From: Octopus bimaculoides
Lineage: Eukaryota
Reading direction: 5' to 3'
Length of the DNA stretch: 56,315 bases
NCBI RefSeq assembly: GCF_001194135.2
Contig: NC_068994.1
Location: 29,985,807 to 30,042,121, forward strand
Part shown: in pieces, positions 1 through 56,315 of the stretch
Numbering within the stretch: the stretch's first letter is position 1
Layout of the letters: each line of letters begins with the position of its first letter
Program-made: the position numbers and the translations under genes
Notes under the pieces: model-generated
Databases searched by the model: none
The model's input: only the letters and a program-made list of their open reading frames with translations
What the model was told of the DNA's origin: nothing

Positions 1-10
1 ATATTAATAA

Positions 11-45
<35 letters not shown>

Positions 46-46
<1 letters not shown>

Positions 47-650
47 TAACTTCCTTCAAGAAACCTGCCAGCCACCTGTTCACCTACCAGTCTGGTGAGT
101 ACATTTGTCAGATTGACTACATTCTTGCCAGGAAACGAGAAAGCTGGCTACTTATAAATGCCAAAACTTTCCCAGGTGAAGAATGCACCCCACAACATAG
201 GTTAGTAGTTAGCAGTTTCAGGATCAGGGCTAAATGGTTGTCCAGAAGACAGCCAACATGGAAAAGGGCCTGGAAGCTTAAGGATCCTCTGAATGGACAG
301 AGATTTAGAGATGTATTACTTGAAGCTTTTGACAAAAAAGAAGAGTAAATAGTATCACATAATACAGAGGACAACTGGAGGTTCCTATGGGACAACCTGT
401 TGAGGGATATTGACCAGATCTATTGCTGGTGCAAAGTCCCATCTCGCCTGAAGGTAACATGGTGGTGAAACAATGTAGTGGACAGGACCATTAGGGAAAA
501 GAAACAGGCATGGAAGGATTGGAAGTGTGGTGATAGCAAGGAACTGTATCAGATTGCCAGAAGGGAAGTTAGAAGACAGGTTTGCTTAGCCAGAGGGGAA
601 GCAGATAAGAACAAATCTGCCTATGTTCTGCATTGTGAGGACCAGTGACT
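46..650 (+). mobile_element. Decayed RTE-clade LINE ORF fragment (end of AP endonuclease and linker)
   Basis: Translates FKKPASHLFTYQSGEYICQIDYILARKRE...FPGEECTPQHRLVV...WKLKD...TWW*NNVVDRTIREKKQAWKDW, with in-frame stops. Homologous to 35.9-36.3 kb. Confidence 0.85.
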
Positions 651-703
651 TGAAATTTTAAGGGGTTTCCATTATTTTGTCCAACCCCTGTATATATACA
701 CAC

Positions 704-852
704 ACAACAGGCTTCCATCTCCCAAATTCCACAAAGCTTTGGTTAGCATGAGACTATAGTAGAAAACATTTATCCAAGGTATCACACAATGGGACTGAAC
801 CCAGAGCTACGTAGTTGGGAAGCAAGCTTCTTACTACACATCCATGCCTGTA
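704..852 (-). mobile_element. SINE family A, 5' (tRNA-like) half only, CpG-decayed
   Basis: Reverse complement matches the head of the full copies at 28374 and 29204 (aagaagcttgcttcccaac...gggttcagtccca...ccttgg). Confidence 0.8.
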
Positions 853-1301
853 TGAAAATTGTTTCATAAATTCTTTTCCCGTGAAATTTGCAATCAAAAA
901 GTAGAATATCACCATCTTCTCTGTGAAAAAAAAAAATCATGGTAACAAAAGAAAGAATTTTAAAAAATAAGACACAAGACAAAATGCATCACTGAATACA
1001 CAACAATTTTAATGAATTTTCTTTATCATTTTGGCATGTCTATTCCCAACCCCCTAAATACATGTCTGAGTGATCAACATAACATAGAATATCTTTACAT
1101 AAAATAAATATATCAGCATGTTTTCCAAGATAAATATCAAAATGTTTCAGCATATTATATATTTATTTTTATATTTATATAATCTTTATTTTTGGCATTT
1201 GTAAATATTGATTGACAGAAAAACTTATATTTCACAGTTGAAATATAAACATATTTTTACACTAAAAGTGTTTTATATATATACACCACATATATATACA
1301 C

Positions 1302-1342
<41 letters not shown>

Positions 1343-1844
1343 CATAAGTGTTTATATATATAAAATTCACATACACATACAGTCTTAATTTTTTTTTGCA
1401 TATCTAAATATATGATGTGGATTTTTGTCTATATCATTTGTACATACGTGTGTGTGTGTGTGAGTGCATGTACACATGTGAAAACACATACACACACATA
1501 TATATAACCAATGTTTAAATTGGGGAGCAAAACAAATTATTAATATTATTTATCAGAATCTTTTAAAAATTTATTTGAAATCTTTGTGAGATTTATTGTT
1601 TCGTCTTAGGTCAGTCCTAATCCAAGAGTATAAATCTTCCTGTTTTCCTCATTCACAGAAAAATTAAGGCTTTTCCTGACTTTAAATATCATTTAACCTC
1701 AGTTCTCCTCAAAACACTCATGTTTGATGTAATGTTGACAATGACTAACATCTTTTGTCATTAGCTTCCCAAATGCTTGTAACTCTCACAGATCTTTACC
1801 AATGTACAGAATATCTCCTCAACAGTGAACCTCTGTAAAGTTGA

Positions 1845-2030
1845 TTAACCTGCTAGATATAGCAACCAAATCTCCTTCAAATTACACTTAATTAGCTGGA
1901 AAACAAGACAGATACATTGGATAATGTAACCCTAGATATCTTCTAAAAAGGACAGGATGGTGTCAGGTGGATCACATTTGATCCTAGATCTGCTGTATTA
2001 GAACTGACATGGAGCCAAACAATAAACCAT
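1845..2030 (+). repeat. Interspersed repeat family C (cctgctag...agcaaccaaatct...gatcataggtct...caa-rich tail); probable SINE
   Basis: Homologous segments at about 2485-2545, 4885-5065 and 20585-20770 (+), and 24170-24345 and 32425-32520 (-). Confidence 0.6.
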
Positions 2031-2574
2031 CTCATGATAAGGGTTTCAGTTATATTCTAAAATAGGATTTCTGATAATCTAGGAATTATTTGCAGCTCTG
2101 TTCTCCCATCTCAAATATGGCTTATATTTAAAAAGCAGAAGTTCCCAGCCATTCCTTCAGTTTGTGAACAAATTTCCAGTTAAAAAAACATGCAATGCAA
2201 ACTGATTTGTGGTGGCTTCAACTGAAAGACCCACATCCTCAATGTACCCTTTTGTTTACAAGGCCAAAATAAGGTTTAGCTCTGTGAAGAACTTAAATTT
2301 ACTTTATTGTGGTATGTTGTTCTTATATTTCCCCTATAAGGTCCAGTTTTTGTTGCAGTGTAGTGGCTTGTGTCTCTCAATGACCCTTAAATCTATGCCA
2401 GTGGAATGCAAACTCCTCGTAAGCCCTCATATACTGGAGAGTCAAAGGGTAGAGGCCAGACTAATATAGACCACCTTTTCACAGCGATTGACCTGCTATA
2501 TATAGTAACCAAATCCCTTTCAAATAACACTCAGATCCCTATCTAGGAAAAGCAAATTTACAGAAGCAAGACAA

Positions 2575-2662
2575 GGGAGAGGGACAGCCCAGAGTTGAGA
2601 ACAGTGGAGAAGCCACCAATGGCCTATACTTCATAAGGAGTAAAGGACTTAAGAAGTTAAGT
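2575..2662 (+). mobile_element. Possible RTE-clade LINE extreme 3' end
   Basis: Frameshifted translation TAQS*EQWRS../NGLYFIRSKGLK resembles the RTE C-terminal AQDRxxWRxxVxGLCxxxS motif. Short and degenerate. Confidence 0.4.
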
Positions 2663-3178
2663 TCCCATATTTAGAATAGTAGCAGAAATGTAGGGTGAAT
2701 TTAAAGTTGTAGAGAGCCAAGTCTGGAATTTCAAGTTAAATTCATAGATGAAACCATTTTACTTCACACTAATGTTTTTTAAGAAGTTCACTTTGCAGCT
2801 GCATTGTTACAGATTCAAGCTCACTGTCCAGTACTTTGGACAGGAATTTTCTACCATAGCCTACAGTTCACTGATGATTTGAGAGTAAAACTTGGCAGAT
2901 GGACTCCACGAAGAAACCTGTGTGTGTGTGTGTGTGTGTATGTGCGTGCGTGCATGTGTGTGTATGCACGCTCGTGTGTGTCTGTGTGTTTGTATATCTT
3001 TTTTCAATGTATATCAACAAAGATGTGAACATCGGTGAAAAAAGAAATGAATAAAATCCCTTGTAATATTTGTTCTGCATCAATTTGCAGACACTTTCTT
3101 TGTCAGAAATACAATAAAACTGTGATAAGTATGTCAGAAGCTTGTAACCAATAATGCTTTCTTTCACTCATTGCAATG

Positions 3179-3179
<1 letters not shown>

Positions 3180-3241
<62 letters not shown>
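3180..3241. repeat. (TA)n microsatellite, one of many (also about 18250-18312, 30040-30088, 43360-43412, 46105-46148, 56270-56315)
   Basis: Direct reading. Confidence 0.95.
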
Positions 3242-3246
<5 letters not shown>

Positions 3247-3369
3247 ACAATTAAAAGGGTAAAGGTTTATCAATTTATTAATAAATCAACAATTAATAAT
3301 TTTTACCAAGCCCTTCGGTATGTAAACACCATTATCGGTGGAGAACTTATTTAAAAGTTCTTATACATT

Positions 3370-3491
3370 TATAAACATAATTAAGGGATCAAGTAATGCT
3401 ATCTGTTGGAGTCTCAGCTTTTTTAGCTGCTATTTCTGAACTTTGGTATGTGGCGAAGCAAATGTTTGCTGATCCCTTAATTATGTTTATA
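3370..3491. mobile_element. Short element bounded by 22-bp perfect inverted repeats (MITE-like)
   Basis: tataaacataattaagggatca (3370-3391) / tgatcccttaattatgtttata (3470-3491). Confidence 0.6.
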
Positions 3492-4135
3492 TATATATAT
3501 ACATACACATCAATCTAATCACAAATATACTAGAAAAAGGCATTTATATCACACAATCTTATACCCATTGTTGTACATATATGAGGCCTTGTGGTTTTAT
3601 AAGTGGAGTCATTTTATATACATATATATATCTATATATATATATATATATATATACATTGTTTGTTTTACAGCTGATCTTTAGAAACATGTGTCAGTCA
3701 CACAATATCATTTATTCTCTCTGAGTTAATGAAAACATGTATGTCATTTCTAGATGTAGGTGTGTGTAGAGGTACTATGATTATGCATTCTGTATAGTTA
3801 ATACCCTCACATTTATCATTCCTTTGAGAAGATCCCTTCTGCTACCACTATTAACACCACCATCACTGCTCATTAAGTGAGAACAGACTGTTAATGTTTG
3901 ATTTTATGCCTGTTTATCAAACAATGAAATCAATTACTTGACATTTCATAATCAAAGAGAACTGGTGACCACCAATCTATTGATATCAGGGTTTTTAGCC
4001 TAAAATACTTCTTTTTTTTTTCTTCCTCACAACAAAATAATTTACTCTTTTTGTGAACTGTTTGCATTACCATTAACTGACAAGACACTGATGTGTTGCC
4101 TCGGGGCTCTATTGTTTCACTATTGGTATCAAGGT

Positions 4136-4347
4136 TTAACCCTTTAGCATTTAAACTGACCATATCTGGCACAATTATTCTACTTGTTTTATGTTCAACT
4201 TGATTAGATCCAGACTCTCACAACTACCCTACAATATCATTCTAAAAATAAACAATCACATCATTCAAAATCTTTAAGCTTCAATTCAAAACAATGTGAA
4301 TAAATAAGCATTACATTTGATTGAGTAATCTGAATGCTAAAGGTTAA
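4136..4347 (+). mobile_element. TTAA-flanked MITE family 1 (piggyBac-like ends)
   Basis: ttaa-ccctttagcatt ... aatgctaaagg-ttaa; homologous copies at 8038-8264, about 17465-17640 and 47735-47936. Confidence 0.75.
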
Positions 4348-5285
4348 GGAAGGATTGCGTTCATACCTTTCTTTCAGGGAACATCAGCAGTGTGACTGAA
4401 ATCAAATCACAAACCAACCTTGTTTGCCATGAGCTAACTATTTGTATAACAGTACTCACCATGTATTTCAGGTACATGCTAAGTGCTACCTAACGTTAAC
4501 TACAAGACTAATTCATAATGGAAACAAAAAAAACACCCAAATAATATTTTTGTTTCATTGAAGGAAAAAGTGGATGTAGTGGGGTTTTTATAATAATGAT
4601 ATGGCAAACTGAAGTGGTTTTGCTCAAACTGTAAACAACATTAGGAACTTTTTTGTTACTTTGCTATGCTAATTTATCATTTTTAAAATATTATACTTCA
4701 CTTCCAAGGAAAATGGGAAACTATTATCAAGCTAACCTACTGCCACAAATTATCTACAGCTATTGTTCTAACACTAAACTTTGCTCTCACTCTTTCTCTT
4801 TGACAGCACCATAGCATGTATAAATTCAAATCTTATAGAAACAGATTTATTCCCCCACCCACCTCAAACAGCCTCACCAACAAGGGAAACATGTGTATGA
4901 CCAATCAGTACACTAGAGATATAAACTGAACAGCTCCTTATTACCATGAAGAAAGAGAAGATACATTGCAGTGTGCAGTTCTAGATAACCTGAAAAAGTT
5001 GGAATGGTCACGGTTGGAATATTATTTGATCACAACTCCGCTCTGGGACTAAATAACAATAAAACGAAATAGTTATTTTTCTTTAATGGCTTCACCAGGA
5101 AGGGCAGTGAAATAGTGTTTTTCACTGGCACCATAACTGGTGGAAGGAAGGAAATTATCCTGACAATAACCTGACCTAAATGATTGTCACTAAATACACA
5201 TAAAAACCTGGTGGTGATGTCACACTGAGCAATGGATTAAGTCTACAGCCCCAAAACACAAAGTTTTAAAAGCAGTTCAAATATG

Positions 5286-5426
5286 TTTCCATCAACAAAA
5301 ATTTCAGGCTTTGGTCAATCCAAAAATAATAGTAATACACAATAACCCTAAGTGTCAATGAATGAGATTAGACCTACAACCATGTTGCTACCAAATTTCC
5401 TTCTTAACCACACATTCATGCCTGTA
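5286..5426 (-). mobile_element. SINE family A head, highly degenerate
   Basis: ctttggtcaa...cttcttaaccacacattcatgcctgta matches the family A 5' end. Confidence 0.55.
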
Positions 5427-5861
5427 CCCAAACTCAAGTCTCCAGGAGGTTGCACTGCATTTTTCTAATATTTAACAATGTAAAATTCTACCTAATTTTT
5501 ATATATTTCAATGAGACACAATTTTTATATATTTCAATCACTGCAGCAAGGAGTGGGTAACAATCCATGAGTATATACCATATAGTAATTACTGTTCCTA
5601 GTTTTATCAAGTGTGAAGGAAAAGAAGATGTAAAACTATAATACCAAACATAAGTAATTGATAAGAATTGTTTTGTCAAATGTGGTAAACATCAAGATGT
5701 TACATGAGTAAAAACCAGCCACTTGTATGGCTTTACAGCATTAGCAACCAACTGTATTTCACTAGCAACAATATATTGCATCAGCAACACTGTATTTCAT
5801 TAGTAGCTAGTTATACTGTCACTACATTGACAGTATTTTGAAAGTAGTGGATTAGCTGAAA

Positions 5862-6068
5862 TGTTAGCGAATGAGACAAAGTGCTCTGGGGTAGGCATTT
5901 CTTCAGGGTCATTAAATTCTGAGTTCAAATGCCACCAAGGTCAATTTGGTTTTTCATCCCTCCATGGTTGATTAAATGACACACCAGTCAAGTAATGCAG
6001 ACATGGATGGTATTAACTCACCAGCCCCAACCTCAAAATTGCTGTCATTGTATCATTATTAGAAGCAA
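5862..6068 (+). mobile_element. SINE family B (tRNA-like head plus Deu/Nin-like central domain)
   Basis: ctgagttcaaat B-box followed by a ggtcaatttg..tttcatcc...gat.aaa domain. Other copies at about 9076-9225, 28915-28980 and 55592-55808 (+), and 24995-25070 (-). Confidence 0.65.
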
Positions 6069-6569
6069 TATATCAATAACCTTCTACCAATATTCTAAGC
6101 ATTTACAGATTTTTGTTTCTCAATCCCTTAATCAATAGAGGAACAGCAGTAACTGCTGACTCTGTTAAGCACCTCCATGTGCAGTGGGAGGAAGAAATTC
6201 TTCTCAGGCTTGATACCTGAATGACTGCAACAGAATGGATTGTACTAAAGTCTTGGTGGAGGCAGTGACAGTGATGGTAATGGTTGGTAGTATTAAACCA
6301 TGCAATGGTTTAAGTCTACCATTGTCCCACATATTTTCTATCATCCACTCTACTAAATAACATCCACAAAGCCTTGGCCAATGCAAGCCCTTAGCAGATG
6401 ATTATGATGATGATGACAACAACCTTCAATGTGGTGATCAACCAATCCCAACCCATCATGATTCACAGTACATCTATTTGACCAAATACAAAACATGACT
6501 CAGAAGACCCCTATTCCAGTGATTTTCCCAAGTCACTAGCTCATCATCGGATGCTAATCCACCATAAAG

Positions 6570-6697
6570 TTACCCATTTGCAACTGAATGGACTGGAGCA
6601 ATGTGAAACAAAGTGATTTGCTCAAGGAAACAACTCACAGCTAGTCCGCAAATCAAAATCACAATCATGAGTGCAACACCCTAACCACTAGGCCACA
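6570..6697 (-). mobile_element. tRNA-derived SINE head (family D-related), degenerate
   Basis: Reverse complement begins tgtggcctagtggttagggtgttgcactc (A-box), then ccttgagcaaatcactttgtttcacattgctccag. Confidence 0.65.
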
Positions 6698-6956
6698 AGG
6701 AGTGTTATCAATGGAACAAAATGTTTATGTTAACCAATTAAGTAAACATAAGATTTTAATTCCTTTATTGACTTGCAATTTGAAGATCAGGTTGGGGTTT
6801 GTAATTAGAGAAAACACTGCATAGCTTAATCCTGTTTATTATGTAAACACAAATGATACACACACACACACGCATATATATATTTGTGTGTGTATGTATA
6901 CGTATCTATGTATATATACACACACAGCTATACACCTGCATACAGACATTTTTTAT

Positions 6957-7320
6957 GTTTAATTTGTTTCAGCCATTGGACTGCATTCATGTTGTGGCAC
7001 TGCCTTGAAGGGTTTAAATGAACAACTCAATCCCATACATATTTTTAAGTCTGGTAGTTATTCTATCAGTCTCTTTTGTCGAATTGCTAAGTTACGGGGA
7101 AATATACAAGCCAACACTGGTTGTCAAGCAGTAGTGGGGCACAAACACGATACACACACATGTATAAGATAGACTTTTGCACAATTTATGCCTACCAAAT
7201 CCACTCACAAAGTATTAGTCAGCCTGGAGCTATAGTAGAAGACTGGTGCTGTACAGTGGGACTGAACCTGAAACCACGTGGTTGCAAAGCGAGCTTCTTA
7301 ACCACACAGATCTGCCTTGT
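6957..7320 (-). mobile_element. SINE family A, full-length, old
   Basis: Both halves and the internal CA/TA spacer align to the 28374-28737 copy. Confidence 0.85.
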
Positions 7321-8037
7321 ATATATATATATGGCAATAAGAAAATGGAGGGGATAAATAGGTGGTATTCATCAACTTGCAGACATTGTATTATGTCAAT
7401 TTACTTGTTTATTAAGAGGACAATAATAACAATATACAAACACATGTACACACACACACACACACGCAAGTATATATTTATATATATAATACGCACACAC
7501 ATGTATGTATATATCTGTTAATTTATATGGAAGAAAATATACCTAAATATGGCTTCATTTCCTATGTGGTGACATGTACACTCTCTCTCTCTCACACATA
7601 CACACACACACCAATCAAAGACCATGTTTCAGGAAACATATTTGATCTAACATGCCAGCTGGTGTATATATATCAAACCTGACTTAATGTGTACAATCTA
7701 GGGACTTCTCAATAAATGGTTGGCTGAACTGAAGTCTCACAAGACACATCAGAACTAAACAAATATAAAATAAGAGGCTGTTGGACCCTCATTCGTCAAC
7801 ATTGACAGAAGAATATATATATGACTCTAGACACGTGCTATATATAATTGTATTGAGCATTTCTGTACCATAAAATAATCAAAAAGCTGTGTGCATGTAC
7901 ACACCCCCACACACACACAATGGCATCATTTCAAAAACAAGAACATATTGATAATTAAACCTTAATTATTTTTGTTTATTTAATCATGTTTCAAAAAGTC
8001 TAACGAATAGAAAGAATTTTCTATTATTTAAATGACT

Positions 8038-8264
8038 TTAACACTTTAGCATTTAAACCAGCTTTATACAGCCAAAATAGTGTATTTGTTCTATGTTTGA
8101 ACTGGCCAGATCTAACTTGCTACATCTACCCTACTCTGTCATTCTAAAAATAAATCATCACATCATCAAAATCTCAAAGCCATAAGATAATGTGTGATTA
8201 ATTCAAAATGATGTGAATAAAAAAGCATCACATTTGACAGAAAAATCTGACTGCTAAGGGTTAA
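8038..8264 (+). mobile_element. TTAA-flanked MITE family 1
   Basis: ttaacactttagcatt...ctgctaagggttaa; colinear with 4136-4347. Confidence 0.75.
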
Positions 8265-8495
8265 ACATGAATTTTTTAAAACATTTATTCAGTTCAATTA
8301 CTGATTTACCAATGATGTCATCATCACATAATGAAGAACATTTAAAGTATATTATTTTTCTAAAACTTGGTTGAGTAACTGTAATTTCTCAAAACAGAAT
8401 TACATCTCTGAGACTAAATCTATAAGTTTGACATTCCTGGATTCCCATTGTTGAATATTCATTTTGATCCGTTTCCATGGGTTTTTCTGTCACAT

Positions 8496-8717
8496 TTAAC
8501 CCTTCTGGTATCAAACCACCTGATACCACCCCTGGCTCTGTAGTACAAGTCTTGTTTTCAAAAGGTCTGAATTAAAATCTTTCACCAAAACTTAGTCTTA
8601 ATTTATGTTCCTAACACTAGCTTAATAATGACAAAGTTATTTTACTAAATTGTTTTATGTAAAATTAATTGAAATAAACAGAGTAACTCTACAAAAATAT
8701 GGTAACAAAAGAGTTAA
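8496..8717 (+). mobile_element. TTAA-flanked MITE family 2
   Basis: ttaacccttctggta...ggtaacaaaagagttaa; colinear with 10086-10304. Confidence 0.65.
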
Positions 8718-9695
8718 ATCTGTGGATTGTACTAGCTACTGCAGGACTCAGATTTCTTGGATTTAGACGACTTTCTTGAATATTCATGCAGTACACTTCA
8801 TGTAATATTGTAAAGACCGATAACTGACTCAAATGACTCTTGGCAACTAAAAATATGGATTGTGCTTTTCATGACACCCTTTATCTAATAAATATATAGA
8901 ATTTCCTTCTTTTCCAGACATGCAGCACCAAACTATGACACTGCTACTACTGTATTTAGCTACTGGAATTTTATACTTGGAGTGTGCAGTCAGCCACCAG
9001 AGTTGATTTCAGCTCATCTGTCCACAAGATTTTAGACCAAGCTGCCAATATCCAATTCTAATATGTTTGACTTAGTCATTCTGAGTTCAAATTCTGCCAA
9101 GCTCAACTTTGCTTTGCATCCTTTCAAGGTCAATTAAATACACAGCAATAGGATACTAGGATCGATGTAATCAACTATACCTATCCCACAAAATTTCAGA
9201 CCCTATGCCTATAGTACAAAGACATATAATATATATTATATATATTATAGCATATATTATAGCATAGTTATTAAAATGCAATATTGAGTACTAAAATTAT
9301 AATACATTTTCTAGAATGCTCTTAAATTAAATAGTTTTTTGTTTGTGGCTTCATCACTTCTGCAAGCACAGTAATTAAAATTCTCATGCTTGAACTTAAT
9401 CCATTTAAAAGATCAAAAGTTCTGTTTAATCATAGATCATTTGATTCATAATTGATTACATAAATACACTTCAATAATATTTAGATATTAGTGAATTAAG
9501 TAATGCCACCATTGTGTGTGTATGTCTACATGTGTATGTGTGCAAGTGTATGCATGTATATGTTATTCATATTTTATATATATATAAATATATTCCAGAG
9601 TAAGCACTTAAATGTGCAACAAGGTAGAAAAAAGAGTACTCAAATACCAGAGGTAGAGTAATATGCTTTATTTAAAAGCAGCAGAAATATAACAA

Positions 9696-9741
9696 AAAAC
9701 TGTTACTCGGAGTTTCACGTTCCCGTTCATCGGACAGTTTT
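9696..9741 (-). ncRNA. Minimal type I hammerhead ribozyme fold (U4C core variant)
   Basis: Minus strand reads AAAACUGU-CCGAUGA-ACG(GGAA)CGU-GAAA-CUCCGAG-U-A-ACAGUUUU: 8-bp helix I, 3-bp helix II, palindromic mini helix III and a GUA cleavage triplet. Confidence 0.75.
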
Positions 9742-9762
9742 GTTAGAAATGCCATTTCTAAC

Positions 9763-9808
9763 AAAACTGTCCAATGAACGGGAACATGAAACTCCGAGTA
9801 ACAGTTTT
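9763..9808 (+). ncRNA. Mirror hammerhead copy, core-mutated (G5A plus a helix II mismatch)
   Basis: AAAACUGU-CCAAUGA-ACGGGAACAU-GAAA-CUCCGAGUA-ACAGUUUU. Confidence 0.6.
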
Positions 9809-10085
9809 TTGTTATATTTCTGCTGCTTCTAAATAAAGTGTATATATATATATATATATATATATATGTCTATCTATCTATATTGTTAGATAAATAGGTA
9901 TATAAGATATAATTTACAGCATACATGTGTACAGTTAAAAATATATCTATACCCATATACAAATGCAAACATGTGACATACACACAAATATAAGTATCCA
10001 TGTGATTATGTCCAAATGTATGTTTATATATACATGCTTGTGTTGGTATATGTGTGTGTGTGAGTGAGAGAAACCTAGAGAGACC

Positions 10086-10304
10086 TTAACCCTTTCATTA
10101 CCAACCCGGGTGAAACCAGCTCTGGCTCTGAGTACAAATGTCTCGTTTTCATAAGTTTTGAATTAGAATCTTCCACCAAACCTTAGTCACAGTTTATGTT
10201 CCATTAGCTGAATGATAACTAAGTTATTTTACAAAATTCTTTGTTATATTTAACGTAATTGAAAGAAACACAGAACATCTCAAAATAAATACAGTAACGA
10301 GGTT
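10086..10304 (+). mobile_element. TTAA-flanked MITE family 2, right end damaged
   Basis: ttaaccctttcattacc...gtaacgaggttt; colinear with 8496-8717. Confidence 0.65.
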
Positions 10305-10585
10305 TTGGGATCTAATATGACATAAAGCTAAACCTTTTATGGACGTGAAACATAAGGCAATCCCATAAACTGGCCTTATCTAACTTTAATATATACTGCT
10401 CGATAGCTTAGAGTGTGCTTCTTTTTTCAGATTTATATTTTTACAGACGATATATATATGTGTGTGTGTGTGTGTGCATGTGTGTGTGTGTATGAGTGTT
10501 TGTGGGTGTGTGTATGAGTGTTTGTGTGTGTGTGTGTGTATATATATACAAGTATATATTAATACATATATACACATATATAAAG

Positions 10586-10616
<31 letters not shown>

Positions 10617-11036
10617 CTTTATTTCTAAATTATACTGCACCTTATACCTAGTCAAAAGAAATCATAATTTCTAAATTATATAAATACATCTTATACATTA
10701 GACATACATACAATATATATGTGATTGTGAGTGAGTGTAAAACATTAACATTGTCTTTGTATGTGTGTATACACATACACACACATATTTCCACACATTT
10801 GAGGCCAAACATGGGTGTGTATATGTGCACGTGTGTGTGTGTGTGTGCAATGCATTCACATGTATGAGTTGATATCATACCACATTCTAAAATTTCATTT
10901 AAAAAAACAAGTATGAATTTGAGAAAGAATCTTTGCAACACGTCTGATATTGGAGATCCTTTGATGGTGTTCCTTGTAAAAGGTAGAGTGGAGCAATCTG
11001 TATAAGTGATGAAACAATCCGTATCTATGGTTTCTA

Positions 11037-11042
11037 TTTATT
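11037..11042 (-). terminator. Candidate AATAAA polyadenylation signal for ZNF-A
   Basis: An AATAAA on the minus strand about 180 nt past the stop. Hexamer only. Confidence 0.3.
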
Positions 11043-11221
11043 CACATTTTCAAACTCTAACATAAGGAGATTGGTTTTTCTCTCCACTGTAGAGGTTGAG
11101 AATTTTAAGGAACTGGCCAACTGTTGAGGGATTATCCAGTGTCACAAACATGAATGTCTTGGCTTTCATAATTACATCTGCACTAGCTGGAAAGGTAATG
11201 TTTAATAACTTGCAGTCAGAC

Positions 11222-13213
11222 CTAAGAACTGCTGTTTTGCCGAAGTTTCGAAGAAATGCTTTTCGAAGCAGCTTTTTGGCAACATTTAGGTTCCTTCTGC
11301 TTATTCTGTTTCAATTCTTGAGATGCAGATGTTGAACAGTTTTTAGAAAGTGGACCCCATCTAGGTGATGCCATGGGAAAGCCTCTTGACCAACCATAGT
11401 GACTACCCCAGCCTGGAGACATTGGCGGCAAATAGGTGGAACCCATCAGAGAAGGAATGGCTGCTGGCTGAAACTTCATAGCTGATGAAGACATCTGCAT
11501 CTGTCGATGTAGATCACTCGCAGCGCCAACATTGCTAGCATCCGGTCCATGCAGGAGCCATAAGCTGTCAAGCCCTGAATCAAGATGTGAACTTGGTGAT
11601 GTGATACTATTCTCATTGCAAGAAGATGTTGGCAAAGAACTTGTACCAGAAGATGCCTCTTTCTGAAGTTGTTGCTGTTGTTGTAGGCATGCATTCATCC
11701 ATTTTGAAAACATGCTTGTATTCTGCTGTTTGCTTGCCATAGACCGTGGGTCTTGCTGAAAAAATATTTCCTCATCCATTGAGCCCTGAACACACACATG
11801 GTTATTGAACTGTGACTTCTGTGAAAATTGTTTTTTGCAAATGCAGCAGAGCAACGGATTTTTATCAGAACTGTTTGATGGTACTGTAGGCATCTCCACA
11901 GCAACACTGTTATTGTTGTTGTTGTTGTTAGTGTTGTTGTTATTGTTGTTGGTGGTGGTAGTACTAGTTTTATCATGATGTTGAGAGCTTGCTTTTGAAG
12001 AACAGTAACCATTTTGGTTGTTTGTGGGAGATTGTTCACTTCTCGTGACTTCCTGAAGAGAATCTATATTTGATTTTTTATCCTCATTCTGACATTGCTG
12101 TTCTTTCAACAATTTCAAACCATGGGTTCGCTCATGATTCTTTAAAGTGCTTCTCTGTGAGAAAGCTTTCCCGCAAGTTAAACATACAAATGGTTTTTCG
12201 CCAGAGTGAATCCGTTCATGATTTCGTAAATTTGTCACTTGACTAAATGCTTTCCCACAGACCAAGCACACATAAGGCTTCTCCCCCGAATGTGTTCGTA
12301 AATGGTTTTTCAAATCTGTTCGCTGGGCAAATGCTTTAGGGCAAACTGTACATGCAAATGGTTTTTCTCTTGTGTGGACGCGTAAATGGTTTCTTAGATC
12401 TGTTCGTTGGCTAAATGCTTTTGGGCACATCATACAGTGAAAAGGCTTCTCTTTGGTGTGAACCCGCTCATGATTGCGTAAATTTGTCAACTGGCTAAAT
12501 GCCTTAAGGCAGTAGGAACATGTATATGGCTTGATGCCTGTGTGTACCCTTTCGTGACAAGTGAGTTCTGCCTGCTGGGCAAAGGACTTCAGACATACAG
12601 AGCAAGTATAAGGTTTTATTCCTGTGTGAATTCTCTCATGATTTCGAAGATTGGTCAGCTGGCTGAACGCTTTTGAACACGTTAAGCATTTGTAAGGCCT
12701 CTCACCAGAGTGTATCCGCTCATGATTACGTAAGTTCGTGCGCTGGCTGAAGGATTTGGAACACACCAAGCAAATGTATGGCCTTTCCCCACTGTGTATA
12801 CGTTCATGATTGCGCAGGTTTGTACGTTGACTAAATGCTTTTAAGCACACAAGACACACATAGGGTTTCTGACCAGTGTGAGTTCTTTCATGATTTTGGA
12901 GGTTCACTTTCTGTGCAAATACTTTTTCACACGTATTACATTTAAATAATTTAGGTGGAGTGTAAGGCATATTACTGCTTTGTCCACCCACAATCTGATT
13001 TGGTGCTTGGCTGGAATTTAGCTTGGTATTCATTTTCATAGCTGATGTTTTACAGTTTTGAGAAGTTGACAGGACTGATTCTGAGGAAACCATAGTTGGA
13101 CTTGAATGAATCAGTTTTGAAGTATCCTGTTTTAAGTTGGCTGGGGACAATGCAAATGTTCGATTGCAGAAATTTCTTTGGGTAGGCACCCCATATATCG
13201 GGAAAGGATACAT
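11222..13213 (-). CDS. C2H2 zinc-finger protein ZNF-A, 663 aa: 10 tandem fingers, one degenerate finger, poly-N and poly-Q tracts, conserved C-terminal Trp-rich motif
   Basis: Uninterrupted 2-kb ORF with CxxC-x12-HxxxH repeats and TGEKP-type linkers. Polypyrimidine tract plus AG acceptor (13224-13223) ends 9 nt before the ATG. Fingers differ mostly by synonymous changes. Confidence 0.96.
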   Translation of the reverse strand: MYPFPIYGVPTQRNFCNRTFALSPANLKQDTSKLIHSSPTMVSSESVLSTSQNCKTSAMKMNTKLNSSQAPNQIVGGQSSNMPYTPPKLFKCNTCEKVFAQKVNLQNHERTHTGQKPYVCLVCLKAFSQRTNLRNHERIHSGERPYICLVCSKSFSQRTNLRNHERIHSGERPYKCLTCSKAFSQLTNLRNHERIHTGIKPYTCSVCLKSFAQQAELTCHERVHTGIKPYTCSYCLKAFSQLTNLRNHERVHTKEKPFHCMMCPKAFSQRTDLRNHLRVHTREKPFACTVCPKAFAQRTDLKNHLRTHSGEKPYVCLVCGKAFSQVTNLRNHERIHSGEKPFVCLTCGKAFSQRSTLKNHERTHGLKLLKEQQCQNEDKKSNIDSLQEVTRSEQSPTNNQNGYCSSKASSQHHDKTSTTTTNNNNNNTNNNNNNNSVAVEMPTVPSNSSDKNPLLCCICKKQFSQKSQFNNHVCVQGSMDEEIFFQQDPRSMASKQQNTSMFSKWMNACLQQQQQLQKEASSGTSSLPTSSCNENSITSPSSHLDSGLDSLWLLHGPDASNVGAASDLHRQMQMSSSAMKFQPAAIPSLMGSTYLPPMSPGWGSHYGWSRGFPMASPRWGPLSKNCSTSASQELKQNKQKEPKCCQKAASKSISSKLRQNSSS

Positions 13214-15764
13214 AGTTATTGTCTGAGAATAGACTAAACTATGAAGAGAAAGAGATAATGTATGTGTGTTTTAATCTCAATTTCAGAGAGAGTTTATAAC
13301 AAAATAGGTATGAAGGCAGTGCCCCAGCATGGTCTTAGCACTAATGACAAAAATAAAATGAAAAACTACAGGTTGTTATAAATGTAATATGAAGAAGTTC
13401 AATCCCTGAGTATGACCACAAATTCTTGGTCAAAATGTTACTTATGAAGTAGTAAAATGTTTATGATATAACTTGATATGTTGTTTCTTGAGATGGTGAT
13501 GTGGAAAGCTGTATGTAATGATACATGTATGAATATTCAGCAGCTACATATAAGGAATGTTTAAACAATATATTTTCTTCCTCTAATTTCACAACTACAT
13601 ACAGTTTAGTCTATACAAGCAATAATGAGAACCAAAGTTTAATGAGAATAATGGTGGTAGTGGTGGTAATAGTGGTGGAGGTTATGCTGATAGTGAAAGG
13701 TCATTACTAAGGATTTTTGATGTTTATTTTGATCTGTTTTTAAAACTTTAAATTTAAAGCGTTTTGTTTTCTACTTTGGTTATAATTCAATAAAGATGGA
13801 ACATTTAAGAAAAGCTTCAAGCTATTCAAATATGATTTCACACAAGATCTCCATTGATTAAATTTAGTTATTGAAAGGATGTGACTGGAATTTCCTTCAC
13901 TCAAATAAACCAGGTGAAACCTATATAAGCTCAAAGGAAACTGGTTCCAATACTGCAGATGTCAATGACATCGGTCAAAAAACTTTGCCTTACAGGGAAT
14001 TCATCATGACACAATGGCAATCTCAGCCATATTTTTATACCCTCAGATAAACTCTTTTCACTGATTTGGCTACTTGCAAAATTAACAAGTATTTTGTTTA
14101 GTTGAATATTTCTTCTTTTATCTTTCTTATTTTGTTTCTGGACAATTTATTGATATATCTTCATTTTGTTGCTGTCACATTGAAGATAAATCAAAATGTC
14201 ACAATATATATAGCAAATAGGAGGAACTTTAAAAACATTCAAGTGAAAAAATTTGTATTGTAGGATAAGTTAGTTGACTCCTTTTCAAAACATTCCGTTA
14301 ACATCCACAAGACTGCAAGATTTAAACTTCCTCTTTCTCATTCATGTTAATTCAAAGCATACAGAGTGACATAGAATATATGAAACCAAAAGCCTCGTGA
14401 AAATCATGAGCTTCAATAAGAAACAAATAGCTTAAAGTTGAATATCTTGAGGTCAACAAAATACTACTGTTTGAAATTCAGCTCAGTTCCAAATTTGGTT
14501 TACATTTAATCAGTGAGATATGACTAAATTTCCTGCCATCTGATAGAATCATTTGAGAACAATGACCCTAAAGATATGAAATTCCTATTCCATATCTTAT
14601 TACAGAGTTAAGCATTTCATTTATACTTGTTGGAACAGAGGGGGAAAAAAGGGTTAAGCTTGAAAAAGGCAAAATAGTCTTTCACTGTTTATGGTGAAAT
14701 ATATTTCTGAAATATTGAGTAAATGGGCATCAAATGAAATTAGCTAATTTAGGAAGATATTTCTTTGGTATAATTTAGAATAAAGAAGACAATGTTTTAA
14801 TGAAATATGTGAATAATCACGAATAAAAATATCTGTAAGATGATTATGAAAAATTCTAGTTCAAAATTTTGATTAAAAAAATATAAATTGTTTTTAGTCA
14901 AATATAGTTAAGTATCTTCCATTAAATTTTTTGTGTTGTATAATCTTGGAGAGATGATGTTGTCATGACAAAGTGAAGAACATAATCAGCTCTTTGATAG
15001 AGAAGTTGCAAATGTCTATCATGTAGTTATTGGCAAGGGTCAGAACACCTCAAAATCAAATTCCTTTGAACAATGACAATGATGACAAAATGATTTATAA
15101 GAAATTCCTGCTTACACTATCAACTAAATATGAGAGAAGCTATTTCTTGAGGTGTATATGTTTATATATACCGTGTTTATACACAGTTCTTCAATCTCAA
15201 TCTAAATTCTACATGTATAAGTTTTTTATGGTTGTTTTTGGAACTTTAGTACACTGGTAATAATACCATTCTTTAATGATGTACATTCTCTCCATTATAT
15301 AAACTAATATGTAGAGTGGGTTATATTTTGACTTTTTTTGAGAATATACCTCTATACATACATACATATATATATATTGATATGTATGCCAATCAAAGTA
15401 GTTCTGAAGGTGCTATAGTCAGTAGCAAGATGGTTTTCAACAGAATTTCAAAATGCAAGCAAGTAATGGAATTTGTGAAGCAGAAGTAGCAGTAGCACTG
15501 CAGTAGAATTGCAGTCATACAGATCAGGGTTCAAATACAGTTGGAGACAATTTTGATTTCACCTTTCACAAGTTAATTAGTAATACATTCATCTAATTTT
15601 ACATAGTCATAGTGACTTGAATCCTGAGTAGCTAAAACAAACCCTCAATTTAATTTAAATAAACAATATACTCTATGTCATGTATTGAGTACTCTCTGTT
15701 TCATTTGTGCATTGTAACATTTGCAGGTGCATGTGTGCATATATATATATACATATATACATAC

Positions 15765-15808
<44 letters not shown>

Positions 15809-18245
15809 GTACACTGAGCTGTTAGTCAAATCATCTACTGACAGGACAGTCAGTCATTTTTCTTTTGAGGAAGAAGAAGCTAAGGGAACAAAGAAACATT
15901 CAATCAGATTTGCTTGGTACTGGAGAATAAGGTCCAACAGTAGGTGACATCGATTGTGAATTGAATCAGTAAAACTGGTTGAGTGACATCCATAGTGTAA
16001 CTTGGATGACCGAATGAAGAATCTTCAGGATTCCTTTAAAAATAGGCCTAAGAGAGAAAAAGATAAGGATCAGTGTTAATCAAATGGTGGAGAACATATT
16101 TCAAATTATTGTGTTATAATCACAGTATTGTATTTGTGTTAAAGTGTGTGAAATTAAGTGTAGTTGTGTATTAATTTAATGTATATGTGTTCTTTAGTAT
16201 CTGAATAATCTAATGTACTCTTGTATGTATGTGTATACACATTAGTGAGTGAGTGCAGGTGTCTGCAGCTATAAAAGTCAAAAAGATAAACAACAGATTT
16301 ATCAGGTCACTAAGATTAACAAATCAAAAGTCAACAGTTCAAATATTCTCAATCCACTACACTTTGTACATGCTTCAAATTCTGGCCCATTAGCACACTG
16401 TCTCCTTTCTCCGCCTTTGCTACTGCTACTATAATAGCCTCTGCTCCTCAGATCTGGCTGGGCTCAACCCACTTCCACTCACATGAATTCAGTTCATCTT
16501 TCCTCCTTTCTTCACCCTCAAACTGCCCAAAACTACCCCCTGGCCCCACACTTAGTCACTATACTCAATCTTTCTTCACCATAATGTCAATCCCTCTGGA
16601 ATTTCCTTCTGTCTCTAGTCTTTCTCACAGACATTATTAACCTAAAAAGGATCAAGAGAAACATTAACAGCATCCACCTCACTGGTCTTGTAGGGCCTGC
16701 AAAATGGGATACAGCCCCTTTTTCCAAACTCAGTAGCTTAAGAAGTAAAAATAAACACACACACAACAGTCCATCTGGTTTTAGTCAATGGTAAAAGGAT
16801 AGCAGTGATGGTTTTTTTTTTTTACATAGACTCAAAGATGGGGAAGCAGAATGAAGGAGGAAAGTTTTTCTTAAACTAAAAATCTAGCTCAAATGCTTGC
16901 AACATCGTGAACACTGCTAAAGAAACCCAATAACCAGGCTGTGATTTTTAAACAGATTAAATCTACAATCCCAAAATCAAAGCAGTCACTTCAATGGACT
17001 TCCATAAAATTTCTATCAACCAAATTCCAATCACAAAGTGTTGGTCAATCTAAGACTAAGGTGGAAAACACTTAAATGTCTAAAAGTAGCTAGAATTCAG
17101 TACAAGTAATACATATTTTGGTAGCTTAAGAACTAAGTACAAATTCTTTGTGTAGGATGAAATCAACCAGGTCAATTTATCATGGATGCTACATGAATCC
17201 AAAGCTATTCATGTAGTGTCTACTTATGGTGAATTGAGTTCTTTAATGACAGATGCACCACATATCCTGTTAATCATATAGGATGCATATGCAGGGTTGC
17301 CAGATCAATTTTATGAAAAGTAGAACAAAATTTTTAAAAAGTGACAGACTGTAAATTAACCCAAAATGAAAATTTTGCTAATAAATAAAATACAGAATGA
17401 TTGCCTGTAAGTCAGTTTTAATTTACCTAGTTCATATTTTGATATGACATTCAATAGGATTCTTAACTGTAAACATTTAGCATTTAAATTGGCCATATCC
17501 AGCTTAAATATTCCATCTGTTTTATGTTCAAACTGACATCTGGCCTCTCACACCCATCTTACAATGTTGTTTAAAAATACACAATCATGTCATCAAAATC
17601 TTGAAGCTATATGATAATGCATGATATCATACATCCATCAGAACATACAGCTTCATTCTTCTCTAGTTTACACGGCCTTAGTATTCAGAGTACACAATGC
17701 TTGTGTACAAACATTGCTGTTTGGACACAAGTATCATACGGTATGTTTTTCACTTACCAACAGAGGTAATAGCTCTCCAAACTTTCTCCATCCTATCCTT
17801 ATTCTAGCACTATATTTTCAAAACATCCTCCTCCACTGATAATTATGCCACCTAAGTAACAGAAACTATGTATTGCTTCAAGTGAGCCTCCAGGGCATTC
17901 TCATGTATCTTTAGTGCTTATAGCTCTTATGTATCTTCCATATACAAATACCACTTTCTCCATTAATCTTCCTAAGACTCCGCTGCACCCCTTGTGTGAC
18001 CATAGCTGGCATTGGGTACACCATATGTAAATTCCTGTTTATGCCTTTTCTACATATCAAAAGGGCCATTTACCGGAAGGGAGTAATCCTATCTGTTTCC
18101 TTGCTTATAGAACTTTGGTCTCAGCTAAGTTAACTTTAAGGCCCTTTGATTCCATGTGTTGCTTCTATATGGAGTTTCTTTTCTAACTCAATTAAAGATT
18201 GTTGTATGAGAATAAAGTCATCAGCTTATAGTGGTTTCCAAAGGC

Positions 18246-18315
<70 letters not shown>

Positions 18316-18624
18316 TGGGTTTAACAGAAAGAACACAACAAAGTGAAATAGTTAGACAAAAGCAGAGCAAACAGAAAACTAGATGTAAACTAAACAGACA
18401 TGAAGTTTAGGCAAAGACACAATACATGCAATACACAAAATATTCATGGCTGATTTTTACTCATCAGCCAATGACCCAAAATATCATAGTGATTTCGTGC
18501 CATTTACCATTGAGACCACTCAGTTTTGGAAACGCCAGAGCTCTTATTAAGCTTCTGAGAAAAAGCTAGCAAATGTATACTAAGACAGAAACAAAGAAGA
18601 CATTGTATAAATATAACAAAGAAT

Positions 18625-18932
18625 TATGAATTCAGTCCCACTGTGTGGCACTTTGGGCAAGTGTCTTCTACTATAGCCCCAGGCCAACCAAAGCCTTGTA
18701 AGTGGATTTGGTAGATGGAAACTTAAAGTAATCCAGTGTGTGTGTGTCTTTGTCCCTCACCACTGATTGGTTTATTAACATCTCTGTAACTTAACAGTTC
18801 AGCAAACAAGACCAACAGAATAAGTACCAGGCTTCAAAAAAAATAGGTACTGGGATCAATTCATTCTACTAAAATTTCAAGGTAATGTTCCAGTATGACC
18901 ACAGTCTAATGACTGAAATAAGTAAGATAAAA
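18625..18932 (+). mobile_element. SINE family A, near full-length, CpG-decayed
   Basis: Aligns to 28374-28737. Confidence 0.85.
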
Positions 18933-18989
18933 AATATATGTGTTTGTGTGTGTCTGTGTATGTGTGTGTATGTCTCACACACAGACAAT

Positions 18990-19545
18990 CTGTTCCTGAC
19001 AATCCTCTTCCTCACATCTCATCTTGCAAGCACCCCTCCTTCCTCCACCTCTGCTGTACTCCCATCCCATTCCCTCTATGTCCAAATCACCCCTGTTGAA
19101 TCTCTTCCCTATGACATATCCTCCTAACAACAACCTCCCTCTACTTCTGCCCATCTCATTAAATTCCCGCCCCACCGGCTCCCACTCTCCCTTTGCAATC
19201 CTGTGACCTTATCCAATCCTTGGTCCCACTTCATTTATATACACTTCACTGTATCTTGAGTGTACCCCTCTCACCACCACCACTGTCACATCTCTCTCTC
19301 CCCACAAACTCTCCTGCAGAGGCGGCCATGTATCTCCTTTCCTGCATACTCAAACATCTAGTACAAAGCCAACTTCCTCAATACTACTTCCCCACCCTCA
19401 GATGATTATTTGGTGACCTCACTGATGTTGGTGCCACGTAAAAAGCACCTCCATACACTCTGTAAAGTGGTTGGCGTTAGGAAGGGTATCCAGCCATACA
19501 AAACAGACACCCATGCCAGCATAGAAAACGCACGTTAAATGATCA
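18990..19545 (+). mobile_element. RTE-type 3' tail (ggttggcgttaggaagggcatccagc...catgccagcat...gttaaatgat) with upstream C-rich segment
   Basis: 19405-19545 is homologous to 41085-41246 and 43424-43730. Including the upstream C-rich part is inference. Confidence 0.6.
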
Positions 19546-21486
19546 TCACACACACACACACAGGTGGGGAGAAATTATTTACCTGAAGACGATTGAAAAA
19601 TATACGTAATGAAAGGCAGTAAGGAAAACGGAAACTAATATAAATACGAAATTTACAGTAAAGTATTGAAACTACTCCGGCAATAACTAACTTAAATATA
19701 GTTATACCCGCGGCAGATTTGAACTCAAGAGTGTCTAATTCCTTATTCAATTGGCTGATTAGTCTTCATTATGAGCGTGTTCGCGCGCGTGCATTTGTGT
19801 GTGCATATGTGTGCGTGTGTGCACATATATATATTGTGAGTATTATACATTCATGTGTGTGTGTATGTACTACAGAGAGAGCGAAGACAGGTATTCACTA
19901 TAATGGTTGCCAAAAGAAGATTACACAACAGGTCTACTCCAAAGGAAAACTTCTATAACATTTGGCGACAGACAGGGAGTGGTTTGAAAACAACTTAATC
20001 TCACAAAGTGGATACAAATATGACCTAATACGTCACCCGATAAACTTTATAGAAGAAAAAAATTAACGTGATATGGGTGGAGGGATAATTGCGCCCATCA
20101 CTGATCTTACAACCGTCACCGCCAGCACGTGCCTCTTAGCAACAATTAAATCGACGTGATTAATAGTTGATGGATCCACAGGAAAAAGGTGAAGAAAAGT
20201 TAGGTTATTTAAGATGCAGAAGAGGCGGTTTAATTCGAAATAGTTGCATAAATAAATGTATAGATACGAGAATCATTATTTTCTCCAAGTAATATAGATC
20301 TGTCGTACTTGAATGACTCATTGAAATTCCAAAAAGAAAATAAGGTGAATGGTCATTCATATAAATGACAATTTCTTAATTGACACAATAAACTATTGTA
20401 AGAAAACCAATATGTAAATTAGTTCACATTGACACACACACACTTGCGACACAGTGACAAACACTTGAATCTTCTCTGTACATCCACTATTTCTTTTCGA
20501 GGGGGAGGGCTGCGCGCGTGTGTGCGAGTATGTGTGTGTATTATATACGGCAACGATAAACAACTGAAAATGAGGCGAGCCAACAGGGGAACCTCTACGT
20601 GGTCGCTCGACGTTCTAGAAATAACAACCAAATCTCTCCCAAATTATACCACGTTACAACCTTAAAGAAAGGTAGGACAACAATGTGAAAGAAGGGATGG
20701 TCATGGCTGAGATGTCACTGATCATAGGTCTACTGGATTATTGCTGACCTGGGTTAAATAATAACAACTGAAAATAAGAAACAGCGAATGAAAGAGACAG
20801 AGCGACTGAATGAAAGAGATAACAATGTGTTCGCACGAGTGTATGTAGAAATGTATGTCTGTAAATATGTGTGCGTGTGTATGTACTTTAATTTATGCAT
20901 GAAATTTTTTTTTAATTTTTGTGAGAATAATAAAATAGGCAAATATTGTGTTGCTATTGTAAGTATTGTTGTGTGCATTCACAAGTTCACATTTATTATT
21001 ACACTTATCAAAAGGTAGTGAAAAGTAACAGACATCACCGGTGAAATACGGGGTGGAGGTACACAATAGTAACCAGACCATTCAACCCTGCTACTCCGAA
21101 CTTCCCATTCTCTTTAGGTCAGGCAACGCGGGGTCATGGCTCTTAAAGAAAAACGAACTGAAGCGATTGTCAAAACGATATGTTTACTAAAAGGTGCAGA
21201 TAATAATTACGAATTAATAATTATTGTTAAACGATAAGAATAGAAAAGTAATTATAAACACAACTGATTCTGGGTAAGTAGGGACATTAAAGTAAAAAGT
21301 AAACCACACACATATATATATAAACACACGCACATACATATATATTATATAAACACGTTCACACACACAAACCACGATCTCTAAATCCTTCTTATCGCAT
21401 TATCACCATCTTTCATTCTTTCTTTCATCCAGTTGCTTTCTTCACTTCTTACAGAGATGAGCCAAGAAATCAGAACACCCACTTAC

Positions 21487-22300
21487 ACATTTCCAGTCGG
21501 GTCCGAACTGCTGGTGGCTCAGAATAAGTCTTCGGTGGGTCTGGCCTGTGACAAAGGAGAGTTAGTGTTCACCTTCCAGGCTGGCCCCATCTTTTCACGG
21601 GACAGTCGCTCTGAATTACACAAGTCCTTCGTTCTTTCTCGTATTTTTTTAATCAACCCCTTTTTGTAAATGTTATTGTTGTCTTACAATGTCTTCCTTC
21701 TTTTGTCTTCCTCTTTTTAGTTCCCTTGGCGCTTGTTCACATTTTGTTTCTTTTTTTTTTACTTTTCATGTGTCTTTATGAGATCTGTCTTTCTTTTTCT
21801 ACTTTCTTTCCTTCCCTGCCGCACGCACTCCTTCCCTCTCTCTTTCATAATTACATTTTTCTTGTTCCTTTTCTCTCCCACTCCTCTGTATCTCACTATG
21901 TTTTGTCTTTCAGTTTCTCACTCTCACATTCTGTATCTCTATCTCTCTTTCTCTCACATGGTATGTTTTCATATGTGTGTATGTATTCTTTTCGCTCTTT
22001 CCGCCACTCTTATACACACTGAAACACATACAGATACACACATACACACACATCAGCGGTCACACGCCAAACGTAAACAAAACGAAGGGACGTAACTCTG
22101 AATGGATTGTTAGGTACTTTTTTTTCTCCTTTCTCAATTCTTTTATTGTGATGAGGAAGGAAGAAGTCTGTAGTAAAAAGAGGGAGGAGAAAAAGAAGTT
22201 GTAAAGAAGGAGGAGGAAAAGGAGGCTGTAGTACAAAGAGGGAGGAAGAGGAGAGAGACTTTATTTAAAACTGGAACGAAACCGACGCCATATTGGATGG
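21487..22300 (-). other. Candidate non-coding first exon (5'UTR) of ZNF-A
   Basis: Donor GT|GTAAGT at 21487/21486, a purine-rich leader and an AATATGGCG (YY1-type) motif at 22286-22294 on the same strand. Confidence 0.45.
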
Positions 22301-22437
22301 AATTAATTCGACTTCAATGAATAAACCGAATAATACCTTGCTGTTTAGTTTTTTGTTTTGTTTATTTTGTGGCAGAGATTGAATTAAAGGACTAACATAT
22401 TTAGATATTGATTTTTATATAGATATATATGTATGTG

Positions 22438-22482
<45 letters not shown>

Positions 22483-25400
22483 ATGTGTCTGTAAATAAGT
22501 GTGTATGTGTTATTCTATCAAAATACTGAATTATTTATATTGTTATATGGAAATAATTTACGCGGGGGATATTATTGCGGTTCACCGTTTACAGGTACTT
22601 TCAGTGTTGTTTATTCTTCGATCAAGACAAAAACTGTTTTCAAAAAAATTCATTTCCAAAGTATTGCAGCGAACCATAGACCAATCTGTCATATGAGAAC
22701 TCGCTGTTGCCGTTTGTTGGTCTATGATCAGTTGAGCAAGGAAACTGAACATACTTGCTGACAGATAATAGGGTTTGTTTGGTTAGCGTGTGAACATATC
22801 TAGCTGTATGCGGCTTATGTGTATGTGTATATAATGCGCGTATGTGCGGCTGATATTTATATAAGTGTACATTCGATTAATGTGTAGTTATACTGTATGT
22901 ATATATACGACTAACGCTTATACAGTGCGTGTATGTATGTAAGGCTGATGCATTTGTTGGATGTTTATAAAAACGAGTGATGTGTATGTACGCGTGAATA
23001 TTATGTATATGCGACTGATGTGTACGTTGTGCATATGAACGTGTGTACGCAGCTGAGTTGCACACTATAACTGAGGTATGAATGCTTACAGTGTATATGA
23101 ATATGAGTATGTTTAATCTATGTTTGGTGCGATTTTATATAAGTACAGTTTGTATGTTATGTAGCTATGTGTATGGATATATATTGTTTATGCAGTATAT
23201 TATTATATATGGCATATGCGTTTAGTGCACGTCTGCGCGCTGTGGATGCAGTTTCATTGATTGGGGCGTATGTGTGTAGTGTGGTGTGTGTGTGGGAGAT
23301 GTTTGTGTTACGAGCTTGCCACTGAATAAAACTGAATAGAGCTCAAGATGTGTGCGGCTGTGTTGGGAGTTGGTCGTGTGTGTGCGCGTGTATATAGTCG
23401 TGGAAGATCGTATCTGCGTGTACCTGCACATTTGAGAGAGCTGTGTAAACAATATAGCATATGCACGCTCCGGTGTGTTTGTGTGTGTGTGTAGTTCAGG
23501 AAACTAATGTTTATATATCTGCATAGTTGATAGAATGTGTGTGAATGTGTTTATCTGCTTTTTGAGTACAGAAAATGTGAATGCAAATGTATTTTGTGTA
23601 TGTGAGTGTCTCTTAAACAGCTTATACGTTGTGTATGTGAATGCGACAAGCGTTAATATTAGTTGTTTTATGTGTATGGATGCATGGAGCTGTATGAACA
23701 CGTTTTTTTTTGTTTTTTTTTTTTACATTAAGATCTGCTTCGGATAACCAATGTATTGTATGTTTGAATGTTAGCGTGTGTGAAGGTTTAAAAGATTTTA
23801 AATGGTATCTATATGTGTGCGTTTTGTAAAATGATGCTTGGAGTAAACAATGTAGTTAGTATGCGTGCGCATATGCACGCACTCGAGTGTATGTGTATGT
23901 ATGTCTGTGTGACATGAGTTATATGATGTGCTTCGGGTAAACAATGTAAATGTGTGTGAACGTGAGATTTGTTATATGTGCTTTAAACTATGTATCTGTC
24001 TGAATGTGAGCGCGCGCGCGTGTGAAAGAGAGCTAGCATGAGTTTTGTTTACGAGATATGATTTGAGGAAAACATTGGCTGTGTTTGTATGCGTGTGAAC
24101 GTGAGTCGTTGCAATTTGATACAGATAAATAATGTATTTGAGGAGGGGGTTCGTTATTTTGCCCTAAGCCCTTATTGAACAAAACCTATGATCAAAAACA
24201 TTACAGTCATAACCATCTCATCTTTTTTTTTTCAATTATAGTGCATCTATTATCTTATTATCATACATTCGTTTTTTTTAAGACGCTGATTTGGCTGTTG
24301 TTTCTAGCAGGTCAAATGACCACGTAGTGTTTCCCTCCTTGACTCAGGTAAGCAATGGTGTTTCTGTGTGTATATGGGCGTGCATATATCTATACTGTAT
24401 GTAGGTGCTTTGAGTTTTGTGTGCGGTTTTTTTATTTAACAGAGAATATGTGAATGAAAAGCCGTTAAATATGTGAATGCAGACTCTGATAGAAAAGAAG
24501 TGAAGAGTAGTTATTTTTTAGTCTCAAGATGTCATCGAGCAGGTTGTAACGGAGGACATTCTGGTTGTGACCATCCCAGCAGTTTCTCTAGTACTTTCAT
24601 TAGCAAATCCCTTATTCTTAAATGCTGTGAAGATAGTGCAAACGATTGGCAAGGGGAACCAGATATTTTTCAACTTGCTGTGTTCAAAAAACAAAGTTGA
24701 CTGGGGCCAATTGTTTTACACCCACCTGCTGCTTATCTATCGTTTTGGGTTTGGGCGGAGTATGACCCATTACAGGGTCTTCAAGACAGGTGAGAGGGAG
24801 AGAGGAAATGATCCTCAAACCGGAAACCTAATCCGAATGCTTACAAAGGAGTGCACTCCGCTAAAGTGCGCCGGGTGATGGTGTGAAACCGGACAAGTAA
24901 TGTCTACCACTCAATTAAGGCAAGGCGAAATTTGAACTCAGAGCGCATAGATATCCACTCGACGTTCTCAGTTTCGCCAATCGATTACCTTGGGATGACA
25001 CTTTTTTTTATCAACGCCCGAAAGGATGGAAGACAAAATTGACCTCGACGGGATTTGACCTCAGAGTACAGTGCATTTTACGAGTTAAGGTTGCTGGACC
25101 GACAACCAACACTCTTCTGAGGAAAGGCATCCCTTCTTTACACGAGCATCGGGTCGAAAGTTGAGTGTTGAAAGTTAAGTTCTTCATTCCTTGAGTTATT
25201 CTTCTATAAGAATGTAATGTGTGGAGACCTCCGGCGTTCTTGGCCCCCGTACCATATTCCTGTTTACCTCAATCGGGCGGAGATGGCTGTCCGCAAGTGA
25301 GAGCCCTGTGAGTCTGAGTGGCTGTTCCACCGCCTCTCTCTCTCTCTCTCGCCATCCTTCAAGGCAATGCCTTTTCCATTTTGTTAGGGCCTTGAGGCGA

Positions 25401-25838
25401 TCTGACTTACAGGAAATTGTACATCCCACTCCTTAATGTAACGTATTGATTTTACCATTTTACGCGATGCAAATCCCCTACTGATTCTTGTTAGGTCTTT
25501 TCTTTGTCTTACATCTTTTTACTATCCTATGCATCTTCAGGATTTTGTAGTCAATAAAAGAAAAACTAGGATGCATTATAAGAAAAATTCGTTACTCTTT
25601 AGAGTACCTCTTCGGTTCAGTTTTTTTTTTTAATTTCTTGGAGTAATTGAATAGGCATGAAATCAAAGATAAGTACTGGAAGAAAATGGGTAAGTTGTTC
25701 GTGAATTTTAATAAAATTGAACGACATATGCTTATACCAAATCAAGGACCGAATCGATTATATCGTAACAAAATGGATCGGTTGAGTTTCGGATTAGAAT
25801 TTCCATACATCATGGAAAAGGTTGTGAAAGCGGGAATA

Positions 25839-26336
25839 CTCTTTTTACTTTTTTACTTGTTTCAGTCATTTGACTGTGGCCATGCTGGAGCACCGGNNNN
25901 NNNNNNNNNNNNNNNNNNNNNNNNNNNNNNNNNNNNNNNNNNNNNNNNNNNNNNNNNNNNNNNNNNNNNNNNNNNNNNNNNNNNNNNNNNNNNNNNNNNN
26001 NNNNNNNNNNNNNNNNNNNNNNNNNNNNNNNNNNNNNNNNNNNNNNNNNNNNNNNNNNNNNNNNNNNNNNNNNNNNNNNNNNNNNNNNNNNNNNNNNNNN
26101 NNNNNNNNNNNNNNNNNNNNNNNNNNNNNNNNNNNNNNNNNNNNNNNNNNNNNNNNNNNNNNNNNNNNNNNNNNNNNNGTGTCTACATATATACGACGGG
26201 CTTCTTTCAGTTTTCGTCTACCAAATCCACTCACAAGGCTTTGGTCGACTCGAGGCTAAAGTAGAAAACACTTGCCCAAGATGTCACGCAGTGGGACTGA
26301 ACCCAGAACTATGTGGTTCGTAAGCAAGCTACTTTA
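25839..26336 (-). mobile_element. SINE family A, young, middle lost in N-gap 25897-26178
   Basis: 3' tail lies left of the gap and the head right of it; CpGs retained. Confidence 0.85.
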
Positions 26337-27526
26337 TTTCATAAATATTTGCCATAAAGGCAAAAGGGGGACGAACAAGGACAGACAAACATAAAAGGGG
26401 GTGAAGTAGCTGTATCGATTAAATATACCACAGCCACTCCTACGCCTATAAGGAAATTAAATTTTTGGAACAATTTTTCCTTTTTTTTTTTTTTTGAGAA
26501 CCGTATATTCCGTTGTATGAAACAAAAGAAAACAAGTAAAAAATTTCTATCCTTTTCCTACAAGGTGTGGGACGTTTTCTTTCTAAAATGGGTAGGATGT
26601 AATTTAAGGGATATTTCGCTGCTATTTCTAACAGGAGGATCAAGTGCATTCGAGGCTCCCACATTGGTATGTTTTTAAAAGTCACTGTGTGAATGTGTGA
26701 GGGTGGGGACTACTGAATTATAAGACGTAAACAAAGATTTGCGCAAGGAAACGATAACGCTTGTTAAGGTATTTACAAAGATGTTTGGGAGGAACCGAGC
26801 AGGAAGTCAGAGAGAGGGAGAAACGGGAAGCAGAAGGCCAGAGAGCAAGAGAAAGAGAGGGAAGAGACAGACAGACAGAGAAAGCGCTGACTGTTAACAG
26901 GTGAATCCATAGATACAATGTGAAACTCCAGAGTTACAAATACAATAAGACGAGAGTAATTGATACATGTTCTCCATTTCTTTTATTTAGCAGAAACGAA
27001 GCATGAGATGATTGATAGGTGTAAAGTTTTGATGTTGTAAACATTAACTAATCTTTAACATTGTTAAAATGGACTTAAATCCCCCCTCTCTCTCTCTCTC
27101 TCGTTTCCTGAACGGTCAGGCGTCGCAATATACTCTGAGTTGCGACGAAGTGAATCAACTACTTCTAAATGACTAATATATTATCGAGCACACGCACACA
27201 TGCATGCATACACATTTATTGGAGAGATTGCGCGTGCGTTATGTGGCTCAAGCAGGCTACAAAATATGTGAAATAAATGGTCCGTGTAAAATAACATCAA
27301 TACAGACCCCGTATTCCTGGCTAATGAATGCCTCATACATTTAGCCAGAACACGCAACGCATACACACACAGACACTTTTTTTAAAGCCTGGCAACAAAA
27401 TCACCAGTGAACTATCTGAATATTTCATGTAGTAAATTATTGCAATTAACTATAAACATATGCAAATATTTACTCGTACTTTTCTATTGTAAACGTTTGT
27501 GCGCGCGTGTATATATATATATATAT

Positions 27527-27799
27527 ACTCTTTTACTCCTTTACTTGTTTCAGTCATTTGATTGCGGCCATGCTGGAGCACCGCCTTTAGTCGAATCAAA
27601 TCGACCCCAGGACTTATTCTTTGGAAGCCTAGTACTTATTCTATCAGTCTCTTTTGCCGAACCGCTAAGTTACGGGGACGTAAACACACCAGCATCGGTT
27701 GTCAAGCGATGTTGGGGGGACAAACACACACATACATATATATATATATACATATATACGACGGGCTTCTTTCAGTTTCCGTCTACCAAATCCACTCAC
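27527..27799 (-). mobile_element. SINE family A, young; head runs into N-gap 27800-28114
   Basis: About 95% identical by eye to the reverse complement of 28466-28737. Confidence 0.9.
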
Positions 27800-28187
27800 N
27801 NNNNNNNNNNNNNNNNNNNNNNNNNNNNNNNNNNNNNNNNNNNNNNNNNNNNNNNNNNNNNNNNNNNNNNNNNNNNNNNNNNNNNNNNNNNNNNNNNNNN
27901 NNNNNNNNNNNNNNNNNNNNNNNNNNNNNNNNNNNNNNNNNNNNNNNNNNNNNNNNNNNNNNNNNNNNNNNNNNNNNNNNNNNNNNNNNNNNNNNNNNNN
28001 NNNNNNNNNNNNNNNNNNNNNNNNNNNNNNNNNNNNNNNNNNNNNNNNNNNNNNNNNNNNNNNNNNNNNNNNNNNNNNNNNNNNNNNNNNNNNNNNNNNN
28101 NNNNNNNNNNNNNNATAATAATAATAATAATACAAATGATATGTGAGCATATGCATATATACATACATATATGTACATACCTACATC

Positions 28188-28218
<31 letters not shown>

Positions 28219-28373
28219 ATGCGTGTGCGTGTACATGCATATATTGATACTTACAGGAAAAGAGTACATGTTTATCAAACTTTTTCGGGGAAACCGCTGG
28301 CAGTGACTTCGAAGTTTTTGTTAGCTTACCTTCGTTAGACTCTCTCTCTCTCTCTCTGTATACATATATATGT

Positions 28374-28737
28374 GCTTACCAACCACATGGTTCTGGGTTC
28401 AGTTCCACTGCGTGGCACCTTGGGCAAGTGTCTTCTACTATAGCCTCGGGTCAACCAAAGCCTTGTGAGTGAATTTGGTAGACGGAAACTGAAAGAAGCC
28501 CGTCGTATATATGTATGTATATATATACGTGTGTGTGTGTTTGTCCCCCCAACTTCGCTTGACAACCGATGCTGGTATGTTTACGTCCCCGTAACATTAG
28601 CGGTTCGGCAAAAAGAGACCGATAGAATAAGTACTAGGCTTACAAAGAATAAGTCCTGGGGTCGATTTGCTCGACTAAAGGCGGTGCCCCAGCATGGCCG
28701 CAGTCAAATGACTGAAACAAGTAAAAGAGTAAAAGAA
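28374..28737 (+). mobile_element. SINE family A, young reference copy (tRNA-like head, internal TA/TG microsatellite, 3' half ending gtaaaagagtaaaaga)
   Basis: B-box-like ggttcagttcc and many homologous copies in the window. Confidence 0.9.
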
Positions 28738-28778
<41 letters not shown>

Positions 28779-29203
28779 TATATGACATATATACACACAC
28801 ATATACAGGCACGCATACACATATACATACATATACATACACACACAGGAGGCTAGTTAGTAAATCATTAGAACATTGGATAGATTGCATTGTTGCAATC
28901 ATTACTGCTCAGCGTAGCCCGAGTTCAAATCCTGTCATGGTTAAATTTGCCTTTCATCCTTTCAGAATCAATAAAAAATGTATAGATAAATAAAATAACA
29001 CATACAACTCACTTATTATTGTCATATCAGAAACAAATGCAAGTTCATGTATGATATTGATCTTTCTTCCACTTCAGTTATTACATGGTTTTCTCTTACA
29101 GGAGAAGCAAATTATACATATAATACTTTAAATGTGACTCTCGATAGATAGTAAAAATAATTACCTGATCAACAACGGGTTTTACTGCTAGTATATATAT
29201 GTA

Positions 29204-29600
29204 GGTGCAGGTGTGATTGTGTGGGAAGAAGCTTGCTTCCCAACTACATGGTTCCAGGTTCAGCCCCACTGCATGGCACCTTGGGCAAGTGTCTTCTACT
29301 ACACCTCAGGCTGACCAAAGCCTCGTGAGTGGATTTGGTAGGTGGAAACTGACAGAAGCCTGTCATATATATCTATACATATATATATGTGTGCGTATTT
29401 GTCCCTCAGTGCTGCTTGACAACTGGTGTTGGTGTGTTTATATCCCCATAACTTAATGGTTCGGGAAGACAGACTGATAGAATAAGTATTAGGCGTAACA
29501 AAAAATAAGTATCTAAGTTGATTCATTCAGTTAAAAGTTCATTATGGCAATGCCCCAGCATGGCCACAGTCGAATGACTAAAACAAGTAAAAGATAAAAG
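29204..29600 (+). mobile_element. SINE family A, full-length, CpG-decayed
   Basis: Begins ggtgcaggtgtgattgtgtgggaagaagcttgc and aligns over the full length. Confidence 0.85.
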
Positions 29601-29924
29601 ACATATATATATCATAACATGCCATCTAACAGAAATTGATAGCACATTTCTTTTGGGCACAGGAATGGCTGAGTGGTTAATAAGAAGCTCACTTTGCAAC
29701 CCTTGTTTTCTAATATAAATGGGCCAACCAACAGTGCTATCTTTAGGCATGGGTACTCATGGGCATCACAGGTCCAGGGGCCAATTCTGATCTGTGTATG
29801 CTGTGGCTTGCACTCAATAAATAAATACTATATGGCCTAGTGCACTGATTTTCCCAGGGGCCTATAATGCTGCTAAGACAGCCCAACTGACCGATGTTGT
29901 ATATATATATATATATATATAGAC

Positions 29925-29957
<33 letters not shown>
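29925..29957. repeat. (GATA)n microsatellite
   Basis: Direct reading. Confidence 0.9.
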
Positions 29958-29960
<3 letters not shown>

Positions 29961-30037
29961 TACACAAATGCACATATATATATAAATATACATATGTATA
30001 TATACACACACACATATATATAAATATACATATATAC

Positions 30038-30088
<51 letters not shown>

Positions 30089-30306
30089 NNNNNNNNNNNN
30101 NNNNNNNNNNNNNNNNNNNNNNNNNNNNNNNNNNNNNNNNNNNNNNNNNNNNNNNNNNNNNNNNNNNNNNNNNNNNNNNNNNNNNNNNNNNNNNNNNNNN
30201 NNNNNNNNNNNNNNNNNNNNNNNNNNNNNNNNNNNNNNNNNNNNNNNNNNNNNNNNNNNNNNNNNNNNNNNNNNNNNNNNNNNNNNNAGAGTATATATGT
30301 GTAGAG

Positions 30307-30680
30307 TGGAGGCGCAATGGCCCAGTGGTTCGGGCAGCGGACTCGTGGTCATAGGATCGCGGTTTCGATTCCCAGACCGGGCGTTGTGAGTGTTTATTGA
30401 GCGAAAACACCTAAAGCTCCACGAGGCTCCGGCAGGGGATGGTGGCTAACCCTGCTGTACTCTTCCACCACAACTTTCTCTCGCTCTTACTTCCTGTTTC
30501 TGTTGTGCCTGTAATTCAAAGGACCAGCCTTGTCACGCTGAATATCCCCGAGAACTACATTAAGGGTACACGTGTCTGTGGAACGCTCAGCCACTTGCAC
30601 GTTAATTTCACGAGCAGGCTGTTCCGTTGATCGGATCAACTGGAACCCTCGACGTCGTTAGCGACGGAGTGCCAACAGCA
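30307..30680 (+). mobile_element. tRNA-derived SINE family D, young
   Basis: ggaggcgcaa-TGGCCCAGTGG (A-box)...GGTTTCGATTCC (B-box), then a non-tRNA body ending gccaacagcaaa. Confidence 0.8.
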
Positions 30681-30699
30681 AATATATGTGTAGTGTGCC

Positions 30700-31333
30700 C
30701 TTATGATTTTCGTTTCCACACAAGATGACTGAACACATCAAGCGGAGACCATAAACTCAATAACGATGGTCTTCATGAAGTCTGGGTCATGGTTTGCACA
30801 GTCCAGCATGTCCTGAGTGATTTCCATGCAGAGTTGCTTCTGGTGCTCCATCAGCATCTTGGGGACAAATTTTGCCAACATTCTCTGCATGCACAAATCC
30901 TCCATTAGAATAGAATATACTGAACCTGTGCTTATTCCTATTTTGTGATCAATTTCCTGGATTGTTATACAGCAGTCTTCCATGATTATTCACTGAACCT
31001 TCTCCAGCTCATTTCAGCTTGTGGATGGTCTGCCTGAGCATGCCTTACTCTCTACTGAGGTGTGGCTATGTTTGAAGCAGTTGTACCACTCCTCAATCTG
31101 AATTTTGCCCTCAGCATCATTGCCAAAAGCCTGTTGTATCCTCTGGATGGTTTAAGCTTGAGTATCACCAAGCTTTTGATAAAATTTGATGCAATATCTC
31201 TGCTTGATGCATTCAATGAAAACAAAAATCCAATGAATGTGCACTACACATCTATACTGTAGGTATAACAGCTGGGAACTGATGCAGCCTACCAGTGTGA
31301 AATTTAAGTCAGATACTTTTAGAACACATTTAT
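30700..31333 (-). mobile_element. Mariner transposon 5' half (irritans-like), decayed
   Basis: QRYCIKFYQKLGDTQA*TIQRIQQAFG...WY..FK...SGRPSTS...ITIQEI...GISTGSVYSILMEDLCMQRMLAKFVPK; TIR-like end at 31300-31333. Confidence 0.88.
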
Positions 31334-31373
31334 ATGTATGTATATATATATATATATATATATTTCTGCGTGT

Positions 31374-31538
31374 GTATCTTGACAACCAGTGTTTGTTATG
31401 TTTATATTCCCATAGCTTAGCAGTTCAGCAAAAGCAATCGATAGACTTGAAAATAGGTTAAAAAAACACTTCAAGGTGGTTCTCCAGTAAGGCCATAGTC
31501 CAAAGACTGTAACAAGTAAGATATAAAAGAATATAAGA
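31374..31538 (+). mobile_element. SINE family A, 3' half only
   Basis: cttgacaacc...ttagcagttcagcaaaag...tccag..ggcc..agtc.aaagactg.aacaagtaa. Confidence 0.7.
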
Positions 31539-31898
31539 GTGGCAAAGTTTATAAAAATATATTTCATGTGGTGTAAATCCTATCTCATACTAGTTATTGA
31601 TACAAACACTTTGCTAATAGCCAGATGGTAATATTTAAATTTAAATCATTTGTCTTTTACAATGTTAACTTTGATATAAAATATATTCAGTTTAAATGCA
31701 ATGAATGTTTAAAAGTATTTAAAAGTTTTGAACTTTACCTCTACTTTCATTGTCCGAAAATTGTTATAATTGGGTAAATTATTGAAATTAAGGTTTTCTT
31801 TCTCTGTGAAGGCTTAATATATAACCTTTTAATATTGTTTAGCTAAAAACGTTTTTTTTTTTAACTAATTTGTTTCATATTCTACAAATTTCAGTATA

Positions 31899-32383
31899 CA
31901 GGCTGTTTAGGTTAAATTTGACAGTTTGCATAAAAGGAAAAGAAAACAATACCCCATCCAAAAGTAAAAGTACTTTAAAAAAATCAAAGAATATCAACTA
32001 AATTATGGCTGAGAGATAACGGTTTACTTAAAGTAGTTACCCTCAGCTTCTACCATGGCCTCAAGACAGCTCTGAAACTTGGCACATGCGTTCCTCACTG
32101 TGTCCCTGGAAAGATCTTCAAACATCTCCTTGATCTTGACCACATGTTGGTGTTGCAAGTAGAACAGTTGGTGTCTTTCTCAACCAAGCACCATACATAG
32201 TAATCCATGAGATTACAACTGGGAGAAATAATGTCTTCCATGTTACTGAACTTTTTCTTAAACAAACTATTAATCTTTATACTTTTCAATACCGTTGACC
32301 GTTCACCAATAAATCAAACTGTTCCTGAAAAACAAAAAGTGGGGGAGACATACAAAATTGTCAAATTTACCGAAAACACCCTG
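31899..32383 (-). mobile_element. Internally deleted DD37D (maT) element, lineage 2
   Basis: TA-flanked TIRs caggctgtttaggttaaatttgaca / tgtcaaatttaccgaaaacaccctg; residual SPSCNLMDYYVWCLVEKDTN...CLEAMVEAEGNYF. Confidence 0.85.
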
Positions 32384-33229
32384 TATACATGCTTTTATTT
32401 AGATGACATCAGAAACAATGTTCCTAGTTAGGGTGGCCTTCATTGAGATGTATCTCTCTGGCTGATTTAAAGAATACTTGGCTGTTATTTCTAGCAGGTC
32501 AAGAAACCACATAAAAGCTCTACATTTGTGAATATGTGTGTGGATGTTAGTAGTATTTATTGCAGATGATGAATTCTAAAAGAGAATATGTTTTATATAA
32601 TAATTTTGTCCACATAACATGATATTTCAGTGAAATATCTTAACCAAAACTTCTTCCTACATAAACAAAATAATTGATAATAAATTTCAGTGAATTATTT
32701 TTATTCATGATAAGGAATGCTTTTATTTATTTATTTAATTTCGCAATTATTGTATATCAACAAATATTTAAGAGAGAAATAATATATTTATTTTATGAAG
32801 CATCAGAACTCAGAGTTTTACTGACAAAATGTTTTGTAAAACACTTATCCTATCTCACAGAGGAACTGTTTCATGTTGTAGAAAAAAGTACATTCAATAA
32901 ATCAAAAAAATGCTAAAAGCAGAATGAACTGTTTAATTGACTTCAGCAGATCCATTGGTATAATTTACCAATATCTTTCTTCTTTCACTTTCTCTATCCT
33001 TATCTTTTCATTTCCATTACACTGTCTACTGTAGTATTGGGGAATGAGATATTTACAAGCATTTATTTTCTTTTTGTGTTTGTGAGCCATGCGAAGACAA
33101 AATAAAATTTGAGCAAAAATATAGCAGGAATCATCGTTCTCCTAATATTGCAGCTGCAAATACAATGAATAAATGCTTTGCATGCAATGGACGGACTGAG
33201 AAATATGGCTCTTATAATGATATAGACAG

Positions 33230-34815
33230 ACTGGGACCAAAATACTGACTCATAACTTGAAATTAGAAAACAACAAATCCTACCAAATCAGTGCCAAGGG
33301 AACCTACGTTATTCTTGTATTTTGGACCCAAATACTGAAGCATGCACTGGATATCATCATCATATAGTAAACTATAAAACCCTCATTGTACCAATGAATC
33401 TTAAAACACCCACATAGACAACAAACTTTGCCAACTTTGTACTAATGAATCCTAACAAAATCTCTTAGCTAATACTCAAAAAGATAAACCATAACTCAAA
33501 AGTAGTAGAAAACAATTCCTGTGAAATCTGTAGCAATGAATCTTGCTATATTTTCTAAAGTATTAACTTGGAATTAGTAAACAAAAATACTGTAAACACT
33601 TTACTAAGCAACCCCCAATATTCTCTTATTTAATATCCAAATAACAAATTGTAACTTAGAATTTGCAAACAACACTGCTAGCTCTCTTCTTTAGATCCAA
33701 AATACTTGACTGTAATGCAGAATTAATAAACAACACACCCCACAAATACTGTACAAATGAATCTGGTTATATTCTTTCCTTTATGAATTGTAACTTAGAA
33801 TTACAACAAAAGGAACTCTGCTAATTTTGTCACAATGAAGCTTACCATATTCTCATATTTATGACTCAAATACTGAACCGTAACCAGGAATCAGTAAAGA
33901 ACTAAATCTGAAAACAGAAGAACCCTACCATATTCTCTACTTTTGGATTCAATTACTAAAACATGGAAATAGTAAATAAAAGCCCTGTCAAACCTTTGCC
34001 AATGAATCCTACCATATTCTTTTCTTTAACATCCAACTTGTAACTCAGAATTAGTAAACAAAAAACTTAGCTAACTCTGTCTCAATGAATCCTACCTTAC
34101 ACGTGAATTTAAGAGCCAAAAATTTAAACATAACTTGGTATTAGTAAACAATAAACACTGCCAAGTCTATACCAAAGAATTCTACTTTATTCTCTTATTT
34201 GCAACACAAATACTGAACTGTAACTTAGAATTAGTAAATAACAAACACAGAACTGGAACTCAGTTATAGTAGACAACAAACCCTGCCAAATCTATACCAT
34301 TGAGGCTTACCATATTCTCTTATTTAGAACTCAAATGCTCAACCATAACTTAAATTATAAAACAAGAAAACATGCCAACACTGTGCCAAGGAATCCCATC
34401 ATACACTTAAATTTCAGAGCCGAATAGCAAACCATGAACTGAAATTAGTAGAAAATATACCATCCAACTCTGTGCCCATGAATTGTAGCATATTCTCATA
34501 TTTAGGACTCTCTTACTTAGGATCCAAATACTGAACCAGGACTTGGAATGAGTAAACAAGCCCTGCCAAATCTGTGCCATTCTATATTCTCTTATTTAGC
34601 ATCCAAAGACTGATCTGTAACTTGCAATTAGTAAAGAAAACCTGTAAATACTGTACCAAATTCTCTTAACAACGACTTAAATACAGAACTGTAAATCAAA
34701 ATTAGAAGAAAAACAACCCAACAACTCCGAACCCTTGACTCTTATTATAGTCTGTTATTTCAGAACCAAATACCGATATTAAAAAATTATGATTGCCAAC
34801 TCTGTACAAATTCTT
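33230..34815. repeat. Old, diverged tandem array with a ~80-90 bp unit, roughly 18 units
   Basis: Recurrent aatgaatcctaccatattctcttattt / ccaaatactgaactgtaacttagaattagtaaac / ccctgccaaatctgtacc; measured unit starts 34001, 34084, 34174. Confidence 0.85.
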
Positions 34816-35489
34816 AAAAGTAAACAAGATCTTCCAACAATATCTTCCAATAATATCTTCCAATCAACCCCCACCCTGACCTCTTCCTATTCATCCACTC
34901 CCAGACATACATACACTAAGCCTAATCATTATTTCACATAGTCATGCCTACCTCAGAAAAACAACCTGTCAAATAGAATCCAAGTTCAACAAAGGCTAGC
35001 TGACTGAAACTACAGTCATTGTCATCCCTCTTGTAAAAGTTTAACAAACATGTACTCTACTAAAAGGTATTGAACAATCCTTCAGTTTAATGCTAAAATA
35101 TTTTTACAAATGACTTGACATAAAAGCAAACATTAATACATAAACATGCACATGTGTGTGTGCACATACATATATATATAAATGTATGGACTCCTCTTTA
35201 TCCAGTAAGAGTTGCTAGGTCTCCAAGTAGTTTTTTCATGAGTTCTGAATATTTCAGGATCTGGGTGATAAAGTAATTCGTTGAGCAATAATACTTGCAT
35301 GATTAATCAGACATATACAAGAGCTCTCAACCTTCAGGCAAATGTTAGCACAAATTATTTTCCTTTTCAAGGCTTAAGGCTGTACCCCAAACTCCTCACT
35401 TATTCTTCCCTTCCAGTCCCCAATCTTAAAATAGAGACAGTCACTGTAGGTTTGGTGACATTGTTGAAATACTAGAATGGAAATGTACA

Positions 35490-36817
35490 GACATGTGTTG
35501 CATGCAAGAGTTTAGATGGAGGAGAGTCTCTGCCAGACTACCCACAGTCAAGGAACAAAGAAATAAATTCTTCTGGATAGCCAATAGTGATGGTGTGGGA
35601 AGTGTGAGCATACATTTTGCAGAGAAATGGGTAAAGTGATCAAGGTAGTCAAAGTGTGCAACAATATAATTAAACTTAAGTTAGTCTTACAAAACATGGC
35701 AGCAACATATGCTTTTCAATCAGGATTGGCAGATGAACAAAAGGACCAATGTTGCCAACTCCTTTTGCAAATTACCTTGATGATGAATGACAATGTACTT
35801 ACCTTTGAGGTGAATGATTTCAACAGACTTGTTAGGTAACAACCCAATGGATTCCATAGTGTACATGGAGGTTGTGGCTTTGGGCCAAGAAATGAGGAAA
35901 GAACAAGGCTCTTGGAGTTCTATGAATGCAAATGATCTGATGGTCTGCAACACTAACTTCAAGAAACCAACCAGTCACCTGATTACCTATCTTAAAGATC
36001 AAGTGAACAGTCAGAAATTTATTGAAGTCCTATTTGAAGCATCTGATGAGAAAGAAAAGATAGATATAGATAATAGAGGAAAGCTAGATGTTCCTTCGGG
36101 ACAACTTAGTGAGAACAGGCCAAATCTGTGGCAAAGTTCTGGTGAAACCAAGATTGATGTGGTGGTGGAACAGAGAAATAGACAGAGCCATAAAGGTTAA
36201 GAGACAGGCTTGGAAAAAGAGAAGCAACAAAGAATTATATCGGGAAGCCAGAAAAGAAGCTAGGTAACAGGTTTACATAGCAAAAGGAGAAGCAAAAAGG
36301 AAGAGGTTTGTCAATGCTTTACACAGTGAAGATAAGATGTGTGAGGTGTTCTGGATTGCAAGACAATGTTTCAGAGAGAATCAAGATGCTGTGGGAAGGA
36401 AATGCGTACAAATGGATAATGGTACACTTGCACCAACTGATTCGGAAAAGAAAGAGACATAGAAATGCTGCTACTTTTAAATATGTAGAATGCATGAAAG
36501 TAAGAGGGTCTTCCAAACGTTCATCCAGCTAAGGGACCAGCTGTTGTAGCTGAAAGCAGTATCATATATAAAACAATTAAAGATATGAAGGTAGGGAAAG
36601 ACACTGATCAATCAGAAATCACCACTGAGATGCTAAAGACATCTGACAGAGTAGGATATGGCCTAGTCACCCGTTTAGTAAATCAGGTTGTACATGAAGG
36701 TGTCATACTAACACTGGTGCAGCTGCATAATAGTTAACTGCTACAAGTGTAAAGGGGATGAATTAAAGAAAAGTAACTACAGAGATATCAAATTGCTGAC
36801 CAGGTCATGAAAGTTAT
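35490..36817 (+). mobile_element. Decayed RTE-clade LINE (endonuclease, deletion, start of RT)
   Basis: FHSVHGGCGFGPRNEE..LLEF / ANDLMVCNTNFKKPTSHLITY / WWWNREIDRAIKVKRQAWK / IKDMKVGK..EITTEMLK / CYKCKGD...NYRDIKLL, with frameshifts. Confidence 0.88.
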
Positions 36818-36980
36818 GTATATGTAGTTTTGTAAATTAATATTTAATCAATTCATATCATAATCTATTTGTACCATAATCAATTAGCTCCTAATATAAA
36901 ACAAGAATTTCAAAGTAATGGATATATCAGAAATTTATTCTGCATGCTTACAAGATTACTTTAGCTGTGTGACTTTAAAC

Positions 36981-37242
36981 TAGTGGTTCCCAACCTTTTT
37001 CAGCCCAGGGACAATATATTATAATCAAGAATTCTTGATTATAATATATTATTGATTCTTATGGAATAATTATTGAATTTTGTTTTCTTATTATTATTCT
37101 GTTTTCATATAAATTATCATTAACTAACAATGTCTTTATTATTGAACAATATTGTGTAGATATGAAATGGCTTCAATTTTTTATGGCTACAAATTCTCTG
37201 GGGACCACTGATGGGCCCCAGGGACCATGTTGGGAATCACTG
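36981..37242. mobile_element. Non-autonomous hAT (Charlie-type) MITE
   Basis: TIRs tagtggttcccaacc / tgttgggaatcactg; perfect 8-bp TSD ctttaaac at 36973-36980 and 37243-37250. Confidence 0.88.
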
Positions 37243-37527
37243 CTTTAAACAATACTGGATGAAATGAATATTAAAACCATTTACAAATTTTGTTAGTACA
37301 TGAAACATGTTATAATTTACAAGTTCCAGTAGAATATGTGACAAATATTATATTCCTAGCTGAACTTATCCCCTTCAAATTTCTTGTACCAGAAACTTCC
37401 AACCCTAGTCAATATTAATTCCAGATAACTTACATAGGACATTTTCATATTTAAGAAGCAAAAATTAAAAGGCTTTGATCTTTTTCTTTTAGACAAAAGA
37501 CTTTTGATAAAAAAATATATAAAGGTT

Positions 37528-37800
37528 GAAAAATTTGCTTCACACCTATGGATTTCTGGGTTCAATTCTTCTGCGTGATACATTGGGTAAGTTTCTTTTA
37601 CTGTAGTCTTAGGTTGATCAATGTCTTGTGAGTGAAACTGGCAGAAAAATTTGCTTCACACCCATGGGTTTCTGGGTTCAATTCTGCTGCATGGTACATT
37701 GGGTAAGTTTCTTTTACTGTAGTCTTAGGTTGATCAATGTTTTGTGAGTGAAATTGGCAGAATGATTCTATGAAGAAGCCCGCAAGATGTGTTTATGTGT
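37528..37800 (+). mobile_element. SINE family A head, tandemly duplicated (116-bp unit x2)
   Basis: Units start at 37528 and 37644 (gaaaaatttgcttcacacc...). Confidence 0.8.
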
Positions 37801-38962
37801 GTGTGTTCATTTACATGTTTACTGCTCTAGTATACCAGGCTATCAAAGGTTACTTTCAATGACCAGGCATCATTAAAATGGGACCCTGCCCTATGTTTGC
37901 AATAAGCTCTAATATTGATAAGGTTAATGAAAGACACCTGAAGATAGTGCCAGAGCATGGTCACAGCACACTGACTGAAATTAATAAAAGAAGAAACAAT
38001 TCTCGGTTTCAAAACATTTTTTAATGATAAACATTCAAATGTAAAGACAATGTTAAATAATTTTTCTCGGTGTAAATGCATGCATACATGCATAAATGGA
38101 ATTTCCTTCTAAGTAGAAGTTCACAAGAAACAAAAGTCATGGAAATTGTTAGGATGAATATTCTTTGGGTGGGAGATCAGAATAAATAACAGAATGCAAG
38201 TGAATATGTCATGTAAAGTGGGATGGGTGGGTTGGTGAGGTACACAGCTGCCTTCAGAGACAACAATAAAAAATCTTTGGTTTCATAATGGTTGAATCAT
38301 TCACCCAAAACAATGAGATTTTTGGTTCTTTTTTAAGACATGTAATAGTAGATATGTAGGGGGGTGGGGAATATTTATATTGATAGGAATCATTAACTAG
38401 AAAATAATTATATATACATACATACACACACACATATAGATATGTAACCACACATGCTTTTCTCGGACTATCCTTTTCCTTCTCTCCAGTCATTTTCCTC
38501 TTTCCTTTCTGACAAAGAACCGTGCTTGAAATGTCACAACCCAATCGTTTTTCCATCTTACTTTCTCTGGGCATCAATCTAATATATTCACTGTGTACAT
38601 ACTTTTGAATTGTGTTATTTTTCCTATTTTTGTTTTTTATTTGCCTACATACATATATATATATATCAGCCTAACCCATACTCCACTCTTGCCTCCCCCA
38701 AATCCCAACACCACCACTGACCACTTCCCAGCAACGACACACCTACACATGCACAGATCAAGGTCACCAGCCCTCTTCCACACTCACATACATACGCACG
38801 AGCACCTTCGTTTTGGGATCACCACTAATGTATTATCTCCCCTTCTTCCTAGCTTTCCTGTGTGACCCCTCTGTCCGGCATTCACCATGATAGATTGCTA
38901 GCCACTACACATTATTTTCTCTCCCTGTTTCTTTCTGTGTCTTTTGTTTTTTTGTGAATTCT

Positions 38963-39019
<57 letters not shown>

Positions 39020-39324
39020 TATGTATATATTGTGTGTACAGTTAGATGCACAACTGCTACTGTTGAGTTTCGAACTCCATGCAGAATATCATCATCTAAT
39101 CGGCTTCCAGTAAAGTAGTGTGGTTACTACTATACTTAGTAGTGTTACTGAACATATATAGAATAATGCAATAAAGTGTTGTCTTGATGATATACTGTAG
39201 TGTTCAGCAACCAACTGCACTTGGAACGTCTCGTGCAGAGGTTAAAAACTTGAAAATAACCACAACAGTGAAATGTATGGAGAAAACAAACTTGCATTTA
39301 ATCATGATTTCTCCAGCATATATA

Positions 39325-40204
39325 CAGGGTGCGATGGGTAAATTATCGCCATTTCATAGTTTTAATTTCGCACATGTGCATTGTTTATTTTTGATTTTGT
39401 TAATTACACAGTATACTAGGGTCAGTTGAGCACCATCTGTGAGAAAAACAGCACCATGACACAATTCACTCTGCCAGAAATTTGGAAATGACATGCTGTA
39501 CTGCTTGGCATTTGTGCTGGAAGCTCCAATAACAGATGGTAAACGCACAAAACCGTTGGCTTGCCATGTCCCCAAAACATGTATTGAGAGAGATAAAAAT
39601 CAAACATCCAGTCAACATCATGGTGTTTGGAGTGATCACTAGTGATGGCAATGTTATGCCTCCATTCATATTCCCACATGGTCTCGGACTCAACATGGAG
39701 GCTTACATCAAGTGCCTGGAAGAGGTAGTGCTACCCTGGGTCAAGAGGGTGGCTGCTGGAAGACTTTATGTCTGACAACAGGACTCTGCACCATACCACA
39801 CAAGCAGGAGAACCCAGTCATGGCTGTCAGACAATTTCTGCAACCACATCACCCCTAACATCTAGCCACCTAACTCCCCAGACTGTAACCCCCTTGATTA
39901 TTATGTGTGGGGTGCAGTTGAGCAAGAGACCAACAAAACTCCTTGTAACACCAAAGATGAACTGAAGGCAAGGATTATGGCAGCATTCACCAACTTAAAC
40001 AAGGAGACCATCCAGAAGAGTTTCAGATTCCGAGGTCGTCTGGAGGCTGTAGTTGAAGCCAATGGCTATTTTATTGAATAAATTTACTCTTTAATAATTC
40101 AAGATATTTTTATATAATTTTGGTAAATATATCTGTTAATATGAGCTGTTAGTGTTATTTTCATTTTTGAATAATTTAGATGACAATATATTCACCGCAC
40201 CCTA
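39325..40204 (+). mobile_element. Internally deleted DD37D (maT/Bmmar1-like) transposon, lineage 1
   Basis: ta-cagggtgcgatgggtaaatt ... atattcaccgcaccct-ata; KHPVNIMVFGVITSDG...QQDSAPYH...I*PPNSPDCNPLDYYVWG, with 37 residues between the 2nd and 3rd catalytic Asp. Confidence 0.92.
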
Positions 40205-40239
40205 TATATATATATAATTTTTAGAAAAACATAAATCCA

Positions 40240-41035
40240 GAGAAGCACACTCTAAGAAGTAGAGTAGTCTATATTTTTCCTGATGAAGGCTAGTTTATGG
40301 GGTTATCCTGGGTTTCTCGTCCATAAAGGGTTTAATTTTATGGTGTATCGTCAGACCCCAAGACCTGTTGACCTATGACCTCTTTAAAATATAGAGGGGA
40401 AAGTCTGAATTATCTCCCTTTGCCAATGGCTTCCGACCATAACGCCATCATTCAGCTGTGAGGGTAAATAATAGGGGATTATCTCCCTCTCCTGTTAGCT
40501 ATCAACTTCTAGCGGTTCCCGAAAGGCCAACAGAAATCTCCTAAAGTGCAAACATGGCCCAAAAATCTCCATTCTGGAGTTAAGTATAGCCCCTGATTTG
40601 AGTGAGTCCCTTAGGATTCTCGAGCATTCGGCTATGCATAGCTTGCAGTGTTTCGTCCTGTTTATGTAGGGGTCCGAGTTTTCAAGGATTTTCCATGAGA
40701 CGGAGTGTGGAACTCTGTCATCTTTTAGTTGCCATATGTGGCTGGCCAGCGATGTTATGTATCTCTTTTCTGGGACTTAGGAGGATTCATGGTTGGAAAA
40801 ACGTTTCTTGAATGAATTTCTGGTACAACCAATATATTTCCATGGACATGCAATGTCGGTACTGTACCTATAATTGTTGTTCATGTTACTGCTGCTGTTG
40901 TTGATGTAGTTGTAGCTGCTGATGTCGAAGCTGGGGCTAGTGGTGTTGGTTGCATCAGTAATGTTACTTCCCCTGCACATGTTACCAGTTAAGAACTTCT
41001 TTATGTTGTTATTAATGCTGCCAATGTTGTCACTG
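40240..41035 (-). mobile_element. 5'-truncated Penelope-like element: GIY-YIG endonuclease C-terminus plus 3' pseudo-LTR region
   Basis: KYIGCTRNSFKKRFSNHESS*VPEKRYITSLASHIWQLK...SWKILE..PY...CKLCIAE..I...LNSRMEIFGPCLHFRRFLL (40839-40495), one premature stop. The 5' limit is uncertain. Confidence 0.85.
40298..40360 (-). ncRNA. Type I hammerhead-like fold with canonical core (second family)
   Basis: UGGGGU-CUGACGA-UACACCAUAAA(AUUAAACCC)UUUAUGGACGA-GAAA-CCCAGGA-U-A-ACCCCA: 6-bp helix I, 7-bp distal helix II, mismatched helix II base and helix III. Confidence 0.65.
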
Positions 41036-41084
41036 CCATACATACATACATACATACATATATATACACACACCTATGGGTGTG

Positions 41085-41246
41085 TGTGTGTGGTGTTAGA
41101 AAGGGCATCCAGCTGTAGAAATTCTGCCAAATCAGATTGGAGCCTGGTGTAGCCATCTGGTTCGCCAGTCCTCAGTCAAATCGTCCAACCCATGCTAGCA
41201 TGGAAAGCGGACGTTAAACAATGATGATGATGATGATGATGATGAT
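41085..41246 (+). mobile_element. RTE-type 3' tail with (GAT)n terminus
   Basis: Nearly identical to 43577-43730. Confidence 0.8.
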
Positions 41247-41251
41247 CTATA

Positions 41252-41695
41252 CAGGGTGTGATGGGTAAATTGTTGCCACTTTATATTTTTAATTTCTCAC
41301 ATGCGCATTGTTTTTGACTTTGCCAACTACACAGTATAGTAGGGTCAGTTGGGCACTGTCTGTGAGAATAACAATACCATGATGCAATACACTCTGCCAA
41401 AAATTTGGAAATGACATACTGTATTGCTTGGTATTCATGCTGGAAGCACCAATTCGAACATTTCCGAGTGTTGATCTGAGGACAGTGCATGTACCAAGTG
41501 ATAAAAATTAAACATCCAGTCAACATTATGGTTTTGGAGTGATCACTAGTGATGGCAACATAATGCCTCTATTCATCTTCCCTTTAGTATTTCAAGATAT
41601 TCTTATGTAACTTTGGTAAATATATGTTAAAATTAATGAGACGACAATTTTATATTCATTTTGCATAATTTAGACATCAATATATTCACCACACC

Positions 41696-41698
<3 letters not shown>
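41252..41698 (+). mobile_element. DD37D lineage 1 derivative with larger internal deletions
   Basis: Same TIRs and the same 5' and 3' segments as 39325-40204. Confidence 0.88.
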
Positions 41699-41731
<33 letters not shown>

Positions 41732-42048
41732 TGCTAACAAAGACACAGTATCTCATGTTTTGCAACCATAATACACTACTGAGTACATTAAAGGTTTACA
41801 AGTCAATATTGTGCCTTACTTTTGTGTTAGCAGTGTGATGGTCTTGCTTTGAAGTTTATCTCCACAGAATTTCAATAGAGATCAAATCCAGTACTGTCAG
41901 GGTGTTTTGTATATGAATATGTCTCTGTAAACAATAGGATTGAAAATAGAAAAAGTTTGTAATAGGTGTATATGCATATTTCAACAGTTATTGCTCTTTC
42001 ATGAGCATGACATTCAACTCATTGGCTATATATATGTATATCTACATA

Positions 42049-42878
42049 CAGGGTGTCCAGGCTAAACTTGAATTTTGTATGTCTCCTTTCTTCATAAACA
42101 GCTTGATGTGTCCGTGAATAGTCACAGATGTTGGAGAGCATAAAGATTAGAGTTGTAGTTGAGGAAAAATTTGGCTGACATAGAAGACTGAAAGCCATTT
42201 GAATATTGGGAGTCACCTGTATTATGATGGTTTGAGTCAGATATTAAAATGCTGACAACGCAACTGCTGCTCAATGCTCTGTGAACACTGCCAAGGTTGT
42301 AAGATGACACAGACAGCTGCAAAGGCTACAAAGCCATGGCCAGCAGGAAGGGATACAGCAGATGTTCTGATTGCATCCACATGCCACAATTCATCCAACA
42401 CTTGCAGGACAAACTGACAAAAGATCTGAGCAAAGGAATCCAGGCTTTGGTGAGTGAGATGGGTGTTGGAGTTGCCACCATGAAGTTGGCCCTGAATGAG
42501 AACCTTCTCTACCACTTGTATAAGACCAAGAAGAACTTCTTGATGAAGACAAAGTAACTGCTAAACAAGCTGAGACATCCTATTGAGCTAGGGAATATCT
42601 GGTTCTTCGCAGATAAGAACAGTAAGGACCATTTGCACAACACCTAGAACAACAGGTGGCTTGCCTACAATCCATATGCTATCCCAAATATGAAAATCAA
42701 GTACCCACAAACTGTAAGTCTTTGGGTGTGTCTCTAGTAAGGGTGATGCCATGCTGGCACACATTTTTGAACAGGGCCAAAGACTCAGTTCAGATGACAA
42801 TGTGAAACTATTTGTGACTGTAGTCAAAACCTGGTTGGAGAGGGTTTCTTCTGAGAGGATATGTGTGGCAGTAGGATT
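42049..42878 (+). mobile_element. DD37D (maT) lineage 2, 5' two-thirds, truncated near the QQD motif
   Basis: 5' end homologous to the reverse complement of 32230-32383; LLNKLRHP...WFFAD...NNRWLA...KYPQTV..FGCVSSKGDAM..HIFEQG..L. Confidence 0.8.
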
Positions 42879-42908
42879 TATATATATATATATATCATAT
42901 ACATATAT

Positions 42909-43237
42909 TCTTTTATTTGTTTCACTCATTTGACTGCGGCCATACTGGAGCACTGCCTTTAGTCAAGCAAATTAACCCCATGGGTTATTCTTTGTGAGCC
43001 TAGTACTTATTCTATTAGTCACTGTTGCCGAACCACTAAGTTATGGGAACGTAAACACACCAGGAGGGTTGTCAAGCAATGTTGGAGGGACAAACACTTT
43101 TCCAGTTTCCGTCTACCAAATACACTCACAAGGCTTTGGTCGGAAGACACTTGACCAAGGTGCCACACAGTGGGATTGAACCCAGAACCATGTGGTTGCG
43201 AAGCAAGCTACTTACCAAACAGTCACTCCTGCGTCTA
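42909..43237 (-). mobile_element. SINE family A, full-length, lacking the internal microsatellite
   Basis: Head and tail are joined directly (gggacaaacac-ttttccagtttccgtc). Confidence 0.85.
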
Positions 43238-43359
43238 CATATATATATATTATATATCGTATATATATATATATGTAGACGCAGGAGTGACTGTTTATAT
43301 ATACGATATATCATATATATATATGAGATATATATCTTATATAATGTAACACATATATG

Positions 43360-43412
<53 letters not shown>

Positions 43413-43423
43413 NNNNNNNNNNA

Positions 43424-43730
43424 GTACCGCCTGACTGGCTCCCGTAGGACTTTCGAGCGAGATCGTTGCCAGTGCCCCTGGACTGGCTTGTGCGGGTGGC
43501 ACATAAAAGACACCATTTCGAGCGTGGCCGTTTTCGTGCGGGTGACACGTAAAAGCACCCACTACACTCTCTGAGTGGTTGGCGTTAGGAAGGGCATCCA
43601 GCTGTAGAAACTCTGCCAAATCAGACTGGAGCCTGGTGTTGCCATCCGGTTTCACCAGTCCTCAGTCAAATCGTCCAACCCATGCTAGCATGGAAAGCGG
43701 ACGTTAAACGATGATGATGATGATGATGAT
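43424..43730 (+). mobile_element. Young RTE-type tail element or SINE with (GAT)n terminus
   Basis: CpG-rich; internal duplicated gtgcgggtg(g/a)cac(a/g)taaaag; ends gttaaac(gat)7. Confidence 0.8.
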
Positions 43731-44041
43731 CACATACACACATATATCATGAAATATATGTATGTATTTGAATATGTCTTGTTTGATTTACATGTTTTTT
43801 GAGTCAAGTATGTGTTAAATGAATATATGATTGCAGTATTCTTTCACAACCAGATGCCTTTCTTGTCATTAACACTTAACTGTGTTTTAAATAAGGAATC
43901 TCTTAATTAAACATGTCTTGAAAGGCTAGAAGTAAGCAGACAATTTGTCAACCAGAGAAATGACAACAGCAATGTTTGTAGCTTGCAACTTTTATAGAGC
44001 ACAAACATAAACAAACAGATACACACACACATTTTATATAG

Positions 44042-44190
44042 ATAGACTTCTTACAGGTTCCATCTACCAAATTCACTCACAAGGGTTTGATCAACTTTGG
44101 CTATCGTAAGAGATACTTCGCTAAGGTGTCATGCATTGGGACTGAACTCAAAACCACATGATTAAGAAGGGAACTACATGCCTGTGCCTT
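44042..44190 (-). mobile_element. SINE family A head, degenerate
   Basis: ccatctaccaaattcactcacaag...gggactgaactcaaaaccacatg. Confidence 0.7.
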
Positions 44191-44507
44191 CTATCAGTCT
44201 TTCTTTACATCTGTATGTGTGCATATATATATATAGTATGTGGATAGGGTTGCAATCCAAGCTGTATCCTTGTGAAGCACACCTGCATATTCCAATATGC
44301 CAAAATTTTATGTAGATGTTATAATTGTGTGGAAAATAATATTTGCAGAGTAATTACACATGAAAACAATAGACTGGAAAATATTTTTGGTATTATTTAT
44401 TCACTATTGCACATGTATCATTTGCTAATAGGAGTTAAAACTTATACATGTAAGAGAAAATTATAAGATATCTCTTATTAAAAATTCCTCAGACAGCTAA
44501 TCAATTA

Positions 44508-45773
44508 TCAGGTTGAGTAAAAAGTAAGCAACATTTTGAACCATGATGAATTTGTACCAGATTTTTTCAGAGTTTTGAAATTTTGTTAAACATTTTTTTT
44601 GCAGTTGTCTGATAATAGATATAGACTTGCCCAAATGCATCAATAAATTAACATTTATATTTTTTTTCACCATTGTTACAATCATCTGAAATGGAACTGT
44701 GAAAGTGCGATATTTGAGCAATTTTGCTATTCAGCTCCAAAAAAAAGATGTAAAGCAGCTGAAACTGTTCGTGATATCAATGAAACATTTGGTGACCAGT
44801 GAGAGGTCAGCTCCAAAACGGTTTAAACGATTTTGTAGATTGTGAGCAAAGTGGACGACCATCTGTCATTGATGACAGTCAATTAAAGACTGTCACTGAG
44901 AAAAATCCATATAAAACCACTTGAGAACTGGCAAAAGAACTTCAAGTTAACCAGAAAACTGCTTGCAACCATTTGCATGCAATTGGAAAATCAAAAAAGC
45001 TCGACAAATGGGTACCACACGGTTTGAATGAAAATCAGAAAATGCTCATTGCTTCTTCTCCGTAACCAGACCAATCCATTTCTTGACCATATTGTAATTT
45101 GCGACTAAAAATGGATTCTGTACAATATAAAATGTTCTTCACAGTGGTTGGACCAAAATGAAGTACCGAAAACCTTCCCTAAACCCAAGCTCTTCAAAAA
45201 GAAGATTATGGTGACTGTTTGGTGGTGTACTTTTGGAATCATCCATTATAACTTTTTAAAATCTGGAAAAAACATTACTGCAGAAACATATTGCCATGAA
45301 ATTGCCAAAATGAACGAAAATCTGCTACTCCTCCATCTCAGACTGGTCAACAGAAGAGGGCGAATCATTCTTCATAACANNNNNNNNNNNNNNNNNNNNN
45401 NNNNNNNNNNNNNNNNNNNNNNNNNNNNNNNNNNNNNNNNNNNNNGCTCGACCACACATTTCACTAATGATGCTCCAGATGTTGAAGGAACTTGACTATG
45501 AAGTTCTTCTCCACCCAGCTTATTCCCCAGACCTTTTCTCCTACCGACTTCCACCTGAGAGAGAAGAGCTCAAAAATCAAACCGATGCTGTAAGTGTGTT
45601 CAAAGAGTTCATCCAGATTTTTATGTTGCCAGAGTAAACAAACTTGTAACTCATTAGCAAAAATGTGTTGATTGTAATGGTACTTACTTTGATGAATAAA
45701 ATTTCTGCATTGTTGAAATATATTGTGATGAATTTCATGTTTCAAAACGTTGCTTACTTTTTACTCAGCATGA
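44508..45773 (+). mobile_element. Near full-length decayed mariner (Hsmar1/Mos1-like, DD34D type)
   Basis: TA-flanked TIRs tcaggttgagtaaaaagtaagcaac / gttgcttactttttactcagcatga; KLDKWVPH, FLDHIVICD*KW, KIMVTVWW, ILHN..ARPH, HPAYSPD. Confidence 0.93.
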
Positions 45774-46102
45774 TAATACTATCTGATTTTCTGTCTGAAG
45801 ATATCTGACATGTTTCTCTGTCAAGTACAATTTTGTAACCCCTATTAGCAAATGAAACATGTGTAATGATGAATAAATAATACCAAAATTTTTTTCTAAT
45901 CTCCTGTTTTGATATATGTATATGTTATATTATATACAAGATATACTATATTATCATTAATTGATAGATGCAAAGAAATAAGAAACTTGAAGTAGTCAAC
46001 TCAAAAATATAGTTGGGGTAGGTAGAGTGGGGAAGTAAATGTAAATAAGAACTAACTCAGTCTTGCCAAACAGATGCCAGGACCAAAAAGTGATGATGTT
46101 CA

Positions 46103-46153
<51 letters not shown>

Positions 46154-46208
46154 CACGCACACGCAGACACACACACACATGTATATGTGTGTGTGTATAT
46201 ATATCATA

Positions 46209-46620
46209 ATATGGTGTAAAAGAAAGAAAATGGTAAATCTAGTCGAGTTCCTCATGAAGATAACATGGATGCTGCTTGAGCTCAAAAGATTGGCTGTTAT
46301 GAAAACCTCCTCGAAGAATGTGAAGACACAGGCTGGAAAGCAGAGCTTTCAAACAAACTTAGATGTAGAGGGTTTGTTGGACACAGTGTGAAGTGACTAT
46401 TGCTATCATTGACCTAATTCATCGCAAAGCAAATACCACCATGAGTAATATCCAAACTACAGTGGAAAAGGCAAGCCACTGGATTTGGTTAAAAAGCAAC
46501 AATGAGCAATGGCTAGAAGAATAGTGAGTGAAACCTGATGACCAATTGATCTAGCAAGCATGACCTCATTTCAGTGAAAGGTGCCCAATGATGCCTTCAA
46601 GAGTTAGGCCCCGGAATGGC
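46209..46620 (+). mobile_element. 3' end of an RLE-type non-LTR retrotransposon (HERO/NeSL-like), decayed
   Basis: KKMVNLVE/VPHEDNMDAA*AQKIGCYENLLEECEDTGWKA...CRGFVG.../VEKASHWIWLKSNNEQW matches the restriction-like endonuclease C-terminus. Confidence 0.75.
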
Positions 46621-47014
46621 AAGCATTCTCTCCTAATGACCCCATAAATTTGCTAGCATCCGGTATGCAGAGCTTTCAACAGGTAACACTTGCATCTGCA
46701 AGTTGTTTGCAAAAAATATTAAAAAACATATATTCATGACCTGCATTATCATCACTTTTCTATGCTGGCTTTTGTTGGGCAGAACTGAGCCAGTCCCTCC
46801 ACCTCCACTCCCAACTGGGCTGCAGGACTACATTTTGCTCATACTTTCTGTTTGCAACATAGTTTCTGTGTCTGGATTTAACACCAACCACCTTACAAAA
46901 AATGCATTTGTGTGTGTGAGGGTGTAGTTTGTATAACAAACAGAAGAAAAACTATTCAATAATATAGTAGGGGATAACATATTTTAGCTGATCCAGTAGC
47001 ATCATAGACAATGT

Positions 47015-47206
47015 CTTTGTGTTTGTCCCTATCACAAATTAACAATTGGTGTTGTTTTGTTTATGTCCTTGCAACTTCACGGTTTAGCAAAAGACTGATA
47101 AATATCAGACTTAAAAATATGTAGTGGGCGCAATTAGTTTGACTAAACCTTTCAAGGTGGTGCCCCATCATGGCCACAGTTCAATAACTGAAACAAGTAA
47201 AAGAAG
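47015..47206 (+). mobile_element. SINE family A, 3' half only
   Basis: tgtttgtccc...aaggtggtgccccatcatggccacagttcaataactgaaacaagtaaaag. Confidence 0.75.
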
Positions 47207-47734
47207 TAACGTATGAATGTGTATATGTAAGAACATACACACACACACACACCTATCTGTAGATAGAATAAGAAAGAAAGAGAGGAGAGACACAGGCAGC
47301 AATAGAGAAGCAAGTTATATTAGTCAGCAATTGTTAGACTTTTTGAGAAAATCTAAAATATAGAAGTTTAGTTGTATGTCTGTATCCTACAATGTATATT
47401 ATCCTCAGACTTGCACATTATTTGAAATACAAAAAGGTCACAAATTTCCAGAACTTTCACATATATTGCTCAGATGAAACTTGGCTGAGTGACTCAAGTT
47501 TATGTTCAGGAATCTTCCATCTATTAGACAAGACAAACATGTAAGCACTGAGGTGTGACTGGCTGCACACCTTTATTTATGATACTGAGAATAATGGATT
47601 TTGATTCAAATAAGAATACAATTATTTTGTTTCACATTGTTACAGTAGTTTGTTTCAATATAAAAGTAATGTAATTCAATTTAAAAGATCTCTGATATCA
47701 CCGTTAAAAACCAGTGTTCAATTCTTGTTTCATC

Positions 47735-47936
47735 TTAACTCTTTAGCATTCAGATTGCTTATTCACATTGTTCTGAATGAATCATGCATTACCTGTAGCC
47801 TTGAGATTCCATTGATGAGATTGCTTATTTTTAGATTGACTTTCTAGGATAAGTGCAAGAGGCCAGATCTGGCAGGTTTGAACATAAAACAGGTAGAATA
47901 TTTGAGCCAGATATGGCCTCTTTAAATGCTAAAGGG
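47735..47936 (-). mobile_element. TTAA-flanked MITE family 1
   Basis: Reverse complement of the 4136 and 8038 copies. Confidence 0.75.
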
Positions 47937-48698
47937 AGAAACATATGAATTAAAATCTTCCTCACTACATGGAGAGGAAGCCACTCTGTCAGGTGTTAAC
48001 ATCATCAGATGATCTAGTTCCTATTCCCAATGTTTCAATGATGTGAAGTGTCATCATGTAGTCATCATCATTTAACATCCATGTTTCATGCTGGCATGGG
48101 TTGGACAGCTTGACAATGAAGAATTACTTGTTATGTCCAAATATGCAATGAAACATCAATGAAAGACAAAACTGAAGATATAGGAGTAGATAAAAACAAT
48201 CATAGTGACTGCCTGCAAGCGAGTATGACTTAGTAATGTATACCATGCTTTCACTCATTATTTTAAGTGTCTACATAGTTGCAAGTAGATAGACACTCTA
48301 CTGACCTTCTCACCTTTATCTCATACTTTTGTTGATCCAAACACCTGATTAATAATTAAAGAAAGTAGTTATTTTACTAAGACTGTCCAAATTGATTATA
48401 TGTATTTCATTGGGAACATGACTATAAAAGAATTTGGCATCAAATTTAATTTCAGCTTACATTTCCCACAGCTACTCTAACAACAGTGTAATAATACTTC
48501 TGTAACCTCTCAAAGGAAACATGACTCCTCCTTCACCATTCATTTATGGTTTGAGAATAATTCTATAATTGTTGTAAATTGGAATGGAACTTACTCTCTT
48601 TCTGAGCACATCCATTCTCCATTTAATGCTACTTTGTTTGCATCTTTTAGAGAGGTAGATAGATATAATAAACTCAAAGAACAACTAGAAAGTGAAAG

Positions 48699-49075
48699 TA
48701 GAATCTAACTTAGGATGTCTCATAGATAGTGGTGGCAATGGTGTTGGAGGTGGTAGGTGTGGTTATTATGGCAGTGATGGTGGTGGTGGTGTAGTGGTGA
48801 CAGTGGATGTGTATAATGGCTGCAATGATAGTGTTGGTGGTGGTGGTGGCAGTGGATGATGATGATGATGATGATGGTAGTAGTAGCATTGACTATGTTA
48901 GGATGTCTCATGGATGGTAGTGATGGAGACATTGGAGAGTGTAGTGGTAAAATTTGTGCTTTTGAAGATGATGCTGGTATTGGTCTTGGGATTGTGGTTG
49001 CAGAAGATGGTTGTGGTGGTGGCATTGGAGGTTGTAGAAATGGTTGTAGTCTTAGCATTGTGGTGGTGGCAAAGT
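48699..49075. repeat. (GGT/GAT)-rich low-complexity tract with an internal direct repeat
   Basis: ttaggatgtctcat(a/g)gat occurs twice, near 48712 and 48898. Confidence 0.75.
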
Positions 49076-49412
49076 CACAATAAATAATAAGAGCTTAGTT
49101 AACACAAGATTCTTAAATTTCAGAGATCATAAGATAGAGAGCAAGAAGTTAAAAGTTCCAATACTGGCCCAATTCCTACACCCCAGATTCTTCAACTATT
49201 TTAGAAGAAAGGTGTTAATGACAGGATAGGGATTCAACTTAAAAATAAGTTGTATAACAAAACATACATAAATAAATTACTGCTCCAATGATGTAATTTT
49301 AGTATGTGTGTATATGTTTGCATGTGCAATTATATAAATATATATANNNNNNNNNNNNNNNNNNNNNNNNNNNNNNNNNNNNNNNNNNNNNNNNNNNNNN
49401 NNNNNNNNNNNN

Positions 49413-49471
<59 letters not shown>

Positions 49472-50049
49472 ATGTATGTATGTATGTATGTATGAATCAA
49501 AACAGTTTGATTCAAATTCTGTGGTACTTTAAGTTTCAAAACATGTTAATCTTCAGCCATATATATATAAATATACATATATATATCAATATATATATAT
49601 ATATATACACACATACGTATACATTCATACATACATATACATGTAGATGTATATAACATATATATATATATATTGTATGCAAACATATTTTATATATATA
49701 TAATGTATGCATCTATAATACACACACATTATAAATATATACACATATATCATATGCATTAGAATATGTGTATAGGTATATACGTGTGTGTGTGTGTGCA
49801 TATGTTTGCATACATGTATGTGTGTGTGTGTGTGTAAAAATAAATATATGCATATATCAATATATGTGTTTGTGTGTATGTGTAAATAGGCAAGTAAGAC
49901 TACCATGACTTTGACATTTGTGCTAAGTCGATCATCCTTAAAACAGATATGATTGAAGTGAAAGTTTCTCCCTCCAGGCCTGACCATGTGAAGAATGCTC
50001 TACAATCATGAAACTTAGAGTCAAGTAAAAGTAGTGTTATGATGTATCT

Positions 50050-50205
50050 ACTACATTATAATAAATTAGAATTATGGGAGGCGTTTCAATTTGAGTTTTT
50101 CCTTGCAAAAGATGAATGGTGCTGCTGCTGCTGTTGGTGGTGGTAGTGTTGGTTGTGGTGATGAGCAAGATTAGGTGATGATGATGATGAGATTGTTGCC
50201 ATGAC
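50050..50205 (-). pseudogene. Degenerate duplicate of the ZNF-B His/Gln-rich coding segment
   Basis: Aligns to 51000-51230; one frameshift and a TCA>TGA stop relative to ZNF-B. Confidence 0.85.
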
Positions 50206-50555
50206 AATGACAATACACAATGTATTGAGTGCTCATATTCATTTTTTTTTTGTAGAAACATTTACACTATCATCATTGTTTTATATCTGCTTTCCAGACT
50301 GGTTTGGATCAAATAGGTTGTTGCTGCTTTTGTAGATGAATTGAGAGATCACATCTCACTCCCAAGTTACATATTTTAATACATATTATGTCAAATTTTT
50401 GCAAATGTTGTAGATGTTTGAGAGTCTCCCTTGCTGTTAAAGTCAAAATGACCCGATTTGATCGTCTATTATTTTTTTTTTTAATGAACATTTTAAATAG
50501 CGTCACCTTGTATAAATTAATCTTTTCAAACTCACCATTAAATTCCTGAATTAAT

Positions 50556-52550
50556 TTAGATGACACCAGCTTGCTGGCTGTTTTGTGACCGATTGTTTTG
50601 CTGTTTGCTCTGCCTCACCCCGCATGACAGATTTGACGAGGAGTTTGCCCAGCTCGAGCTCCACCTTGGCGGGACTTGGAAGCCGCGAGACCAACCATAA
50701 TTGGATTCCCACGATTCCCAGGTCGAAGACATCCAGGACGAAGACAATGCAAGGGGCTGCAAACGAAGTGCAGCTGAGCGGGAGTGAGCATGAGATGATG
50801 GGCTTGGTGCTGGTGGCGGCGGTGTGGCTGGAACGGATGACATAGAGTTGTGTGAAGTTAATGATGCATTCATAGTTGGTGTGGAGGAGATGCTTGAGGA
50901 GAAAACTGGTACAGTTACTGTAGCAGCCCCAGCAGCAGCAGTGGCAACAGAAGAAGTAGAACTGGACACTACATTAGCTGCAGTTGACAATGTTGTACTT
51001 ACACTTGTTGAGGAATTAGAATTATGAGAGGTGTTTGAATTCGGGTTTTCCCTAGCGGAAGATGAATGGTGCTGCTGCTGCTGTTGTGGTTGCTGCTGCT
51101 GCTGCTGCTGTTGCTGCTGTTGTTGATGCTGTTGGTGATGGTGGTGGTGTTGGTTGTGGTGATGACCATGATTACGGTGATGGTGGTGGTGGTGGTGATG
51201 GTGATGCGACTGTTGCCGTGACATGCTTGTTGTAGATGTGTCCTTTGACAGCTGCTCAGGTGGCATTGCTCGACTGACTTCTTCACGAGTGTGAGAGCGC
51301 ATGTGTTTTTGCATGTTTACCCGTTGAGTAAACCCTTTACTGCACACAGCACAGCTGAATGGTTTGTCAGCTGTGTGTGTATACTCATGCTTTTTCAGGT
51401 TTGCTCTCTGGCTGAATCCACGCTGACATGTGCCACATTTGAATGGTTTCTCTCCAGAATGAACGAGAAGGTGAATGGTTAAGTTGGCTCGCTGAGTGAA
51501 ACCCTTTTTGCACACCTCACAGTAAAACAATTTACATTTTGTGTGTGTGCATGCATGATTGATTAAATGCACTCTCTGCGTGAATTCTTTACTACAGATA
51601 TCACATTGGAATCTTTTCAAACCCATGTGCATACATTCATGCTTTTTCAAGTTTGCACTCTGTGCAAAAGCTTTGTCACATATGGAACACTTGAATGGTT
51701 TTTCTCCACAGTGAATTCTTTCATGGTTCTGGAGATGAATCTTTTGACTAAACGTTTTGGAGCACACAAAGCAAGAATATGGCTTCTGACCACTATGGAC
51801 ACACTCATGATTAGTTAAATGCACACGCTGGCTGAATGCTTTCGAACAAATGCTGCACTGGTAAGGTTTCACTCCACTGTGAATGCGTTCATGGATGATA
51901 AGATGGGCTTGCTGGCTGAATGCTTTGCAACAAACAACACAGACATATGGTTTTATTCCACTGTGAATCCGTTCATGACAGATGAGGTGTGCCCTCTGGC
52001 TGAATGCCTTTCGACAAACGTAACAAGCATAAGGTTTTATGCCTGTATGAATACGTTCATGGTTTTGCAAATGTGCTCTTTGATTAAATGACTTTGAACA
52101 TATTGCACAAGAGAATGGACGTTCACCAGTGTGAACACGTTCATGGCTCAGCAGGTGAGCTCGTTGGCTGAATACTTTGCCACAGAAACCACAAGCCAAG
52201 TTTTTGAAACTCTCTGTGGCATGGTCCCGTTCATGGTTTCTTAAGTTTGCTCGTCGTGAGAAAGCTTTACGACAGATTTCACACTTAAAGGCTTTGGTAC
52301 TTTCTCCAAATCGATGCAGAAATGATTTTCGGTGGTGCGATATCCCATAATATGAACTCGAGGTACCAGATGTACTAGCTGTACCAGATGTACTAGGTGT
52401 GTCAGAAGTACTAACTGTGCCAGAAGTACTAGAGGTTGTGCCAGATGATGTAGTTTTCCAGTTGTCTTCCGGTAAAATTGTCCGACTATAATTGTCAGTT
52501 GAGGACATTTGTTTACCAACAGAATATGAAGATGTTGGTTCCTGGTACAT
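50556..52550 (-). CDS. C2H2 zinc-finger protein ZNF-B, 664 aa: N-terminal STSGT repeats, 12 fingers, poly-H/poly-Q, conserved C-terminal Trp-rich motif
   Basis: Uninterrupted ORF with 12 CxxC-x12-HxxxH units; paralogous C-terminus with ZNF-A; candidate acceptor at 52675-52674. Confidence 0.96.
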   Translation of the reverse strand: MYQEPTSSYSVGKQMSSTDNYSRTILPEDNWKTTSSGTTSSTSGTVSTSDTPSTSGTASTSGTSSSYYGISHHRKSFLHRFGESTKAFKCEICRKAFSRRANLRNHERDHATESFKNLACGFCGKVFSQRAHLLSHERVHTGERPFSCAICSKSFNQRAHLQNHERIHTGIKPYACYVCRKAFSQRAHLICHERIHSGIKPYVCVVCCKAFSQQAHLIIHERIHSGVKPYQCSICSKAFSQRVHLTNHECVHSGQKPYSCFVCSKTFSQKIHLQNHERIHCGEKPFKCSICDKAFAQSANLKKHECMHMGLKRFQCDICSKEFTQRVHLINHACTHTKCKLFYCEVCKKGFTQRANLTIHLLVHSGEKPFKCGTCQRGFSQRANLKKHEYTHTADKPFSCAVCSKGFTQRVNMQKHMRSHTREEVSRAMPPEQLSKDTSTTSMSRQQSHHHHHHHHHHRNHGHHHNQHHHHHQQHQQQQQQQQQQQQPQQQQQHHSSSARENPNSNTSHNSNSSTSVSTTLSTAANVVSSSTSSVATAAAGAATVTVPVFSSSISSTPTMNASLTSHNSMSSVPATPPPPAPSPSSHAHSRSAALRLQPLALSSSWMSSTWESWESNYGWSRGFQVPPRWSSSWANSSSNLSCGVRQSKQQNNRSQNSQQAGVI

Positions 52551-53852
52551 GATAATTAGTATATGTTTTCTATTCTAATGACGGAGCTTCCAAACATGAA
52601 ATTTGGCCAAGTGGTTGGGTGTTAGCTTGTGACAAGTTTGTTGTCTTAGACGTCCAAACTGATACAATAATGTCTGTTTTTATCCACCAATAAAAATTAA
52701 ATTACATAACAAAAGCTTGGCATTTTGTGAAAATCTTTTTTTGTCATCTAAACAGTGACATTACTTTTTGACAGTCATGTCTTCAAATGTTCTAGTGAGA
52801 AGTTATGATTGTGTGAAATGTTTCTGTGAAAAAAATATTCCTTTACTGCTCTGTCAAATTTCCATGGAGAAGATGTATTACATTTGTCATCTTCTGTGAT
52901 TGGATGTAATTAGTTATTCGTATAGTTAATCATTAGAAAGATAAAAAGGATGTAAGATCCATTTAACAGGAAATTTATCAGGCCAAGTTGCAAAATTTAG
53001 GCTCCACAGAATTAAAAAAGAATATGAAGCTTTGCTATGTAGGTTTGTGATCAAAGTGAAGAATAGTAAGCAAGCAACTGAAATGCTATTGTTAAATAGC
53101 CTGGTATGTGGAGTTATAGATTTTTGTGAAAGTATTAATGGAGACATTCAGTACCTTAATAACTTGGATTTTGCAAAGAGCAACTTTTGTTATTTTCATC
53201 CTTGTAAATTTAGGCAAAAGAGATCATTTAAAGACTTTAGTTATAAAATTCTTTAAAAGGGTACCAAAATGTTTCAATGAATTTTTTTTTTCTCTTTCAG
53301 GTATAGAGTGTAACAAGGTAATGTGTAGGAAACAGAAGTATAAAAGTGGTACACTGAAGCTTCCATCATATGTATATATAATAATCCACCTAACATCAAA
53401 GTAGCAGTGATAATTCTTTTTCAAGAGTTTTAGAGTTTTCTGAAAGAAAAAGAAAGCATTTATAAAAATAAATGTAGTGAAAGATATAATTCTTCTTCTT
53501 TTTTTTTTTTCAAAAACAAAGATTGTTTTTCAAACAAAATTATAATTACATATCATTTCAAGAAAATGTAACTCATTAACATTAATAATAGATATTCATT
53601 TCACCAATCAGTTTCATTATTGAACATGTACAATATATGTCATTTCAGACCAAAGACAGATTAAATATATCAAATTTCAAAATTAGTCTAAAGATCTATG
53701 AAATTAAGTTAACATAAAAATGAAATAGATGTTGATTTATATTAAAAAAACAGCTTCACTGAGTGGTTACGAAGTTTCCAATTGGGAGAAAAATTAAGCA
53801 AATAATAATTATGCAGAAGTCCAACATGTGCGTGTGTGCTGCATGTGTTCGC

Positions 53853-53890
<38 letters not shown>

Positions 53891-54199
53891 ATGCATGTGT
53901 GCCTATGTTATGTCACTTTATGCCCTGTAACTCAGTAGTTTGACAATTGATAAAATTGACAGAAAAAAAGCTTTGGGATCAATATGATTGACTAAAGCCT
54001 TGAAGATGAGAAAGAGCAGTGCCCAAAACACTTTGTAGGTGGTGGGAAGAAGATATCCCCTGACCAGAGATCTGGCCTGAATGTTTACAACAGAGTGGAC
54101 TCCACTGTGGAGTCTACTCCCAAGGTAGAGGGGAAGGAAGTTAAACTGGGCAAAAGATTAAGCTTGCCACCCAAGAACAGGAATGGTTTCTCTTCCAAG

Positions 54200-54350
54200 C
54201 TTACACAGAGTTTCCATCTATCTAATTCCACTTACAAGGTACTGGTCGATCTAATGATATTGTAGAAGACACTTGCCCAAGATGCTATGCAATGGGATTG
54301 GACCTAAAACCATACAGTTTTAAAGAAAATTTCTCATGCACAGCGTCATA
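54200..54350 (-). mobile_element. SINE family A head, degenerate
   Basis: tccacttacaagg..ggtcgat...gtagaagacacttgcccaagatgc..gcaatgggattg. Confidence 0.7.
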
Positions 54351-55591
54351 TCTGTGATCATTACAGGAGAAAAATCATTTGAAGTACAACAGTCATAAAA
54401 CATACACAACTAATTAGAAATGAAGATACTCTAGAATACTGCTGCTTCTTACTAAATGTCATCTGTTTCCATAACAAGTAAACCACAATGAAAGAGGTCC
54501 TGTATATTCAATGCTGGTCAGTTTTCTTTCATATTAGTACCTATCAATGGAAAAGTTAACAGCTTCACTAAATTTAACAATATATCTGGCTGGATTCTTA
54601 TTTGGGAAATGTATATCTAATGCAAAATTTGCTCCAAAATAGTATGGTTCTATAGTCTTATTTTTGTAATTTTAAAGAGTGGTCACTAGTATATTTGGTC
54701 CTTCCAAAGCATATCTGATCAGAATTAACCCTCTTTTAATGTGAAATGCTATCAGTTGAGAAAGTCTGCTCTGTTGCAATTAGCTGTTTGTTAAAGGAAA
54801 TGACAGCAGGTATCACATTCGAAAAATTAAAGTTTATAAGTTTCTATGTCACCTCATGGGTGAATTGCTTTCCTTGTGCAACTCTAATGTAGGTAGATGA
54901 GAAATGAAGAGTACAAGGAAGAAACTAGATTCTTTCCACTCCAAACAGCCTTCTTCTTGACATTCAATGACCAAACAAAATCTAATGCATACAACCTTAC
55001 AAAAAATGTGATTGCAAACAATCAAGCTTCAAGAACGTGGAGGTCTGTCTTCACAATGGAGTTCAAAGTCCTTGTGAACATCACAAGAAATATTTTCAAG
55101 ATATCAAAGTTCTAAAAATTGCAGGCTACTCAATCCAAACAGGGGTCTCCTACATGCTTGCTTGACTAATAAGGAATAACAGCCAATTTTTATCAAATTA
55201 TGCCTTACTAGAGAACAACTAATGAACAATACCATTAATATCACTGCCTATGAATATTTGGGTGGTAGATTGACAGAATTTTTATAGTGTCAGACAAAAT
55301 GCCTTGCTGTGTTTATTTTCAGCCATTTACATTCTGAGTTAAAATAATGTAGAGGTCAACTTTGCCTATTGTCACTCTGGGGTTGTTGGAATAAAGAACC
55401 AATCAAGTACTTGAGTTAAATTGAGTGATTCTGATGTCTCCTAGACTTCTTCAAGCAAGCGACCATAGGGAATCTACAAATCTTAATGCTGTTTACTTTT
55501 AATGCTGATGAGAGTGTAGACTGCAACAGCAATCTGGTGCACAGTATTTTTATCAAGAACAGAGACCCCAAATATTATTAGGTCTGGGAGA

Positions 55592-55808
55592 AAGGCGGCA
55601 ATCTGGCAGAATTGTTAACATGCTGGACAAAATGCTTAGCAGCATTTTTCTGACTCTTTATGTTTAAGTTCAAATACTGCCAAGCTTGACTTGGCCTTCC
55701 ATTCTTTCAGGATCAATAAAACAAGTTTTAGTTGAGCACTAGGGGTAATGTAATCATCTTCCCCCTGCACTCAAAATCACTGGCCTTAAGCCAAAGAATA
55801 GAAAGAAT
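55592..55808 (+). mobile_element. SINE family B, full-length, old
   Basis: aaggcggcaatctggcagaattgttaacatgctggacaaaatgcttagc head; gccttccattctttcaggatcaataaaa central domain. Confidence 0.75.
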
Positions 55809-56266
55809 TGTTAGTTTTGAAAGATACAATAATAGGACAATACCACACCAATCTTATAATTAATAGGATATAAGGTATGGCAATTCAGAATTGGAGACAG
55901 GGTCTGAAAATGCTTGGATTCCACTCAAGACTCCCACGAAAAAGTACAGTTCAATCAAAGGGCTTCGGCCAAGTTTTCGGCCACCCAACTTCTCTCATAC
56001 GGTTTAGGTCCACCCAAGTTTATATGGTAGAAGATAGTTGGTATTAAACCCAGAATCAGTTGATTAGGATTTTCCTGACCGACCATGCAACCATAAATAG
56101 CCCCCACCCCACCACCAGTGAGTCAAAGTTGCTAACACCGGTTTCGAAAGCATAATCCACTTCACTTCACCCATATCATCAGAAAAGTAAAACCGATCGC
56201 ATGTTAGGTTCCTTGTAAATATAGGGATATGTTAGTTATGCGAATACACACACATATATATATATA

Positions 56267-56315
<49 letters not shown>

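Follow-up and report, generated by a model that had tools for sequence, protein, structure and literature searches.

A conserved C-terminal tail motif and its N-terminal companion in a small subfamily of coleoid cephalopod C2H2 zinc-finger proteins

The window analysed here, a 56,315-nucleotide stretch of Octopus bimaculoides DNA, lies on chromosome CM046614.1 (GCA_001194135.2) and holds two long ORFs, at ~29.99 and 30.03 Mb. Apart from artefacts of N-runs and repeats, these are its only ORFs of at least 130 aa. Both coincide exactly with annotated single-exon gene calls of GCA_001194135.2, and we call them ZNF-A and ZNF-B. The window, AT-rich and of draft quality, contains many microsatellites and is broken by six N gaps.

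Both genes encode poly-zinc-finger proteins with a similar arrangement of parts. In ZNF-A, an N-terminal motif is followed by ten tandem C2H2 fingers, a low-complexity linker, one isolated finger and a predicted disordered tail that carries the motif under study. ZNF-B has an N-terminal motif, twelve C2H2 fingers, a His/Gln-rich low-complexity region and a motif-bearing tail. The features discussed below are the following:

11222..13213, minus strand: ZNF-A, single-exon coding sequence of 663 aa; the ORF equals the gene call, and Pfam detects only C2H2 families.
13166..13213, minus strand: N-terminal motif of ZNF-A, MYPFPIYGVPTQRNFC, residues 1-16; M1 and Y2 are invariant, and it accompanies the tail motif.
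12122..12952, minus strand: ten-finger C2H2 array of ZNF-A, residues 88-364; AF2 pLDDT ~80, pN 0.07 against the probable cuttlefish ortholog.
11279..11482, minus strand: C-terminal module of ZNF-A, residues 578-645, with all three blocks; from family alignments A2 and A3 and profile matches.
11357..11410, minus strand: core block of the ZNF-A module, WGSHYGWSRGFPMASPRW, residues 602-619; invariant columns, pN 0.16.
11294..11314, minus strand: block 3 of the ZNF-A module, LKQNKQK, residues 634-640; from family alignments, Q639 invariant.
50556..52550, minus strand: ZNF-B, single-exon coding sequence of 664 aa; from ORF, gene call and Pfam.
52503..52550, minus strand: N-terminal motif of ZNF-B, MYQEPTSSYSVGKQMS, residues 1-16; aligns to the N-terminus of the Sepia pharaonis protein P0124.
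50601..50771, minus strand: C-terminal module of ZNF-B, ALRLQPLALSSSWMSSTWESWESNYGWSRGFQVPPRWSSSWANSSSNLSCGVRQSKQ, residues 594-650; from BLASTP and the 13-tail alignment.

A preliminary description of this DNA had noticed a C-terminal motif common to the two proteins, and its coordinates proved exact. Positions 11357-11482 (minus strand) encode residues 578-619 of the 663-aa ZNF-A ORF, AMKFQPAAIPSLMGSTYLPPMSPGWGSHYGWSRGFPMASPRW, and positions 50661-50771 (minus strand) residues 594-630 of the 664-aa ZNF-B ORF, ALRLQPLALSSSWMSSTWESWESNYGWSRGFQVPPRW. When the tails were compared by BLASTP with the finger arrays removed, one segment aligned, with 18/38 identical residues and E=6e-7; all other HSPs had E>2. 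In a six-frame translation of the window, the strings GWSRG and W[ST]RGF occur just at the ZNF-A and ZNF-B tail sites. The accompanying statement that the proteins are largely unalignable outside the fingers was nearly correct, but it overlooked a second common element at the very start of both proteins, MYPFPIYGVPTQ in ZNF-A and MYQEPTSSYSVGKQ in ZNF-B.

The range of the tail motif was explored by an HMM search. A profile of five tails (A1) was run with HMMER against 1.84 billion representative proteins and returned 13 matches at E<=1e-3. The last three, P0130-P0132, are repetitive, non-zinc-finger proteins and were discarded as chance matches. The ten credible ones, with E-values from 6e-9 to 4e-39, are all C2H2 proteins or fragments with the motif close to the C-terminus, and the credible carriers form about ten clusters at 50% identity. 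The motif is conserved in both orthologs and paralogs: a full-length search retrieved an ortholog of ZNF-A, P0001 (O. vulgaris/O. sinensis), with 99% identity; P0007, from a Logan assembly, is a full-length relative with 54% identity; and P0010 (O. bimaculoides) and P0099 are clearly different paralogs with the same tail. A word-indexed search with the ZNF-A tail alone gave no match, and with the 13-tail profile it gave P0127 only. As known 99%-identical relatives were missed, such negatives reflect the index rather than biology.

Carriers named by their source come from Octopus vulgaris, O. sinensis, O. bimaculoides, Argonauta hians and Acanthosepion (Sepia) pharaonis. P0127 is found in RNA-seq runs that, according to two papers, were made from larvae of Sepia esculenta; since a cluster mate of P0007, P0141, belongs to the same SRA series, P0007 is probably also from Sepia and a probable cuttlefish ortholog of ZNF-A. 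P0099 was placed via its named cluster mates. Every match that can be assigned to a species is from a coleoid cephalopod (Octopus, Argonauta, Sepia), which bears out the earlier proposal of a lineage-specific motif at the sensitivity reached. The searched library spans a wide range of eukaryotic proteomes, those of vertebrates, insects and crustaceans among them, so the absence of non-cephalopod matches is meaningful at this sensitivity; the coleoid restriction is drawn from a single HMM run, with a profile of five sequences, over the proteomes of this library, from which Nautilus is perhaps missing.

Octopods possess at least five members of the family: ZNF-A, ZNF-B, P0010, P0138/P0123 and P0154/P0099; Argonauta P0129 may stand for a sixth group. 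Octopods and cuttlefish are both represented in four of the groups, and the duplications are therefore older than the split between Octopodiformes and Decapodiformes. The family is also linked chromosomally: four O. bimaculoides members were located on CM046614.1, at 3.39, 4.98, 29.99 and 30.03 Mb, and the copies of O. vulgaris, O. sinensis and Argonauta with a recorded contig fall on one chromosome or contig per species. Every full-length member is built in the same order, from the N-terminal motif through 6-14 C2H2 fingers and a fast-evolving low-complexity linker to the module. Five transcript assemblies of one Sepia esculenta paralog have the tail in a different reading frame from the fingers, which suggests that the module may be dispensable or decaying in some copies.

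Alignment of 13 tails (A2) revealed a module larger than the segment first reported, composed of three blocks. Block 1 has the consensus S.RLQ..a..(S)SWM.S.YLh.M, block 2, the core, QSWENNY.WSRGFPm.P, and block 3 S.W.N...SC.(V/M)KQ.KQ. Two tryptophans and the arginine (W, W, R) are invariant across the 13 tails, and conservation reaches 90% or more for Q, Y and P; among nine full-length sequences, the invariant positions of the core are W602, Y606, W608 and R610 of ZNF-A. ZNF-A is a divergent member, reading GWGSHY for SWENNY and lacking the W.N and SC elements. The K/RQxKQ string that had been noted after the motif is real and conserved throughout the family, with Q639 of ZNF-A invariant in 9/9 full-length members. 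The PRW that had been included in the motif, on the other hand, is kept in groups A and B only; the other groups have PPLL..W or PPM...W at this place. The distance from the end of the core to the C-terminus is roughly fixed, at 34-57 residues in 31 motif-bearing proteins (one read-through gene model excepted), or 40-57 residues when only full-length members are considered and ZNF-B is counted at 40.

The N-terminal element is equally characteristic. At the initiator Met, all full-length members read MY(P)..P.Y..(G)(N/K)Q..F. In a set of 150 proteins, the tail motif is also present in 17/17 proteins with the N-terminal pattern, and neither terminal motif was found in any of the ~115 unrelated poly-zinc-finger proteins of the same set. 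ZNF-B and its Sepia pharaonis counterpart P0124 illustrate the pairing: their tails are 61% identical over 75 aa (E=3e-24) and their N-termini 47% identical over 32 aa (E=8e-4), and these two termini are the only non-finger segments that can be aligned. We define a two-motif subfamily by an N-terminal MY...Y/F..Q, a C2H2 array and a tail W.{3,5}[YF].W.R.[FY] whose distance to the C-terminus is 34-57 residues, or 40-57 for full-length proteins; both ZNF-A and ZNF-B fit it.

Such strict co-occurrence (17/17), together with the conservation of just these two non-finger segments between ZNF-B and the Sepia protein and the coexistence of several paralogs per genome, could mean that the module at the C-terminus binds the MYP motif at the N-terminus, or that homo- or hetero-association of family members runs through them, as a dimerisation device with a role analogous to that of SCAN or ZAD. 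We find this improbable: in the full-length AF2 model the fingers reach pLDDT ~80, but residues 1-85 and 515-663 stay at ~30, with no sign of a packed N-C unit (from a shallow alignment and with no contact map).

The structure prediction suggested in the preliminary description, run by AF2 on the tail with the 13-sequence alignment, also returned a disordered chain, with mean pLDDT 55, pTM 0.13 and no secondary structure. The reading that suits these models best is a set of clustered short linear motifs within a disordered tail, and not an autonomous fold; a small fold may still be compatible with the low pLDDT, the alignments being shallow. The best explanation of alignments and models taken together is that the ~60-70 residues of the module form a protein-level motif unit in a predicted intrinsically disordered C-terminal tail.

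That the conserved unit is the protein is also indicated by substitution patterns. Sliding-window comparisons were made between octopus proteins and their decapodiform counterparts. For P0010 and P0122, identity is 5-45% in the linker and 70-95% in the module; between ZNF-A and P0007 it is 10-35% and 50-65%, respectively. Nei-Gojobori counts between ZNF-A and the P0007 contig give saturated pS (0.75-0.95) in all regions. The lowest pN is that of the fingers (0.07), followed by the motif core (0.16), the N-terminal region (0.50) and the linker (0.59). Codons of conserved H, G and P residues contain synonymous differences. As residues are kept where synonymous sites are saturated, the constraint acts on the amino-acid sequence and not on DNA or RNA. 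These comparisons, made on sequences, show the tail motif to be under purifying selection and older than the split of octopus and cuttlefish. Between O. bimaculoides and O. vulgaris the whole ZNF-A gene has pS 0.08 and pN 0.003, a strong constraint; within Octopus, dN/dS is uninformative on the motif itself, because the whole protein is 99% conserved.

The same counts, with the profile search, refute a trivial origin of the similarity, as chance resemblance of low-complexity tails, a nucleotide-level element or an antisense ORF. The tails are indeed compositionally biased, and an 86-aa ORF runs antisense over the ZNF-B tail (50585-50845, plus strand). However, the E-values go from 6e-7 pairwise to 4e-39 for the profile, the residues persist despite saturated synonymous sites, and no antisense ORF of at least 80 aa covers the ZNF-A motif. 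The antisense ORF was ruled out as an explanation, having no equivalent at ZNF-A. That the motif is a real, selected and coleoid-restricted protein feature is, in our judgement, close to certain.

The module does not correspond to any described domain. Pfam gave zero matches at E<=10 on the tails of ZNF-A or ZNF-B, a PDB sequence-profile search no significant match, and the motif strings are absent from the relevant literature. A BRD2 bromodomain retrieved in the PDB profile search is a chance hit (E=0.52, partly to a His-tag). Nor do the proteins carry a familiar effector domain elsewhere: KRAB (PF01352), SCAN (PF02023), BTB (PF00651) and ZAD (PF07776) were all missing from Pfam scans of ZNF-A and ZNF-B at E<=1 and of ten relatives at E<=0.01, in agreement with the initial reading of both genes. 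Two of the Sepia pharaonis relatives are labelled 'KRAB' by their source, and no PF01352 was found in their Pfam scan. The tail motif is thus an undescribed, lineage-restricted and zinc-finger-associated one.

In view of this absence, the motif had been framed as a candidate effector module of the kind that large C2H2 families carry. C2H2 zinc-finger genes number well over a thousand in cephalopod genomes; none of them is known to have had an effector module described, and the 2025 study of their expansion names no such module or domain (PMC12513265). The module could therefore be imagined to play the part of KRAB in cephalopods, as the effector common to the greatly expanded octopus C2H2 genes, known effector domains being absent from these proteins by Pfam. 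The numbers largely refute this, and we regard it as scarcely tenable. In 1.84 billion proteins the motif marks only about ten 50%-identity clusters, against ~1,450 C2H2 proteins in O. bimaculoides (PMC12513265), and so singles out an old subfamily of few members rather than the large expansions. Its members, moreover, are not fast-turnover tandem arrays but deeply conserved single copies, with 99% protein identity between Octopus species and pN/pS ~0.04.

Short peptides offer another precedent. SNAG, eh1/WRPW and PxDLS serve as short effectors in transcription factors, zinc-finger proteins among them. In regex scans, the Groucho/TLE-recruiting patterns WRPW and eh1 each occur in 0/13 tails, the CtBP-binding PxDLS in 0/13, and HBM, LxxLL and PPxY are absent from the 13 tails. 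There is no start resembling the MPRSFLVKK of SNAG: all full-length members begin MY(P/S/T/Q). Since none of these corepressor peptide patterns is present, no partner can be named.

We propose, with a probability of roughly 55%, that the module is a candidate partner-docking effector motif, working with or parallel to the N-terminal motif. The proposal builds on the conserved aromatic/Arg island within the predicted disordered tail. The fingers would bring the factor to DNA; the exposed residues of the tail (W, Y, W, R, F, P) would dock as a linear motif, folding upon contact with a conserved nuclear partner; and the module would act as the effector end of the factor, in the manner of the SNAG, eh1/WRPW and PxDLS peptides and not of a folded KRAB-like domain.

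The module might instead govern the protein itself: it could direct nuclear import by a non-classical signal, act as a degron or be a modification site, with a transport receptor or a ligase adaptor recognising the KQ.KQ/K-rich stretch and the aromatic core. The roughly fixed distance to the C-terminus (34-57 residues), the predicted disordered context and the basic/polar KQ.KQ block after the core would all suit such a role. Yet by pattern scan a classical NLS is found in 0/13 tails and a PY-NLS core in 1/13, where it is not conserved; C2H2 arrays usually have a nuclear-targeting capacity of their own, which counts against an import signal; and the invariant W/Y/W/R/F set is richer than typical degrons. 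We therefore hold self-regulation to be a possible but unlikely role.

A more specific version of the docking proposal is a long shot. The GW/W motifs of 'Ago-hook' proteins, multiple tryptophans flanked by G, S, T, N, D or E in a disordered region, dock into Trp pockets of Argonaute/PIWI or CNOT9, which we take as a lead only. At least one W flanked by small or polar residues is found in 12/13 tails, but GW or WG in only 6/13. By analogy, the tryptophans of the module might enter the Trp pockets of an Argonaute/PIWI-clade or CNOT9-type protein or, more modestly, both termini might recruit a coleoid-specific corepressor. If the former were true, sequence-specific DNA binders would tether small-RNA or deadenylase/silencing machinery to chromatin, a coupling dating from the coleoid ancestor; if the latter, an effector system would for the first time be defined for the zinc-finger factors of cephalopods.

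Whatever the partner, the two terminal motifs make a searchable signature for a small, deeply conserved and chromosomally linked subfamily, and the signature yields a short list of candidate coleoid-specific regulators. The four invariant residues (W, Y, W, R) are mutational handles toward a partner protein. The first reading is tempered in that the motif does not explain the large lineage-specific C2H2 expansions.

Altogether, the module shares features with three known kinds of system. Like KRAB, SCAN, ZAD and BTB, it is a lineage-restricted, conserved non-finger element on poly-C2H2 proteins; unlike them, it is C-terminal, predicted to be disordered rather than folded or zinc-binding, and it marks a handful of old paralogs with no large expansion. 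As with the GW/W motifs, invariant tryptophans sit in a predicted disordered region, and ZNF-A reads GWG....GWS; however, the residue before the second invariant W is mostly L, V or N, and the module has just two or three Trp and not many dispersed repeats. With SNAG, eh1/WRPW and PxDLS it has in common a short conserved aromatic/basic island at the predicted disordered terminus of a DNA-binding factor, from which it differs in being unrelated in sequence and longer, with three blocks spread over ~60 aa. SNAG itself occupies the extreme N-terminus, the very position of the MYP motif of the octopus family, whose N-termini nonetheless read MYP and not MPRSF.

The conserved Trp-rich C-terminal segment of ZNF-A and ZNF-B, the two single-exon C2H2 genes of the window, is accompanied by a short motif at the opposite end of the protein, MY(P)..P.Y..(G)(N/K)Q..F, whose first two residues, M1 and Y2, are invariant. 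Among the fetched proteins, 17 begin in this way and every one of them also carries the tail motif (17/17); the two motifs may be the halves of one functional unit. The N-terminal element was absent from the preliminary description. Its positions, and those of features between the ends, are as follows.

Features of ZNF-A and ZNF-B (window coordinates)
13166-13213, minus strand: N-terminal motif of ZNF-A
52503-52550, minus strand: N-terminal motif of ZNF-B
11780-11857, minus strand: isolated eleventh finger of ZNF-A, residues 453-478 (AF2 pLDDT 72-83)
11651-11710, minus strand: predicted helix of ZNF-A, SKWMNACLQQQQQLQKEASS, residues 502-521 (AF2 pLDDT 50-64)
51050-51220, minus strand: long poly-His and poly-Gln tracts of ZNF-B, residues about 445-500
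11222-11857, minus strand: 3' third of ZNF-A with low synonymous divergence, codons 453-663

The poly-His and poly-Gln tracts of ZNF-B lie between its fingers and its tail, a place taken in ZNF-A by a poly-Asn tract, and these homopolymer linkers show no conservation between the paralogs. In ZNF-A, the eleventh finger and the predicted helix C-terminal of it are each about 50% conserved relative to the probable cuttlefish ortholog (P0007); the rest of the linker is divergent. When the O. bimaculoides and O. vulgaris copies of ZNF-A are compared, synonymous sites in the 3' third (4 differences at 131 sites, codons 453-663) have diverged roughly three times less than those in codons 1-452 (29 at 283; Fisher p=0.011). 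An additional constraint at the nucleotide level (RNA editing or structure, for instance) may be the cause, or the difference may be noise.

All four located motif-bearing paralogs of O. bimaculoides reside on a single chromosome, CM046614.1, at 3.39 Mb (L005), 4.98 Mb (L021), 29.99 Mb (ZNF-A, L001) and 30.03 Mb (ZNF-B, L002). Likewise, copies with a recorded contig in O. vulgaris, O. sinensis and Argonauta fall on one chromosome or contig per species; the accessions of two O. vulgaris members, CAI9733332 and CAI9733335, are three apart, which suggests that they are close neighbours. The assembly index includes a gene call for the ZNF-B protein (50559-52550, minus strand), yet this protein is missing from the clustered protein collection, and the profile search therefore had no representative of its type.

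P0127, a Sepia esculenta paralog, has its tail motif in an ORF shifted by +1 relative to the 564-aa zinc-finger ORF upstream of it. The frame is broken inside an A8 run (L006 2166-2173, in the interval 2158-2216), and removing one A would fuse both ORFs. The out-of-frame tail recurs in five independent run assemblies (L006-L010), two of these runs being RNA-seq according to published papers; it could stem from a true frameshift, from slippage or from decay of this copy. ZNF-B has its cuttlefish counterpart in P0124 (Acanthosepion pharaonis CAE1244983.1), whose gene model spans 301 aa, joins the N-terminal motif to the tail module without zinc fingers, and extends beyond the conserved ...QQAGVI end. 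Either the model is an artefact or this form of the protein lacks fingers. As for P0121 and P0128, two family members from the same species, a Pfam scan detects no KRAB domain in them, though the source annotation says 'KRAB', and that label is misleading.

Follow-up and report, generated by a model that had tools for sequence, protein, structure and literature searches.

A conserved C2H2 poly-zinc-finger protein of octopus with near-uniform recognition helices and a predicted A-rich DNA target

The window analysed here, a stretch of 56,315 nucleotides from the genome of Octopus bimaculoides, harbours two tandem genes for C2H2 zinc-finger proteins, ZNF-A and ZNF-B (Table 1). ZNF-A is an annotated but uncharacterised Octopus gene, whose product is 99% identical to P0001, named 'zinc finger protein 2 homolog' (Octopus vulgaris, O. 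sinensis). The zinc ligand spacing C-x2-C-x12-H-x3-H and the conserved F/Y...F...L core are present in all fingers of its array (10/10), which Pfam recognises as zf-C2H2 (PF00096, E=1.1e-53) and zf-H2C2_2 (PF13465, E=1.5e-79). The nine linkers, each of 7 residues, are of the TGEKP type (TGQKPYV, SGERPYI, SGERPYK, TGIKPYT twice, TKEKPFH, TREKPFA, SGEKPYV and SGEKPFV), and the AlphaFold model predicts ten beta-beta-alpha (EE-EE-helix) units with pLDDT values of 80-89. In spacing, linkers and predicted fold, ZNF-A thus corresponds to canonical Krueppel-type C2H2 poly-zinc-finger proteins. The initial annotation had placed the array at 12115-12945; the array itself is real, with computed boundaries that differ from these and are given in Table 1.

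With regard to the rest of the protein, Pfam returned zinc-finger models alone for both ZNF-A and ZNF-B, and no effector domain of the KRAB, SCAN or BTB kind. AlphaFold predicts disorder for the N-terminus (aa 1-85), whose start, MYPFPIYGVPTQ, follows the family pattern M-Y-(P/S/Q)..P.Y..Q when compared with P0007, P0010, P0099, P0122 and P0123. About 90 residues beyond finger 10 lies an isolated eleventh finger-like unit (pLDDT 78-88), which matches the final finger of the paralogs in alignments and whose 'NHVC' is kept in the ortholog P0007. The length of the Thr/Asn-rich tract differs among Octopus species, P0001 having two Asn fewer.

Table 1. Coordinates, within the window, of ZNF-A, its parts and its paralog
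Feature	Position	Strand	Description
ZNF-A coding sequence	11222..13213	-	uninterrupted single ORF, 663 aa; coordinates include the stop codon
Conserved N-terminal motif MYPFPIYG	13190..13213	-	M-Y-P..P.Y start common to ZNF-A, P0007, P0010, P0099 and P0122/P0123
Ten tandem canonical C2H2 fingers	12122..12946	-	aa 90-364; regex, Pfam and AlphaFold
Finger 2 copy of SQRTNLRNHERIHSGERPY	12776..12832	-	aa 128-146
Finger 3 copy of SQRTNLRNHERIHSGERPY	12692..12748	-	aa 156-174
Thr/Asn-rich low-complexity tract TTTTNNNNNNTNNNNNNN	11903..11962	-	reads as (TGT)n on the + strand; TRF 11908..11951
Isolated eleventh finger-like unit LLCCICKKQFSQKSQFNNHVCVQ	11786..11854	-	aa 454-476; spacing C-x2-C-x12-H-x-C
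Conserved C-terminal motif PPMSPGWGSHYGWSRGFPMASPRWG	11354..11428	-	aa 596-620; family signature; region predicted disordered, pLDDT <50
ZNF-B, tandem paralog	50556..52550	-	664 aa, same orientation; 12 fingers, mostly Q-1/H3 or Q-1/N3; C-terminal NYGWSRGF

Both ends of the protein carry motifs shared with a set of related proteins. Downstream of the C2H2 array, ZNF-A displays the family pattern RLQ..(x)..SW(E)N(N)Y.W.RGFP..P, in which W602, Y606, W608, R610, F612 and P617 are invariant in five family members. A profile of this C-terminal tail, compared with 1.84 billion proteins, retrieved just 13 representatives (at 50% identity), namely P0001 (E=1.2e-27) and 12 others, and all those with names belong to Octopus, Argonauta or Acanthosepion. 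Profile searches of a 5.8-billion-protein database with the C-terminal tail or the C-terminal half gave zero matches and, the near-identical P0001 being missed as well, carry no information. In the window, ZNF-B lies 37 kb from ZNF-A. Another paralog pair, P0123/P0125 (octopus-cuttlefish), shares 51% identity overall with conserved fingers, a pattern of divergence similar to that seen for ZNF-A. The Argonauta protein P0128 (526 aa, 7 fingers) was considered as an ortholog of ZNF-A and rejected: for a paralog, the Octopus and Argonauta orthologs share at least 90% identity, and P0128, being far more divergent, represents another family member.

The recognition helices (positions -1 to 6) of fingers 1 to 10 are QKVNLQN, QRTNLRN, QRTNLRN, QLTNLRN, QQAELTC, QLTNLRN, QRTDLRN, QRTDLKN, QVTNLRN and QRSTLKN; regex extraction gave exactly the ten strings listed in the initial annotation. 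The Q-1/N3/N6 triple is found in six of the ten fingers, and N6 in nine. By comparison, the triple occurs in a single finger, and N6 in 4%, of a background set of 1766 fingers from 116 unrelated poly-zinc-finger proteins, which are the best-scoring matches to ZNF-A and whose fingers are not mutually independent. The helix uniformity of ZNF-A is therefore far above background.

At the canonical contact positions, adenine is specified by Asn or Gln, cytosine by Asp, and T or 5mC by Glu (PMC12264921). Engineered modules include QRANLRA for AAA, RKDNLKN for AAG, where N6 goes with a 5' A, and SPADLTR for ACA (PMC7317221). The first of these, in the form of the QRANLRA finger of Aart (PDB 2i13), is the solved finger nearest to fingers 2-3 of ZNF-A. 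The triplets predicted by the code for fingers 1 to 10 are AAA (four times), N[T/mC]A, AAA, ACA, ACA, AAA and ANA, so that the strand read from finger 10 to finger 1 would be 5'-ANA AAA ACA ACA AAA N(T/mC)A AAA AAA AAA AAA-3', of about 30 bp. Written in contiguous form, the predicted duplex is ANAAAAACAACAAAAN(T/C)AAAAAAAAAAAAA. The A-rich target proposed at the outset is consistent with the code. The (NAA)n tandem then suggested, such as (TAA)n or (CAA)n, is not what the code predicts, because N6 also specifies a 5' A; as the order of the triplets is aperiodic, the prediction is one long A-rich site and not a tandem repeat. Nor does anything in this analysis connect ZNF-A with repetitive DNA, SINE tails or RNA.

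For long natural arrays, predictions from the code often fail, and in many cases only a subset of the fingers touches bases. Within the 56-kb window, a sample too small to test the prediction either way, the predicted 30-mer has 0 matches at up to 3 mismatches. The best-match scan of the window reached 23/28, and the second-best score, 22/28, falls in ZNF-A's own poly-Asn codons. The core read by fingers 6-9, AAAACAACAAAA, has 6 matches compared with 2.0 expected, 3 of 100 shuffles being as high, in a 56-kb stretch too short to test a genome-wide target. Neither a match to the helix strings nor binding data for natural QxxNxxN fingers emerged from a literature search.

The presence of one contact triple in six fingers would also be expected if the helices had been selected to track tandem microsatellites, (TAA)n, (CAA)n or pure poly(dA:dT), as in satellites or SINE/LINE tails. 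The AAA predicted for the consecutive fingers 1-4 fits a homopolymer of at least 12 bp, and a precedent exists in ZNF384, a C2H2 protein binding homopolymeric dA.dT (PMC8589989). Simple repeats are plentiful in the window, but the abundant ones consist of (TA)n and (TG)n rather than A-runs, and the longest A/T run is 15. Furthermore, N6 predicts A at the 5' position, not T or C, and periodicity is broken by fingers 5, 7, 8 and 10, whose E3/C6, D3 and T3 are conserved as strictly as the rest. Since these four fingers are both distinct and strictly conserved, a defined composite site is favoured, and we consider a microsatellite target unlikely, though worth keeping in view.

It appears improbable that the Q/N-rich helices bind single-stranded DNA or an A-rich RNA like poly(A) in place of a duplex. 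Such binding exists among C2H2 proteins, ZNF384 being reported to favour T-rich ssDNA in vitro (PMC8589989). The summed score of Pfam zf-C2H2_jaz (PF12171) on ZNF-A amounts to 52.6 bits, but it is obtained without any individual stretch above threshold and is overlapped by stronger generic C2H2 models. The combination of H-x3-H with 7-residue TGEKP-type linkers is a hallmark of arrays wrapping duplex DNA, whereas dsRNA binders of the JAZ/ZFa type have long linkers between their fingers and a wider spacing of the His residues. The array of ZNF-A shows the former arrangement throughout, and its nearest solved structures are all dsDNA complexes.

Because dS is saturated between the fingers of ZNF-A, finger-versus-finger dN/dS could not be computed, and the dN/dS check suggested in the initial annotation was run on orthologs instead, giving values near 0 for the array. 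Over its 275 codons, 18 synonymous and 0 non-synonymous differences separate ZNF-A from O. sinensis, and 17 and 0 from O. vulgaris (P ~7e-13 under neutrality). In these comparisons, dS is 0.10-0.11 in the array and about 0.055 in the C-terminal part, values based on just 17-18 and 13-16 changes, respectively. A full-length ortholog from a distant cephalopod, L001/P0007, retrieved from the Logan assembly of SRR29271461, shares 54% identity overall with ZNF-A, with a pS of 0.95 and a pN of 0.072 in the array, versus a pN of 0.49 and 0.43 in the flanks. When the two proteins are compared finger by finger, none of the 40 base-contact residues (-1, 2, 3 and 6) has changed, against 1/40 at the other helix positions and 19/80 in the beta-hairpin. 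Conservation of the helices could in principle reflect protein-protein contacts or a structural role in most fingers, the Q/N residues then having no specific nucleic-acid sequence to recognise, given that C2H2 fingers are able to mediate protein contacts (PMC12774644), and that ten fingers exceed what most factors use on DNA. This distribution of changes, in which the canonical base-contact positions are the most conserved and the surface beta-hairpin is variable, together with linkers of the DNA-binding type, makes it very improbable.

The fingers of ZNF-A resemble one another as protein and not as DNA. In the stretch of 19 residues shared by fingers 2 and 3, SQRTNLRNHERIHSGERPY, 12 of the 19 codons differ, every one synonymously, for 12.1 expected from independent codon draws; the observed count is the one already reported in the initial annotation. 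Over the full 28-aa units, 25 residues are identical, 17 of them with different codons, at a nucleotide identity of 0.69. Extended to the 45 finger pairs, which offer 759 amino-acid-identical codon positions, the comparison gives 433 differing codons versus 429.9 expected from independent draws on ZNF-A's own codon usage, in line with the synonymous saturation that had been claimed. Nucleotide identity among the fingers ranges from 0.35 to 0.74, and the longest in-register identical run in any pair is 15 nt. In addition, fingers 2 and 3 are not alike in L001/P0007 (R5K, I/V), which indicates that the fingers evolve independently, without homogenisation. The fingers can thus be protein-identical and codon-unrelated because purifying selection held the residues while synonymous sites were randomised. 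It is well supported that their likeness results from old duplication and purifying selection, not from recent duplication or gene conversion, and the earlier preference for selection is borne out by the saturated codons, the excess of synonymous changes in the array and the unchanged contacts. On the same evidence, and on the finger-by-finger orthology that persists over a deep split, recent tandem duplication or continuing gene conversion of the kind seen in PRDM9-type minisatellite arrays is refuted, notwithstanding PRDM9-like proteins among the best-scoring matches and an 84-nt period detected by TRF at 77% match.

We therefore favour, with moderate confidence in the whole, a reading in which the Octopus gene ZNF-A, made of a single exon, encodes a poly-zinc-finger protein of the canonical Krueppel type that is a member of a small family confined to coleoid cephalopods, rather than of the young C2H2 expansions specific to octopus, and that has an array predicted to read a long A-rich duplex site. 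The ten fingers derive from internal duplications older than the divergence from a very remote cephalopod lineage, presumably the octopod-decapod split, after which each finger was nearly frozen by purifying selection while its synonymous sites were fully randomised, without gene conversion. The array would bind double-stranded DNA in the standard mode, the TGEKP-linked fingers following the major groove and each reading three bases via helix positions -1, 3 and 6. Q-1, N3 and N6 would each form hydrogen bonds with adenine, D3 would select C, and E3 would select T or 5mC. The target would be one extended A-rich site or, with just part of the array engaged, shorter A-runs. Through their motifs MYPxPxY and SWxNYGWSRGFP..PRW, the disordered termini would most likely recruit partner proteins, and ZNF-A would act as a sequence-specific transcription or chromatin factor whose target class is conserved across coleoids.

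A broader and more tentative proposal concerns the family as a whole, which might be coleoid-specific, date back hundreds of millions of years and be specialised in reading homopurine/A-tract DNA. The predicted targets would be A-runs with CA interruptions for ZNF-A and AGA/GAA-rich sequences for ZNF-B, some paralogs carrying 3-4-finger super-repeats, and all members would act via a previously undescribed Trp-rich C-terminal motif, SWENNYGWSRGFP. If so, the family would represent a set of factors dedicated to simple-sequence/A-tract chromatin in cephalopods. For now, the biological significance of ZNF-A is modest. The near-uniform Q/N/N helices make the predicted long A-rich site unusually clear and cheaply testable. 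Should the prediction be true, ZNF-A would put the recognition code for N at position 6 to a natural test, would be a naturally occurring ten-finger reader of A-tracts, and would offer an entry to a conserved class of coleoid regulatory elements; should it fail, a clean counter-example to code-based motif prediction would be obtained.

Among solved structures, the best relatives of ZNF-A are the DNA-bound arrays of ZNF568, Aart, PRDM9 and CTCF. ZNF-A agrees with ZNF568/Zfp568, CTCF and Aart (PDB 2i13) in the spacing of its fingers, in the hydrophobic core and in having linkers of the TGEKP type, and the AAA-reading QRANLRA helix of Aart differs from QRTNLRN of ZNF-A at helix positions 2 and 6 alone. 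Unlike these arrays, ZNF-A has no KRAB, SCAN or BTB domain and its target is a prediction; in contrast to Aart, it is natural, carries the Q-1/N3/N6 finger type six times, and has N instead of A at position 6, hence a third predicted adenine contact. The likeness to ZNF384 (CIZ/NMP4), a multi-finger vertebrate C2H2 protein preferring A/T homopolymer runs (PMC8589989), is a functional analogy alone. ZNF384 is absent among the 120 matches listed for ZNF-A, and the C-terminal NYxWSRGF motif of the ZNF-A family turned up solely in cephalopods in the profile search. PRDM9-type arrays share with ZNF-A the presence of several fingers that are near-identical as protein, but the fingers of ZNF-A are not homogenised at the DNA level, as their nucleotide identities show, and their contacts are frozen rather than hypervariable.

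Lastly, the lineage-specific C2H2 expansions of cephalopods comprise hundreds to thousands of genes, and those of octopods are for the most part independent of those of decapods (PMC13218726, PMC10547256). ZNF-A shares with them its domain class, a tandem arrangement with its neighbouring paralog and a single-exon finger array. Albertin et al. reportedly observed in 2015 that C2H2 genes of the octopus genome are flanked by tandem repeats of 70-90 bp. ZNF-A differs from young, transposon-tracking expansions: it has a 1:1 ortholog over a deep split, P0007, with invariant contacts despite saturated dS, its array dN/dS is near 0, and its family, with about a dozen 50%-identity representatives, is small and has members in Octopus, Argonauta and Acanthosepion. 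Old, slowly evolving and frozen in its DNA-contact residues, ZNF-A thus stands as the opposite of these huge and young cephalopod expansions.

ZNF-A, the zinc-finger gene under study, encodes a canonical, uncharacterised C2H2 transcription-factor-like protein whose recognition surface is unusually uniform and is deeply conserved. The protein is 99% identical to P0001 (662 aa), annotated in Octopus vulgaris and O. sinensis as 'zinc finger protein 2 homolog', so that ZNF-A is an already annotated, yet uncharacterised, gene. A Pfam search returned C2H2 models only, with no KRAB, SCAN or BTB domain. The fingers are joined by 7-residue TGEKP-type linkers, and AlphaFold confidently models all ten as beta-beta-alpha units (pLDDT 80-89); residues 1-85 (N-terminal) and 515-663 (C-terminal) are predicted to be disordered. 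The isolated eleventh unit is also modelled confidently (pLDDT 78-88). Its 'NHVC' is kept in the distant ortholog P0007, the paralog P0099 has a similar 'NHKC', and a normal H-x3-H occupies this place in the tandem paralog ZNF-B and in P0010, a further family member. Given the H-x-C spacing, this unit may not coordinate zinc conventionally. Among Octopus species, the Thr/Asn tract varies in length (that of ZNF-A is two Asn longer than its O. vulgaris and O. sinensis counterparts) and a one-residue indel occurs (SNIDSL/SNMIDSL), both representing ordinary microsatellite-type coding variation.

Positions of ZNF-A, ZNF-B and neighbouring features in the window
Feature	Position	Strand	Remarks
ZNF-A ORF	11222..13213	minus	663 aa, no interruption
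ZNF-A, ten fingers	12122..12946	minus	aa 90-364; C-x2-C-x12-H-x3-H
ZNF-A, isolated eleventh finger-like unit	11786..11854	minus	aa 454-476; C-x2-C-x12-H-x-C ('NHVC'), unusual ligand spacing
ZNF-A, Thr/Asn tract	11903..11962	minus	AAC/AAT codons
ZNF-A, conserved C-terminal motif	11354..11428	minus	SWxNYGWSRGFP..PRW; otherwise predicted disordered
ZNF-A, conserved N-terminal motif	13190..13213	minus	MYPxPxY; otherwise predicted disordered
ZNF-B, tandem paralog	50556..52550	minus	664 aa, 12 fingers; same orientation as ZNF-A, 37 kb away
100-nt segment past ZNF-B stop codon	50064..50163
ZNF-B coding part similar to it	51014..51113		His/Gln-rich stretch
Degenerate tandem array between ZNF-A and ZNF-B	~33240..34440	plus	units ~90-125 bp
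Six assembly gaps (runs of N)	25897..26178, 27800..28114, 30089..30287, 43413..43422, 45380..45445, 49347..49412
SINE-like repeats	about 730, 7040, 18620, 26200, 27650, 28400, 37530, 43000, 54230		direct and inverted copies

Purifying selection on the fingers, as proposed in the initial annotation, is strongly supported by ortholog comparison. Synonymous and non-synonymous differences were counted by the Nei-Gojobori method against coding DNA from O. sinensis and O. vulgaris (L002 and L003) and from the distant ortholog (L001, encoding P0007), the latter retrieved from an SRA run as assembled by Logan and specifying 671 residues with 54% full-length identity to ZNF-A. Over the 275 codons of the finger array, ZNF-A differs from O. 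sinensis and O. vulgaris by 18 and 17 synonymous changes, respectively, and by no non-synonymous one (neutral probability of 0/18, P ~7e-13). In comparison with L001, the array has a saturated pS of 0.95 and a pN of 0.072, versus a pN of 0.49 in the N-terminal and 0.43 in the C-terminal region. The 27 amino-acid differences between the two arrays spare the base-contact positions (-1, 2, 3 and 6; 0/40) and the zinc ligands (0/40), and fall in the beta-hairpin (19/80), between the histidines (5/30), in the linkers (2/45) and at other helix positions (1/40); the helices agree finger for finger, the sole change being R5K in finger 2. P0007 is most likely a decapodiform ortholog of ZNF-A, since this pattern matches that of P0123 (Octopus) and P0125 (clustered with a protein of the cuttlefish Acanthosepion), which share 51% identity with conserved fingers and diverged tails. 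For one paralog, P0099 and P0145 are the orthologs in Octopus and Argonauta, and both lie inside a single 90%-identity cluster.

The ten helices (-1 to 6) agree exactly with those listed initially, and their uniformity is a real property of ZNF-A and, to a lesser degree, of its family. In a set of 1766 fingers from the 116 unrelated poly-zinc-finger proteins that scored best against ZNF-A in the database, Q-1 is common (35%), N3 reaches 16% and N6 4%; N6 is found in nine of the ten ZNF-A fingers. The Q/N/N triple occurs once in this set versus 6/10 in ZNF-A, and in none of the 116 proteins do over 44% of the fingers have one triple in common.

According to the recognition code, Asn and Gln read adenine, Asp unmodified cytosine, and Glu thymine or 5-methylcytosine (PMC12264921), the base-reading positions 6, 3 and -1 used here corresponding in that review to -1, -4 and -7 relative to the first His. 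The engineered modules for AAA (QRANLRA), AAG (RKDNLKN, N6 with 5' A) and ACA (SPADLTR) agree with this code (PMC7317221), and, among solved structures, fingers 2-3 are matched best by the engineered protein Aart (PDB 2i13), whose QRANLRA finger aligns with QRTNLRN. A literature search for the helix strings yielded no data on natural QxxNxxN fingers. From finger 10 to finger 1, the predicted site reads 5'-ANA AAA ACA ACA AAA N(T/mC)A AAA AAA AAA AAA-3'; it has no match at <=3 mismatches within the 56-kb window (best 23/28), a stretch too short to weigh for or against it. In long natural zinc-finger arrays, often just some fingers are engaged. An A-rich target, as first suggested, is plausible, but the code does not predict (TAA)n or (CAA)n: Q-1 and N3 had been considered and N6 omitted, and including N6 makes the 5' base of most triplets A too. 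The proposal of repetitive DNA finds no support. The array is aperiodic, and its predicted site is a composite that combines an A-run of 12 bp with three conserved interruptions. ZNF-A could possibly read microsatellites or poly(dA:dT), ZNF384 being a precedent for dA.dT binding (PMC8589989), but the strict conservation of the non-AAA fingers lowers its probability. Neither the linker and spacing pattern nor the DNA-bound state of every close solved relative favours binding to RNA or ssDNA, and conservation for protein interaction is disfavoured by a maximum lying exactly at the base-contact positions. The chief value of ZNF-A is a sharp prediction that is cheap to put to experiment.

With regard to the likeness among fingers, SQRTNLRNHERIHSGERPY is present at residues 128-146 and 156-174, with 12 of 19 codons differing, every one synonymously. 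Independent codon draws for identical residues, from the codon usage of ZNF-A itself, predict 12.1 differences, and the copies are accordingly at saturation. When all 45 finger pairs are taken together, identical residues are encoded by different codons in 433 of 759 cases (429.9 expected), and the longest in-register identical nucleotide run is 15 nt; therefore, residual nucleotide similarity does not exceed what the protein sequence imposes. This excludes recent duplication, in line with the initial annotation, and likewise gene conversion, and refutes concerted evolution as the process keeping the fingers alike. Fingers 2 and 3 evolve independently, because they differ at two residues in P0007, and their identity in Octopus is ancestry retained under constraint, not homogenisation.

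The window has ~35% G+C and abounds in (TA)n and (TG)n microsatellites, which, together with the dispersed SINE-like repeats, adjoin most assembly gaps. Octopus C2H2 genes are reportedly flanked by 70-90-bp tandem repeats; the units of the array between ZNF-A and ZNF-B are A- and C-rich, e.g. TAACTTAGAATTAGTAAACAACAAACACTGCCAAATC..., and this array contains two of the six near-matches in the window to the predicted finger 6-9 core, AAAACAACAAAA.

ZNF-B carries mostly QRAHLxx/QRVHLxN helices (Q-1, H3) with QRANLxx in between, for which the same code predicts AGA/GAA-type purine-rich triplets, and long His/Gln and Ser/Thr low-complexity tracts. The 100-nt segment ~0.4-0.5 kb past its stop codon, 79% identical to its coding part, may have arisen by partial duplication or may represent a 3' exon, either alternative or relic. 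In the Octopus and Argonauta paralogs P0123/P0143 and P0099/P0145, outside the window, fingers form 3-4-finger super-repeats (e.g. NQFFLKx - QKINLKN - QRGNLKL - QKINLND, three times), with Phe-Phe at helix positions 2-3 and with linkers that lack one residue (TGELY/TGDLF), which would fit a periodic ~12-bp target or spacer fingers.

ZNF-A, ZNF-B, P0010, P0099 and P0123 share the MYPxPxY-type start and a distinctive C-terminal motif, RLQ...SWENNYGWSRGFP..PRW...C..KQ.KQ (W, Y, W, R, F and P invariant), including the NYGWSRGF common to ZNF-A and ZNF-B. The terminal motifs of ZNF-A match no Pfam family and are likely partner-binding linear motifs. Since an exhaustive search of 1.84 billion representatives with the tail profile retrieved 13 proteins, the named ones all from Octopus, Argonauta hians or Acanthosepion pharaonis, the family marked by this motif is small and, judged by its named members, confined to coleoid cephalopods. 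For three members or more, orthologs exist on either side of the deep split. In this the family differs from the large young cephalopod C2H2 expansions, which are described as largely independent in octopods and decapods (PMC13218726; PMC10547256).

Follow-up and report, generated by a model that had tools for sequence, protein, structure and literature searches.

ZNF-B, an Octopus Poly-Zinc-Finger Protein With Six Successive Q/H Helices and a Predicted Preference for Purine-Rich N-G-A DNA

The ZNF-B Gene and Its Product

The window analyzed here, a 56,315-nucleotide stretch of the Octopus bimaculoides genome, carries a C2H2 zinc-finger gene, named ZNF-B, whose open reading frame (ORF) corresponds exactly to a gene called in the assembly gene index on chromosome CM046614.1 (GCA_001194135.2). 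Its features are the following:

50556..52550, minus strand: ZNF-B coding sequence, a single unbroken ORF of 664 codons plus stop (ORF list, Pfam)
51291..52283, minus strand: array of 12 C2H2 fingers, C-x2-C-x12-H-x3-H units (regular-expression parse)
51708..52193, minus strand: fingers 2-7, predicted (N-G-A)6 reading block (helix parse and linkers)
50661..50711, minus strand: C-terminal motif WESNYGWSRGFQVPPRW, residues 614-630, common to ZNF-A and its orthologues

The protein is composed of an S/T-rich N-terminus, the 12 fingers, a tail rich in His, Gln, and Ser (55 Ser, 31 Gln, and 26 His in 244 residues) and a C-terminal Trp-rich motif. The array retains its 48 zinc ligands in full, along with the hydrophobic core residues of 12 out of 12 fingers, and position +4 of the helices is a leucine in every finger except F12, where it is a methionine. 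The 1,992-nt ORF is unbroken despite AT-rich surroundings. In Pfam, zf-C2H2 (PF00096) is matched with 154.7 bits (cut-off 25.2) and zf-H2C2_2 (PF13465) with 169.1 bits (cut-off 40), and a PDB sequence search returned generic zinc-finger matches only (ZNF568, Aart, PRDM9, CTCF). ZNF-B is thus an intact C2H2 (Krueppel-type) poly-zinc-finger gene. The Pfam matches are limited to zinc-finger families, with no KRAB, SCAN, BTB, ZAD, FiNZ, or other effector domain, so that the term "KRAB-independent," used in an earlier note on this DNA, is true but trivially so.

TGEKP-type linkers are canonical within F2-F8 and F10-F12. Those between F1 and F2, F8 and F9, and F9 and F10 are non-canonical and split the array into F1, F2-8, F9, and F10-12. 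Just downstream of the gene, its poly-His/Gln segment recurs as a partial, degenerate duplicate.

ZNF-A, a Conserved Paralogue of ZNF-B

A second zinc-finger gene, ZNF-A, is found 37 kb away on the same strand:

11222..13213, minus strand: ZNF-A coding sequence, 663 codons, conserved paralogue of ZNF-B
11357..11410, minus strand: ZNF-A C-terminal motif WGSHYGWSRGFPMASPRW, residues 602-619 (motif comparison)

In ZNF-A, 10 fingers stand in tandem, most of them with a Q-x-T-N-L-R-N helix, and a further, degenerate finger stands apart from them. Its orthologues in O. vulgaris and O. sinensis, annotated as "zinc finger protein 2 homolog" (XP_029644556.1; CAI9732748.1), are 99% identical to it. In an orthologue from a distant cephalopod (Logan cluster P0110/P0123), all 10 helices are identical, with a pN of 0.073 and saturated synonymous sites. 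Identity of the contact helices across such a divergence characterizes a conserved transcription factor rather than a zinc-finger protein chasing transposable elements (TEs).

The two proteins both begin with MY, align colinearly finger by finger and have near-equal lengths (664 and 663 amino acids), a rare QQA helix start in finger 5, a low-complexity tail and Q at position -1 in nearly all fingers. However, their overall identity is 38%, and ZNF-B differs from ZNF-A by one extra finger, by a last finger contiguous with the array and by the poly-His/poly-Gln nature of its tail. Moreover, fingers 2-8, 10, and 11 of the two proteins do not carry the same residue at +3. In fingers 2-7, ZNF-B has H at all six +3 positions whereas ZNF-A has N, N, N, E, N, and D. 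The differing contact helices and the low identity argue that ZNF-B is a paralogue, not an orthologue, of ZNF-A; by these comparisons it is an old, diverged, colinear tandem paralogue of this deeply conserved cephalopod protein. Across fingers 2-8, pN between the two genes is 0.275 and synonymous sites are saturated. Since a neutral copy of such age would lose a 2-kb ORF, ZNF-B has been under long-term constraint.

The similarity extends to the C-termini. As the earlier note had stated, ZNF-A and ZNF-B share a motif there, W.[SN].YGW[SP]RGF..PRW, which in ZNF-B lies in a stretch with six tryptophans in the last 70 residues. Among 299 proteins compared, the full motif is found only in ZNF-A, its orthologues and ZNF-B. 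The motif probably docks a cofactor.

Orthologues of ZNF-B were sought in several ways. Full-length searches (word-indexed, and exhaustive against representatives) gave no colinear match of ~660 amino acids, generic long arrays swamping the listing. A profile of the C-terminal motif alone had no match at E ≤ 10, and a query made of the N-terminus and F1-F3 returned only unrelated short zinc-finger proteins. The exact 664-residue protein and its Met15-start form are absent from a collection of 15 billion sequences. No orthologue was found among the annotated proteins of O. sinensis or O. vulgaris; at the level of the loci, the comparison with these species, made via the ZNF-A orthologue, covers window positions 8.3-18.7 kb.

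A Run of Six Q/H Helices

The helices of ZNF-B (positions -1 to +6) are RRANLRN, QRAHLLS, QRAHLQN, QRAHLIC, QQAHLII, and QRVHLTN in fingers 1-6 and QKIHLQN, QSANLKK, QRVHLIN, QRANLTI, QRANLKK, and QRVNMQK in fingers 7-12. This regular-expression parse reproduces, letter for letter, the helix list of the earlier note and bears out its observation that fingers 2-7 are six successive fingers with Q at -1 and H at +3. Finger 9 is a seventh finger of this type. The linkers joining fingers 2-7 are TGERP, TGIKP, SGIKP, SGVKP, and SGQKP.

A background set was drawn from a similarity search with ZNF-B (136 poly-zinc-finger proteins, 2042 fingers). In it, Q(-1)/H(+3) helices account for 7.0% of the fingers and their longest run is three. 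With this background, the six-finger run of ZNF-B is more than chance. The 84-nt units encoding the fingers show a mutual DNA identity of 55-68%, with the sole exception of F4/F5 (75%), and Tandem Repeats Finder (TRF) detects an 84-bp period at 51862-52061 with just a 77% match between copies. These values led to rejection of the idea that the run arose by a recent tandem duplication within the gene. Maintenance of Q(-1)/H(+3) in six fingers in spite of this divergence fits with selection on the contact positions. The repetition of Q/H helices in ZNF-B is real and unusual.

Predicted DNA Specificity

In the canonical recognition code, base contacts are made by helix positions -1, +3, and +6, Q at -1 reading A and H at +3 reading G. 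Applied to fingers 2-7, this code predicts six tandem N-G-A triplets. The ZNF-B helices are close to published Barbas modules, namely QRAHLER for GGA and QRANLRA for AAA (PMC9705829), QAGHLAS for TGA (PMC3607563), and QLAHLRA for AGA; the first three assignments, on which the earlier note had relied, are confirmed by these sources. In other modules, RSDHLTN for AGG and RKDNLKN for AAG, N at +6 pairs with a 5′-A (PMC3607563). Fingers 3, 6, and 7 of ZNF-B have N at +6, and published modules would thus favor a 5′-A there; only finger 2, with S at +6, resembles the TGA module. Hence, the (NGA)n reading proposed earlier stands as far as the six NGA triplets are concerned, but not for T as their 5′ base. 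Besides, the Q/H fingers do not agree with one another at +2 and +6, which could modulate specificity.

A position weight matrix (PWM), derived from a crude hand-made table, was used to score the window, a check suggested in the earlier note. With fingers 2-7, (GAT)n tracts are the best local matches, although (TGA)6 has the worst score of the four NGA repeats. With all 12 fingers, in contrast, the consensus is a GA-rich purine sequence, GAAGAAnAAAGAGAAAGAAGAnGAnGAAGAnGAAAG, and the retroposon tails described below come only 8th and 10th in the window. It should also be noted that four of the 10 trinucleotide-repeat classes fit NGA, so that agreement with the local tail class is not significant and constitutes weak evidence. 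The caution of the earlier note that the code is only approximate for long arrays is well founded. For human KRAB zinc-finger proteins (KZNFs), code-predicted motifs of long arrays matched experiment (ChIP-exo) in only 5% of the cases, and code-based predictions often give simple-repeat motifs (PMC10547256).

Retroposon Tails in the Window

Two copies of a SINE-like element lie between the two genes:

41083..41246, plus strand: SINE-like non-autonomous retroposon, 5′-truncated copy of 164 bp, with an (ATG)8-8.7 tail at 41221-41246
43423..43731, plus strand: SINE-like element, longer copy of 309 bp, with a (GAT)7 tail at 43710-43730

The copies are 92% identical, and the 5′ end of the longer one is lost in an assembly gap. 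Their (ATG)8 and (GAT)7 ends agree with the (GAT)n-type tails that the earlier note had placed at 41246 and 43730. RTE elements, octopus RTE-2_OV among them, typically end in a 3′ microsatellite (PMC9115989), and both copies have such a short tandem repeat end. The label "RTE-type" given to them is putative: both are short, non-autonomous copies, and 10 candidate ORFs scanned in the window gave no Pfam match to a reverse transcriptase or endonuclease domain. Neither Rfam nor ARAGORN (tRNA) gave a match for the element, and no consensus for it was found in the literature searched. An O. sinensis-specific insertion of the family (L008:6846-7008) indicates that it has been recently active.

The window contains 15 (GAN)6 matches for 0.08 expected, every one of them a (GAT)n tract. 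Similarly, in ~100 kb of Octopus sequence, the sole NGA-type trinucleotide arrays of at least five units belong to the ATC/GAT class, and three out of five are tails of the SINE-like element. The link proposed between ZNF-B and (GAT)n retroposon tails is a prediction of the approximate recognition code.

Possible Functions of ZNF-B

We tentatively favor, with a confidence that stays below one half, the view that ZNF-B is a functional, long-kept poly-zinc-finger DNA-binding protein, paralogous to ZNF-A, which would read purine-rich N-G-A DNA. The Q residues at -1 of both proteins are predicted to specify A at every third base, and the coordinated change at +3 in fingers 2-7 would switch the middle base from A or C in ZNF-A to G in ZNF-B. 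ZNF-A may read A-tracts. Fingers 2-8 of ZNF-B would wrap ~18-21 bp of periodic purine-rich N-G-A DNA, the most literal target being an A/N-G-A, GA-rich, GAA/AGA-like sequence, and the protein could act at purine-rich sites of low complexity, either in transcription or on chromatin. ZNF-B may also contact the (GAT)n tails of the SINE, since these are the most frequent NGA arrays of this genome, but they need not be targets for which it was selected.

In many natural zinc-finger arrays, only some of the fingers are put to use. ZNF-B might likewise bind a specific, non-repetitive motif via a few fingers, or have some fingers contacting protein or RNA, the Q/H pattern then reflecting ancestry or a framework preference. 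The splitting of the array by non-canonical linkers and the different +2 and +6 residues of the Q/H fingers point in this direction, as does the low success of code-predicted motifs, which are often spuriously simple-repeat-like (PMC10547256). Nevertheless, Q(-1)/H(+3) were kept by six fingers despite the wide divergence of their DNA, and the same periodic logic, with Q and N, is frozen in ZNF-A across deep time. We therefore regard such a mode of binding as possible but rather unlikely. That ZNF-B would be an unexpressed or decaying copy devoid of current function is very improbable. Its protein is missing from NCBI/UniRef-derived collections where ZNF-A is present, annotated O. sinensis and O. 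vulgaris proteins include no orthologue, and the degenerate duplicate of its poly-His/Gln segment suggests local instability. But the ORF is uninterrupted in AT-rich DNA, zinc ligands and hydrophobic cores are preserved throughout the array, pN relative to ZNF-A is far under the saturated pS, the C-terminal motif is kept and the assembly gene index calls a gene at the exact ORF.

A narrower proposal, in line with the earlier note, is that ZNF-B has the (TGA/GAT)n tails of the abundant octopus SINE/RTE-type retroposons as its specific target and, jointly with ZNF-A, keeps these elements under KRAB-free control. Several observations go along with it: the six Q/H fingers predict (NGA)6, the tails, at 21-26 bp, offer room for 6-7 fingers and rank first locally with the fingers 2-7 PWM, the window has no (GAN)6 match other than (GAT)n, the GAT class provides the only NGA-type arrays in the ~100 kb of Octopus DNA, mostly as SINE tails, and the SINE family was recently active. 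Microsatellite 3′ ends are, moreover, an RTE trait (PMC9115989), and a genome-wide statistical enrichment of octopus zinc-finger motifs in TEs has been described (PMC10547256). However, F3, F6, and F7 have N at +6, which favors 5′-A, and F2 alone resembles the TGA module; (TGA)6 is the worst-scoring NGA repeat, and the 12-finger PWM demotes the tails. Four repeat classes out of 10 would have counted as a match, and closeness within the window is meaningless for a genome-wide SINE. In addition, the contact residues of ZNF-A are frozen across distant cephalopods while cephalopod repeats are largely lineage-specific (PMC12513265), and no repressor domain is detected in ZNF-B by Pfam. On balance, we consider this proposal improbable. 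Even less credit is given to its extended form, in which ZNF-A and ZNF-B would constitute a cephalopod subfamily reading simple-sequence DNA and equipped with a Trp-rich docking motif, a coordinated replacement of N by H at +3 of six fingers having shifted ZNF-B away from A-tracts and toward the (GAT)n tails of recently active octopus SINE/RTE elements, so as to mark or restrain retroposon 3′ ends without KRAB.

Comparison With Known Systems and Significance

The favored view, a purine-rich N-G-A specificity of ZNF-B, can be compared with characterized zinc-finger arrays. Six-finger Aart (PDB 2I13), among the best PDB sequence matches of ZNF-B, shows that 18 contiguous bp are readable by six canonically linked fingers. 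Unlike Aart and the engineered modules, ZNF-B is natural, has 12 fingers and other residues at +5/+6 (N, S, C, I), and its specificity is only predicted. Among natural C2H2 arrays, ZNF384/CIZ, which recognizes A-tracts, binds (G/C)AAAAA(A) (PMC11252495) and Zscan4 binds (CA)n microsatellites (PMC7083622). Comparable homopolymer or microsatellite sites, A-rich for ZNF-A and made of GA triplets for ZNF-B, are predicted here, with the difference that such binding was established experimentally for ZNF384 and Zscan4 and derives from the code for the octopus proteins; the likeness is that of generic fingers, and Zscan4 has a SCAN domain, for which ZNF-B has no match. Vertebrate KRAB-ZFPs and TE-targeting zinc-finger expansions resemble ZNF-B by their long tandem C2H2 arrays (Wells et al., 2023, PMC10547256). 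Unlike KRAB-ZFPs, ZNF-B has neither KRAB nor another recognized effector domain, and unlike the lineage-specific ones, it is partnered by the deeply conserved ZNF-A.

Octopus genomes contain a very large C2H2 expansion. For octopus zinc-finger motifs taken together, enrichment in TEs has been predicted (PMC10547256), and whether the expanded genes follow the SINE/LINE expansions has been posed as an open question (PMC12513265). In this context, what is available for ZNF-B is a specificity predicted with an approximate code, which does not amount to evidence for a TE-control system. The ZNF-A/ZNF-B pair, one member of which is frozen across cephalopods while the other differs cleanly and periodically at one contact position, offers a compact test of zinc-finger retargeting after duplication. 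It could also serve to test host recognition of simple-sequence retroposon tails.

Organization of the ZNF-B Locus

The window maps to O. bimaculoides chromosome CM046614.1 (GCA_001194135.2), at ~30.0 Mb. It is AT-rich (GC 30-43%), contains many microsatellites and assembly gaps, and in 56 kb holds only two long clean ORFs, the gene under study, ZNF-B, and its paralogue ZNF-A, on the same strand and 37 kb apart.

Zinc-finger features of the window
11222-13213, minus strand: ZNF-A, ORF of 663 aa
50556-52550, minus strand: ZNF-B, ORF of 664 aa
51291-52283, minus strand: ZNF-B finger array, 12 C-x2-C-x12-H-x3-H fingers by parsing

The ZNF-B ORF coincides exactly with a gene called in the assembly. 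It belongs to the C2H2 poly-zinc-finger class, of which it shows every defining feature; its Pfam matches are zinc-finger families alone, far above the cut-offs. Since the same Pfam search found no KRAB, SCAN, BTB or other effector domain, ZNF-B is not a KRAB-ZFP. Downstream of its stop codon (~350-500 bp), a degenerate partial duplicate of its poly-His/poly-Gln segment (residues ~442-512; DNA 51014-51191) lies at 50065-50210 (minus strand), with 82-87% identity, an internal stop codon and a (TGA)5 run at 50176-50190. A low-complexity, His/Ile/Thr-rich ORF at 48723-49094 (minus strand) contains (GAT)7 at 48855-48875; weakly similar to the poly-His region, with an LRLQP string recalling AALRLQPLA of ZNF-B, it may be a further decayed remnant of a tail like that of ZNF-B, or mere low complexity. 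Assembly gaps (N runs) at ~25.9, 27.8, 30.0, 43.41 and 49.35 kb usually adjoin TA/TG microsatellites.

A Run of Six Q/H Recognition Helices

Parsing of ZNF-B reproduced exactly the 12 helices listed in an earlier note made from the sequence alone, including its six consecutive fingers with Q at -1 and H at +3 (fingers 2-7); finger 9 carries the same pair. Among 2042 fingers from 136 poly-ZF proteins, themselves retrieved by similarity to ZNF-B, this combination accounts for 7.0%, and no protein has more than three such fingers in a row. The run of six exceeds chance. TRF detects an 84-bp period in the array. At the DNA level, however, the finger units share only 55-68% identity (F4/F5, 75%), which rules out a young internal duplication as the source of the run, and identical residues often use different codons. 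Thus, the contact pattern was kept while the DNA diverged, and the helix periodicity is real and notable.

An Old Paralogue of a Strongly Constrained Gene

ZNF-A and ZNF-B are colinear finger by finger and share an MY start, a finger 5 helix that unusually opens with QQA, and Q at -1 in nearly all fingers. The C-terminal motif said to be common to both was found as W.[SN].YGW[SP]RGF..PRW, ~35-45 residues before the C-terminus. In O. vulgaris and O. sinensis, ZNF-A carries the annotation "zinc finger protein 2 homolog" (99% identity). In a much more distant cephalopod (Logan assemblies, P0110/P0123), its orthologue is 60% identical overall, yet 10 of 10 helices and the C-terminal motif are unchanged, as are an isolated degenerate finger (CCICKKQFSQKSQFNNHVC, ~residue 455) and the N-terminal MYPFP motif. 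The fingers have diverged by 0.073 at non-synonymous sites and to saturation at synonymous ones, and the flanks no longer align. ZNF-A is thus a transcription factor under strong constraint. Its helices, mostly Q-x-T-N-L-R-N, make it a predicted A-tract/ACA reader, and its PWM-predicted site is A-tract-like.

Between the paralogues, fingers 2-8 show pN 0.275 and saturated synonymous sites; therefore the duplication is old. Because ZNF-B has nevertheless retained a 1,992-nt ORF, 48 of 48 zinc ligands and the C-terminal motif, it has probably been under long-term purifying selection. The clearest difference lies at +3 of fingers 2-7, N, N, N, E, N, D in ZNF-A and H in all six in ZNF-B. ZNF-B is related to the cephalopod "zinc finger protein 2 homolog" gene by paralogy rather than orthology. 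In the protein collection, the exact protein had no match, and no orthologue emerged from full-length searches, dominated by generic long arrays, or from N-terminal or C-terminal-motif-only queries.

Predicted DNA Recognition

In the canonical code, Q at -1 specifies A, H at +3 specifies G, and +6 sets the 5' base. Fingers 2-7 would then read six N-G-A triplets. Linkers are non-canonical at F1-F2, F8-F9 and F9-F10 and TGEKP-type across fingers 2-8 and 10-12, so that 6-7 fingers could plausibly read DNA as one uninterrupted block, as in Aart and ZNF568, the best PDB sequence matches. The modules quoted in the earlier note agree with published tables, which give TGA = QAGHLAS, AGA = QLAHLRA, AGG = RSDHLTN and AAG = RKDNLKN (PMC3607563), and GGA = QRAHLER and AAA = QRANLRA (PMC9705829). 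In these modules, N at +6 pairs with 5'-A (RSDHLTN, RKDNLKN) and S with T (QAGHLAS; PMC3607563). The +6 residues of fingers 2-7 being S, N, C, I, N and N, only finger 2 fits TGA, since fingers 3, 6 and 7 carry N. With a crude PWM, hand-made from code rules and published modules, fingers 7 to 2 yield the predicted site AGAAGAnGAnGAAGAnGA and the entire array GAAGAAnAAAGAGAAAGAAGAnGAnGAAGAnGAAAG; the six-finger model scores (TGA)6 at 15.1, against 19.2-19.5 for (AGA)6, (GGA)6 and (CGA)6. NGA stands as a reasonable prediction. Of code-predicted KZNF motifs, often simple repeats, only 5% match ChIP-exo motifs (Wells et al., PMC10547256).

Retroposon Tails as Candidate Targets

The (GAT)n tails proposed as targets, placed at 41246 and 43730, are present, as (ATG)8 at 41221-41244/6 and (GAT)7 at 43710-43730. 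They end two short, non-autonomous copies.

SINE-like copies, 92% identical to each other
41083-41246, plus strand: 5'-truncated
43423-43731, plus strand: abuts an assembly gap, whose N run removes the 5' end

Neither Rfam nor ARAGORN detected a tRNA-like head on these copies. Microsatellite 3' ends are typical of RTE elements, octopus RTE-2_OV among them (PMC9115989), but Pfam detected neither RT nor endonuclease in ten candidate ORFs of the window, so that the label "RTE-type" is only plausible. In O. sinensis, a reversed (GAT)n-tailed copy (CM016872.1, L008:6846-7008; (CAT)6 at 6855-6872) corresponds to window ~16190-16203, where O. bimaculoides and O. vulgaris have none. This insertion, confined to one of three octopuses, argues for recent activity of the family. 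An interrupted GAT tract at 6397-6416 (plus strand; GATGATTATGATGATGATGA) may be another decayed retroposon tail. A 116-bp unit at 37528-37762 (two copies, 94% identity) carries a GGGTTCAATTC string that resembles a tRNA B box, and may therefore represent the head of another, tRNA-derived SINE. ORF fragments at 1-345 and 35814-36197 (plus strand) share FKKP[AT]SHL[FI]TY, continued by QSG in the former; on visual inspection they look like remnants of a LINE endonuclease, with no Pfam match.

That ZNF-B functions to recognize such tails appears improbable. The window contains 15 matches to (GAN)6 against 0.08 expected, every one a (GAT)n tract, and in ~100 kb of Octopus sequence, made up of the window and its syntenic loci in O. 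sinensis and O. vulgaris (which reach window coordinate 18.7 kb), NGA-type arrays of at least five units are GAT-class only, three of five being tails of this SINE. However, NGA is satisfied by 4 of 10 trinucleotide-repeat classes, so the match has little statistical weight, and nearness to copies of a genome-wide SINE has none. In the PWM check called for earlier, the six-finger model ranks (GAT)n tracts first in the window, but the twelve-finger model places the tails 8th and 10th, behind GA-rich purine tracts.

Top twelve-finger PWM sites, all GA-rich purine
21700-21735
22203-22238
38468-38503
26833-26868

A TE arms race for the ZNF-A/ZNF-B pair is likewise disfavoured, because the ZNF-A helices are frozen while cephalopod repeat content is largely lineage-specific (PMC12513265); recognition of a universal simple sequence is still compatible. 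In its predicted mode of reading, ZNF-B most resembles arrays for periodic or simple sequence, whether engineered (Aart and the Barbas modules) or natural, namely ZNF384 (A-tracts; PMC11252495) and Zscan4 ((CA)n; PMC7083622). Most worth experiment are the coordinated +3 switch between the ultra-conserved ZNF-A and its old paralogue ZNF-B, and the Trp-rich C-terminal motif common to both.
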